Source: Nitrosopumilus maritimus SCM1
GTDB taxonomy: Archaea; Thermoproteota; Nitrososphaeria; Nitrososphaerales; Nitrosopumilaceae
NCBI RefSeq assembly: GCF_000018465.1
Contig: NC_010085.1
Location: 1,260,001-1,292,000, forward strand
Direction of reading: 5' to 3'
Length of the DNA: 32,000 nt
Part shown: positions 1-32,000 of the stretch, piece by piece
Layout: each line of letters starts with the position of its first letter
How positions within the stretch are numbered: the stretch's first letter is position 1
Made by a program: the position numbers and the translations under genes
Notes under the pieces: model-generated
The model's database searches: none
Seen by the model: only the letters and a program-made list of their open reading frames with translations
What the model was told of the DNA's origin: nothing

Positions 1-70
1 CCAGACATTCACATTCGTATTCGATTGGTTTCAAGGCACTTTGGCTCATGTAAGCAGTTGAAAAAAATCC

Positions 71-78
71 CTTATATT
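71..78 (+). promoter_or_regulatory. TATA-like box upstream of ORF 107
   Basis: cttatatt, preceded by an A-rich BRE-like tract, is centred about 32 nt upstream of the TTG at 107. Confidence 0.3.
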
Positions 79-106
79 CGACGAAGTATACATACACCTA
101 TACACA

Positions 107-1366
107 TTGACAGCGTCAAAGAAACAAGTCGTATTTGAAAAAATTAGCGAGGTACTATCAGAGTACGAGTTAACAGGAATTACAAAAAATGAGCTTGTTA
201 GGATACTTCAGCAGGAAGGAATTGCTTCCAGAATGACATTTTACGAGTATTTCAAGGAAATGGCAGATCCAAAGAAAGCAAACATCATTCAGATGAGGAT
301 CCCCAAAGGTAAAATCAACGCGGTTTGCTTCCCAACACCAGAAAATCAGGCAATAGTGAAACTCAAGAAGAAATTCAAATCAATTTGTAATTTACTTGGT
401 TTGATCAAAAAGTACCCAGAGTTAGGGGATTGTTTTATTCCACTTCCAAGACTAAAGGGAGTTTACAATAGCAAAAAAATCCCACCAGACACAGGATTTG
501 CATACAATACTTCGTTGTATTCAGAAATAATTCATTCAGAAAAGACATCATTTGGAGAATCTAGATCATATATCACATTAAGGTCTCATAGAGCTAGACA
601 TGACATTTTAAAAGAACTCTCGGTGTTTTTGACTCACTATCTAAATTCTCCAAAAAGAAAGTACTCAAAACAGATTAAAGAAGAGTGTGTTAAAATTTTA
701 ACACCAACTTTTTTACAAGCATTAAAAATTCTAAGTGATGATTATGTAGACACAGTTAACGTATCAAAAGATCTTAAAAAAACAATTCAATCAACAGCCC
801 CAAAAGATTCAGCAGTATTCATAGGGTTGGTGAGGGCACCAATAATGCCACAAGTTGAAGTTGAATTTTTGAAAATTCTTGGAAGATATTACTATACAAT
901 AAGCAAGCAGTTTTCAAAAAACATGAAGATGGATTCATGTAAGGAACAAAAAATAATTTCGCAAGTGTTAAGAGATTTTTATTGTGTAGAAGAAGACTCA
1001 AATGAAAAATTAGATTCACAAGACATTAAAAGAATATTTCAATTAAACAACAATCTAGTTACAAATAGGGGCAAAGAAACTGAAATTAAAAATGAATACG
1101 GTTTTGATGAAAATTCTCTAGCCATAAAACTTGTCAAAACATTTTCAAAAGACGAGGAAGATACGGATGATTCATTACACATCAAAATTTACTATACAAA
1201 ATTATTTTTGTCATTAGGCATATTCACTAAGAAAGAACAGCAAATCATCGAATATGATTTGAAACATGATGAGAAAGTTTTCAAATCAAAAGAGTGGGAT
1301 GACCCAAAAGAAGGAAGAGAAGTGTTAGAGGCGTTGTTTCCAAGCGAAGTATCCAAATATGAATAG
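107..1366 (+). CDS. hypothetical protein (ORFan with N-terminal winged-helix-like segment); possible mobile-element cargo
   Basis: 419-codon ORF from the track. TTG at 107 is the longest-ORF start; the next in-frame ATG is at codon 42. A TATA-like cttatatt lies at 71-78. The N-terminus (EKISEVLSEYELTGITKNELVRILQQEGI) looks HTH-like, and I recognise no motif in the rest. It ends 5 nt from the convergent integrase gene. Confidence 0.55.
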   Translation: MTASKKQVVFEKISEVLSEYELTGITKNELVRILQQEGIASRMTFYEYFKEMADPKKANIIQMRIPKGKINAVCFPTPENQAIVKLKKKFKSICNLLGLIKKYPELGDCFIPLPRLKGVYNSKKIPPDTGFAYNTSLYSEIIHSEKTSFGESRSYITLRSHRARHDILKELSVFLTHYLNSPKRKYSKQIKEECVKILTPTFLQALKILSDDYVDTVNVSKDLKKTIQSTAPKDSAVFIGLVRAPIMPQVEVEFLKILGRYYYTISKQFSKNMKMDSCKEQKIISQVLRDFYCVEEDSNEKLDSQDIKRIFQLNNNLVTNRGKETEIKNEYGFDENSLAIKLVKTFSKDEEDTDDSLHIKIYYTKLFLSLGIFTKKEQQIIEYDLKHDEKVFKSKEWDDPKEGREVLEALFPSEVSKYE

Positions 1367-1371
1367 AAGTG

Positions 1372-2889
1372 TTATTTTTTACGTCTGAGTTTACTGGTTC
1401 TAGAGATTTTCTTGTCCATTTTCTGCATTTTTAACCTCATTTCCTCAATTTTTGCCTCCAAATCTTCATTTGAACTAGCACCCTTGGAAATTTCCTTAAA
1501 CTTTGAAAAGATATTCAATCTTCCAGAGGCTTTGATGTACTCTTTTCGCAATGTAGCAGTAAACAGATGTGCTTGTTTTTCATACGAGTCTTTTGTCTTG
1601 TGTCCAATGAACTCTTCAGCCAAATCATATCGTACATCAGAGTCTATCAGTACAGATTTCAAAAGATCACGTGTTTCATGAGGAGTTATTCGGTATTTCT
1701 TTCTTGACCCATTTCCTACTGATTTTGAGTTTAAAATTTCATCTAACCCTGAATTTTTTCGCATTCTCTCAAAACTTTTGGTTATCCAAGTTTCTTTGAT
1801 AGGTTTTTGGAAATTATTTAAGAAAAGTGCACTCTTGTTACTCATTTCTTGCCCTGTGATTTTTTTTCTGTAAGGAAGATAATCAATTATTGCAGAAACT
1901 GCGTCTCTATCTAAGAAACCAAAATGAGATACATTAGTCTTTACTCTAGTTAGTTCTATTAGAATTGGGCATTTCTTCAAATCCCATTTTTTATAATCTT
2001 CTGTTCCAAATGATTCAACCAGTTTTGACCAAACCTCAAAATTAAAGCGGTCAACCAGAGTAGAGGAATCAAGACCCCTTTGGAATTTACACAGGAATAC
2101 AGCTCGTTCAGTTAAACTTGGCTTTCCTATTGTTAGAATAGTTAGAAATTCATCTAATGTCATTATTTGTTCAGAATCATTATCATCATGTTGGATTCCT
2201 GCATTAGGATCAAAGCTTAACCCTATAGGCTCATCATTCTTTTTGAAATACTCATTTATTGCAAAAAAGGAGTTGTTTCTCATAGATTTGCTTTTTAATT
2301 TAACATCAGATTCCAAAAAGTATCTTTTTATCAATTTTACAAATGGTTTTTTATCAAAATGACTTTCAGAAAAGATTTTTAGAAAAGGTTCAACTCCCTT
2401 TAGAGTTACTTTCTTTGTTACTTTCTTGTAACTGTCTTTACTAGTTTGAACTTCTGCTGTATACTCTAGAGTTTTTCCAAAGATCCAATTATTGAAATAA
2501 TGTAGATGTCTTGTGTAGGTATCTTTTGTTCCATCTGTAACAGATTTGATATTTTTACGATTACTACCCCTCAGTTGACTTCTAAAATAAGATACAGTTT
2601 CTAATTTGCAAAAATCATCATACAGTATTGGAACAGAGTCATTTGGAATTTCTTTTAGAACACCAATCTTCTTGCCAATCGAAATTGCTTTGTAAACAAC
2701 TGCTAAAGTTGCCTCCACAGTATTTCTTCTTTGAGTAAATTCGTTTTTGTGTTCTTTAGCAAATGCTTTAGAATCAATCCTCTCGCCCTTTTTCATTACT
2801 GCTAAACATCTAGCATATTGTGGACGAATATCAAACCCATAATCTTTCTTTGAATCAAATTTCTTTAGAACTTGGTAAACCTTCAACAT
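1372..2889 (-). CDS. tyrosine recombinase / phage-type integrase (intact, 505 aa)
   Basis: The C-terminal domain carries the tyrosine-recombinase residues in canonical order: R (FQRGLDSS), K (TRVKTN), HxxR (PHETRDLL), H (IGHKTKD), Y (DSYEKQ). It has a long N-terminal core-binding-type region and a basic C-terminal tail. It lies about 250 nt from the 3' side of a co-oriented tRNA-Ser gene. Confidence 0.8.
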   Translation of the reverse strand: MLKVYQVLKKFDSKKDYGFDIRPQYARCLAVMKKGERIDSKAFAKEHKNEFTQRRNTVEATLAVVYKAISIGKKIGVLKEIPNDSVPILYDDFCKLETVSYFRSQLRGSNRKNIKSVTDGTKDTYTRHLHYFNNWIFGKTLEYTAEVQTSKDSYKKVTKKVTLKGVEPFLKIFSESHFDKKPFVKLIKRYFLESDVKLKSKSMRNNSFFAINEYFKKNDEPIGLSFDPNAGIQHDDNDSEQIMTLDEFLTILTIGKPSLTERAVFLCKFQRGLDSSTLVDRFNFEVWSKLVESFGTEDYKKWDLKKCPILIELTRVKTNVSHFGFLDRDAVSAIIDYLPYRKKITGQEMSNKSALFLNNFQKPIKETWITKSFERMRKNSGLDEILNSKSVGNGSRKKYRITPHETRDLLKSVLIDSDVRYDLAEEFIGHKTKDSYEKQAHLFTATLRKEYIKASGRLNIFSKFKEISKGASSNEDLEAKIEEMRLKMQKMDKKISRTSKLRRKK

Positions 2890-2938
2890 TAGAAATAGTC
2901 AGAAAATTAAAGATAATAGGTGTATTTGACAGCTTTAA

Positions 2939-3100
2939 CTATAATTCAAACTCTTGACGGCATTTTTCGCACTTTGCACGTTCTTCACCAGGAGAGCCTA
3001 AGATGAAAATTTTTCCAATCGTTTTACAAACGGGACACATTCCAGTTGTTGCATTTTTAGGACCTGTGCGTATAATTTTTTGAGTTTTTCTTCGTCCCAT
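2939..3100 (-). CDS. small zinc-ribbon protein, Elf1/DUF701-like (53 aa), absent from the supplied ORF track
   Basis: Minus-strand ATG at 3098-3100 and TAG at 2939-2941. My translation is MGRRKTQKIIRTGPKNATTGMCPVCKTIGKIFILGSPGEERAKCEKCRQEFEL. A basic MGRRK N-terminus followed by CPxC...CxxC is the layout of Elf1 in eukaryotes and TACK archaea. An AT-rich TATA-like element (3121-3135) is centred about 28 nt upstream. It could instead be a mobile-element zinc-ribbon gene. Confidence 0.45.
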   Translation of the reverse strand: MGRRKTQKIIRTGPKNATTGMCPVCKTIGKIFILGSPGEERAKCEKCRQEFEL

Positions 3101-3135
3101 GAAAAAACTTCCCGAATCGGTCTATTAAGTTTTAA

Positions 3136-3222
3136 TGGCGCGGGGAGGGGGATTTGAACCCCCGTGTCCTTGCGGACATGGGATTAGCAATCCCACGCCC
3201 TACCAGGCTAGGCGATCCCCGC
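3136..3222 (-). tRNA. tRNA-Ser (anticodon GCU), type II with long variable arm, CCA encoded
   Basis: The reverse complement folds by hand as GCGGGGA TC GCCT AGCCTGGTA GGGC G TGGGA TTGCTAA TCCCA TGTCCGCAAGGACAC GGGGG TTCAAAT CCCCC TCCCCGC G CCA. This gives a 7-bp acceptor stem, 4-bp D stem, 5-bp anticodon stem, GCT anticodon, 15-nt variable arm and a GTTCAAATC T-loop. No intron is present. Confidence 0.9.
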
Positions 3223-3278
3223 ACAAAGATGGCTAGAATTAATCTGTAAATAAGTCAAACTTTGGAGAATATTTTCTT

Positions 3279-4037
3279 CTAAGCGTTGTCTAGTTCATCA
3301 TGAAATTGACTGTAATTTTTCACAATTTCATCAATTGGGACACGTTTTCCACCTACAATTTTCAGGTCAACATTGACCTGTTTGTCTTTAATTGTCAAAA
3401 TATTGTATGTATTTTCAAATAGTCCACGTACTCTTTCAGATGTTGCAGTACCTGCATTTACAACAGTCAAGGTTCCAAAATTCCAAGCCCAAGGTCTGTG
3501 TTTATGACCACATAAAACAACATCAACTTCTGAATCAAGTACAGTTCTCAAAACATCACCAGCATCAACTACAGTAAGTTGATCAGAGCCCGTATCAGGA
3601 ATTGCAATAAGATGATGATGCATTGCAACGATCTTTATCTTGTCTTTGTATTTTTTCATAGTTCTTTCAAGCCAAAGATTTTGTCTATAACCAACTTCAC
3701 CTTCATTTCTGTCAGGTCTCGCAGTACCAACAGTAACTAAAACAACATCATTATCCAATTCATTTACGGTTTGAAATGGAAAGAATTTTTTGAATAAAAG
3801 ATAACCAGTATTTCTGTAATCATGATTCCCACTAATTGCAATGATTTTTTTTGTGTTAAATTTTTCCAGTAAAGATTTGCATTTTTCATATTCTTTCATT
3901 AATCCTTCATTTGTCAAATCACCAGTAATTACAATTACATCAGGATTCAACTCATTGACTTCACTAACTAGTACATCAAATTTCTCTTCCAAAAATTGAG
4001 AGCCAATATGAAGATCAGATATTTGAACTATAATCAT
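3279..4037 (-). CDS. metallophosphoesterase (calcineurin-like phosphoesterase family)
   Basis: Motifs occur in canonical order: SDLHIG, GDLTNEG, GNHD, HHH, GHKH. Confidence 0.85.
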   Translation of the reverse strand: MIIVQISDLHIGSQFLEEKFDVLVSEVNELNPDVIVITGDLTNEGLMKEYEKCKSLLEKFNTKKIIAISGNHDYRNTGYLLFKKFFPFQTVNELDNDVVLVTVGTARPDRNEGEVGYRQNLWLERTMKKYKDKIKIVAMHHHLIAIPDTGSDQLTVVDAGDVLRTVLDSEVDVVLCGHKHRPWAWNFGTLTVVNAGTATSERVRGLFENTYNILTIKDKQVNVDLKIVGGKRVPIDEIVKNYSQFHDELDNA

Positions 4038-4060
4038 TAAAGAGTATTTTGAAAAATAGC

Positions 4061-4068
4061 TATTAAAT
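4061..4068 (-). promoter_or_regulatory. TATA-like box for the metallophosphoesterase gene
   Basis: The minus-strand sequence atttaata is centred about 27 nt upstream of the ATG at 4037. Confidence 0.35.
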
Positions 4069-4113
4069 CATCTCTATAGATAACATGTAAGAATCATTTC
4101 AAATCAAGGTAGA

Positions 4114-4125
4114 ATTAAATAATAA
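4114..4125 (+). promoter_or_regulatory. TATA-like box for the isocitrate/isopropylmalate dehydrogenase-family gene
   Basis: attaaataataa is centred about 27 nt upstream of the TTG at 4147. Confidence 0.35.
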
Positions 4126-4146
4126 ACTCCTCAAAAACTTGCAGTT

Positions 4147-5178
4147 TTGAGTAAAAAAGCTGCAGTAATGAAAGGAGACGGTATTGGACCTGAAGTCGTA
4201 GATTCAATGCTTAGAGTTCTCAAAGAATGTAATTTTCAGTCAGAATTGATTCTGTGTGAGGCTGGCTCTGAGCAATGGGACAAAAATGGTAGAAAAGATG
4301 CATCATACATCCCAGATGTAACCATGAAGATTCTAGAAGAAACTGACTGTTGTTTCAAGGGGCCAACTACCACGATTCCAGTTCCAGGAGCTCCTAGAAG
4401 TGTTGCAGTAACATTAAGACAAAAATTTGATCTTTATGCAAATATCAGACCAACTAAAACATATGATAGACTAACGCCAGATAGAAAGCTTGATTGTGTT
4501 TGTTTTAGAGAGGCAACTGAAGGACTATACACTGGTGTAGAGGCAAAAATTACAGATGATGCAGCAATTGCAATCAGAAAAATTACAAGGCAAGGCAGCA
4601 GACGATTAATTGACTCAGCAGTAGATTGGGCAAATAAATTCAATATGAAAAAAATGGTTGCAGTAACAAAAAGAAATATTCTAAAACAAACTGACGGAAT
4701 TTTCTGGGACGAGACTCAAAAAGCAGTTGAAGGAACAGATATCGAGTTATCTGAAATCTACATTGACAACATGGCACAACAAATGGTGATTGCAACTGAA
4801 CAGTTCAATGGTGCAGTGTTGGTTAGCACCAATTTATTTATGGATATTATTTCTGAACTTGCATCAGCACTAGTAGGTTCAATTGGATTGATTTATTCTG
4901 CAAATATTGGAGACAATTATGCAATGTTTGAGGCAGCACATGGTAGTGCACCACAATTTGCAGGACAAAATAAAGTAAACCCAACTGCAACAGTGTTATC
5001 AGGAGCTTGGATGGCAGATTATCTTGGTGAAAGAGATGTCAGAGATGCAATTTTTGCGGCAACAGAACAAGTAATCAATGAAGGTAAAGCAGTAACATGG
5101 GATATTGGTGGTGATGCATCAACAACACAGATGACCGATGCAATAATCACATATGCAAAAGAAAAGTTAAGAAAATAA
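4147..5178 (+). CDS. isocitrate/isopropylmalate dehydrogenase family protein (beta-decarboxylating dehydrogenase)
   Basis: Family motifs present: GDGIGPEV near the N-terminus, LRQKFDLYANIRP, FREATEGLY, NLFMDIISELASALVGSIGL and AHGSAP. The active-site loop reads MDIISE where GDILSD is usual. The start is TTG; the in-frame ATG at 4168 would remove the first beta-strand. I cannot decide the substrate (isocitrate, 3-isopropylmalate or homoisocitrate) by eye. Confidence 0.85.
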   Translation: MSKKAAVMKGDGIGPEVVDSMLRVLKECNFQSELILCEAGSEQWDKNGRKDASYIPDVTMKILEETDCCFKGPTTTIPVPGAPRSVAVTLRQKFDLYANIRPTKTYDRLTPDRKLDCVCFREATEGLYTGVEAKITDDAAIAIRKITRQGSRRLIDSAVDWANKFNMKKMVAVTKRNILKQTDGIFWDETQKAVEGTDIELSEIYIDNMAQQMVIATEQFNGAVLVSTNLFMDIISELASALVGSIGLIYSANIGDNYAMFEAAHGSAPQFAGQNKVNPTATVLSGAWMADYLGERDVRDAIFAATEQVINEGKAVTWDIGGDASTTQMTDAIITYAKEKLRK

Positions 5179-5715
5179 TCAGTTTATTGCTTCTACAAGA
5201 ATTAATTCTTCAAAGAAAAGTTTCTTTTTTGCCATAATTCGTGTTTTCAAGCCTAGTTTTTGTGCGTAATCTATGAGTTTTTCATAGTTTGAAAGAGAAG
5301 AGGTTACAAAAACAAACTTGCCATTTTTCTTTAGATTATTTTTTGCCGAATCAAATATTTTTTTTGGAATTTCAAATCCTTCTGCACCTCCATCTGTAGC
5401 AATATCCAAGATTTCATCAGTAGCCAAATAAGGTAAATTACATACAATGAAATCAAATTTTACCTTTAATGCATCTGAACCGTTACAACAAATCAAATTC
5501 TGAGTTTTGTAAGAACTTTGATGTTGCAACACATCACAATTAATATCAGTTCCAACAACTAGAGAGAAATTTTCAGAGAGTAATTTTGTGAGATATCCAG
5601 AACCACTTCCAATATCTAGTGCATACTCTCCATTTTCATTTTCAATGTTTTCTGCAATGAAAAAAGTATCCTCAGATGGAGGATATTCATCATTTTTTGA
5701 GAATTTGTTTTGCAA
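5179..5715 (-). CDS. SAM-dependent methyltransferase, HemK/Mtq2-like (putative release-factor glutamine N5-methyltransferase)
   Basis: Contains YPPSEDTFF, the SAM motif LDIGSGSGYLT and an NPPY-type motif (CNLPY). It is the last gene of the conserved eL21-RpoF-DUF655-KsgA-HemK archaeal cluster and overlaps the ksgA 3' end by 26 nt. Confidence 0.65.
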   Translation of the reverse strand: MQNKFSKNDEYPPSEDTFFIAENIENENGEYALDIGSGSGYLTKLLSENFSLVVGTDINCDVLQHQSSYKTQNLICCNGSDALKVKFDFIVCNLPYLATDEILDIATDGGAEGFEIPKKIFDSAKNNLKKNGKFVFVTSSLSNYEKLIDYAQKLGLKTRIMAKKKLFFEELILVEAIN

Positions 5716-6394
5716 GATTTACTATTTCATCTCCGGTCAAGGTATCAACTCGTTTCTCCAAATCAGATTCTTTATGGAATTGTTTTAGAATGTTCTTTAC
5801 AGTTTTGCGCCTGTACGAAAAGATCTCATTGATTGTAGAAATTAGTGTTTTATCCATATCAGTTTTCTTTGTTATTTTTAGAACTACAGAATCAACTTTT
5901 GGTGGAGGAGAAAAATTATTTTTATTAACATTGGAGATTTTTTCAATATCAAATGCATGTGTGGCAATAATGCTGATTGCTTTTCGATCTTTTGATTTTG
6001 CAACAAGTTTTTGTGCAAATTCTTTTTGCACCATGATTACTCCATGGGAGAATGTGCGCTGAGCTAGCCATTCAATAGCGTCTTTACTTTTAGAATAGGG
6101 CAAATTAGATACAAACACAGAAAACGTGTCTTTTTTCTTAAACCCGTCACCTGATTTTAACACAAGATTGTCAATATCAGAGAATGTGTTTTTTGCCTTT
6201 TTGATTAGATTCTCATCTGCATCAACTGAGATTACCTTTTTTGCCTTTTTACACAATAGGGGAGTTAACACGCCTAATCCAGTTCCAATCTCATAAACAA
6301 TGTCATTTTTTGTAATTTTAGCCTCAGATACAATAGATTCTGCAATTAATTGTGAGTTGAGAAAGTGTTGTCCTAGCAGTTTTCGCTTTATCAT
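5690..6394 (-). CDS. rsmA: 16S rRNA (adenine1518/1519-N6)-dimethyltransferase KsgA/Dim1
   Basis: Contains LGQHFL, EIGTGLGVLT and SNLPY. Its position after DUF655 is typical for archaea. Confidence 0.9.
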   Translation of the reverse strand: MIKRKLLGQHFLNSQLIAESIVSEAKITKNDIVYEIGTGLGVLTPLLCKKAKKVISVDADENLIKKAKNTFSDIDNLVLKSGDGFKKKDTFSVFVSNLPYSKSKDAIEWLAQRTFSHGVIMVQKEFAQKLVAKSKDRKAISIIATHAFDIEKISNVNKNNFSPPPKVDSVVLKITKKTDMDKTLISTINEIFSYRRKTVKNILKQFHKESDLEKRVDTLTGDEIVNLAKQILKK

Positions 6395-6957
6395 CTCTTT
6401 ACAAAGAGATTCATTCTACTTTCGCCAGTAATTTCATCCATGATTCGTTCTGTGATGTGTTTAATTGGTTCTTTGAATCCAACTCTTTCTTGCAAGTCTT
6501 CATAGCTCTCAAATAGTTTCTTTTCTCGTTCTTCAAGCATCGTCTTCATGTAGGTTTTACCAATTCCTGGAATCAATTCCAATGCATGTATTCTAGGAGT
6601 TAGTGGTTGTGCTTTGTTTAGATATTCTACAAACTTTGATTCATTTTCAGTTACAATAGTTTCAACTACATTTTGTAATTCAGTTTGAGCAGATGAAGAA
6701 ATTTTCTCATACTCCATCTTGCCCAATACAGATTCAACTTTAGTTCTACCTTCCTTTCCGATGTAAATTTTCTCACCAACTTCAAATGTAGAATTTGCTA
6801 TTCCAAGAATCTCCAATAATGTTAATCTGTTTTCACCAATTGCAGTGATGATTATTCCTTCTCTTCCTCTTACAGTTGACGATTTTCCTCTAGGATTAAA
6901 ATCTAGAACATATGCATATTCCTCATATTTTCTAGGTGGGGATTGGGCCCTATACAA
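6391..6957 (-). CDS. DUF655-family nucleic-acid-binding protein (OB-like N-terminus, helix-hairpin-helix C-terminus)
   Basis: Contains EEYAYVLDF...RGREGIIITAIGE and the HhH-like segment LELIPGIGKTYMKTM. It sits in the conserved position between rpoF and ksgA. TTG start, with no nearby in-frame ATG. Confidence 0.7.
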   Translation of the reverse strand: MYRAQSPPRKYEEYAYVLDFNPRGKSSTVRGREGIIITAIGENRLTLLEILGIANSTFEVGEKIYIGKEGRTKVESVLGKMEYEKISSSAQTELQNVVETIVTENESKFVEYLNKAQPLTPRIHALELIPGIGKTYMKTMLEEREKKLFESYEDLQERVGFKEPIKHITERIMDEITGESRMNLFVKR

Positions 6958-6977
6958 AATAAAATACTCCTGAGAAA

Positions 6978-7304
6978 TTAAGAATGCTCCTTGATTATTT
7001 TGAGCATTTTTTCTAGAGTTTCAGCAAGAATTAATTTTTTCCAACCAAAGGTGAAAGAACGTAATTCTGCCATACTTGTTGGTCTAATGTTAACAATTTC
7101 AACAGCTTCGTCTTCTGTCAATTCACATTCCTTGATGAGTTTTTTCTTCATCTCTTTAGCATCTTTAGGATCAAGTGATACAAATTTTGAAACATAATCA
7201 TAGGTCCAACGTTGAATTTGGTCCATTTCTTCAGGATCAACTTTGCCTAAGATTTCTTTAACTTCTGAAAGAGAAATAGCTTGTTTCTTTTGTACTTCTT
7301 CCAT
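6978..7304 (-). CDS. rpoF: DNA-directed RNA polymerase subunit F (Rpo4/Rpb4 homologue)
   Basis: 108 aa and helical, with the pattern LSEVKEIL...YVSKF...LTEDEAVEIVNIRP...ELR. It lies immediately downstream of eL21, which is the conserved archaeal arrangement. Confidence 0.65.
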   Translation of the reverse strand: MEEVQKKQAISLSEVKEILGKVDPEEMDQIQRWTYDYVSKFVSLDPKDAKEMKKKLIKECELTEDEAVEIVNIRPTSMAELRSFTFGWKKLILAETLEKMLKIIKEHS

Positions 7305-7306
7305 AA

Positions 7307-7606
7307 TTATACACCGAATGGTTTTATGTGGTCCAATCTAGTGATTAAGGTTTTCGATTTGTTTCCTAATTTTACATCTAGAGTGACTGCACGTCTTCCC
7401 ACATTTGTGATCATACCGACTTTGCCGTGGTATCTTCTGTGAGGTAATCCTTTGTGCTGTCTAGGATCTATAATGACAAGTGCTTGTTGACCTTCTTTGT
7501 ATTCACGTAACAGGAATGAGACTCCTCTAGGAGCATCTTTTTTCATAACTGATCTGGATTTGTGTTTGAATCCATGTGAACGACCAGAAGATTTCTTAGT
7601 TGCCAT
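7307..7606 (-). CDS. rpl21e: 50S ribosomal protein eL21
   Basis: MATKKSSGRSHGFKHKSR...HRRYHGKVG. The track ORF (to 7738) is over-extended into rlmN, so I trimmed it to the ATG at 7606. A TATA-like box lies about 28 nt upstream of that ATG. Confidence 0.9.
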   Translation of the reverse strand: MATKKSSGRSHGFKHKSRSVMKKDAPRGVSFLLREYKEGQQALVIIDPRQHKGLPHRRYHGKVGMITNVGRRAVTLDVKLGNKSKTLITRLDHIKPFGV

Positions 7607-7629
7607 GTAGTGTGAAACCTTCCAAAGCC

Positions 7630-7639
7630 CTATTTTAAG
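7630..7639 (-). promoter_or_regulatory. TATA-like box for the eL21-rpoF-DUF655-ksgA-hemK operon
   Basis: The minus-strand sequence cttaaaatag is centred about 28 nt upstream of the eL21 ATG at 7606. Confidence 0.35.
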
Positions 7640-7662
7640 ACTTAGAACACAGTCTACTGGAA

Positions 7663-8718
7663 TTAACCTACAATATCGGTTCGTAGTTGTCCACAGGCAG
7701 CTGAGATCTCTGTACCTTTTTCCACACGTACAGTACAATTTACGCCAGATTTTCGCAATATTTGCTCAAATTCTAAGACATTTTTCTCAGATGGACGCTT
7801 AAAGTCACCAGCAGTAGGATTAATTGGAATAATGTTGACGTGTGAGCCGTTTCCTCTCAAAAGTCTTGCAAGTTCATGAGCAATTTCCGGAGAGTCGTTG
7901 ACTCCTTCCATCAGAGCATACTCAAATGTGACACGTCGTCCAGTTTTTTTAAAATAATCTCGTCCAGATTTTATGATGTCTTCAACAGAGTTAGGTCCTG
8001 CAGTTGGAACAAGTTTTTTTCGTAATTCATTGTTCGGTGCATGAAGCGAAATGGCAAGACCAATCTGAAGATTTTCTTCAGCTAGTTTTTCAATTCCAGA
8101 TGTAATGCCAATAGTAGAAATTGTAATGTGTCTTTGTCCTAATCCAAAACCTCTGTCATGTGTTAGAATTTTTACAGCTCGAATCATTTCATCATAATTT
8201 GCCATTGGTTCGCCCATTCCCATAAAGACCAGGTTTGTAACATGTTCTCCACGTTGTTCTAAAAGTTCAGCAAAATGAATTACTTGAGATACAATGTGTT
8301 CAGCTTTTAGATTTGTTTCAAAACCCATTTGTCCAGTTGCACAAAATACACAACCCATTGCACACCCTATTTGTGTTGAAACACAGATAGTTGATCTTGG
8401 ATGACCACCAATTTTTGTTGGCTCGTATTGCATTAGAACAGTTTCAACTGAAGAGCCATCAGATAGTTCCAACAATAATTTAGTAGTATCACCATCATCA
8501 CTTACGACACGATGAATTTCTTTTGCTGAACCAATGGTGTAGCCTGCTTCTGTAAATTCTTCTCGTAATTTTTTTGGAAGTTGAGGAATATCGTTAATGT
8601 CTTTTGGGAATTTGTAATAGAGTGGAAGTAAGATTTGGTCTGCTCTGTATCTATCATAACCCATATCAATTACTAATTTTTCCATTTCCTCAGGAAGTAA
8701 TCGATAAAGATCTGTCAT
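7663..8718 (-). CDS. rlmN: radical SAM rRNA/tRNA adenine-C2 methyltransferase, RlmN/Cfr family
   Basis: Contains the Cx3Cx2C cluster motif in STQIGCAMGCVFCATG, plus GMGEP, and a C-terminal SAACGQL with the conserved second catalytic Cys. Confidence 0.85.
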   Translation of the reverse strand: MTDLYRLLPEEMEKLVIDMGYDRYRADQILLPLYYKFPKDINDIPQLPKKLREEFTEAGYTIGSAKEIHRVVSDDGDTTKLLLELSDGSSVETVLMQYEPTKIGGHPRSTICVSTQIGCAMGCVFCATGQMGFETNLKAEHIVSQVIHFAELLEQRGEHVTNLVFMGMGEPMANYDEMIRAVKILTHDRGFGLGQRHITISTIGITSGIEKLAEENLQIGLAISLHAPNNELRKKLVPTAGPNSVEDIIKSGRDYFKKTGRRVTFEYALMEGVNDSPEIAHELARLLRGNGSHVNIIPINPTAGDFKRPSEKNVLEFEQILRKSGVNCTVRVEKGTEISAACGQLRTDIVG

Positions 8719-8763
8719 GATTAACGTAGTTAATCAAATGATATTATAATTTAATCAATATTG

Positions 8764-8783
8764 AAAAAATGAAAATGTAAAAA
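8764..8783 (-). terminator. oligo-T tracts downstream of radA (possible archaeal intrinsic terminator)
   Basis: On the minus strand, T5 (8783-8779) and T6 (8769-8764) follow the radA stop codon by 9-28 nt. The site overlaps the rlmN promoter region. Confidence 0.3.
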
Positions 8784-8791
8784 GAGTAAGA

Positions 8792-9958
8792 TTACTCTTC
8801 TACAGGTTCTGAATCATCTGCTTCAGCATCTACTGGAGGTGCTTCTACAGTTTCAACTTCTGGTGTTTTGGCAGTTACCTCTACTTCAGGAGTTTCTGTA
8901 GATTCTCCAGGAGTTTCTACTTTGGTCTCTACCTCAGGCTCTTTTGCCTTTTTGGTAGTTGCTTTTTTGGTAGTTTTTTTGGTCTTTTTCTCAGCCTCTT
9001 CAGGGTCAATGACACCTGCTTCACCTAGAGCAAAGATTACCTCTTCCTCAGGATGGTGAGGACTGTCTACCATTCTAGCAATTCGTTTCTTGCCAGATTT
9101 CTTAAAGTAGATTCTGTAGGTACTAGTATGTGCAACTACATTTCCACCAATTGGACGAGTTGGATCGCCAAAGAAGACATCAGGAGATGCCATAACTTGG
9201 TTTGTTGCAATTGCAGCACAATTGTAAGTTTCTGCAATTCTGGATAACAGATGAACAAAGTGATTTAGTTTTTGTTGTCTGTTTGAGAGTGTTCCTCGTC
9301 CTAAATATTCAGAACGGAACAATCCAACTGCAGAATCTGCAACAATTAGTTTGATATTGTTTTCTTCAATGATTGGGCCAGCTTCTTCTAGAATCAATGT
9401 TTGATGTGCACTATTGTATGCACGAGCAACAATGATGTTGTCTAGAACTTTTTCTGGATCCATCTCATGAGCTTGAGCGATAGATACAATTCTTTCAGGT
9501 CTGAAAGTGTTTTCAGTATCAATGTACAAAACACTGCCTTCAAGTCCACCTTCCTCTTTGGTCTTTTGAACCATAACAGACATTGTATGGGCAAATTGTG
9601 TTTTACCACAACCAAATTCTCCATAAACTTCTGTCAAGGCTTGTGTCTCAAGACCACCATCAAATAGTGTGTCAAGACAGTTTGTACCAGTTGTAATTTT
9701 ACCAATACTTTGACGGTGCTTGTAAATTTCACTTGCACTTGTAAAGTGTTTGGCAATTAATCCACCATCAACTAGATGTTGACGTGCTTTATTGACAATT
9801 TTTTCAGCAGTGTCCTTTTCCATTCCAGTTATTTCTGCAATTTCTACAGGACCTCTGACGATGAGGTCCATGACGTTGTGGACACCTGCATCGGATAATT
9901 TTCTAGTTGTCACAGGACCTACGCCCTCTAAACTATCTAATCTTAAATCTTCTACCAT
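8792..9958 (-). CDS. radA: DNA repair and recombination protein RadA with an atypical 69-aa charged C-terminal tail
   Basis: N-terminal HhH (LEGVGPVTTRKLSDAGV), Walker A GEFGCGKTQ, Walker B LIVADS, and a core that ends ...EAGVIDP. The tail, encoded at 8795-9001, is EEAEKKTKKTTKKATTKKAKEPEVE...DDSEPVEE. Confidence 0.95.
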   Translation of the reverse strand: MVEDLRLDSLEGVGPVTTRKLSDAGVHNVMDLIVRGPVEIAEITGMEKDTAEKIVNKARQHLVDGGLIAKHFTSASEIYKHRQSIGKITTGTNCLDTLFDGGLETQALTEVYGEFGCGKTQFAHTMSVMVQKTKEEGGLEGSVLYIDTENTFRPERIVSIAQAHEMDPEKVLDNIIVARAYNSAHQTLILEEAGPIIEENNIKLIVADSAVGLFRSEYLGRGTLSNRQQKLNHFVHLLSRIAETYNCAAIATNQVMASPDVFFGDPTRPIGGNVVAHTSTYRIYFKKSGKKRIARMVDSPHHPEEEVIFALGEAGVIDPEEAEKKTKKTTKKATTKKAKEPEVETKVETPGESTETPEVEVTAKTPEVETVEAPPVDAEADDSEPVEE

Positions 9959-9980
9959 ACCGTATGGTACGGTACCAGTA

Positions 9981-9989
9981 CTTTATAAG
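9981..9989 (-). promoter_or_regulatory. TATA-like box for radA
   Basis: The palindromic ctttataag is centred 27 nt upstream of the radA ATG (9958), which implies a leaderless or near-leaderless mRNA. A GC-containing palindrome (ccgtatggtacgg, 9960-9972) lies between the box and the start. Confidence 0.4.
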
Positions 9990-10039
9990 AGTATTGTTTT
10001 AGAAAATGATCGTAAAATGATAAAATTTTTGAAAAATGA

Positions 10040-10222
10040 CTATCGTCTCTTTCTTCTTTGTCCAGGTTTGTTTTGACCAGGAAATCTACCTAGAACAAAT
10101 CTCTTTTTGAAGTTGCTCTTATTTCTAAGACTAGAGTTGGTACCGACAATTTTACGTCCTTCCACCTTTGGAGTTTGCCCTCTTACTTTACCTGCTTTTG
10201 TAAGCGAACCGTGAGTTGCCAT
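10040..10222 (-). CDS. rps30e: 30S ribosomal protein eS30
   Basis: MATHGSLTKAGKVRGQTPKV..., 60 aa and highly basic. Confidence 0.85.
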   Translation of the reverse strand: MATHGSLTKAGKVRGQTPKVEGRKIVGTNSSLRNKSNFKKRFVLGRFPGQNKPGQRRKRR

Positions 10223-10262
10223 AATCTACATCACAAATTAACGAATTTATGTATTTGGAATT

Positions 10263-11996
10263 CTATCGGTACTTTGCCTTTACAGTCTCAATGACATGTT
10301 CGTGTTCACGACCCTTCTTGCGGGCATATCTCTCCATAGCACCTAATGGAACACCGCCAAGAGAACGTGCAATTGCGTTGAAAAAGTATCTCTGAGGACC
10401 CTTAGAACCAGTTCTAGTCATGAATTTTTGAATACCATATTTGAAATTGTGCTGCCATGTCTTGTACAAAACACCTAGTTGTGCAGGAGTCATCTCATTT
10501 CCAATGTTAAAGAAGTCAGATTTTTCTAATAATCCAATTGGAACAAATGTCAAGGCAGTTGTAGTAAACATTGATTCAGGTTGTTCACGTTCTAATTCAC
10601 TAATCAAACGAATTGTCTCCCAAGAATCTTCTGGTTGTTCATCATTGTCTAGTCCCATAATCAAAGTAAATGCTGGAATCCAATAATCTTGGTTTAAGGT
10701 CTTTACACCTTCTTTTACAACCCAATGCCACTCATCAGGAGAGTATGGTGCAAGTTTTCTATCAGCATATTTTCCAATTAGTCTCAAACTTCCAGTCTCA
10801 AATCCGGCTTGAACACCAATCATGTTGTCAGGGCCTGCTTTCATGATTTTAGATAGATTTGGAATTAATTTCTCATCAGCAATTGCTCCTGCCAATGTAC
10901 CATGTGTTGGGTTTGTGTGTTCTACACCAGTAGACATGATTGCAGTGAATAGTTCTTCTAGTGCTTCTCTGTTTGGTTCCATTCCTTTTGCAGTTCTAGG
11001 ATCCATACCGTAAACGAAAATATCATCACTGTGAACCCATGCAGATTTTGAACCACCTTTCTTTATGTTAACTTCAATTTCTTTTTTGACTTTTTCTGGA
11101 GAATAGTATCTTAATGATCTTAATGTAACGTCACAGAATTTACAGCCTCTTCCACAACCTCTCATTACTTCAATCATTCCATGCATACTTGGTTCAACAA
11201 TATCTGGAATTTCTTCTAGGTCAGGTCTGTCCCAAAAGTTTACAAATCTTCCATGAAGTTTTTTGCCGTTTCTCTCAAATTCTTTAATGTTAACTTTGAA
11301 ATCACTTCTCTTTCTGAAAGGATCCATATTCTCAAAGTCGCCGTTAATCAAATAGTTGAAGAATCGTCCTGCATGTCCGTCAATTTCTGGTGCAATACCA
11401 CCAAGCTCACCTTCCAAGATTGCATAAATTCCAAACTCTTCAATTTTCTCTGGGTCATAGTTGTATTGCCAAGTTCCAGATGCACCAGAGATTACTTTGG
11501 CTTTGCTGCCAGTTTTAGCTTTTGCAGCTTTGATTCTATGGTGTAATTCAGTATTGTAGTATTCATCGTATGATGTTTGTTTTCTACCATAAGTAAATGT
11601 CATAGTTACTGGTCCCATTCCTAGTGGGTCCATCTCATATGTTCCAACAACTAGTGTTTCAGGTCCAATGAATTTTTCAATGTGGTCTGGGTGTGCAACG
11701 ACAACATCTTGTCTGCTAAATCCATCTCGAAGTAAACCAGCTTCGAGTTTTCTCAAACCATATGGAGCATAATTTGCAACACCATTTGTGTGTGGAATAT
11801 AATTACAGATAAAATCAAACAAAAGCTTTGGAGTTACTTGTTTTCCAAGAATCTTGTACCAAAAGCTCTTTGGGTCTCTATTAGGATCAATAGCTGGAGC
11901 ACATCCAAAAAATGTCGCAAGAGACAATCCTCTATAAGGCGACATTAATGTACGATCAGCAGTTAAAACGATCTTTGGAGTTCCCATTCCCTTCAC
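10263..11996 (-). CDS. radical SAM protein with N-terminal B12-binding-like domain, function unknown
   Basis: The single Cx3Cx2C motif is MRGCGRGCKFCD. The N-terminal segment (KIVLTADRT...APYGLRKLEAGLLRDGFSRQDVVV) resembles the cobalamin-binding/Rossmann domain of class B radical SAM enzymes. The whole protein has only 5 Cys, so one Fe-S cluster is likely. The start is GTG at 11996 or ATG at 11987. Confidence 0.8.
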   Translation of the reverse strand: MKGMGTPKIVLTADRTLMSPYRGLSLATFFGCAPAIDPNRDPKSFWYKILGKQVTPKLLFDFICNYIPHTNGVANYAPYGLRKLEAGLLRDGFSRQDVVVAHPDHIEKFIGPETLVVGTYEMDPLGMGPVTMTFTYGRKQTSYDEYYNTELHHRIKAAKAKTGSKAKVISGASGTWQYNYDPEKIEEFGIYAILEGELGGIAPEIDGHAGRFFNYLINGDFENMDPFRKRSDFKVNIKEFERNGKKLHGRFVNFWDRPDLEEIPDIVEPSMHGMIEVMRGCGRGCKFCDVTLRSLRYYSPEKVKKEIEVNIKKGGSKSAWVHSDDIFVYGMDPRTAKGMEPNREALEELFTAIMSTGVEHTNPTHGTLAGAIADEKLIPNLSKIMKAGPDNMIGVQAGFETGSLRLIGKYADRKLAPYSPDEWHWVVKEGVKTLNQDYWIPAFTLIMGLDNDEQPEDSWETIRLISELEREQPESMFTTTALTFVPIGLLEKSDFFNIGNEMTPAQLGVLYKTWQHNFKYGIQKFMTRTGSKGPQRYFFNAIARSLGGVPLGAMERYARKKGREHEHVIETVKAKYR

Positions 11997-12038
11997 GAAA
12001 TTAATTTTCTGATTTATTTTAAACCTTGCTGGTCAAAT

Positions 12039-12851
12039 CTAATAATTTTCTAATATTCCAGCCTTGTTTCTGTGAAATTTACCAAATTCCTTGTTTTGAG
12101 ATAGATGCTGACCATCAAAGACGGTTCCATCCTTACAGACTAGATCTTCACCCACACAGCAGCTACCACAAATTCCAACGCCGCACTTCATCATTCTCTC
12201 AAGACTGGCCTGTACAAAGATACCTCTAGAATGGGCAGATTGGACTGTTTTGTACATCATTATTTCAGGCCCACAGACATAGACTCCATCAAATTTTATT
12301 TGGTCTACATGTTTTTCAACCAAATCAGTGACAAAGCCTTTTTCACCATAACTGCCATCATCAGTTGACACGATTACCTTGTGAGGATTATTTTCCAATA
12401 GTCTATTTGCCAAATCTTCAAAGAATACTTCGTCTTTAGACTTTGCACCAATTAAGACAGTAATATCATCTGTAGGTTTTACATGTGTGAGCAATCTCAT
12501 CATAGGAACAAGACCAGTTCCACCACCAACTAGCAATAATTTTCCTTCTTTAAGATCAAAAGAATTTCCATAAGGTCCACGAATTCCAATTTGCTCTCCA
12601 ACTTTGACATTAAACAGACCAGTAGAAGCTGCACCGTGTTTTCTAACAGTAAATGCTGCTTTTCCAGATTCATCTGAAATCATTACACTCATTGGTAGTT
12701 CATTTATTCCTGGAATCCAAACCATTGCAAATTGTCCTGGAAGAACATTTGACATTACCTCATCAGAAAAGACTAGAGTTCTAACAGTAGGAGTTTCATC
12801 AATTACTTTTTCAACTGTAACGATTGTTGTGTGATTATGATTTCTTTGCAA
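12039..12851 (-). CDS. pyrK: dihydroorotate dehydrogenase electron-transfer subunit (PyrK)
   Basis: Ferredoxin-reductase-like fold (LLLVGGGTGLVP) with a C-terminal 2Fe-2S motif, CGVGICGSCC...C. It overlaps the pyrD 3' end by 17 nt. TTG start. Confidence 0.85.
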   Translation of the reverse strand: MQRNHNHTTIVTVEKVIDETPTVRTLVFSDEVMSNVLPGQFAMVWIPGINELPMSVMISDESGKAAFTVRKHGAASTGLFNVKVGEQIGIRGPYGNSFDLKEGKLLLVGGGTGLVPMMRLLTHVKPTDDITVLIGAKSKDEVFFEDLANRLLENNPHKVIVSTDDGSYGEKGFVTDLVEKHVDQIKFDGVYVCGPEIMMYKTVQSAHSRGIFVQASLERMMKCGVGICGSCCVGEDLVCKDGTVFDGQHLSQNKEFGKFHRNKAGILENY

Positions 12852-13746
12852 GACCTATCATCTCCTCAATTTTTGAATAATTTTTCTTTTCCATGTATTG
12901 TAAAATTCCGGTATTGATTTCATTAAACACATCTATCCAATTGTCACCTATTGCACTTCCAAGTTGTACAGATGAAGCTCCTGCTAAGAAAAATTCTACT
13001 GCATCTTCCCAAGTAGATATACCACCGCATCCAATTATTGGGATGTCATATTTTGATGAAATTTCATAAACACATCTCAATGCAATTGGTTTGATTGGAG
13101 TTCCAGATAATCCTCCAAATTTATTGCTCAAAATAGGACGTTGTGTTTCAACATCTATTGCCATTGACCTAACTGTGTTAATGGCAGTAATGGCATCAAT
13201 TCCAGATTCAATAGCAGTGCCTACAGTGTTGAGATAATGAGTAGTTCCTAGACCAACTTTAGCAATTACAGGTACATTAGTTGAATTTTTAACAGTGGTA
13301 ACAATTTTCTTTACCAATTCAGGATCATCACCTACTTCTAAGCCGACTTTGGCAACATGGGGACAAGATAGATTCAACTCATATGCTGTGACTTTACAGT
13401 TTTCAAATTGTTTTATCATTTTTTCAAAGTCTTCAGGGATTGAACCAACAAGACTCACAATAATTGGAACATCCTGATTTGGTTCAATCATTTTTGCAAA
13501 ATTTTCTGCTCCAGGATTTGATAACCCTACAGCATTAATCCATCCACCTCCTTTGACACTAAAGATAGTTGGGTTTGGATATCCCTCCCAAGGTTCGGTA
13601 CTAAGGGATTTTGTAACAACAGCTCCTGCTCCTGAGCGATATAGACGACTAAAAACATCTAGTGAAATTCCTAAAATTCCAGATGCAAGCATCACAGGCC
13701 TGTCTAATTGAATTGGACCTATTGAAGTTGCAAGATTGGGCTCCAC
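12835..13746 (-). CDS. pyrD: dihydroorotate dehydrogenase catalytic subunit, class 1B
   Basis: Contains MLASGILG, NLSCPH, GGLSG and GCGGI. GTG start, with a TATA-like box 27 nt upstream. Confidence 0.9.
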   Translation of the reverse strand: MEPNLATSIGPIQLDRPVMLASGILGISLDVFSRLYRSGAGAVVTKSLSTEPWEGYPNPTIFSVKGGGWINAVGLSNPGAENFAKMIEPNQDVPIIVSLVGSIPEDFEKMIKQFENCKVTAYELNLSCPHVAKVGLEVGDDPELVKKIVTTVKNSTNVPVIAKVGLGTTHYLNTVGTAIESGIDAITAINTVRSMAIDVETQRPILSNKFGGLSGTPIKPIALRCVYEISSKYDIPIIGCGGISTWEDAVEFFLAGASSVQLGSAIGDNWIDVFNEINTGILQYMEKKNYSKIEEMIGLAKKS

Positions 13747-13768
13747 TTTGATTAATGAGGGTAGTTTC

Positions 13769-13777
13769 GAATATAAC
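13769..13777 (-). promoter_or_regulatory. TATA-like box for pyrD-pyrK
   Basis: The minus-strand sequence gttatattc is centred 27 nt upstream of the pyrD GTG at 13746. Confidence 0.35.
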
Positions 13778-13799
13778 AGTTGATTTGTGATTCTAGTAC

Positions 13800-13810
13800 C
13801 TTTTTTAAAG
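13800..13810 (+). promoter_or_regulatory. TATA-like box for nop5-fibrillarin operon
   Basis: cttttttaaag is centred 27 nt upstream of the nop5 ATG at 13832. Confidence 0.4.
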
Positions 13811-13831
13811 GTGGTTTAGATTGAACTAGAC

Positions 13832-15244
13832 ATGTATTCTGTGATTTTAACAGAATTGGGAATCTCAGTTTTTGATGATGAAAAACTAGAAAAATCATTT
13901 TCATTTTCAAATCCTGTAAAAGAGTATCTCTCAATAAAAAATAAAGAATCAAAATTAAACGAGGTTATCAATTATTTGGCTTCAATTCAAAGAGGAGTCT
14001 CAGTAAGTGATGATTCACTACTTGCTATTTTGAAAAAAAATAATATAGATTCTCAAATTATGGAAGATTCAGAATTAGAGAGAATTCAAGCATCAAAACC
14101 ACAAATCATTGTTGATTCAGGTTTTGCATCAAATCCTCAAGATGCTTTAGGAAAGTTAAGAGAATTTGCTTTAGGATTATCATCTTCAAAGGTTACTGAA
14201 GTTTCTGAAAGTCCAGATCTTCATATCATTCAAGCAATCAATTCACTAGATGAAATTGACAAAATTGCAAATGCTCTTAGTTCAAGATTAAGAGAATGGT
14301 ATGGATTACATTTTCCAGAATTAGATAACATCATTGATAGTATTAATGGATATGCACAAATTGTTATGGCAGGAAAACGAGAGTCGCTAACAAAACAAGT
14401 TTTTGAAGATGCAGGTTTTCCAGAATCAAAAGTAGAGATGTTGTCTTTAATTTCTACAAAAAGCAGAGGGGGAGATATCTCTGATGTAAATCTTGCAATT
14501 GTTCAATCAATTGCAAAACAAATTTTAGATTTTCATGATTTGCGTAAAAAACTTGAAGAACATGTTGAATCAGAAATGGAAACTATTGCACCAAATCTTT
14601 CTGCAATACTTGGTACAACAGTAGGTGCTAGAATTTTAGGAAGAGCTGGCAGTCTTAAGAGATTAGCTTCACTTCCAGCAAGCACAATTCAAGTTCTTGG
14701 AGCAGAAAAAGCATTGTTTAGATCATTGAAAACTGGTTCTCAACCACCAAAACACGGACTATTATTCCAACATGCAATGGTTCATGCTGCACCTAGATGG
14801 CAAAGAGGAAAAATTGCACGTGCCATTGCTGCAAAAGCAGTCATTGCTGCTAGAGTTGACGTCTACGGAGAGGGCCTAAACAGTACACTACTTGAGAAAC
14901 TCAATGTCAGGGTTGATGAAATTGGAAAGAAATACGAAAACCCAACTGAAAAAGATACCAGAAGACCAGAATCATTTAGACGAGATGGAGGCAATTTCAG
15001 AGATAATCGCAGACGTAGAGATGACAGAGGCGGACGTAGAGATGACAGAGGCGGACGTAGAGATGACAGAGGCGGACGTAGAGATGACAGAGGCGGACGT
15101 AGAGATGACAGAGGCGGACGTAGAGATGACAGAGGCGGACGTAGAGATGACAGAGGCGGACGTAGAGATGACAGAGGCGGACGTAGAGATGACAGACCAA
15201 GTTCAAATAAAAATAAAAAGAGAAAACAGTTTGGAAGAAGATAA
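13832..15244 (+). CDS. nop5: C/D box sRNP core protein Nop5 (Nop56/58) with C-terminal RRDDRGG repeat tail
   Basis: Nop domain motifs are present: GAEKALFRSLKTG and PKHGLLFQH. A coiled-coil middle region is present. The C-terminus is RRDDRGG x8 followed by a basic NKNKKRKQFGRR end. Confidence 0.9.
   Translation: MYSVILTELGISVFDDEKLEKSFSFSNPVKEYLSIKNKESKLNEVINYLASIQRGVSVSDDSLLAILKKNNIDSQIMEDSELERIQASKPQIIVDSGFASNPQDALGKLREFALGLSSSKVTEVSESPDLHIIQAINSLDEIDKIANALSSRLREWYGLHFPELDNIIDSINGYAQIVMAGKRESLTKQVFEDAGFPESKVEMLSLISTKSRGGDISDVNLAIVQSIAKQILDFHDLRKKLEEHVESEMETIAPNLSAILGTTVGARILGRAGSLKRLASLPASTIQVLGAEKALFRSLKTGSQPPKHGLLFQHAMVHAAPRWQRGKIARAIAAKAVIAARVDVYGEGLNSTLLEKLNVRVDEIGKKYENPTEKDTRRPESFRRDGGNFRDNRRRRDDRGGRRDDRGGRRDDRGGRRDDRGGRRDDRGGRRDDRGGRRDDRGGRRDDRGGRRDDRPSSNKNKKRKQFGRR
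15012..15196 (+). repeat. perfect 21-bp tandem repeat (gacgtagagatgacagaggcg), 8 full copies plus a 17-nt partial copy, in-frame in nop5
   Basis: Counted by hand. Units start at 15012, 15033, 15054, 15075, 15096, 15117, 15138 and 15159, all identical. The ninth unit (15180) diverges after 17 nt. Confidence 0.95.
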
Positions 15245-15905
15245 TCCATCATTTTTCTGGATAAAATCTGAAGGCCAGCAAAAATTAGCTACTGAAAATT
15301 TAGTTCCGGGTAATCAGGTGTATAAAGAAAAACTAATCATCAAAAAAGGAATAGAATACAGACTATGGGATCCTTTTAGAAGTAAATTAGCAGCTGCGAT
15401 AATGAATGAGTTAGAAGATTTTCCTTTTGAAAATAAAACTAAAGTGTTGTATCTAGGGGCATCAACTGGAACAACTGTTAGTCACATTTCAGATATTGTA
15501 GGACCAAGCGGAATTGTATTTGCAGTAGAGCATGCAAGTAGAGTTGCAAGGGATTTTCTAGACAGAGTTGCAGCATACAGAAAAAATATTATGCCAATTC
15601 TTCAAGATGCACGAAAACCAAAAGAGTATTTTTCAGTATTTGGTAAAGTAGACGTAGTCTACGTAGATATTGCACAACCTGATCAGACAGAAATTGCAAT
15701 AGATAATTGTGAAATGTTTCTAAAAAAAGATGGATATTTCTTTCTAGTAATTAAAACAAGAAGTATTGATGTAACAAAGTCACCAAAAAAGATTGTAGAG
15801 GAAGAGACACAAAAACTGAAAGCAAAATTTGAAATATTACAGACAATAGATTTGCATCCATATGACAAAGATCATGCTATAGTTATCGCAAAATTCAGTG
15901 GTTAG
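15189..15905 (+). CDS. flpA: fibrillarin (rRNA/tRNA 2'-O-methyltransferase)
   Basis: Contains LATENLVPGNQVYKEKLI, RLWDPFRSKLAAAI, LYLGASTGTTVSHISD and KDHAIV. The start is uncertain. ATG at 15189 gives a 56-nt overlap with nop5 and an N-terminus (..QIKIK..) resembling other archaeal fibrillarins. TTG at 15231 gives a 14-nt overlap. The track ORF starting at 14892 is an out-of-frame read-through of nop5. Confidence 0.9.
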   Translation: MTDQVQIKIKRENSLEEDNPSFFWIKSEGQQKLATENLVPGNQVYKEKLIIKKGIEYRLWDPFRSKLAAAIMNELEDFPFENKTKVLYLGASTGTTVSHISDIVGPSGIVFAVEHASRVARDFLDRVAAYRKNIMPILQDARKPKEYFSVFGKVDVVYVDIAQPDQTEIAIDNCEMFLKKDGYFFLVIKTRSIDVTKSPKKIVEEETQKLKAKFEILQTIDLHPYDKDHAIVIAKFSG

Positions 15906-16540
15906 CCATTTAGAATTTTTTGAACAGGTTTCCAGCTCTTGCGTACAAATGTAGGGAGAGATTTGCTGGTTTTGTAGTATCTAGTCACAAATTTGACCGT
16001 TTTAGAGTCAGAAGGATACCCACTTCCAAGATCATAGGTTTTTCGTAGTTTTTCAATTGCCCTATCACGCGTAACTTTAGCAATAATTGAGGCTGCAGAA
16101 ACTACTACAAATCGACTATCTGCATGATGATAGGATTTGATTTTATGATTATCAGATAGTTTTGATATTTCTTTTCCAAATCTTTTAGGATTTACATCAC
16201 AAGAATCAACATAGGATGTATCAGGATCTAGTTTTAAAACAACTTTTGCCATGTATTTTGCTTCAAGTTCATTCAAACCGTGTTTTTTCACACTTGCATC
16301 AATAGATCTTGGGGTAATTTTTGCAATGTAATAATCATCAACTAATTCAATAATTTGTTTGTAAAGTAGCTCTCTGCTTTTTGGAGAAAGTTTCTTTGAA
16401 TCCTTTACTCCTAATGAAGAAAGTTTTCTCAAGTTTTTTTTATTAATAGAAATTCCAGAAATTACTAGTGGACCAAGCATAGAACCACGTCCTGCATCAT
16501 CAACTCCACAAATTTGCACGAATTTTGTCTTAAAACACAA
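15902..16540 (-). CDS. rnhB: ribonuclease HII
   Basis: Contains ICGVDDAGRGSMLGPLV (DDAGRG where DEAGRG is usual), SASIIAK and GSGYPSD. The start is TTG at 16540 or GTG at 16519. Confidence 0.9.
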   Translation of the reverse strand: MCFKTKFVQICGVDDAGRGSMLGPLVISGISINKKNLRKLSSLGVKDSKKLSPKSRELLYKQIIELVDDYYIAKITPRSIDASVKKHGLNELEAKYMAKVVLKLDPDTSYVDSCDVNPKRFGKEISKLSDNHKIKSYHHADSRFVVVSAASIIAKVTRDRAIEKLRKTYDLGSGYPSDSKTVKFVTRYYKTSKSLPTFVRKSWKPVQKILNG

Positions 16541-16579
16541 GTATTAAACCGTTATAGGTTTTGAAAAAATAGAAGGCAG

Positions 16580-17728
16580 TTGGAAATACCAAATGAATCA
16601 CTTCAAGAAATTGTTGAAGGAAAGACAAAATTGTTAGTTCCAAAAGGATCAATTACAGAAAAAGTTCCACCAAAAGAACCAGCATTTTTTAATCCAAAAG
16701 CAAGGTTGAATAGAGATTTTTCAATTATTGCATATGCAGCGTTTTTAAAAAATTTTCAAGGTCCAAAAATTTTCTTGGAAGGATTATCAGGTATTGGTGC
16801 TAGGGGATTACGAGTTGCAAATGAATTAAAAATTGATAATTTGGTAATCAACGATCTTAATCCAACTGCATTGAAGATGGCTGAATATTCAGCAAAACTC
16901 AATGAAATCAAAAATGTAGAATTTTTGGAAAAAGAGGTGTGTAGATTTTTTAGTAATTTTTCAAAAAAAGGTGAAAGAGGTTCGATTGTAGATATAGACC
17001 CATTTGGCTCTCCTGCGGCATTTTTTGACTGTGGGATCAGGGCAACCATGCATGGAGGGATTTTATCAGTTGCAGCCACAGATTTGCAGGTGCTAAATGG
17101 ACTTTTCCAGAGTGCCTGCAAGAGAAAATACGGAGGGGTTCCAGTCAGAGCTGAATACGGAAATGAGATTGCAATTAGATTGGTGCTTGGATGTCTGAGA
17201 ATGGTAGCAGCAAGATTAGGAGTAGAAGTGGAACCCATGTTTGTTGAAAGTGACATGCACTACTATAGAACATATGTCAAAGTTCGAAACAGACCTGATC
17301 AAGATGAAAACATTGGATATATTTTACATTGCAAAAATTGTGGGCATCGAGAAATGGCGTTAGAACAAAAACAAGAATGCAAATTATGTAAATCAAAAAT
17401 CAGCATTGCAGGTCCATTATGGATTGGAAAAATTTTTGATAAAAAATTCATTGAAAATATGTTAATCCAGATTCCAAATTTAGAAGTGGATAAAGTTTGT
17501 GAAAAAACACTAAACAAATGTATGCTAGAGGCAGAGATGCCAGGAATGTATTACACATTAGATGAAATTGCAAAAAAGATGAAATCATCTCCACCAAAAT
17601 TAGAAGATGTTATTGAAAACTTAAAAAAAAATAAGTTCGTAGCTAGTATAACATCATTTAGTCCGACAGGATTTAGAACTAATGCAAACATTAACGAGAT
17701 AACAAAAATTTTTGAGACTATCCAATAA
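16580..17728 (+). CDS. trm1: tRNA (guanine26-N2)-dimethyltransferase Trm1
   Basis: Contains FFNPKARLNRDFS, LSGIGARGLR, IDPFGSP and a Cys4 insert (CKNCGH...CKLCKSK). TTG start with no nearby in-frame ATG. Confidence 0.9.
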   Translation: MEIPNESLQEIVEGKTKLLVPKGSITEKVPPKEPAFFNPKARLNRDFSIIAYAAFLKNFQGPKIFLEGLSGIGARGLRVANELKIDNLVINDLNPTALKMAEYSAKLNEIKNVEFLEKEVCRFFSNFSKKGERGSIVDIDPFGSPAAFFDCGIRATMHGGILSVAATDLQVLNGLFQSACKRKYGGVPVRAEYGNEIAIRLVLGCLRMVAARLGVEVEPMFVESDMHYYRTYVKVRNRPDQDENIGYILHCKNCGHREMALEQKQECKLCKSKISIAGPLWIGKIFDKKFIENMLIQIPNLEVDKVCEKTLNKCMLEAEMPGMYYTLDEIAKKMKSSPPKLEDVIENLKKNKFVASITSFSPTGFRTNANINEITKIFETIQ

Positions 17729-18311
17729 AACCTAAACAGACATAATATAACTCACTACTTTGCTTTCTGCTAGCTTTAGGTTTTGTGAGGTTTATTCTTG
17801 CAAATTTTTTCTTTACATAATCTCTAAACTCCATAGAATATTCACCATCAAAGACCTTGAATACAGCATTACCTTTGTGTGCTAGTACTTTATCCATGAT
17901 TTTGGTGCAATCATAATTTAGAGAAATTTGTTTTGCATGATCAACAGACCAATTTCCACTAACTTTGGGGGAAAGATCACAAATCACAGCATTAACTTTA
18001 CGCTCAAAATAGTTCATTACATCATCAACCACATTCTCATCTTCAATATCACCTCTCAAAATTTCTGCTCCTGGAATTTCCTCAACATAAGACAAGTCAA
18101 TCCCCATAACTTTGCCCTGGTTTCCTGCTAGCTTGATTGCCATCTGGGTCCAGCCACCAGGAGCACAGCCAAGGTCAAGAACGTAAAAACCAGGACCGAT
18201 AATTCGATAAGACTGATTTAGTTCTTTGAGTTTGTATGCAGCTCTGCTTCGAAAACCTTGCTCATGTGCTAATTTTCGATAGTGATCTTTTCGTGCATCT
18301 AATAGTTTCAT
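17718..18311 (-). CDS. rlmE: 23S rRNA 2'-O-ribose methyltransferase RlmE/FtsJ
   Basis: Contains RSRAAYKLKEL, DLGCAPGGWTQ and DLSPK. An ATGA overlap with the upstream gene suggests co-translation. Confidence 0.85.
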   Translation of the reverse strand: MKLLDARKDHYRKLAHEQGFRSRAAYKLKELNQSYRIIGPGFYVLDLGCAPGGWTQMAIKLAGNQGKVMGIDLSYVEEIPGAEILRGDIEDENVVDDVMNYFERKVNAVICDLSPKVSGNWSVDHAKQISLNYDCTKIMDKVLAHKGNAVFKVFDGEYSMEFRDYVKKKFARINLTKPKASRKQSSELYYVCLGFIG

Positions 18312-19186
18312 TTGGCCTTCGCAGGTTTTTTCATCTCAGCAATTACCCAATCTTCAATGAATTGGCAGTTTCTAGGACTGATTTCACCTTCAAGTGAGCA
18401 TTTCTGTTCAACAGGACAAACCAAGCAGGGAGAATTTTCAATTGACTGTGTACTAATTGGAGTTTTCTTTAAAATTAATTTGTATGTCCAACGATTCTTT
18501 TCAAGCATTTTTTCTCTAGTGATAAAACCAATTCTTTCAAGTTTTAATGACAGACGGGAACCATCACGACTTGTAAGTTTGAGTTTCTTCCACAATTCAC
18601 TTTGAAACATTCCTTCTGATTCACGTTCAGCCAAAATATCACAGACTTTGTTTGTGAGTCTTTCCATGTCTACTTTTTCTATTTGGAAATTTTCAATTTC
18701 TTCATCAGATAATTGCTCTTCTAATTCTTCCTCAGGGGTTAATTCTTCGATTCTTTTTTGCTCTTCTAATTCTTTTTTGGTTAATTTTTTAGGTTTTTCA
18801 GGTTTTGCTTCTGCTTTCTTTGTTGTTTTCTTTGTAGGTTTTGCTTCTGCTTTCTTTGTTGTTTTCTTTGTAGGTTTTGCTTCTGCTTTCTTTGTTGTTT
18901 TCTTTGTAGGTTTTGCTTCTGCTTTCTTTGTTGTTTTCTTTGTAGGTTTTGCTTCTGCTTTCTTTGTTGTTTTCTTTGTAGGTTTTGCTTCTGCTTTCTT
19001 TGTTGTTTTCTTTGTAGGTTTTGCTTCTGCTTTCTTTGTTGTTTTCTTTGTAGGTTTTGCTTCTGCTTTCTTTGTAGATTTTTTAGGTTTTGAATCTAGA
19101 ATCTCTGTTTTCTTTTTTAATGCATCAATTTCTGCTTTGATTTTCTTTGCTTCATCAACTAATTCTTCTTTTTTCTTTGCCATCAA
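18308..19186 (-). CDS. winged-helix + 4-Cys protein resembling TFE-beta / RPC34, with a Lys-rich tandem-repeat N-terminal extension
   Basis: The C-terminal SPCLVCPVEQKCSLEGEISPRNCQFIEDW (Cys254/257/263/274, nt 18365-18427) matches, from memory, the CxxCPV...C...ISPxxCxY..W Fe-S motif of RPC34/TFE-beta. It is preceded by a wHTH-like segment (SELWKKLKLTSRDGSRLSLKLERIGFITRE). The N-terminal ~165 aa consist of a coiled coil, KPTKKTTKKAEA x7 and an acidic linker. An ATG at 19183 directly follows the TTG at 19186. Confidence 0.55.
   Translation of the reverse strand: MMAKKKEELVDEAKKIKAEIDALKKKTEILDSKPKKSTKKAEAKPTKKTTKKAEAKPTKKTTKKAEAKPTKKTTKKAEAKPTKKTTKKAEAKPTKKTTKKAEAKPTKKTTKKAEAKPTKKTTKKAEAKPEKPKKLTKKELEEQKRIEELTPEEELEEQLSDEEIENFQIEKVDMERLTNKVCDILAERESEGMFQSELWKKLKLTSRDGSRLSLKLERIGFITREKMLEKNRWTYKLILKKTPISTQSIENSPCLVCPVEQKCSLEGEISPRNCQFIEDWVIAEMKKPAKAK
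18801..19075 (-). repeat. perfect 36-bp tandem repeat (plus strand ggttttgcttctgctttctttgttgttttctttgta), 7 full copies plus a 23-nt partial copy, in-frame
   Basis: Counted by hand. Units start at 18801, 18837, 18873, 18909, 18945, 18981 and 19017, all identical. The eighth unit (19053) diverges after 23 nt. Confidence 0.95.
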
Positions 19187-19232
19187 ATCACCTTTTTTTT
19201 AAATTTAATTTCATATTTTCCATATAGTATTC

Positions 19233-19709
19233 CTATTTAACAGTAAATTCTTCACTAGTAGAGATATTTTTTAGATCCTTTGAAATCATTTGTGCTACGA
19301 TTTTGTAGGAACCAGCAGTATCTATAACCTCAGAGAATTTGTCCCCAATTGGAATTAATGCATTTTTTTCAGCAAAACATTGTTCAAGAAATCCGCCTTG
19401 AGTTATCACATCTTCTCCAGAATAAATCGTGATGTATAGATCTCCACAATCAAAATGAGAATCAGAAACTTGGACAAATATCGCTACGGGTTCAGAAGTT
19501 GAGTATGATTTTGAGAGTCCAATTATTTCAATATCAGAACTATGGGCACTTACTCCAGAACCATGTGAGCCTCCTACAGTAGGTGCTGAAGGCATCATGT
19601 TTAATTCTCGTCCAGGCTCTTGCAAAATATCACCCATAACAGCAGAACCAAAAGCAATTGAGAAAATTACTGGTAAGACAAATACAACAAAAATTCTTTT
19701 TGATGCCAT
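19233..19709 (-). CDS. small secreted or membrane-anchored protein, single beta-sandwich-like domain
   Basis: The N-terminal MASKRIFVVFVLPVIFSIAFGSAVMG is signal-peptide or anchor-like. The C-terminal AGSYKIVAQ...EEFTVK resembles the terminal strands of the repeats in the 722-aa protein at 21980. Confidence 0.6.
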   Translation of the reverse strand: MASKRIFVVFVLPVIFSIAFGSAVMGDILQEPGRELNMMPSAPTVGGSHGSGVSAHSSDIEIIGLSKSYSTSEPVAIFVQVSDSHFDCGDLYITIYSGEDVITQGGFLEQCFAEKNALIPIGDKFSEVIDTAGSYKIVAQMISKDLKNISTSEEFTVK

Positions 19710-19812
19710 TTTGTTTTCAAATTACTGTTTCCCCTATATCTATTTAGCAAACCCTTTGACTTCAGATCAATTTGACGAATGAGTTAAATCGTAGCCGACT
19801 AAATATCGCTAG

Positions 19813-21906
19813 ATGCGACTTAGAAAATTCAGAGTTAGGGCATATCGTTGCATTCATGATTCTGGAGAAATTACAGTTGGAGACTTGGCAGCATTTATTG
19901 GAAGAAATGAAAGTGGTAAAACTACCATTCTTCAAGCACTGACCCTTCTAAATAGAGGCGAACAAGTTTCAGAGCTAGATCTTTGTGATGAAATGAGTGA
20001 TGAACTCAAAGAAGAGATTAGACTTGCAGAAGGAGAATTTGAATTAAATCAAAATGAGATGGAAATGGTAAAAGAGAAATTTCCAGGCCTTCCAGAAATG
20101 AAAAAAATTAGATTATTTAGGACAAATCAAAATCCCAAAGTGCAATACGAGTTTGACGATATTGAGCTTGGTGAAGAAGAGAATAAGGGACTTAATTCAT
20201 GGGAGAATTTTGCAAAACAGATTATAGAGTTTTTAGATACAATTCCAAATCATCTTAGAATTCAAGTAAACACATCATTCTTTGAAGGAGATGTTCCAAA
20301 CAGCCAAGAATCATTTGATAGAGGAATGGCAGAATTTAGCAATCAATTTCATGTTGTTGCAATGCAAGAACCAAAAGTAATTGAAGAATGGGAAAAGATC
20401 TATGAAAGTCCAGAAAGTCAATTTTCAAATTTACTCAGTGGAAAAAGCGAAAAAACAGCTCTACAAAATTTCATAGAATCAGAGTTACATCCAAGATTTG
20501 TTTATTTTTCAGATTATAAAAAAATCTACGGAAACATAAATCTCAATGAATACATGAGAGAAGAAAAGGGTGAAAGAGCAGATTCTATTGAATATGTTGA
20601 AGAGTTTGACAAGGCAGAAACGGTGAGAAATCTCTTCTATCTAGCAGAGCTGGACATGAATGAGTTAGAAGAAGTAAAAGAGAGCCCATCAAAATGTATC
20701 AAACTACTAAATGCTGCAAGCAACAGATTGACTAGTAAACTAAATCCTGCATGGAAAGGAGATCCAATTCATGTAGACTTGAGATATAATCCAGGAAATA
20801 TTATGAGTGTTGTAATTTCAGATGTACACAAAGATGGAACTGTAACAAATACAGGATTATTAAATAGAAGAGCAGAGGGTTTCAAATGGACGTTCTCTTT
20901 TATTGTAAACTTTGCAGCTGAAACACAAAGAGCAGAATTAAAAGAAGCAATTTTACTTTTAGATGAACCGGCAAGGAATCTTCATCCAACACAACAGATG
21001 GGAATATCGGATTTGTTAAAAAATCTGGCAGGTTCAAATCAAGTTTTGTATGCAACACACTCACCATTTATGATATTTGATTATACTCCAGGAAATTTGC
21101 TTGTTGTAGAATTAGACAAACGAAAACATCTAAGTCGAATATTTTATGATTATTGGAATGCAGATGATAAAACACTTACACCAATTTTGTATGGATTATC
21201 TAGAGGCCAAGTAGAATCAATAGTAGACAGAGAGATAGGAACAAACTCTAGACCAGTAATAATTGTAGAGACAATGTCAGATTCAATGTATCTAAATGCA
21301 TTTGACAAATTCTTACAAGATCCAAACATTTCAATGAATCCACTTAATGTTGTTGCAGCATATAACAAAAATTCAGTTTTGCCATTGGCAATATTTTATA
21401 GAAATCATGGATACAGAACCTTTATTCTATTAGACAATACTGAGGAATCCAAACAAATTTCAGCACAACTAGTTTCAAATGAGTTTTCACCAATTCAGAC
21501 AATTTTCTTTGAATTGGAAGGAAAAAAGCTTGAATCAATTGAAGATTATATTGTTCTTGAAGATTATCTACACCCAGTAAATCAGACTTATGAAATCAAG
21601 TTAAGGCGAGAAGGGTTTTCAAATCTTGCACCAGAAGATGTGTTATCAAAAGAGGGCAAAGGTAATTTAGAAAAATTAAAGAAAATTTGGCAAGAACACA
21701 GTGATGATGATTGGGGTCAATTCAACAATGAAGAGATTACCAGATACATTTGTGAAAAAATATCATTAGAAGAAACCAGCTTTCTGTCAGATAAAACTAA
21801 AGATCAATTCAGATCATTATACAGACTAATTGCAGAACGAATCAGACAATATCAAAATGTTAACGCAAAATCAGATTTAGATAAATTTCAAAAGGCCAAA
21901 GCTTAA
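19813..21906 (+). CDS. OLD-family / PARIS-like ABC ATPase with C-terminal TOPRIM-like (DUF4435-like) module; candidate defence nuclease
   Basis: Walker A GRNESGKTT (aa 30-38), signature-like RRAEGFKWTFSF (352-363), Walker B ILLLDEP (380-386), ATHSP (414-418). After these come PVIIVETMSD (481-490) and FILLDNTEE (537-545), arranged like the TOPRIM Glu and acidic motifs. Confidence 0.7.
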   Translation: MRLRKFRVRAYRCIHDSGEITVGDLAAFIGRNESGKTTILQALTLLNRGEQVSELDLCDEMSDELKEEIRLAEGEFELNQNEMEMVKEKFPGLPEMKKIRLFRTNQNPKVQYEFDDIELGEEENKGLNSWENFAKQIIEFLDTIPNHLRIQVNTSFFEGDVPNSQESFDRGMAEFSNQFHVVAMQEPKVIEEWEKIYESPESQFSNLLSGKSEKTALQNFIESELHPRFVYFSDYKKIYGNINLNEYMREEKGERADSIEYVEEFDKAETVRNLFYLAELDMNELEEVKESPSKCIKLLNAASNRLTSKLNPAWKGDPIHVDLRYNPGNIMSVVISDVHKDGTVTNTGLLNRRAEGFKWTFSFIVNFAAETQRAELKEAILLLDEPARNLHPTQQMGISDLLKNLAGSNQVLYATHSPFMIFDYTPGNLLVVELDKRKHLSRIFYDYWNADDKTLTPILYGLSRGQVESIVDREIGTNSRPVIIVETMSDSMYLNAFDKFLQDPNISMNPLNVVAAYNKNSVLPLAIFYRNHGYRTFILLDNTEESKQISAQLVSNEFSPIQTIFFELEGKKLESIEDYIVLEDYLHPVNQTYEIKLRREGFSNLAPEDVLSKEGKGNLEKLKKIWQEHSDDDWGQFNNEEITRYICEKISLEETSFLSDKTKDQFRSLYRLIAERIRQYQNVNAKSDLDKFQKAKA

Positions 21907-21979
21907 GAAGTTTGCTCATGAAAAATACTGAATTTAGAAATAGAAAAAGAGGAAAAAATCTTTAAGGTTTAAGTGAGAG

Positions 21980-24148
21980 ATGACTAGTTTGAATATAATG
22001 AATAAATCCTCGATGAGAGGAATTTTCCTTTCAATTGTACTATTATTTTCAATAACATTAGTTTCAATTCCAGATAACGTGTATGGTCAAGAGATTAATG
22101 CTAACAGTATAGGATTGGAAGAAACCGTGATTATAGAATTTACAAATGAATTAGATAAAGAAATCAATACTTTTAGAATTTGGCTTGGTTCAGGTTTTAA
22201 TTTTGAATCTTTTAAAACCGAAAAAGGATGGTTAGGTGAAAAAACACCACAAGGGGTTATAATTTTTACAACTTCTGAACCTATCAAAAAAGGAGAAACA
22301 GTGAAGTTCGGAATAAAAACGGATACCAAAAATCCAGGAATTAATTGGAAAGCAATTGACACAAAAAGTGAACAACAAGGTATGGGCAAAGTGCTACCAG
22401 AAGAATTACCTAAAGTTGTAGAAAATACTGAGATTAAACCAGTAGAAAACATTGAGGATAAACCAGTAGAAACAGGAATTCTTTCTGATTCAGTTTTTAG
22501 AATAATTCCAGAAAAGCCCAACATAGGGTCATCAATCAGAGTAACTGGAGATAATTTTGGTTCTTCAGAAGAATTTGACTTTTACATAGATAATTCAAAA
22601 ATCGGTAGTTTTGTAACAGATGAGAATGGTCACTTTATGACAACAATGCAGATTCCAGAAAATCAAAATGCAGACAGAGTGGATTTTAAAGTCAAAGATA
22701 GTGAAGGAGGAGAGAAAAAGTATAGTGTGAGAATAGAAGAGATAGACAACAGGATTGCAGAAGAAAATGTTAAACTCACAATCAAAGGAATACCAAATGT
22801 AATTCATAGAGGAGACTTTTTGGAGATTTCAGGTACAGGAGATCCTAATAGTGCAGTTACTGCAGAAATAACTAGTCCAGATGGAGAGATTATTAATGCA
22901 AGAACAGCGGAAATTGATGCCAAAGGAAATTGGGAATTAGCAGAACCAATAGTTGTTGCATTAGACACACCATTTGGCAAATACAGTGCAACAATTACTG
23001 ACGGACGAGAAAGTATACTAAAATCATGGACTGTTGAGTCTGACAAAATAATAATCGTGGCGCCAAACAAATTGAAGTTTGAACCAGGAGAAGTAATGAT
23101 ATTTAATGGAACTGCTTTGCCTAACAAACCAATTGAATTTATTTTGGAAGATCCACAAGGTAAAGAATTATTTTCAGACATTATTCAAATAGATGAATCA
23201 GGGCATGTGGAATTCGAATACGCTACAGTGCAATCATCACCTAAAGGAACATACACATTGATTGCAACACAAGAGAAAGACACAGAATTCATATTTGCAG
23301 GACTCGGTCAATTACCTACAACTCCAGTGAATTTAGAATTTGATGAACTCAATTACAATGCAGGAGATACAGCAATAATTTCAATTACAGGAAAATCTTC
23401 AGAAATTGCTAGTCTGTTAATCATAGACCCATCGGATAAGCCAAAAGGAGATACAGTGTCCATTCAATTAGCACCAGATGGTACTGCAGTATATGAACTG
23501 GACTTGACAGGATTTGCATCAGGAGTGTATTCTGCAGTAGTTAGTAAAGGAACCGCACAAAGTACAGAAATTTTCACAGTAGGATTACAAACAGGTTCAG
23601 GAGAAATCAAAATCAACACTACAAAATTAGATTATTCCCCAGGTGATTCCATTCTAATTCTAGGAGATACAGGAGAAAATGTTTTGTTAACAATATCTTT
23701 GGCAGATCCTGATGGAAACATAGTAAAAGAAAAGGATACTTTTTCAGATAAAAATGGAAAGATTTCTGAAAGTACATTTAGAATTCCATCAGATGGAAAA
23801 GGTGGTATGTGGTCAATTAATGCAAAAAGTGGTTCAAACTTCCACACAATAGAGATCGATGTTATCGCCACAGTTACGGAAGGAGTTCAGATAAGTGTCG
23901 AGGAAGGAATTAATGTTCCGGGTGTTGGTGATTCAATGCAAATCAAGATAGTCGGCGTTAGTCAAACTGTACAAATTGAAATAATTGCAGCAGATGGAAC
24001 AGTCATAGATTCATTAGAATTTGTTGCATCATCTGGAGGAGAAATAAACCAACCATGGATAATTCCTAAAGACACTGCACCAGGAACATATACAATCAAA
24101 GTGGAAGATGCATTTACTTCGGCAGAAGATACTTTTGAGATAAGTTAA
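21980..24148 (+). CDS. large secreted protein with about 6 tandem Ig-like/beta-sandwich repeats (cell-surface protein)
   Basis: Signal peptide MRGIFLSIVLLFSITLVSIPDNVYGQE, then a KPVE-type linker. Modules of about 95 aa each end in G-x-Y/W-[ST]-[AIL]: FGKYSATI, KGTYTLIA, SGVYSAVV, GGMWSINA, PGTYTIKV. There is no C-terminal TM segment. Confidence 0.7.
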   Translation: MTSLNIMNKSSMRGIFLSIVLLFSITLVSIPDNVYGQEINANSIGLEETVIIEFTNELDKEINTFRIWLGSGFNFESFKTEKGWLGEKTPQGVIIFTTSEPIKKGETVKFGIKTDTKNPGINWKAIDTKSEQQGMGKVLPEELPKVVENTEIKPVENIEDKPVETGILSDSVFRIIPEKPNIGSSIRVTGDNFGSSEEFDFYIDNSKIGSFVTDENGHFMTTMQIPENQNADRVDFKVKDSEGGEKKYSVRIEEIDNRIAEENVKLTIKGIPNVIHRGDFLEISGTGDPNSAVTAEITSPDGEIINARTAEIDAKGNWELAEPIVVALDTPFGKYSATITDGRESILKSWTVESDKIIIVAPNKLKFEPGEVMIFNGTALPNKPIEFILEDPQGKELFSDIIQIDESGHVEFEYATVQSSPKGTYTLIATQEKDTEFIFAGLGQLPTTPVNLEFDELNYNAGDTAIISITGKSSEIASLLIIDPSDKPKGDTVSIQLAPDGTAVYELDLTGFASGVYSAVVSKGTAQSTEIFTVGLQTGSGEIKINTTKLDYSPGDSILILGDTGENVLLTISLADPDGNIVKEKDTFSDKNGKISESTFRIPSDGKGGMWSINAKSGSNFHTIEIDVIATVTEGVQISVEEGINVPGVGDSMQIKIVGVSQTVQIEIIAADGTVIDSLEFVASSGGEINQPWIIPKDTAPGTYTIKVEDAFTSAEDTFEIS

Positions 24149-24187
24149 TCTCAAACAATTTTATTTCACCTAAATTTAGCAGCCAGT

Positions 24188-24700
24188 ATGAATCTAAGAG
24201 ACAAAATTGCAGAATATCCAAATTTTCCAAAAAAAGGGATTTTATTTAGAGACTTTAGTCCAATCCTAAAAGATCCATCAGCAATGGAATCAATTGCAGA
24301 TGAATTTTCAAAGTATTTTCATCCAAAAAATATCGACATATTTGCAGGAATAGAATCAAGAGGATTCATTTTAGCATGTATTCTAGCCACAAGATACAAC
24401 AAGGGAATGATGATGATTAGAAAAGCAGGAAAACTGCCTGGAAAGACTACAAAAATTTCATACACAATTGAATATGGTAAAGACACAATAGAAATTCAAA
24501 AAGATATCATTGAAGAAGGGCAAAGAGTGCTCATTTGTGATGATTTGTTAGCTACCGGTGGAACTGCCAAGGCAGCTGCAAAACTAATTGAAAAAGTTGG
24601 AGGAAAAATTGTAGGTTTTGCATTCATCATAGAACTAACCGATCTCAATGGAATGAAAGGTATTAGCAAATACGATTGTAAATCACTGGTGAAATATTAA
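24188..24700 (+). CDS. apt: adenine phosphoribosyltransferase
   Basis: Contains [18 protein letters not shown] and the PRPP-binding motif [14 protein letters not shown]. Confidence 0.9.
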
Positions 24701-25491
24701 TGGAAAAAGACGTAGAGATTGGAATTTTTGGAGGTACTGGAATTTATGATTCAGGATTACTTGAAGATGCAAAGGAAGTAGATATTGACACACCTTATGG
24801 AAAGCCATCAGACACAATAACTGTTGGAACCTTCAAAGGAAGAAAAATTGCATTTCTTCCAAGACATGGAAAAAAACACACCATTCCACCACATATGATT
24901 AATTTTAAAGCAAATATTTGGGCATTCAAAGAACTTGGAGTTACACGAATAATTGCACCATCAGCAGTTGGTAGTCTGAAAGAAGAATTAGCACCAGGAC
25001 ATTTTGTATTACCAACACAGTTTCTAGATTTTACAAAGTCAAGAGATGGTTCATTTTCAGAAGACGGTAGAGTAATTCACATTTCAGTAGCAGATCCATT
25101 CTGTCCAGAATTACAATCATCAATTACTGAAGTGACAGATAGTTTGGATATGAACATTCACAAAGATTGCACATATGTCTGCATTGAAGGTCCCAGATTT
25201 TCTACAAAAGCTGAATCTAAATTCTATAGAACAACTGGTGCAGACATTATTGGAATGACTCTAGTTCCAGAATGTCAGCTAGCAAGAGAAGCACAAATTT
25301 GTTATGCATCAATATCCACAGTAACTGATTATGATGTATGGGCAGAAAAACCAGTAACTGCAAAAGAAGTGTTAGAGACACTTTCAAAAAACGTTGAAGG
25401 AACAAAGAAAATCTTAACAGAATTAATTGAGAAAATTCCTAAAGACAGAAGTTGTTCTTGTGCTAAAGCATTAGAAGAAGCAGAATTCTAA
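24700..25491 (+). CDS. mtnP: S-methyl-5'-thioadenosine phosphorylase (MTAP)
   Basis: Contains [41 protein letters not shown] and [13 protein letters not shown] stop/start overlap with apt. Confidence 0.9.
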
Positions 25492-25772
25492 TCATCAACA
25501 AATGACTCTTTTTTGAGTCCTTCAGGCAAAGACATGTCTCCTTGAAGCAGATTTCTTTGCAATTCCATTATTACTTCATCAACATCATAACCTAGTTTTT
25601 CTAATTCCTTTTCAGTGACTTTCGAAAGTTTTGCTCCAACATTTTGTCCACCAATCCTTCCAAACGCTATTGCAGTAAAATGAAATTCATGTTCATCAAC
25701 ATTAAATTTACCATTAATTTTTGCAGCCATCTGACTGCCATGAATATCATTAATGTGAACTTTGATTTCCAT
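25488..25772 (-). CDS. hypothetical protein (94 aa)
   Basis: Third gene of a tight minus-strand trio, 8 nt after the preceding stop. ATG start. I recognise no motif. Its stop codon overlaps the mtnP stop on the opposite strand. Confidence 0.5.
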
Positions 25773-25780
25773 TTTAAAAA

Positions 25781-26179
25781 TTAAATTTCTACTGCTTTGT
25801 TGACATTATCATCAATCAAAAAGCTCCAGTGTTTGTCATCTTCAACTTGGTAATCTTTTACTGTTAGAGGAACAATCTTCTCATCAAGACATTCGTGCTT
25901 GATTTCACCATTTTCTTTTAATTTTACTAGTTTCCACTTGTATTTTCCCTGTTGTAATTTACAAACTGTTACTGCCCATTTTGCGTCAGGATCAATTTTT
26001 GGCATCCCTACAAGATCAGCCAATTCTTCAATACCAAGTTGCTTTTCCTCACAGAATCTCTTCTTACACACACCACATCGCCATACATCAACTGAACCAA
26101 TTGTTCTCTCATCAATGTTGATGTTTACTACACCAAAGTAAACTGGTTGGTGTTTACAGGTTTCAGTATCAATAGTCAA
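25781..26179 (-). CDS. hypothetical protein with N-terminal zinc-ribbon-like motif (132 aa)
   Basis: CKH...WRCGVCKKRFC near the N-terminus. TTG start, with the first in-frame ATG only at codon 59. It lies 21 nt downstream of the HTH gene. Confidence 0.5.
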   Translation of the reverse strand: MTIDTETCKHQPVYFGVVNINIDERTIGSVDVWRCGVCKKRFCEEKQLGIEELADLVGMPKIDPDAKWAVTVCKLQQGKYKWKLVKLKENGEIKHECLDEKIVPLTVKDYQVEDDKHWSFLIDDNVNKAVEI

Positions 26180-26200
26180 TGGTCTTCAAAAATCGTAGTA

Positions 26201-26551
26201 TTATTTAGTTCTTGCATCATCATATGGTTTTTCAAGAATCACACCTATACTGTCAACAATTTTGTTTCGTTTAAATTCAATATTTTCTCGCTCACACATT
26301 CGTCTATACATGTTAACAACAGTAAATCTAGGATGCATTGCCTCAAATTCGGTTTCAGAGATATCAATGAATGCACCTAAATTCATTAGATCCTTTGCTG
26401 CAGTATGTGCATCATCTAAAGAGATCTTTAGTTTTTCAGAAATTGTTTGAGGAGTCATTTTTCCATAGCAGGTAACAAGCAAATACACTTTGGTTTGAAT
26501 GGGATTTAGATGAATTTCAGAGATCAGATCATTTTCAATCTTTGAATCCAT
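26201..26551 (-). CDS. TrmB-like winged-helix transcriptional regulator (116 aa)
   Basis: HLNPIQTKVYLLVTCYGKMTPQTISEKLKISLDDAHTAAKDLMNLGAF fits the TrmB N-terminal wHTH pattern (..E.kvY..L...g..ta.eia......). Confidence 0.6.
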   Translation of the reverse strand: MDSKIENDLISEIHLNPIQTKVYLLVTCYGKMTPQTISEKLKISLDDAHTAAKDLMNLGAFIDISETEFEAMHPRFTVVNMYRRMCERENIEFKRNKIVDSIGVILEKPYDDARTK

Positions 26552-26592
26552 AATTTTTCAACTATTCCATTACAATAAAACATGATCCCATA

Positions 26593-26814
26593 TCATTTTT
26601 TGACTAGGAGTCTTTTTGATATCTTCAAAGAAAATCCCATTGCAACAAAATGAGCTATTGCACCTGAAATTGCTCCAATCATAACATCATCAAGGAAAAA
26701 CCAAACCAGAACAAATACAATAAGAGACGGAACAGTAGTGATTAATGCAATTATACTTCCTCTAAGAAAAATTTCTTTTTTTGTTAATTTTGCAGGTTTT
26801 TTATCTTCAGACAA
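26593..26814 (-). CDS. small membrane protein (73 aa, two predicted TM helices)
   Basis: Hydrophobic stretches GSIIALITTVPSLIVFVLVWFFL and IGAISGAIAHFVAMGFSL. TTG start. Divergent from the Hsp20-like gene. Confidence 0.45.
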   Translation of the reverse strand: MSEDKKPAKLTKKEIFLRGSIIALITTVPSLIVFVLVWFFLDDVMIGAISGAIAHFVAMGFSLKISKRLLVKK

Positions 26815-26832
26815 TAGCTCAAATTTTAAAAA

Positions 26833-27345
26833 ATGGTAATAAAAACCAAAGATACTTTATATTTGGTCAACCTAAATTGTTACTGTTTGTCAAGTTACAA
26901 GGGAGCATATTCAAATGAACAATCTCTGAATTTTGTAATTCCTATTATTGTGATATTATTTTTAGGGGTAATTTACATAATGACTCAGAGGGCAGATTCA
27001 GGCTTTGTTAGTTTCTTCTTGATTGGTGCTGCAGCACTTACAATGTTTTACTGGGTGAGAGTCTTGAAAAAGATGACAAAAGACCAGAAACCACTCTACA
27101 CACAATCAAGAGAACAAGAACAAAAGAACTGGGTTTATGACTTGATCAAAGGGGATGGAGAGTTTGTTTTTGTAGCAGAAGTCCCAGGGCCTGAAGATAA
27201 AGTCGCAGTAAGATTAGTAGATGGAATGTTATACATTAGAGGAACTGGAGGATTTTCAAAAGAAGTGCCAATTGAGGGTGCAAACGATATGCAAATATTT
27301 GATTTCAAATATCGTAATGGCGTATTAACACTTAGAATAAAATAA
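26833..27345 (+). CDS. Hsp20/alpha-crystallin-domain protein with N-terminal transmembrane segments
   Basis: C-terminal ACD-like region: FVFVAEVPGPEDKVAVRLVDGMLYIRGT...FKYRNGVLTLRIK. It is preceded by FVIPIIVILFLGVIYI and GFVSFFLIGAAALTMFYWV. The true start is probably internal (GTG 26950 or ATG 26980), because a TATA-like ctttatatt sits at about 26854-26862. Confidence 0.6.
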   Translation: MVIKTKDTLYLVNLNCYCLSSYKGAYSNEQSLNFVIPIIVILFLGVIYIMTQRADSGFVSFFLIGAAALTMFYWVRVLKKMTKDQKPLYTQSREQEQKNWVYDLIKGDGEFVFVAEVPGPEDKVAVRLVDGMLYIRGTGGFSKEVPIEGANDMQIFDFKYRNGVLTLRIK

Positions 27346-28458
27346 TTACAGACTTTTTGCTAATTCTAATTTCTGAGGCAAGTATTTGTCAGTAATGTTG
27401 GTAAGACCATATTTTGCAAATGCCTCCAGTTCTGCTTTTCTCTTTAATCTCAAGAATACTTCAAGTTCTTTTTTCCAAATTCCTGATTCATATCGCGGAT
27501 CCTTTTGCAAATCATAACATCTCTTAATATCAGATTCAGTCATCGGAATAGTTGGTAGTTTGTATTTTTCAATATCAGTTGCCCAAACTCCAACCCATTT
27601 TGCATCAGGTACTGTCAATTCTCTAAGATGTGCAGCATTTGCAGAACCAGATTTGATTACCATAGCAATATGTTCTCCATACACATCCCCATCAGTCAAG
27701 ATGATGACAGGCAGTCCCATTTCATCATGAAGGCGTTTTAGTAAAGTACGTGTAGAACGTGGTGCTTGTCCTCCAGTGTTAATAATGATTGATTTGAATT
27801 TTTTATCAACTTGTTCTTCAACAAATCTTGTAAAGAGACCACCTTTCTCAATTGCAATTACAATTTCTGCACTAGTATCAACTAGTTCAGCAGTAGTTAG
27901 ACTAGGTCCAATAGAATAACCATCAGGATGGTTTGATAGATTCATCTTTTTACCCTCATATCCAGGAATTGTGTATTCAATATTCAAATCACCAAAGATA
28001 GAGCTTCGCTCTTCAGGGAAGATGTGGAAATCTTCTCTTGGTCTTGAGGTTACAGCCTCTAAATCCACAATGATGTTATCTGATTCAGATTGGTCATCAA
28101 ACTCTATTGCAAATGCTTGGGATGAATAATACACATCTCTTAATGTAGAGGATTTTTTCTCTTGAGTGAGGCGATTTGCAAAAAATGCAAGCCACATTAG
28201 TTGAGTAAATGAGCGAAGTTGGGCAGAATTCTTTGCGCTTCTAAGAGCAGTAGAATTTCCTAGAATATACTGTCTTAGTTTTTTGTCATAAACGATATTA
28301 CTAACAGATCTACTTGGAATGGAGAATTTTGGGAATTGTCCATTTTCTAAATCTTCATAGATTTTTGCACCGTGGTTTTTTAGAGATTCAAGAATTGTTT
28401 TTTGTTTCTCTTTTGCTTTTTTGCTGATCTCTTTTGCTTTTTTCTCACTTGCTTTCAA
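27346..28458 (-). CDS. top6A: DNA topoisomerase VI subunit A (Spo11 homologue)
   Basis: Catalytic-Tyr region STLRDVYYSS and TOPRIM motifs (IAIEKGG, ILTDGDVYGEHI). TTG start overlapping the top6B end by 14 nt. Confidence 0.9.
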   Translation of the reverse strand: MKASEKKAKEISKKAKEKQKTILESLKNHGAKIYEDLENGQFPKFSIPSRSVSNIVYDKKLRQYILGNSTALRSAKNSAQLRSFTQLMWLAFFANRLTQEKKSSTLRDVYYSSQAFAIEFDDQSESDNIIVDLEAVTSRPREDFHIFPEERSSIFGDLNIEYTIPGYEGKKMNLSNHPDGYSIGPSLTTAELVDTSAEIVIAIEKGGLFTRFVEEQVDKKFKSIIINTGGQAPRSTRTLLKRLHDEMGLPVIILTDGDVYGEHIAMVIKSGSANAAHLRELTVPDAKWVGVWATDIEKYKLPTIPMTESDIKRCYDLQKDPRYESGIWKKELEVFLRLKRKAELEAFAKYGLTNITDKYLPQKLELAKSL

Positions 28459-30325
28459 TTGGTTTTTCCTCCTCTATTGTCTTTTCAGTTTTAATTTCAA
28501 CAGGTTCTAGTTCCTCTAAAATTTTCTTGTAATTAGGTTCTTTTTTCTTTCCGGCAAGTTCAGTACAAAATTCTGCGATCATTGGAATGTATTTTGCATA
28601 AAGATTTGCTCTCTTTTTTGCCATTTCTGCTTGGCCTCTCTTTGACATGAATGCAGCTAGTTTTCTTGATAAGAATTGTAATCCTAGTCGGAGTTCGCGT
28701 TCGATCTCTTGTCTGTCTGCAACATTTTCTTTTCCTGCAGTCTTGTAAGGGATTCTAGTTGAGCAAATATGAGAGACTATGATAAATGGTGGATCACCTT
28801 TTACTTTGTATCGTCCCCAGTCAGTATCATTTACAACTTTTAGAACTACATCACTGCCTTCATCATAAAGTAGTGGAATTCTGTTTGCATATCGGTATAC
28901 ATGAGGTCCACCTGATTTGATGTCACCACCATATGCAATACCCATCTCAACAATAAATGGGAATCCAGAATATGCCGAAGCTGGGCGTTGAACAACAGCA
29001 ACAAAATCAGGATTAAAGAATTTCTTGATTCCTTTTTCTAGTGGTGATTCGCCTAATGGTGCAAGGCAACTAGAGTCTGGAGCCATGAAATCATCGAATT
29101 TCTGTAAAGCGTCACTAAGGTTCACTAGTTCTTGATTGGTCAGAGTACCCATGCGTTTTTCAGGCTTGAATTTTGCAAACTCGGCGAATTTTACTGCAGT
29201 AGTAGGACCTACACGTTGGAATCTTTTGGTAAGAAATGTAGTAAGGGGTTCACCTTGAACAGTGTTAGTAAGTTGTTTGTAATACTGACTTTCAGGATCC
29301 ATATCAACTGTTTTTGATTGAGAATCTCCAAAGTCCCAATAATGTAATTTTTTGTTTGGAACATCTAAATCTTCAATTCTAATCTTGCTTAATTTTTCAA
29401 AATCCATTTTCAGAAATGACAACAAGGCTATCACTACACGAACTTGACGTGAAAGATTTTTCCATTTCTTTTTTGCTTTGGTCATAATTGCAGTAAAGCT
29501 TAGATTTTGTTTTGACAATCCTAAATCTTTTCTTACCTTTTCAATCATTACATCATCAATTGTCGGAATTTCAAATTGAGATTCAACAATCATTCTTCTG
29601 ATTCTTTCAACATCAATTCCATGTGGGTGTGGTCTGATAATTGTTGGTGGAGGAGGAATCTCTTTTACAAATCTAGTGTGTTGGAATTTTTGTCCTTTAG
29701 GATCATCAAAAGTAATTGTTGCATAAGGAGTAATTAATGATGTTTCATAGACATAATCTCTAATTTTGTTTCCTGCTTTAGAGTAATCACCTTCTAAACA
29801 AATACTAACAGAAAGTCCTTTCTTGGAAGCTTCTTTTGTATTGTGTTTTACAATTACAGGTTTGTTTTTTTGAATGTCCAATAATATTTCAAACTGGTTT
29901 TGAGTTTGTCCATCAGCACAACTTTTTACAATTACGGGTTTGTTTGTTGTAATCTGACCATACAAAATTGCCATTGTTGCACCAAGTCCAAACATACCTC
30001 TTGCTTGTTTTAATCCAAATTTGGAACCATAAAGGACAGTTCCAAATGCTAGTGGAATGTGTTTTGCGTCAACTCCAGGTCCATTATCCTTTACAGTCAA
30101 GATGTAGGGTTTTGGGTCTGGTTTGTCGGGCTCAACAGCCTTAATTGTTAAGTGTACATCAGGTAGTATTCCTTTTTGATCACAGGCATCAAGAGCATTT
30201 TCAACAAATTCCCTGACAGCAGTGTATAGTGAACGGGTAGGATTACTGAACCCAGCCAAATCACGATTACTATAGAAAAACTCACTAGGAGAAATCTGAT
30301 TAAATTTTTCTTTAATAGAAGACAT
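28445..30325 (-). CDS. top6B: DNA topoisomerase VI subunit B (GHKL ATPase)
   Basis: Bergerat-fold motifs EFVENALDA, VKDNGPGVD and GMFGLGATM, followed by a transducer domain. Confidence 0.95.
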   Translation of the reverse strand: MSSIKEKFNQISPSEFFYSNRDLAGFSNPTRSLYTAVREFVENALDACDQKGILPDVHLTIKAVEPDKPDPKPYILTVKDNGPGVDAKHIPLAFGTVLYGSKFGLKQARGMFGLGATMAILYGQITTNKPVIVKSCADGQTQNQFEILLDIQKNKPVIVKHNTKEASKKGLSVSICLEGDYSKAGNKIRDYVYETSLITPYATITFDDPKGQKFQHTRFVKEIPPPPTIIRPHPHGIDVERIRRMIVESQFEIPTIDDVMIEKVRKDLGLSKQNLSFTAIMTKAKKKWKNLSRQVRVVIALLSFLKMDFEKLSKIRIEDLDVPNKKLHYWDFGDSQSKTVDMDPESQYYKQLTNTVQGEPLTTFLTKRFQRVGPTTAVKFAEFAKFKPEKRMGTLTNQELVNLSDALQKFDDFMAPDSSCLAPLGESPLEKGIKKFFNPDFVAVVQRPASAYSGFPFIVEMGIAYGGDIKSGGPHVYRYANRIPLLYDEGSDVVLKVVNDTDWGRYKVKGDPPFIIVSHICSTRIPYKTAGKENVADRQEIERELRLGLQFLSRKLAAFMSKRGQAEMAKKRANLYAKYIPMIAEFCTELAGKKKEPNYKKILEELEPVEIKTEKTIEEEKPIESK

Positions 30326-30884
30326 CTTGATCTTCCCACAACTTCATTTTTTCTTGTTTTTCTTTTCTATTTGCAGCTTCTAATTTATCATAAACTGCAC
30401 CATGCATACTTCCACTGGAAATAGAAGAGATTGCATCAACTGCTAATCGTAATTTACTTGCATCACCAATAATTGAAACTGTTTTTCCATAAACTGAGAT
30501 ATGAGTACTGCTAAGATTTTCCATATTTCTTCTTGCTCTACCACCTTCTCCAATAATTCTCCCTTTTATCCTTTCAACATTTGCATTAGATTTTCCAGCA
30601 AACTCTCGAAGATCTATAACATGCAATGTGTTCTCTCCCTTTAACAAGGTCATAGCGTTTTCAGGAGAAAAACCTCTACCAATTGCTGTAACAATTTCCA
30701 TCGCTTTGAATGGTTGGATCTTTTCAACATCACCATCAGACTTTATGAGAACTTCTCCAGTCTCACCATCTATATCTAAAGACACATGACATGATTTTTC
30801 AATTTTAGATTTAATGTTTCCAGATTTCCCAATGAGTACTGCTATCCTGTCATTTGGAATTCGTAGTAATTTCTCAAAACTCAT
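30312..30884 (-). CDS. KH-domain RNA-binding protein (archaeal Dim2/Pno1-like, two KH domains)
   Basis: Two GxxG KH loops are present (IGKSGNIK and IGEGGRARRN). Its position downstream of the Rio1 kinase is conserved. Confidence 0.75.
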   Translation of the reverse strand: MSFEKLLRIPNDRIAVLIGKSGNIKSKIEKSCHVSLDIDGETGEVLIKSDGDVEKIQPFKAMEIVTAIGRGFSPENAMTLLKGENTLHVIDLREFAGKSNANVERIKGRIIGEGGRARRNMENLSSTHISVYGKTVSIIGDASKLRLAVDAISSISSGSMHGAVYDKLEAANRKEKQEKMKLWEDQDVFY

Positions 30885-31660
30885 TTTACAATATCCTCAA
30901 ATAATTTATCTGTGTCCTCAACAGAAACTCCTCGTTTTTTGAAGAACCTTGTAATGTTATTAATGTCTCTCTTAAGAAATTCTTGAGTATTTGGGTGTCT
31001 CAAATCAACTGCAGATCCCAAATCAAAAACCACCAATCCGTTTTGTGTCTTGAAGATATTATATTCTGAAAAATCTCCATGTACTAACTTTGCCTTTTGA
31101 TACATATCTAAAATAATTTGGATAGACTGTTTGTAGTCATCCTCATCTACTTGTGAATCAAGTAACGATTTTCCAGGAGCTCCATTTTCACCCACAAATT
31201 CCATTGCCAATACATTATTTGTCACATGAAGGGGTTTTGGAACAGGGATTCCAGCCTCAAAACACTGAGTTAAGTTTCGATATTCCTTTTTTGCCCAGAG
31301 ATACACAAGGTTTTTGGTTCCTTTTTTGACGTTTGAGAATCTAGGGTCACCAAGTATGTATGGTTCACGTTTTTTAAAATTCGAAGTACTAACAAGATAA
31401 ATTTTCAATGCAACATCTGAATCATTTTCATCAACTCCCCAAAACAAAACTGATTCTTTTCCAGCACTTACTGCACCATTGACATATGCAATGATATGAT
31501 CTGTGATCATTTTGTATAACGTCATGACAGTTGGCTTATCTAAGACTTCGTTTACTACTTTGCCTTTTTTAAAACCATCATCCAAAGTTTTTCGTTTAGC
31601 TTTTGAAATTAATTTTTTATCTATCTTCGATTCAAGTTTTTTGCTAAGAATATCAGTCAT
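30881..31660 (-). CDS. rio1: RIO-type serine protein kinase, Rio1
   Basis: Contains SAGKES (P-loop-like), LVHGDFSEYNI (catalytic loop) and VVFDLGSAV (metal-binding loop). At 259 aa it lacks the Rio2 wHTH. Confidence 0.85.
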   Translation of the reverse strand: MTDILSKKLESKIDKKLISKAKRKTLDDGFKKGKVVNEVLDKPTVMTLYKMITDHIIAYVNGAVSAGKESVLFWGVDENDSDVALKIYLVSTSNFKKREPYILGDPRFSNVKKGTKNLVYLWAKKEYRNLTQCFEAGIPVPKPLHVTNNVLAMEFVGENGAPGKSLLDSQVDEDDYKQSIQIILDMYQKAKLVHGDFSEYNIFKTQNGLVVFDLGSAVDLRHPNTQEFLKRDINNITRFFKKRGVSVEDTDKLFEDIVK

Positions 31661-31716
31661 TACTCAATAACACCTCCACTAGATAAAATGAATTTCTTTT
31701 TTGTATGGAAATCATT

Positions 31717-31971
31717 TTACATTTTAAAAACTATGAGAAATGGAACTCCAGAAATTTTTTTAACAGCATTTTCAGAACCAATACCTAATCCAAGAGATAA
31801 AGAAATAGTTTCATCACCTACAAGATTAATTATTGCAGAATTTTTTAGTAGAGTTTCAGCTTCTTCTTTTTCGACAAATCTTTCTCCGTAATAGCTTTCA
31901 CTTATGTGCATGTTTAGTTCACCTTCAACAATTGTTTTACCCAATAGTTCTGCATCACATATGTTCAACAT
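31717..31971 (-). CDS. DUF424-family protein (probably 5'-truncated by my start call or the window edge)
   Basis: NICDAELLGK...SESYYGE...INLVGDE...ISGVPFLIV fits the DUF424 pattern as I remember it. The reading frame stays open upstream to nt 32000, so the real start may lie outside the window. Confidence 0.55.
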   Translation of the reverse strand: MLNICDAELLGKTIVEGELNMHISESYYGERFVEKEEAETLLKNSAIINLVGDETISLSLGLGIGSENAVKKISGVPFLIVFKM

Positions 31972-32000
31972 TGGGTTTTTTTGATAATCAGTTTGACGTA

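Follow-up and report, generated by a model that had tools for sequence, protein, structure and literature searches.

The genome of Nitrosopumilus maritimus SCM1, a model ammonia-oxidising archaeon, contains a 7.53-kb insertion that we read, with a probability of roughly 0.8, as a cryptic integrated element, driven by its own tyrosine integrase, targeted to a zinc-ribbon gene, loaded with metal-related cargo and belonging to a wider element family. The window, that is, the whole stretch of 32,000 nucleotides analysed here, corresponds to positions 1,260,001-1,292,000 of the single 1,645,259-bp contig. The insertion occupies genome positions 1,255,417-1,262,937 (window -4,583 to 2,937); its right 2.9 kb are inside the window, and its left end lies 4.6 kb beyond the window edge. 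The features are listed in Table 1.

Alignment with related genomes showed that the 7.53-kb insertion is missing from five congeners (G045, G046, G012, G019 and G003), where the sequence equivalent to 1,255,419 is joined directly to that of about 1,262,938. The breakpoints were set by alignment to these five empty sites, and the paired alignments overlapped by 11-16 nt. At the junctions, the 9-bp core ACTATAATT was found as a single copy in each of the five relatives; in SCM1 it is present twice as a direct repeat, with one copy at each breakpoint and 9/9 identical positions, and in its longer form, ACTATAATTYAA, 11/12 positions are shared at both ends. Counting both strands, the genome contains only 24 copies of the 9-mer, and an exact att core this short is believable only through its coincidence with the independently defined breakpoints. 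Within the element, an att-like AACTATACTT was observed at genome position 1,258,178, and cargo and core may for this reason have entered separately, as two tandem insertions. All the ORFs of the element (10/10) are open, and the SCM1 copy is apparently an intact 7.5-kb integrated mobile element. The preliminary description of this DNA, made from the sequence alone, had placed the end of an integrated element here with its body to the left, and had proposed alignment to related genomes and a leftward search for a repeat of the tRNA. The empty sites and the direct repeats bore out the element and its orientation; the leftward search yielded no repeat of the tRNA.

Table 1. Features at the right end of the insertion and its att sites
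Feature	Window position	Genome position	Strand	Basis or remark
attL		1,255,408-1,255,419 (outside window)		11/12 match to the attR 12-mer ACTATAATTCAA
57-aa Cys-rich ORF	1-49 (5' part)	1,259,876-1,260,049	-	Translation
419-aa element protein	107-1366		+	ORF list, AF2 model
Tyrosine integrase, 505 aa, intact	1372-2889		-	Pfam PF00589, catalytic residues
attR	Core ACTATAATT, 2938-2946; 12-mer ACTATAATTCAA, 2938-2949		none	Empty-site breakpoints
53-aa zinc-ribbon gene (CxxC...CxxC), attB	2939-3100		-	ORF list; host gene
tRNA-Ser(GCU), anticodon GCT	3136-3222		-	ARAGORN

Within the 53-aa zinc-ribbon gene, the attR core covers the stop codon and the two codons before it, and since the right repeat supplies these codons, the gene was left intact by the insertion. 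All the relatives examined have this gene next to the tRNA, the five empty-site genomes among them, and its product is 88-97% identical in five further relatives that bear other insertions. The gene belongs to the host and is conserved, and integration targets its 3' end. Its product reached the cut-off of no family in Pfam or NCBIfam; Pfam gave sub-threshold zinc-finger matches only (IBR_1, Cas12f1-like_TNB), and NCBIfam none. Elf1 was considered and rejected as an identity for the protein: the Pfam and NCBIfam models were unmatched, and only the MGRRK N-terminus and the two CxxC pairs are in common. The tRNA-Ser is a host neighbour of the target and not the att site in the SCM1 genome. In G015, a different insertion of 3.65 kb was found in the 3' end of the same tRNA, flanked by two copies of TGGCGCGGGGAG.

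The integrase matched the Pfam Phage_integrase model PF00589 over residues 303-435 with 35.5 bits (cut-off 27.1, E = 1.1e-8), and with 36.8 bits in a whole-genome scan with the same model. Residues R271, K317, H404-x-x-R407, H430 and Y436 are invariant across 27 homologues, down to 37% identity, and the HxxR and GHK...Y blocks align with a second recombinase of the SCM1 genome. Its start codon is 49 nt from attR. As in the archaeal SNJ2-type and pNOB8-type (type II) integrases, the gene adjoins the att site and is not disrupted by integration; the SCM1 enzyme differs from these in that the second catalytic His is only 6 residues from the Tyr, a region of about 250 residues at the N-terminus has no assigned domain, and no sequence-level match to any solved recombinase was obtained, profile searches included. 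We found 259 homologues. Within the genus, homologues of the integrase are patchily distributed, being found in 8/24 genomes with up to 8 copies in one of them, and are absent from the closest relatives, at the empty sites.

The 419-aa ORF converges on the integrase gene, and 5 nt (1367-1371) separate its end from the integrase stop codon. Its AF2 model (pLDDT 85, pTM 0.85) predicts an N-terminal PadR/MarR-like winged helix at about residues 1-100, with a PDB match at Z about 10, followed by a mostly helical remainder with no PDB fold match beyond the winged helix. Pfam, PHROGs, NCBIfam and PADLOC offered no family for the protein; 37 metagenomic homologues were found, and 1/60 other same-genus genomes encodes one. 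On the other side lies a minus-strand operon that encodes, in order, proteins of 57, 325, 102 and 44 aa. The Met codon of the 57-aa ORF is at window 47-49, its body crosses the left window edge, and the protein is 58-86% identical in the sister elements L055, L056 and L057. Accessory or regulatory roles are proposed for the Cys-rich 57-aa, 102-aa and 44-aa proteins and for the 419-aa protein with its winged helix. The gene inventory of the preliminary description agreed with these analyses: ARAGORN returned the same tRNA, the zinc-ribbon ORF is in the ORF list, the integrase has the full R-K-HxxR-H-Y set and adjoins its att site as an intact gene rather than one split as in the SSV type, the convergent 419-aa ORF is without a family, and the divergent ORF suspected from nt 49 corresponds to the conserved 57-aa one.

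The 325-aa protein is possibly a rolling-circle replication initiator of the Rep_trans type. It has a winged helix at residues 15-78 and a beta-rich core at residues 110-265, and its family comprises 395 clusters, in which Y246 is invariant and K248, R258 and E260 are conserved at at least 90%; Tyr246 lies within an R-x-Y-x-K motif, which is followed by R-x-E. When residues 105-280 were compared with the ESM Atlas, the nearest clusters by features were Rep_trans and Phage_CRI (score 0.94), and by structure a Rep_trans cluster was matched with a TM of 0.60 over 157 residues, 81% of its members carrying Rep_trans. In hhalign, FIRIYAKK (containing Y246) was placed on FIRIYNKK of pT181 RepC, with its catalytic Y191, in a short alignment with P = 0.027; the profile-profile comparison with seven Rep_trans proteins covered 12 columns only (P = 0.1), with the motif again placed on RepC Y191, and the profile-profile similarity to Rep_trans was overall limited to 12-31 columns. 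When searched with the Pfam Rep_trans model (PF02486), neither the genome (E <= 10) nor 44 family members (E <= 1) gave a match, and no equivalents of D46 and D142 were identified in the 325-aa protein. PDB searches with its structural model were dominated by winged-helix matches, and a wide structural search returned nothing above them (Z about 8). The best match in a viral structure library was an uncharacterised protein from an 'uncultured archaeal virus' (E = 2.5e-5).

The 325-aa protein resembles both Rep_trans (PF02486; pT181 RepC, pC221 RepD) and Rep-Arvir in having a winged helix and a beta-rich domain of catalytic type, a single invariant Tyr in R-x-Y-x-K with R-x-E after it, and the position as the sole conserved large protein next to the integrase in a small integrative replicon. 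The differences from Rep_trans are the lack of a Pfam match and the spacing from the Tyr to R-x-E, which is 9 residues shorter in the 325-aa family. Rep-Arvir (DUF7845, PF25227; SNJ2 ORF19; PMC13107129) has an N-terminal DUF7845 and then a central winged helix, and no report of it comes from Nitrososphaerota (PMC13107129). It was rejected as an identity for the 325-aa protein, in which the domains come in the opposite order, winged helix first and core second; none of the 44 family members matched DUF7845 at E <= 1.

The left 2.9 kb of the element contain the cargo, an ArsR-family repressor (Pfam HTH_5), a short CDF cation exporter (Pfam Cation_efflux), a 442-aa methionine-rich protein and a 97-aa membrane protein that is outside the conserved core; from their sequences, these genes are a predicted soft-metal stress module. 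In the sister elements L056 and L057, the 325-aa, 57-aa and 419-aa proteins are 77-86% identical to those of SCM1, whereas identity falls to 47-49% for the integrase, which lies directly against a FEN-1 gene at its 3' end; at this FEN-1 site, the core of L057 is accompanied by ArsR and Met-rich genes. Six metagenome contigs carry a 93%-identical integrase beside the same zinc-ribbon, metallophosphoesterase and Iso_dh-family dehydrogenase genes, and they have a 325-aa Rep gene with a different neighbouring gene and a cargo of AbiEii and HATPase. A further metagenomic variant has a type I R-M cargo, and in sister elements an unrelated 305-aa gene occupies the slot of the 419-aa gene. The SCM1 element belongs to a Nitrosopumilus element family with a constant integrase and Rep core, exchangeable integrases that accompany different targets, and exchangeable cargo.

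No capsid, packaging or conjugation genes were recognised in the element by Pfam, PHROGs and fold searches, with five small or unassigned ORFs remaining; these searches included the HMM searches that had been proposed for the 419-aa ORF and the leftward genes. The type of the element, which the preliminary description held to be indeterminable, followed from the whole genome: the 7.53-kb unit can be delimited and is best classed as a cryptic, plasmid-like integrated element of small size that bears metal-resistance cargo. A 2019 census of thaumarchaeal integrated elements lists three in SCM1, NitMar-E1, -E2 and -E3, at 778,111-794,916, 537,812-554,255 and 1,029,598-1,070,572 (Krupovic et al. 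2019, PMC6563490). The 7.5-kb element is not among these three, and its att sequence is absent from the census tables; we class it as a so far uncatalogued cryptic integrated element (CIE), a known group whose sizes range from 2.6 to 98 kb (PMC6563490). Common to both are the small size, a tyrosine integrase that stays intact when the element integrates, att repeats that are short (9-17 bp), a protein-coding gene entered at its 3' end (as PMC6563490 describes for other elements), and cargo of metal transporters and stress genes with no recognised capsid or conjugation genes; the 53-aa zinc-ribbon target and the candidate replication protein family are undescribed there. The tycheposons of Prochlorococcus, as far as their description goes (bioRxiv 10.1101/2020.12.28.424599), are also small integrative elements with a tyrosine recombinase that occupy a hotspot in a streamlined marine microbe and are linked there to genomic variability; their host is bacterial, and the parallel, drawn from that description only, is one of analogy and not of homology.

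A broader proposal can be put forward tentatively, at somewhat worse than even odds. The 325-aa family would be a third, thaumarchaeal lineage of Rep_trans-like initiators, besides bacterial Rep_trans and archaeal Rep-Arvir, with the reverse domain order. The elements would be plasmid-like replicons built from three exchangeable parts, namely an integrase matched to its target (zinc-ribbon or FEN-1), a Rep operon and cargo; they would spread AbiE, type I R-M and metal-resistance genes among marine ammonia-oxidising archaea as an archaeal counterpart of tycheposons, and the SCM1 copy would still be excisable.

According to the main reading, the integrase would have carried out recombination between attB, in the 3' end of the zinc-ribbon gene, and attP on an element in circular form, and the same enzyme could release the element again by excision. 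After excision, the circle would replicate in rolling-circle mode with the 325-aa protein as initiator, a step that we rate at about an even chance. Because no capsid or conjugation gene was recognised, passage from cell to cell would, speculatively, probably depend on a helper or on vesicles. Decayed copies at the zinc-ribbon site, namely in G017 an integrase with a frameshift and rearrangement, in G015 an integrase stub of 73 codons, and in G021 ArsR together with a Met-rich fragment but no integrase, indicate that such elements often decay in place, and therefore the SCM1 copy may be immobile. It would in that case be the relic of an ancient site-specific entry, now a fixed island kept for its metal-stress cargo, with integrase and Rep-like genes that are open and unused. 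In agreement, no circular or excised form was found, and the single 6.5-kb contig from L055, a close relative, was the integrated form. We nevertheless consider this relic unlikely, given the open state of every ORF, the intact catalytic residues of the integrase and the identity of the att copies over 9 bp. Moreover, integrases that are 85-93% identical are found at the zinc-ribbon site with different cargo in several metagenomes, which implies that the lineage was recently active.

The other explanations carry far less weight. A small provirus, for instance a pleomorphic or spindle-shaped one with structural proteins among the 419-aa, 97-aa membrane and 102-aa ORFs, is very improbable. Pleolipoviruses and spindle viruses do have initiators of the Rep-Arvir or Rep_trans-like kind (PMC13107129), the best viral-library match of the 325-aa model is to an archaeal virus protein, and the element does encode a membrane protein; against this, the core genes had no PHROGs match, fold searches revealed no capsid, spike or packaging ATPase, the 419-aa slot can be taken by the unrelated 305-aa gene, and the membrane protein falls outside the conserved core. 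The preliminary description itself had the element inserted in the 3' end of tRNA-Ser(GCU), with the zinc-ribbon ORF as part of it and the body far leftward. Although thaumarchaeal elements target tRNA genes more often than any other site (PMC6563490), and the 3.65-kb insertion of G015 does occupy this very position, the empty sites refute that version for the SCM1 genome and leave it scarcely any credence: the zinc-ribbon gene is beside the tRNA in five insertion-free genomes and is thus a host gene, the tRNA has no partial duplicate nearby, neither it nor the 2880-3260 zone is directly repeated to the left, and no tRNA segment of at least 14 nt has a second same-strand copy in the genome, the matches being other tRNA genes only. 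Least credible of all is a domesticated or housekeeping recombinase, such as an invertase or the XerA-type dimer resolvase, the latter an identity that the preliminary description had said would overturn its claim. The catalytic domain of the integrase is weakly similar to XerC and XerA in NCBIfam (E = 1e-3 to 7e-3), but the protein scored 15.9 bits against the XerA model (NF040815), whose cut-off is 220, and it is flanked by att repeats. Its patchy distribution, in 8/24 congeners, with as many as 8 copies per genome and absence from the closest relatives, refutes this role.

To our knowledge, neither a genetic system nor a native plasmid is available for SCM1, and a vector or an integration tool could plausibly be developed from a small, apparently intact integrative element with defined att sites, an integrase and a candidate replication operon. 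The metal-stress module, with its ArsR-type sensor, CDF exporter and Met-rich protein, is horizontal cargo and not core genome, which bears on how copper and metal tolerance in marine ammonia-oxidising archaea is to be read. The element family, in turn, offers a view of defence and resistance genes moving through one hotspot in the streamlined genomes of these archaea, and if the Rep assignment is true, Rep_trans-like replication would reach the Nitrososphaerota.

The tRNA, metallophosphoesterase and Iso_dh-family dehydrogenase genes that make up the right flank were searched in 40 same-genus genomes, and 14–20 kb were retrieved from ten of these for alignment at the locus. In five genomes, two with a nucleotide identity to SCM1 of 88–90% (G045 and G046) and three with 77–84% (G012, G019 and G003), window position ~2938 was joined straight to genome position 1,255,419, and the two flank alignments overlapped by 11–16 nt. 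These empty-site junctions therefore indicated that SCM1 carries a 7.53-kb insertion at genome positions 1,255,417–1,262,937. An integrated element with its body to the left of the window had been proposed in the preliminary description, along with a search for empty sites in relatives, and both were borne out: the left end lies at 1,255,417, and five empty sites were found. The element was bounded by a 9-bp perfect repeat, a 12-mer version of which matches at 11/12 positions, and the 9-mer occurs only 24 times on both strands of the SCM1 genome. The features of the locus and the junctions are listed in the table.

Features of the SCM1 locus, att junctions and related elements
Feature	Window	Genome or contig	Strand	Basis or sequence
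442-aa Met-rich protein		1,255,511–1,256,839	-	
206-aa CDF protein (Cation_efflux)		1,256,918–1,257,538	-	
ArsR-family HTH_5 repressor		1,257,597–1,257,926	+	
97-aa hydrophobic protein		1,257,999–1,258,292	+	
44-aa zinc ribbon	outside	1,258,297–1,258,431 (L004:18297-18431)	-	
102-aa protein		1,258,585–1,258,893	-	
325-aa protein		1,258,902–1,259,879	-	
57-aa Cys-rich protein		1,259,876–1,260,049	-	
419-aa protein, convergent with integrase	107–1366	1,260,107–1,261,366	+	ORF list
505-aa integrase	1372–2889	1,261,372–1,262,889	-	ORF list
53-aa CxxC...CxxC zinc-ribbon ORF	2939–3100		-	ORF list
tRNA-Ser(GCT anticodon)	3136–3222		-	ARAGORN
Calcineurin-like metallophosphoesterase, just right of tRNA	3279–4037		-	Pfam Metallophos, E = 9e-21
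attL junction				...TTTTTAG-ACTATAATT-TAACATAGG...
attR junction				...GCTTTA-ACTATAATT-CAAACTCTT...
Empty-site junction				...TTTTGG-ACTATAATT-CAAACTCTT...
FEN-1-site sister elements		L056 11270–12840; L057 11273–12860		
Anti-phage cargo element at zinc-ribbon site, 93%-identical integrase		L065 10876–15481		

The right att copy overlaps the stop codon (TAG) of the 53-aa zinc-ribbon gene and the two codons before it (…E-L). This ORF had been grouped with the end of the element; it stays, however, beside the tRNA in 5/5 empty-site genomes, and its product was 88–97% identical in five further genomes. Because it is kept in place and conserved, we conclude that it is a host gene and the target of integration, and that its coding sequence is unaltered by the event. 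Thaumarchaeal elements are already known to have short att sites and to insert into protein-coding genes at their 3′ ends (PMC6563490). The metallophosphoesterase gene is likewise a conserved host gene and a stable marker for the right flank of this hotspot.

The alternative that the element is targeted to the tRNA, as the insertion at a tRNA 3′ end initially suggested would require, was refuted by the empty sites. When the zone 2880–3260 was compared with the whole genome by exact 14-mers and blastn-short, only other tRNA genes were returned, and neither the tRNA nor this zone has a direct repeat nearby on the same strand. Such targeting does occur in the genus: in G015 (L045, G015:C68, 8319–11980), two copies of TGGCGCGGGGAG (a repeat of ~19 nt) bracket a separate 3.65-kb insertion within the 3′-terminal part of this tRNA-Ser(GCU). 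Other genomes of the genus thus use this tRNA as an att site, and the two hotspots are separated by 200 bp. A 400-aa ORF beside the partial copy in G015 gave sub-threshold CDC48_N and DUF5643 matches and is not an integrase.

The tRNA, zinc-ribbon ORF, integrase and 419-aa ORF were all recovered by ARAGORN and in the ORF list at the coordinates first assigned to them, with 5 nt between the end of the 419-aa ORF and the integrase stop codon, and the ORF suspected to start at nt 49 is a real gene for the 57-aa Cys-rich protein. All ten ORFs of the element (10/10) are open. Its GC content was 33.6% vs 34.2% for the genome, with 31.8% in the core and 36.4% in the cargo. Pfam and PHROGs searches and fold comparisons recognised no capsid or conjugation gene in the element, so that its type, formerly held to be indeterminable, probably falls in the 'cryptic integrated element' class. 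That it is a provirus is unlikely, as no PHROGs matches and no structural folds were found. An att-like AACTATACTTCCA, with one mismatch to AACTATAATT, was observed outside the window at genome positions 1,258,178–1,258,190, within the 97-aa ORF, where it lies between the replication genes and the metal cargo; a tandem double integration may have left it behind, or it may be a chance occurrence.

The 505-aa integrase scored above the Pfam Phage_integrase threshold, and the full catalytic set ascribed to it from the sequence (R271, K317, H404-x-x-R407, H430 and Y436) was invariant across 27 homologues with identities down to 37%; the integrase family comprises 259 clusters. Its HxxR and GHK...Y blocks align with a second recombinase of SCM1, and PDB searches with the single sequence and with the profile gave no match. 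The possibility that this enzyme is XerA was refuted by a score of 15.9 bits vs a cut-off of 220 and by its distribution among relatives in the genus. Outside the three published elements, SCM1 has further tyrosine recombinase genes, a 442-aa ORF (1,213,462–1,213,941; L060:1030-2358) and a 351-aa ORF (1,120,126–1,120,632; L062:1282-2337), both of which reached ~61–64 bits against the model for archaeal XerA, well short of the same cut-off. One of them may be the true XerA, and the other could signal a further uncatalogued element.

The 325-aa protein was modeled as a winged helix (residues 15–78) followed by a beta-rich core (110–265, pLDDT ~90 there). An exhaustive profile search placed it in a family of 395 clusters; in 44 diverse members, Y246 was invariant and H113, W211, D221, K248, R258 and E260 nearly so, and these members gave no match to Pfam, including DUF7845, or in a PDB profile search. 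Foldseek against PDB returned only poor whole-chain matches (TM < 0.21), and winged-helix matches predominated in a wide VIA structure search and an ESM Atlas shape search. When residues 105–280 were compared with ESM Atlas, the nearest clusters by features were Rep_trans and Phage_CRI (score 0.94), and the structural match was to a cluster with 81% Rep_trans members (TM 0.60 over 157 residues). In hhalign, FIRIYAKK, which contains Y246, fell on FIRIYNKK of pT181 RepC, which contains the catalytic Y191 (P = 0.027); the comparison with a seven-member Rep_trans alignment was confined to 12 columns around this motif (P = 0.1), and the Pfam Rep_trans model found nothing across the SCM1 genome at E <= 10. 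Structure alone reveals the archaeal DUF7845 'Rep-Arvir' proteins as Rep_trans-like initiators (PMC13107129, 2026); in these, the catalytic domain precedes the winged helix, whereas the order is reversed in the 325-aa protein, and they have no report from Nitrososphaerota (PMC13107129). Our best guess, at roughly even odds, is that the 325-aa protein is a Rep_trans-like rolling-circle initiator, a candidate rather than an established one.

In the 292-bp gap at genome positions 1,258,293–1,258,584, neither repeats nor folding revealed a replication origin. Three 12-nt repeats with 50-nt spacing were considered as iterons and rejected, being CxxC codons of the conserved 44-aa zinc-ribbon ORF, which has two CxxC pairs and ~75% identity to a called 44-aa gene of sister element L069; as for an origin hairpin, folding was no better than in shuffles (z = 0.24). 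The 419-aa protein gave a confident model (pLDDT 85, pTM 0.85), of which only the N-terminal PadR/MarR-like winged helix matched solved structures, with no fold match outside it and no PADLOC match.

Among other same-genus genomes, the 419-aa protein was present in 1/60 and the 325-aa protein in 4/60; the two had 37–58 metagenomic homologues, co-occurring on contigs. The 102-aa, 325-aa, 57-aa and 419-aa genes and an integrase recur in the same order in L056, a Nitrosopumilus genome of 1.64 Mb, and in L057, a contig of 374 kb. Their 325-aa, 57-aa and 419-aa proteins were 58–86% identical to those of SCM1, but the integrase only 47–49%, and it adjoins the 3′ end of a FEN-1 gene (XPG_N, XPG_I), with the junction AACCATTGATC, which resembles AACTATAATTC. 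With a diverged integrase and a FEN-1 target, these elements therefore indicate that integrase module and target switch together. The search for attL in both yielded only ambiguous 11–12-mers inside called genes, which set no left end for either element. In L057, the FEN-1-site core is accompanied by ArsR and a Met-rich gene as well, which marks the metal module as cargo. Several metagenome contigs have an integrase 84–93% identical to that of SCM1 next to this zinc-ribbon gene, together with a homologue of the 325-aa protein and cargo of other kinds. At this site, the cargo is anti-phage in L065–L067, with a HATPase (MzaB-like) protein and AbiEii, and in the contig of integrase relative P0099 (88% identical), with a complete type I R-M system (HsdS, HsdM, HsdS, HsdR); L055 carries a longer, 434-aa form of the 325-aa protein. 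The slot beside the integrase is filled by the 419-aa gene or, in sister elements, by a 305-aa gene whose product shows no homology to it.

The hotspot between the transglutaminase-like and zinc-ribbon genes also varied in other relatives, with decayed or different content: the integrase of G017 is frameshifted and rearranged, G015 retains an integrase stub of 73 codons, G021 (L047, 7365–8297) lacks an integrase and holds a cupredoxin-domain protein, ArsR and a Met-rich fragment, and G014 (L044, 4564–5892) has an Amt ammonium transporter. This hotspot is a flexible island with niche-relevant genes.

The analysis demonstrates that the insertion is site-specific and has att repeats, that its integrase is intact and its host target conserved, and that the element belongs to a modular family of related elements. 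The integrase would recombine attP with attB at the 3′ end of the zinc-ribbon gene, the element would excise as a circle, its rolling-circle replication would be started by the 325-aa protein, and the metal-stress cargo would be controlled by the ArsR-type repressor. Less probably, the element is an immobile relic, in favor of which no circular form was seen.

The published census lists three SCM1 elements, NitMar-E1 (778,111–794,916), NitMar-E2 (537,812–554,255) and NitMar-E3 (1,029,598–1,070,572) (PMC6563490), and the present locus overlaps none of them; its att sequence is absent from the tables of PMC6563490, and our literature search found no paper describing this element. It is of a kind already known, a thaumarchaeal cryptic integrated element, whose SCM1 copy is missing from the census; the candidate Rep family and the joint swapping of integrase and target could be the new parts.

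Follow-up and report, generated by a model that had tools for sequence, protein, structure and literature searches.

Nucleases of the OLD family are commonly taken as markers of anti-phage defence, and to our knowledge the characterised relatives of the protein described here are, Cran1 excepted, all anti-phage proteins. Automated defence finders would count the OLD gene of Nitrosopumilus as defence, too; ammonia oxidisers of the Nitrosopumilaceae type are among the most abundant archaea on Earth. Class 1 OLD enzymes, represented by Thermus scotoductus OLD (6p74) and phage P2 Old, are encoded by stand-alone genes and have no helical domain after the Toprim domain. Class 2 enzymes, including Gabija GajA (6nk8, 6njw, 8sm3, 8x5i), have a Toprim domain followed by a helical C-terminal domain, with GajB encoded immediately downstream, and the PARIS proteins AriA and AriB (class 4) form a two-gene arrangement. 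Cran1 (SiRe_0086), a class 5 OLD, is a Sulfolobales-wide, vertically inherited and essential nickase with no defence phenotype (PMC12796447).

ABX13294.1 of Nitrosopumilus maritimus SCM1 is a member of the OLD family, in which an ABC-type ATPase carrying a helical insert is followed by Toprim and then by a helical domain at the C-terminus. Its 697-aa ORF and its motifs were confirmed at the residues given in a preliminary description of the window, by which is meant the whole 32,000-nt stretch of DNA that was analysed. The ORF and the features of its ATPase domain are:

19813–21906, + strand: OLD-family ATPase-nuclease ORF, 697 aa plus stop (ABX13294.1 / WP_012215781.1 / UniProt A9A3N2)
19900–19926, + strand: Walker A (P-loop) GRNESGKTT, aa 30–38, aligning to the Thermus OLD P-loop
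20170–20757, + strand: mainly helical ATPase insertion, aa ~120–315, from the AlphaFold2 helices at 125–225 and 244–313
20866–20901, + strand: signature-like motif RRAEGFKWTFSF, aa 352–363, conserved family-wide
20950–20985, + strand: Walker B ILLLDEP (aa 380–386, D384-E385), then the D-loop His H391 in NLHP
21052–21066, + strand: H-loop ATHSP, aa 414–418, with H416, aligning to the Thermus OLD H-loop region

The protein matched Pfam AAA_15 (E 2.5e-24) and AAA_21 (E 1.7e-13) as well as the PADLOC Old model (1.4e-18), and alignments to the PADLOC GajA models ran through the Toprim domain, as far as aa 550–603. Thermus OLD 6p74 was the top sequence match in the PDB, at 3.9e-7 with the single protein and 6.8e-13 with the family profile, and was also closest in structure to the full-length AlphaFold2 model (pLDDT 82.9), with GajA next. 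The OLD-type ABC ATPase and Toprim architecture proposed in the preliminary description is thus borne out by profiles, PDB matches and structural models. The listed motif residues are unchanged in 81/81 Nitrosopumilus and Nitrosarchaeum sequences and mostly invariant in relatives down to 23–40% identity; given this invariance and the AAA_15 and AAA_21 scores, the motifs are not chance matches. A literature search by protein, accessions, guessed locus tags and Nitrosopumilus defence surveys returned nothing specific to ABX13294.1.

The features of an OLD-type ATPase are all present, with K36, D384-E385, H391 and H416 invariant and aligning to the Thermus OLD segments that bear K34, E276, H283 and H310 (PMC7049728). 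In Walker A, which is invariant in 81/81 Nitrosopumilus and Nitrosarchaeum sequences, G30, N32, E33, G35, K36 and T37 remain so in a 16-sequence alignment down to 23% identity. Family-wide invariance was likewise found for G356, W359, S362 and F363 of the signature-like motif (R353 nearly so), for L382 to P386 plus H391, and for T415, H416, S417 and P418 of the H-loop. The Walker B/D-loop segment aligns both to the Thermus OLD segment containing E276 and H283 (PMC7049728) and to Cran1 LLIEEPEVNMHP, and the H-loop ATHSP aligns to Cran1 TTHSP, of which H280 and S281 are required for ATPase activity (PMC12796447). A helical domain inserted in the ATPase fold is a hallmark of OLD proteins and is present in the AlphaFold2 model, where helices at 125–225 and 244–313 separate the P-loop lobe from the signature/Walker B lobe. 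The long helical insertion earlier placed at aa 50–340 holds for these two stretches; at 70–113, 229–243 and 319–349 the model has strands of the ABC fold instead. Conservation of the protein is lowest in the insertion, with 25% invariant columns (aa 51–225) compared to 85% at aa 346–445. It corresponds to the insert through which OLD proteins dimerise, and by analogy with Thermus OLD (PMC7049728) it may have that role here.

The C-terminal part of the protein is divided as follows:

21253–21552, + strand: Toprim nuclease domain, aa 481–580, from sub-cut-off Pfam, PADLOC GajA, the model and Foldseek
21553–21903, + strand: C-terminal helical domain, aa 581–697, modelled with high confidence (pLDDT 89.7)

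In the Toprim domain, strand 1 ends in E486 within PVIIVETMSD (aa 481–490), with D490 at +4, strand 3 ends in D541 within FILLDNTEE (aa 537–545), and S575-I-E577-D578 follows. Pfam OLD-like_TOPRIM aligned to aa 479–542 when the C-terminus was searched alone (E 5.2e-4, 20.9 bits) and scored 17.6 bits on the full length, both below the cut-off of 23.2, and it matched 14/18 family C-termini. A profile of the C-terminal region gave no match among PDB sequences at E <= 10, so the support for a Toprim fold, itself a mark of the OLD family, is structural together with the sub-threshold Pfam scores. The model of aa 468–697 (pLDDT 89.7, pTM 0.84) has alternating strands and helices in the Toprim region, and its top five Foldseek matches were C-terminal regions of Class 2 OLD proteins; those to 6njw and 6nk8 extended over 221–232 columns of the 230-aa query, with low TM-scores of 0.33–0.41. 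The tail at 550–697, previously described as resembling nothing, lies within these alignments, and the arrangement of the helical domain, where Y593 and W634 are invariant, appears from the model to resemble that of its equivalent after Toprim in Class 2 OLD nucleases. The C-terminus had been proposed to be of TOPRIM/DUF4435 type, of which the Toprim part stands on the evidence given; no DUF4435/AriB match to the 697-aa protein was obtained at E <= 1.

E486, D490, E577 and D578 are invariant family-wide and, together with D541 and S575, in 81/81 Nitrosopumilus and Nitrosarchaeum sequences. D541 is ~90% conserved across the family, some relatives carrying Gly or Asn there. The departure of the second acidic motif from DxD, already remarked on from DNTEE, extends to all 81 sequences: DN[T/S]EE takes the place of DxD at D541, and the second DxD position holds Thr/Ser in Nitrosopumilus and Nitrosarchaeum, most bacterial relatives having Glu. 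OLD enzymes bind metal A through the Toprim Glu and both Asp of DxD, and metal B through the acidic residue at +4 and S/T/D-x-E. For metal B, D490 and S575-I-E577 agree with D381 and S478-x-E480 of Thermus OLD, an assignment by motif pattern and order only. No invariant Lys/Arg was present in the alignments as a counterpart of the catalytic Lys/Arg (Bp K562 / Ts R487 / P2 K550). With Thr/Ser for the second Asp, no Lys/Arg counterpart and a motif-based assignment, nuclease competence is something we infer.

Similar to the Class 1 enzymes, the Nitrosopumilus gene stands alone, neither the window nor the compared loci having a helicase, reverse transcriptase or AriB-like gene next to it, and the protein shares the ligand pattern of Thermus OLD, in which Glu is followed at +4 by an acidic residue and then by the strand 3 Asp and S-x-E (PMC7049728). 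Thermus OLD is, however, shorter (a 528-residue chain compared to 697 aa) and without a C-terminal helical domain, and has Glu276 where the Nitrosopumilus protein has the canonical Walker B Asp-Glu; in the latter just the first Asp of DxD is preserved, and a counterpart of Thermus Arg487 was not found in its alignments. P2 Old is phage-borne with a defence/exclusion role, whereas the Nitrosopumilus gene belongs to the chromosomal core. In having a helical domain after Toprim (aa 581–697), the C-terminus agrees with Class 2 and not with Thermus OLD. This Toprim and helical C-terminal build is shared with GajA, which places second to fourth among full-length structural matches, but sequence similarity outside the ATPase is marginal and TM-scores are low (0.31–0.41). 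A GajB/UvrD-like helicase was absent next to the OLD gene in the window and in all 80 compared loci, in agreement with the earlier view of a stand-alone gene without such a partner, and an MG2 gene takes the downstream position at every locus with a downstream flank. PARIS has an AAA_15-type ABC ATPase in common with the protein but its two-gene arrangement is lacking here. The PARIS AriA profile covers aa 1–421 only, with statistics almost those of the generic AAA_15 match, and when the family profile was run against the PDB, OLD, PtuA and retron ATPases all ranked above AriA (3e-5). A PARIS-like identity, as the preliminary description had it, was rejected, the AriA match being one of generic ATPase only and DUF4435 giving none.

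Cran1 is likewise an OLD of TACK archaea that is lineage-wide, vertically inherited and without defence partners (PMC12796447), and both proteins differ in evolutionary pattern from the defence OLDs of bacteria. In each, the ATPase motifs are complete (EP..HP D-loop, THSP H-loop) while DxD is degenerate, reading L-x-D in Cran1 and D-N-T/S in the Nitrosopumilus protein. Alignment is limited to the P-loop and the stretch from Walker B to the H-loop (BLASTP 3e-8 over 44 aa; hhalign, 90 N-terminal columns); these are generic ATPase motifs, and orthology to Cran1 (class 5, clade U11) was rejected. The protein behaves in class 5-like fashion, in its lineage-wide vertical inheritance without defence partners, though it lies outside the Cran1 clade. 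Cran1 is a monomer of ~55 kDa, paired with a membrane-protein gene (PMC12796447), in contrast to the 697 aa, the ~200-aa helical insert and the lack of such a conserved operon partner in Nitrosopumilus. For Cran1, essentiality, cyclic expression and nickase activity were measured, whereas the Nitrosopumilus protein is known here from sequence and models. In the accessible part of the dataset of the Cran1 paper (PMC12796447), other Nitrososphaerota Class 1 OLDs are present and this family was not found.

A relative of the OLD protein was found in 319 species genomes, the best 80 of which were used for the comparison of loci. All 80 belong to Nitrosopumilus or Nitrosarchaeum, and all contain the gene (80/80). 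The gene order Nop56-fibrillarin-RNase HII-Trm1-RrmJ-Rpc34-like-[158 aa]-OLD-MG2-APRT-MTAP is retained in nearly all of those with enough flank, apart from a small number of genomes in which the upstream flank differs or an accessory insertion is present. The gene order and the position of the gene are also kept in Nitrosotenuis (74% identity) and in two further lineages at 70% and 58%. Its dN/dS of 0.053 lies among the values for RrmJ, MTAP and fibrillarin (0.049 to 0.063), indicating strong purifying selection, and is far below the 0.19 to 0.20 of the flanking secreted proteins. The OLD distances follow the neighbour-gene distances (Mantel r 0.76; 0/999 permutations reach r) and are smaller (slope 0.47). 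The OLD gene is a single-copy, vertically inherited core gene of Nitrosopumilaceae and not a mobile defence gene; the earlier proposals of a single-gene defence candidate and of an insertion into a variable surface-protein locus, like a defence-island reading, find no support in a gene of housekeeping-like dN/dS that has the same position and neighbours in nearly all 80 genomes and the deeper lineages. The genes on either side are:

19233–19709, − strand: 158-aa secreted or membrane-anchored protein, a divergently transcribed flanking gene outside the system
21980–24148, + strand: 722-aa secreted MG2-domain (alpha-2-macroglobulin-like) protein (Pfam MG2 1.3e-24), a flanking gene

These two had been thought to share a domain type, but the 158-aa protein has no Pfam match and a mutual BLASTP gave E 0.34. 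The 158-aa protein is present at the locus in 78/80 genomes, evolves fast (median identity 60%, dN/dS 0.19) and its gene is missing from the 58%-identity lineage (L087). The gene for the 722-aa protein (dN/dS 0.20) lies downstream of OLD at every locus with flank, including L085, L086, L087 and L088, and would be a constant downstream neighbour by position alone. The neighbours of the OLD gene are RNA-modification and purine-salvage genes and give no pointer to a replication or cell-cycle link.

Outside Nitrosopumilaceae the nearest relatives have 32–41% identity, and those bearing a name are bacterial; cluster records carried almost no taxonomy for relatives at 32–60%. One (L082) adjoins a phage integrase, another (L083) is near M78/DUF4411, DNA methylase and helicase-MZB genes, and a third (L090) is near an MmeI-like restriction-modification gene with HicB and PemK; relatives of ~25% identity occur on 84 plasmids. 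The bacterial relatives are scattered and located beside integrases, restriction-modification and toxin-antitoxin genes, in contrast to the archaeal core gene. A search of 50,697 phage records gave only one weak match to the OLD protein, and the viral structure library matched only giant-virus and phage ABC/SMC-like ATPases, which is uninformative.

The combined results suggest a genuine OLD-family enzyme, encoded by a vertically inherited core gene, with a probable routine chromosome function, a reading to which we assign a probability of roughly 0.55. The one fixed position in every examined relative and the housekeeping-level conservation indicate such a role, which could lie in replication, segregation, repair or cell-cycle progression, for example, and would match Cran1. 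Putatively, the ATPase head, which would probably act as a dimer via the insert, binds and hydrolyses ATP and in this way controls a two-metal Toprim site built from E486, D490, D541, S575 and E577, and this site would nick or cleave DNA. The gene was probably acquired once by the lineage from a mobile, defence-associated bacterial-type pool and then fixed. A stronger version, in which Nitrosopumilaceae independently recruited an OLD protein of the mobile defence pool as an essential chromosome-maintenance or cell-cycle factor, convergent with Cran1, is put forward tentatively, at slightly less than even odds.

Defence genes are usually patchy in distribution, with fast turnover. The proposal that the protein is a single-gene anti-virus nuclease fixed in Nitrosopumilaceae, a stand-alone OLD comparable to P2 Old and to the Class 1 enzyme of Vibrio cholerae, with an ATPase that on sensing infection would license the Toprim nuclease against viral or host DNA, is at odds with a fixed position in nearly all 80 loci and three deeper lineages, a dN/dS equal to that of housekeeping neighbours, an invariable locus without transfer signal within the family, and the single weak match among phage records; Cran1, of the same pattern, has a non-defence role (PMC12796447). 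In its favour are the OLD membership with PADLOC Old and GajA matches, the intact catalytic residues, the defence and mobile contexts of the nearest bacterial relatives, the occurrence of others on plasmids, and the protection of bacteria by stand-alone OLD proteins (PMC12392090). Taken together we consider an anti-virus function unlikely, though it deserves to be kept in view. The preliminary description had named conserved synteny in all relatives, combined with a grouping with RecF/RecN/SbcC, as speaking against its own reading, and half of this was observed: synteny is conserved in every examined relative, but the protein groups with OLD nucleases and not with RecF, RecN or SbcC.

Much less probable is an inactive nuclease site. 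The protein would then use ATP solely to bind or clamp DNA, as a scaffold or sensor, and cleavage would have disappeared or passed to some other protein. Such a loss could account for DN[T/S] in place of DxD in all 81 sequences, for Gly or Asn at the first Asp in some relatives, for Thr or Asn instead of the Gly of the usual VEG motif, and for the missing Lys/Arg counterpart and the Pfam Toprim scores under the cut-off. The invariance of E486, D490, D541, S575, E577 and D578 in a Toprim region that is 66% invariant is hard to explain otherwise than by a functional site, which is favoured on these grounds; moreover, E544 and E545 directly after the motif could replace the missing Asp, and Cran1, with L-x-D for DxD, is still a strong nickase (PMC12796447). 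Even more remote is a recombinational repair ATPase of the RecF/RecN/SbcC/Rad50 type mistaken for OLD. A homologue of 76% identity is called RecF in one database record, Rad50 and SMC heads are among the structural matches, and there are weak N-terminal matches to RecF (TIGR00611, 8e-6, aa 4–53) and SMC_N, but these are confined to the P-loop region. OLD and GajA are the best matches in sequence and structure, no coiled-coil/zinc-hook and no adjacent Mre11- or SbcD-like partner were found, and the C-terminus is an OLD-like Toprim and helical region. RecF/Rad50 identity was rejected.

If the OLD protein does serve in chromosome handling, an immune nuclease would have been put to cellular use for a second time, independently of the first, and the protein would offer a way into the replication and cell-cycle machinery of ammonia oxidisers, about which little is known; if it was recruited as proposed, OLD recruitment would be a recurring theme in TACK archaea. 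As a fixed defence gene, it would instead be a rare instance of innate immunity encoded in the core genome of a streamlined marine archaeon. On both readings, caution is advised when OLD homologues are counted as defence systems in archaeal genome surveys.

The sequence directly before the OLD gene is also under constraint:

19771–19812, + strand: conserved upstream element TTTGACGAATGAGTTAAATCGTAGCCGACTAAATATCGCTAG, from conservation over 81 genomes

At −48 to −1 of the OLD gene, 58% of the columns are at least 95% conserved over 81 genomes, compared to 5.5% of the third codon positions of the gene, and the conservation of the upstream 42 nt is far above that of neutral sites. No second copy of the motif was found within the window. 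The element is kept in two loci (L073 and L080) despite different upstream genes, and probably combines the BRE/TATA promoter (TTAAAT) of the OLD gene with a regulatory site next to it. The fixed position, the strong purifying selection and the constraint on the putative promoter region mark a distinct OLD clade that behaves as a housekeeping gene. Within the upstream region, TTTGACGAATGAG is a candidate factor-binding sequence.

The product of the OLD gene matches ABX13294.1 / WP_012215781.1 / A9A3N2 from Nitrosopumilus maritimus SCM1 at 100% identity, and its database annotation is already that of a predicted OLD-family endonuclease. The ORF and every motif of the preliminary description were found at the residues claimed:

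19813..21906, + strand, OLD gene, 697 aa
aa 30-38, GRNESGKTT
aa 352-363, RRAEGFKWTFSF
aa 380-386, ILLLDEP
aa 414-418, ATHSP
aa 481-490, PVIIVETMSD
aa 537-545, FILLDNTEE

The observation at the heart of that description, an OLD-like ATPase joined to a Toprim domain, is essentially correct, and it was wrong in smaller statements on the flanking proteins, the insertion and the tail. The protein matched Pfam AAA_15 (2.5e-24, aa 1-421) and AAA_21 (1.7e-13), and the full-length sequence gave a sub-threshold match to OLD-like_TOPRIM (aa 479-542, 17.6 bits, cut-off 23.2). The PADLOC Old profile matched at 1.4e-18, and alignments to several PADLOC GajA profiles reach through aa 550-603. Among solved structures, the top sequence match was Thermus scotoductus OLD (6p74; 3.9e-7 for the protein alone, 6.8e-13 for a family profile), followed by PtuA, retron ATPases, AriA and GajA. 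A full-length AlphaFold2 model (43-sequence alignment, mean pLDDT 82.9) also had 6p74 as its best structural match (1.2e-11), then GajA 8u7i, 8x5i and 8sm3, over 595-741 alignment columns; it disagrees with a purely helical insertion at aa 50-340. The PARIS label is not supported: the PADLOC AriA match covers aa 1-421 with an E-value and profile span nearly those of AAA_15 and is thus a generic ATPase signal only, and Pfam returned no DUF4435 match in the protein.

A separate model of the C-terminus (aa 468-697; pLDDT 89.7, pTM 0.84) has the strand/helix alternation of Toprim, with E486 ending strand 1 and D541 ending strand 3, followed by a helical domain. The five best PDB matches of this model all come from C-terminal regions of Class 2 OLD enzymes (6njw, 6nk8, 6njx, 6njv), with probabilities of 0.87-0.99 over 221-232 columns, and are specific, not tight (E ~3e-3, TM-scores 0.33-0.41). 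When C-termini were searched in isolation, OLD-like_TOPRIM was the sole Pfam family matched consistently, in 14 of 18 family members (best E 4.7e-5; window protein 5.2e-4); a C-terminal profile had no match among PDB sequences. Taken together, this converging evidence of moderate strength gives good support to the Toprim assignment. The tail, earlier said to resemble nothing recognizable, corresponds in arrangement to the Class 2 OLD helical domain.

The nuclease site of Thermus OLD comprises E377, D431 and D433 (metal A), D381, S478 and E480 (metal B) and the transition-state residue R487, a Lys/Arg position (Schiltz et al., PMC7049728). In the family alignments, E486 (the Toprim Glu) and D490 (acidic, at +4 from it) are invariant, D541 is nearly so, and E577-D578 is invariant with S or D at -2; S575-I-E577, judged by sequence, would match the S-x-E of metal B. 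The ATPase has its full set of residues, all invariant (K36, D384-E385, D-loop H391, H-loop H416), and its motifs align with those of Thermus OLD and of Cran1 (SiRe_0086, the OLD-family nickase of Sulfolobales). Invariant columns make up 85% of the ATPase core, 74% of the linker, 66% of Toprim and 25% of the helical insert, the least conserved segment.

When one genome per GTDB species was scanned, 319 genomes had a relative, and the best 80 of these are all Nitrosopumilus or Nitrosarchaeum (86-97% identity). Nearly every one of these 80 loci with enough flank shares the order Nop56, fibrillarin, RNase HII, Trm1, RrmJ, Rpc34-like, 158-aa protein (-), OLD (+), MG2, APRT, MTAP. This order is unchanged around OLD in Nitrosotenuis (74% identity) and in a lineage of 70% identity. 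At 58% identity, a lineage with a protein cluster of 787 members is missing only the 158-aa gene, and a contig at 57% identity retains the downstream part of the order. On that contig (L088:6869-9141), the OLD, MG2, APRT and Topo VI genes are all fragmented, which looks like frameshift errors of long-read assembly rather than true pseudogenes. Nei-Gojobori dN/dS was calculated for each gene against the window sequence:

RrmJ, 0.049
OLD, 0.053
MTAP, 0.061
fibrillarin, 0.063
APRT, 0.082
flanking 158-aa protein (19233-19709, -), 0.19
flanking 722-aa protein (21980-24148, +), 0.20

The two flanking proteins are thus at about four times the OLD value. In line with vertical inheritance, OLD divergence between pairs of genomes follows that of the concatenated neighbours (Mantel r 0.76, reached by 0 of 999 permutations), and the OLD distances are about half as large (slope 0.47). 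In Nitrosopumilaceae the gene is fixed on the chromosome, and neither the variable surface-protein locus proposed earlier nor a defence-island reading is supported, given its fixed gene order, its dN/dS near those of RrmJ, MTAP and fibrillarin, and distances that track its neighbours. Nor do the flanking secreted proteins detectably share a domain type, as had been stated: the 158-aa protein has no Pfam match, the 722-aa protein, always encoded downstream of OLD, has MG2 (alpha-2-macroglobulin-like) and Ig-like domains, and BLASTP detected no relationship between them (E 0.34).

The OLD start codon is directly preceded by a conserved element:

19771-19812, 42 nt, conserved block TTTGACGAATGAGTTAAATCGTAGCCGACTAAATATCGCTAG

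Across 81 genomes the block is nearly invariant despite a dS of ~1.1, with 58% of its columns at least 95% conserved versus 5.5% of third codon positions, which greatly exceeds what neutral sites would show; it is kept in two genomes with differing upstream gene content, and the window holds no second copy. The block probably combines a TATA/BRE promoter with a site bound by a regulator. An ectABCD-like ectoine/hydroxyectoine cluster is inserted directly upstream of this promoter in a Nitrosarchaeum MAG (L073:2466-5578), and genes for a 433-aa Cys-rich secreted protein and a small membrane protein in a Nitrosopumilus MAG (L071:5415-7137); upstream genes also differ at a third locus, L080. Such accessory insertions occur in a few genomes; the junction upstream of OLD thus undergoes insertion or rearrangement from time to time.

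Outside the family the picture is different. Among 1.84 billion cluster representatives, a thaumarchaeal cluster at 76% identity or more (plus fragments at 46-60%) is followed by full-length relatives at 32-41%, those named being bacterial (Methylacidiphilales, Acidiferrales, Planctomycetales, Acidobacteriota). Their gene neighbourhoods vary and in many cases have the character of defence islands or mobile elements:

L082, phage integrase directly upstream, Y1 transposase nearby
L083, Peptidase_M78 + DUF4411, DNA methylase, helicase with MZB gene
L090, LexA-like repressor, MmeI-like restriction-modification gene, HicB, PemK
L081, MJECL32/33 element genes
L084 and L091, no clear signal

Relatives at ~25% identity lie on 84 plasmids, many conjugative, and 50,697 phage records gave one weak match only. 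In bacteria, OLD relatives are therefore mobile and defence-associated. On the Vibrio echinoideorum conjugative plasmid p1, 12 nt separate a full-length relative (L089:5480-7983, 26% identity) from the 170-aa hypothetical gene that precedes it, so the bacterial branch may have a partner gene; a Ser/Thr kinase gene paired with one for a PP2C phosphatase lies nearby.

We regard the window protein as representing an unclassified OLD clade. Like Class 1 enzymes it stands alone, but these end without a helical domain of the kind it has. Its C-terminus is laid out as in Class 2, yet no GajB helicase accompanies it, and it lacks what defines classes 3 and 4. Its closest functional precedent is Cran1, whose clade is restricted to Sulfolobales with a tree recapitulating the species tree, and whose gene cannot be deleted and cycles with the cell cycle; the protein is a DNA nickase that purifies together with chromatin proteins and has no antiviral effect (PMC12796447). 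The evolutionary signature is the same, but orthology was rejected, only the P-loop and Walker B to H-loop segments being alignable. The portion of the PMC12796447 dataset available yielded no sequence of the family; its Dataset EV1 classes unrelated Nitrosarchaeum/Nitrososphaerota OLD proteins (e.g. MCE9653553, MCL4344233) as Class 1, so that, as far as these entries go, some ammonia oxidisers have a second, probably accessory OLD beside the core gene.

We favour, at a probability of roughly 55%, a domesticated ATPase-nickase of the OLD family that belongs to the core genome and works on the chromosome of the cell itself, in replication, segregation, repair or the cell cycle. Family membership, architecture, residue conservation, synteny, selection and the contrast with bacterial relatives are established by the data; nicking, ATP control of it and a role in the cell are inferred. 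A fixed single-gene antiviral nuclease is a possible but less probable reading, consistent with the bacterial relatives and set against strong purifying selection at a constant position. That the protein is a nuclease-dead ATPase seems unlikely: in the 81 Nitrosopumilus/Nitrosarchaeum sequences Thr or Ser replaces the second DxD Asp, followed by E544 and E545, and most bacterial relatives have Glu there (DNE), and the family alignments contain no identified counterpart of R487, yet Cran1 nicks strongly with L-x-D at this position (PMC12796447), so an enzyme with a degenerate DxD need not be inactive. A RecF/Rad50-type repair ATPase is very improbable beside the Toprim assignment and the 6p74 matches. 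The core status in ammonia oxidisers and the parallel with Cran1 are apparently unreported in the literature searched.

Two housekeeping proteins encoded in the window carry low-complexity repeats. The Rpc34-like winged-helix protein (18308-19186, -) has eight copies of KKAEAKPTKKTT, and the C-terminal end of the Nop56/58 homologue (~15080-15230, +) has about nine copies of GGRRDDR, a repeat that produces long spurious ORFs in other frames.
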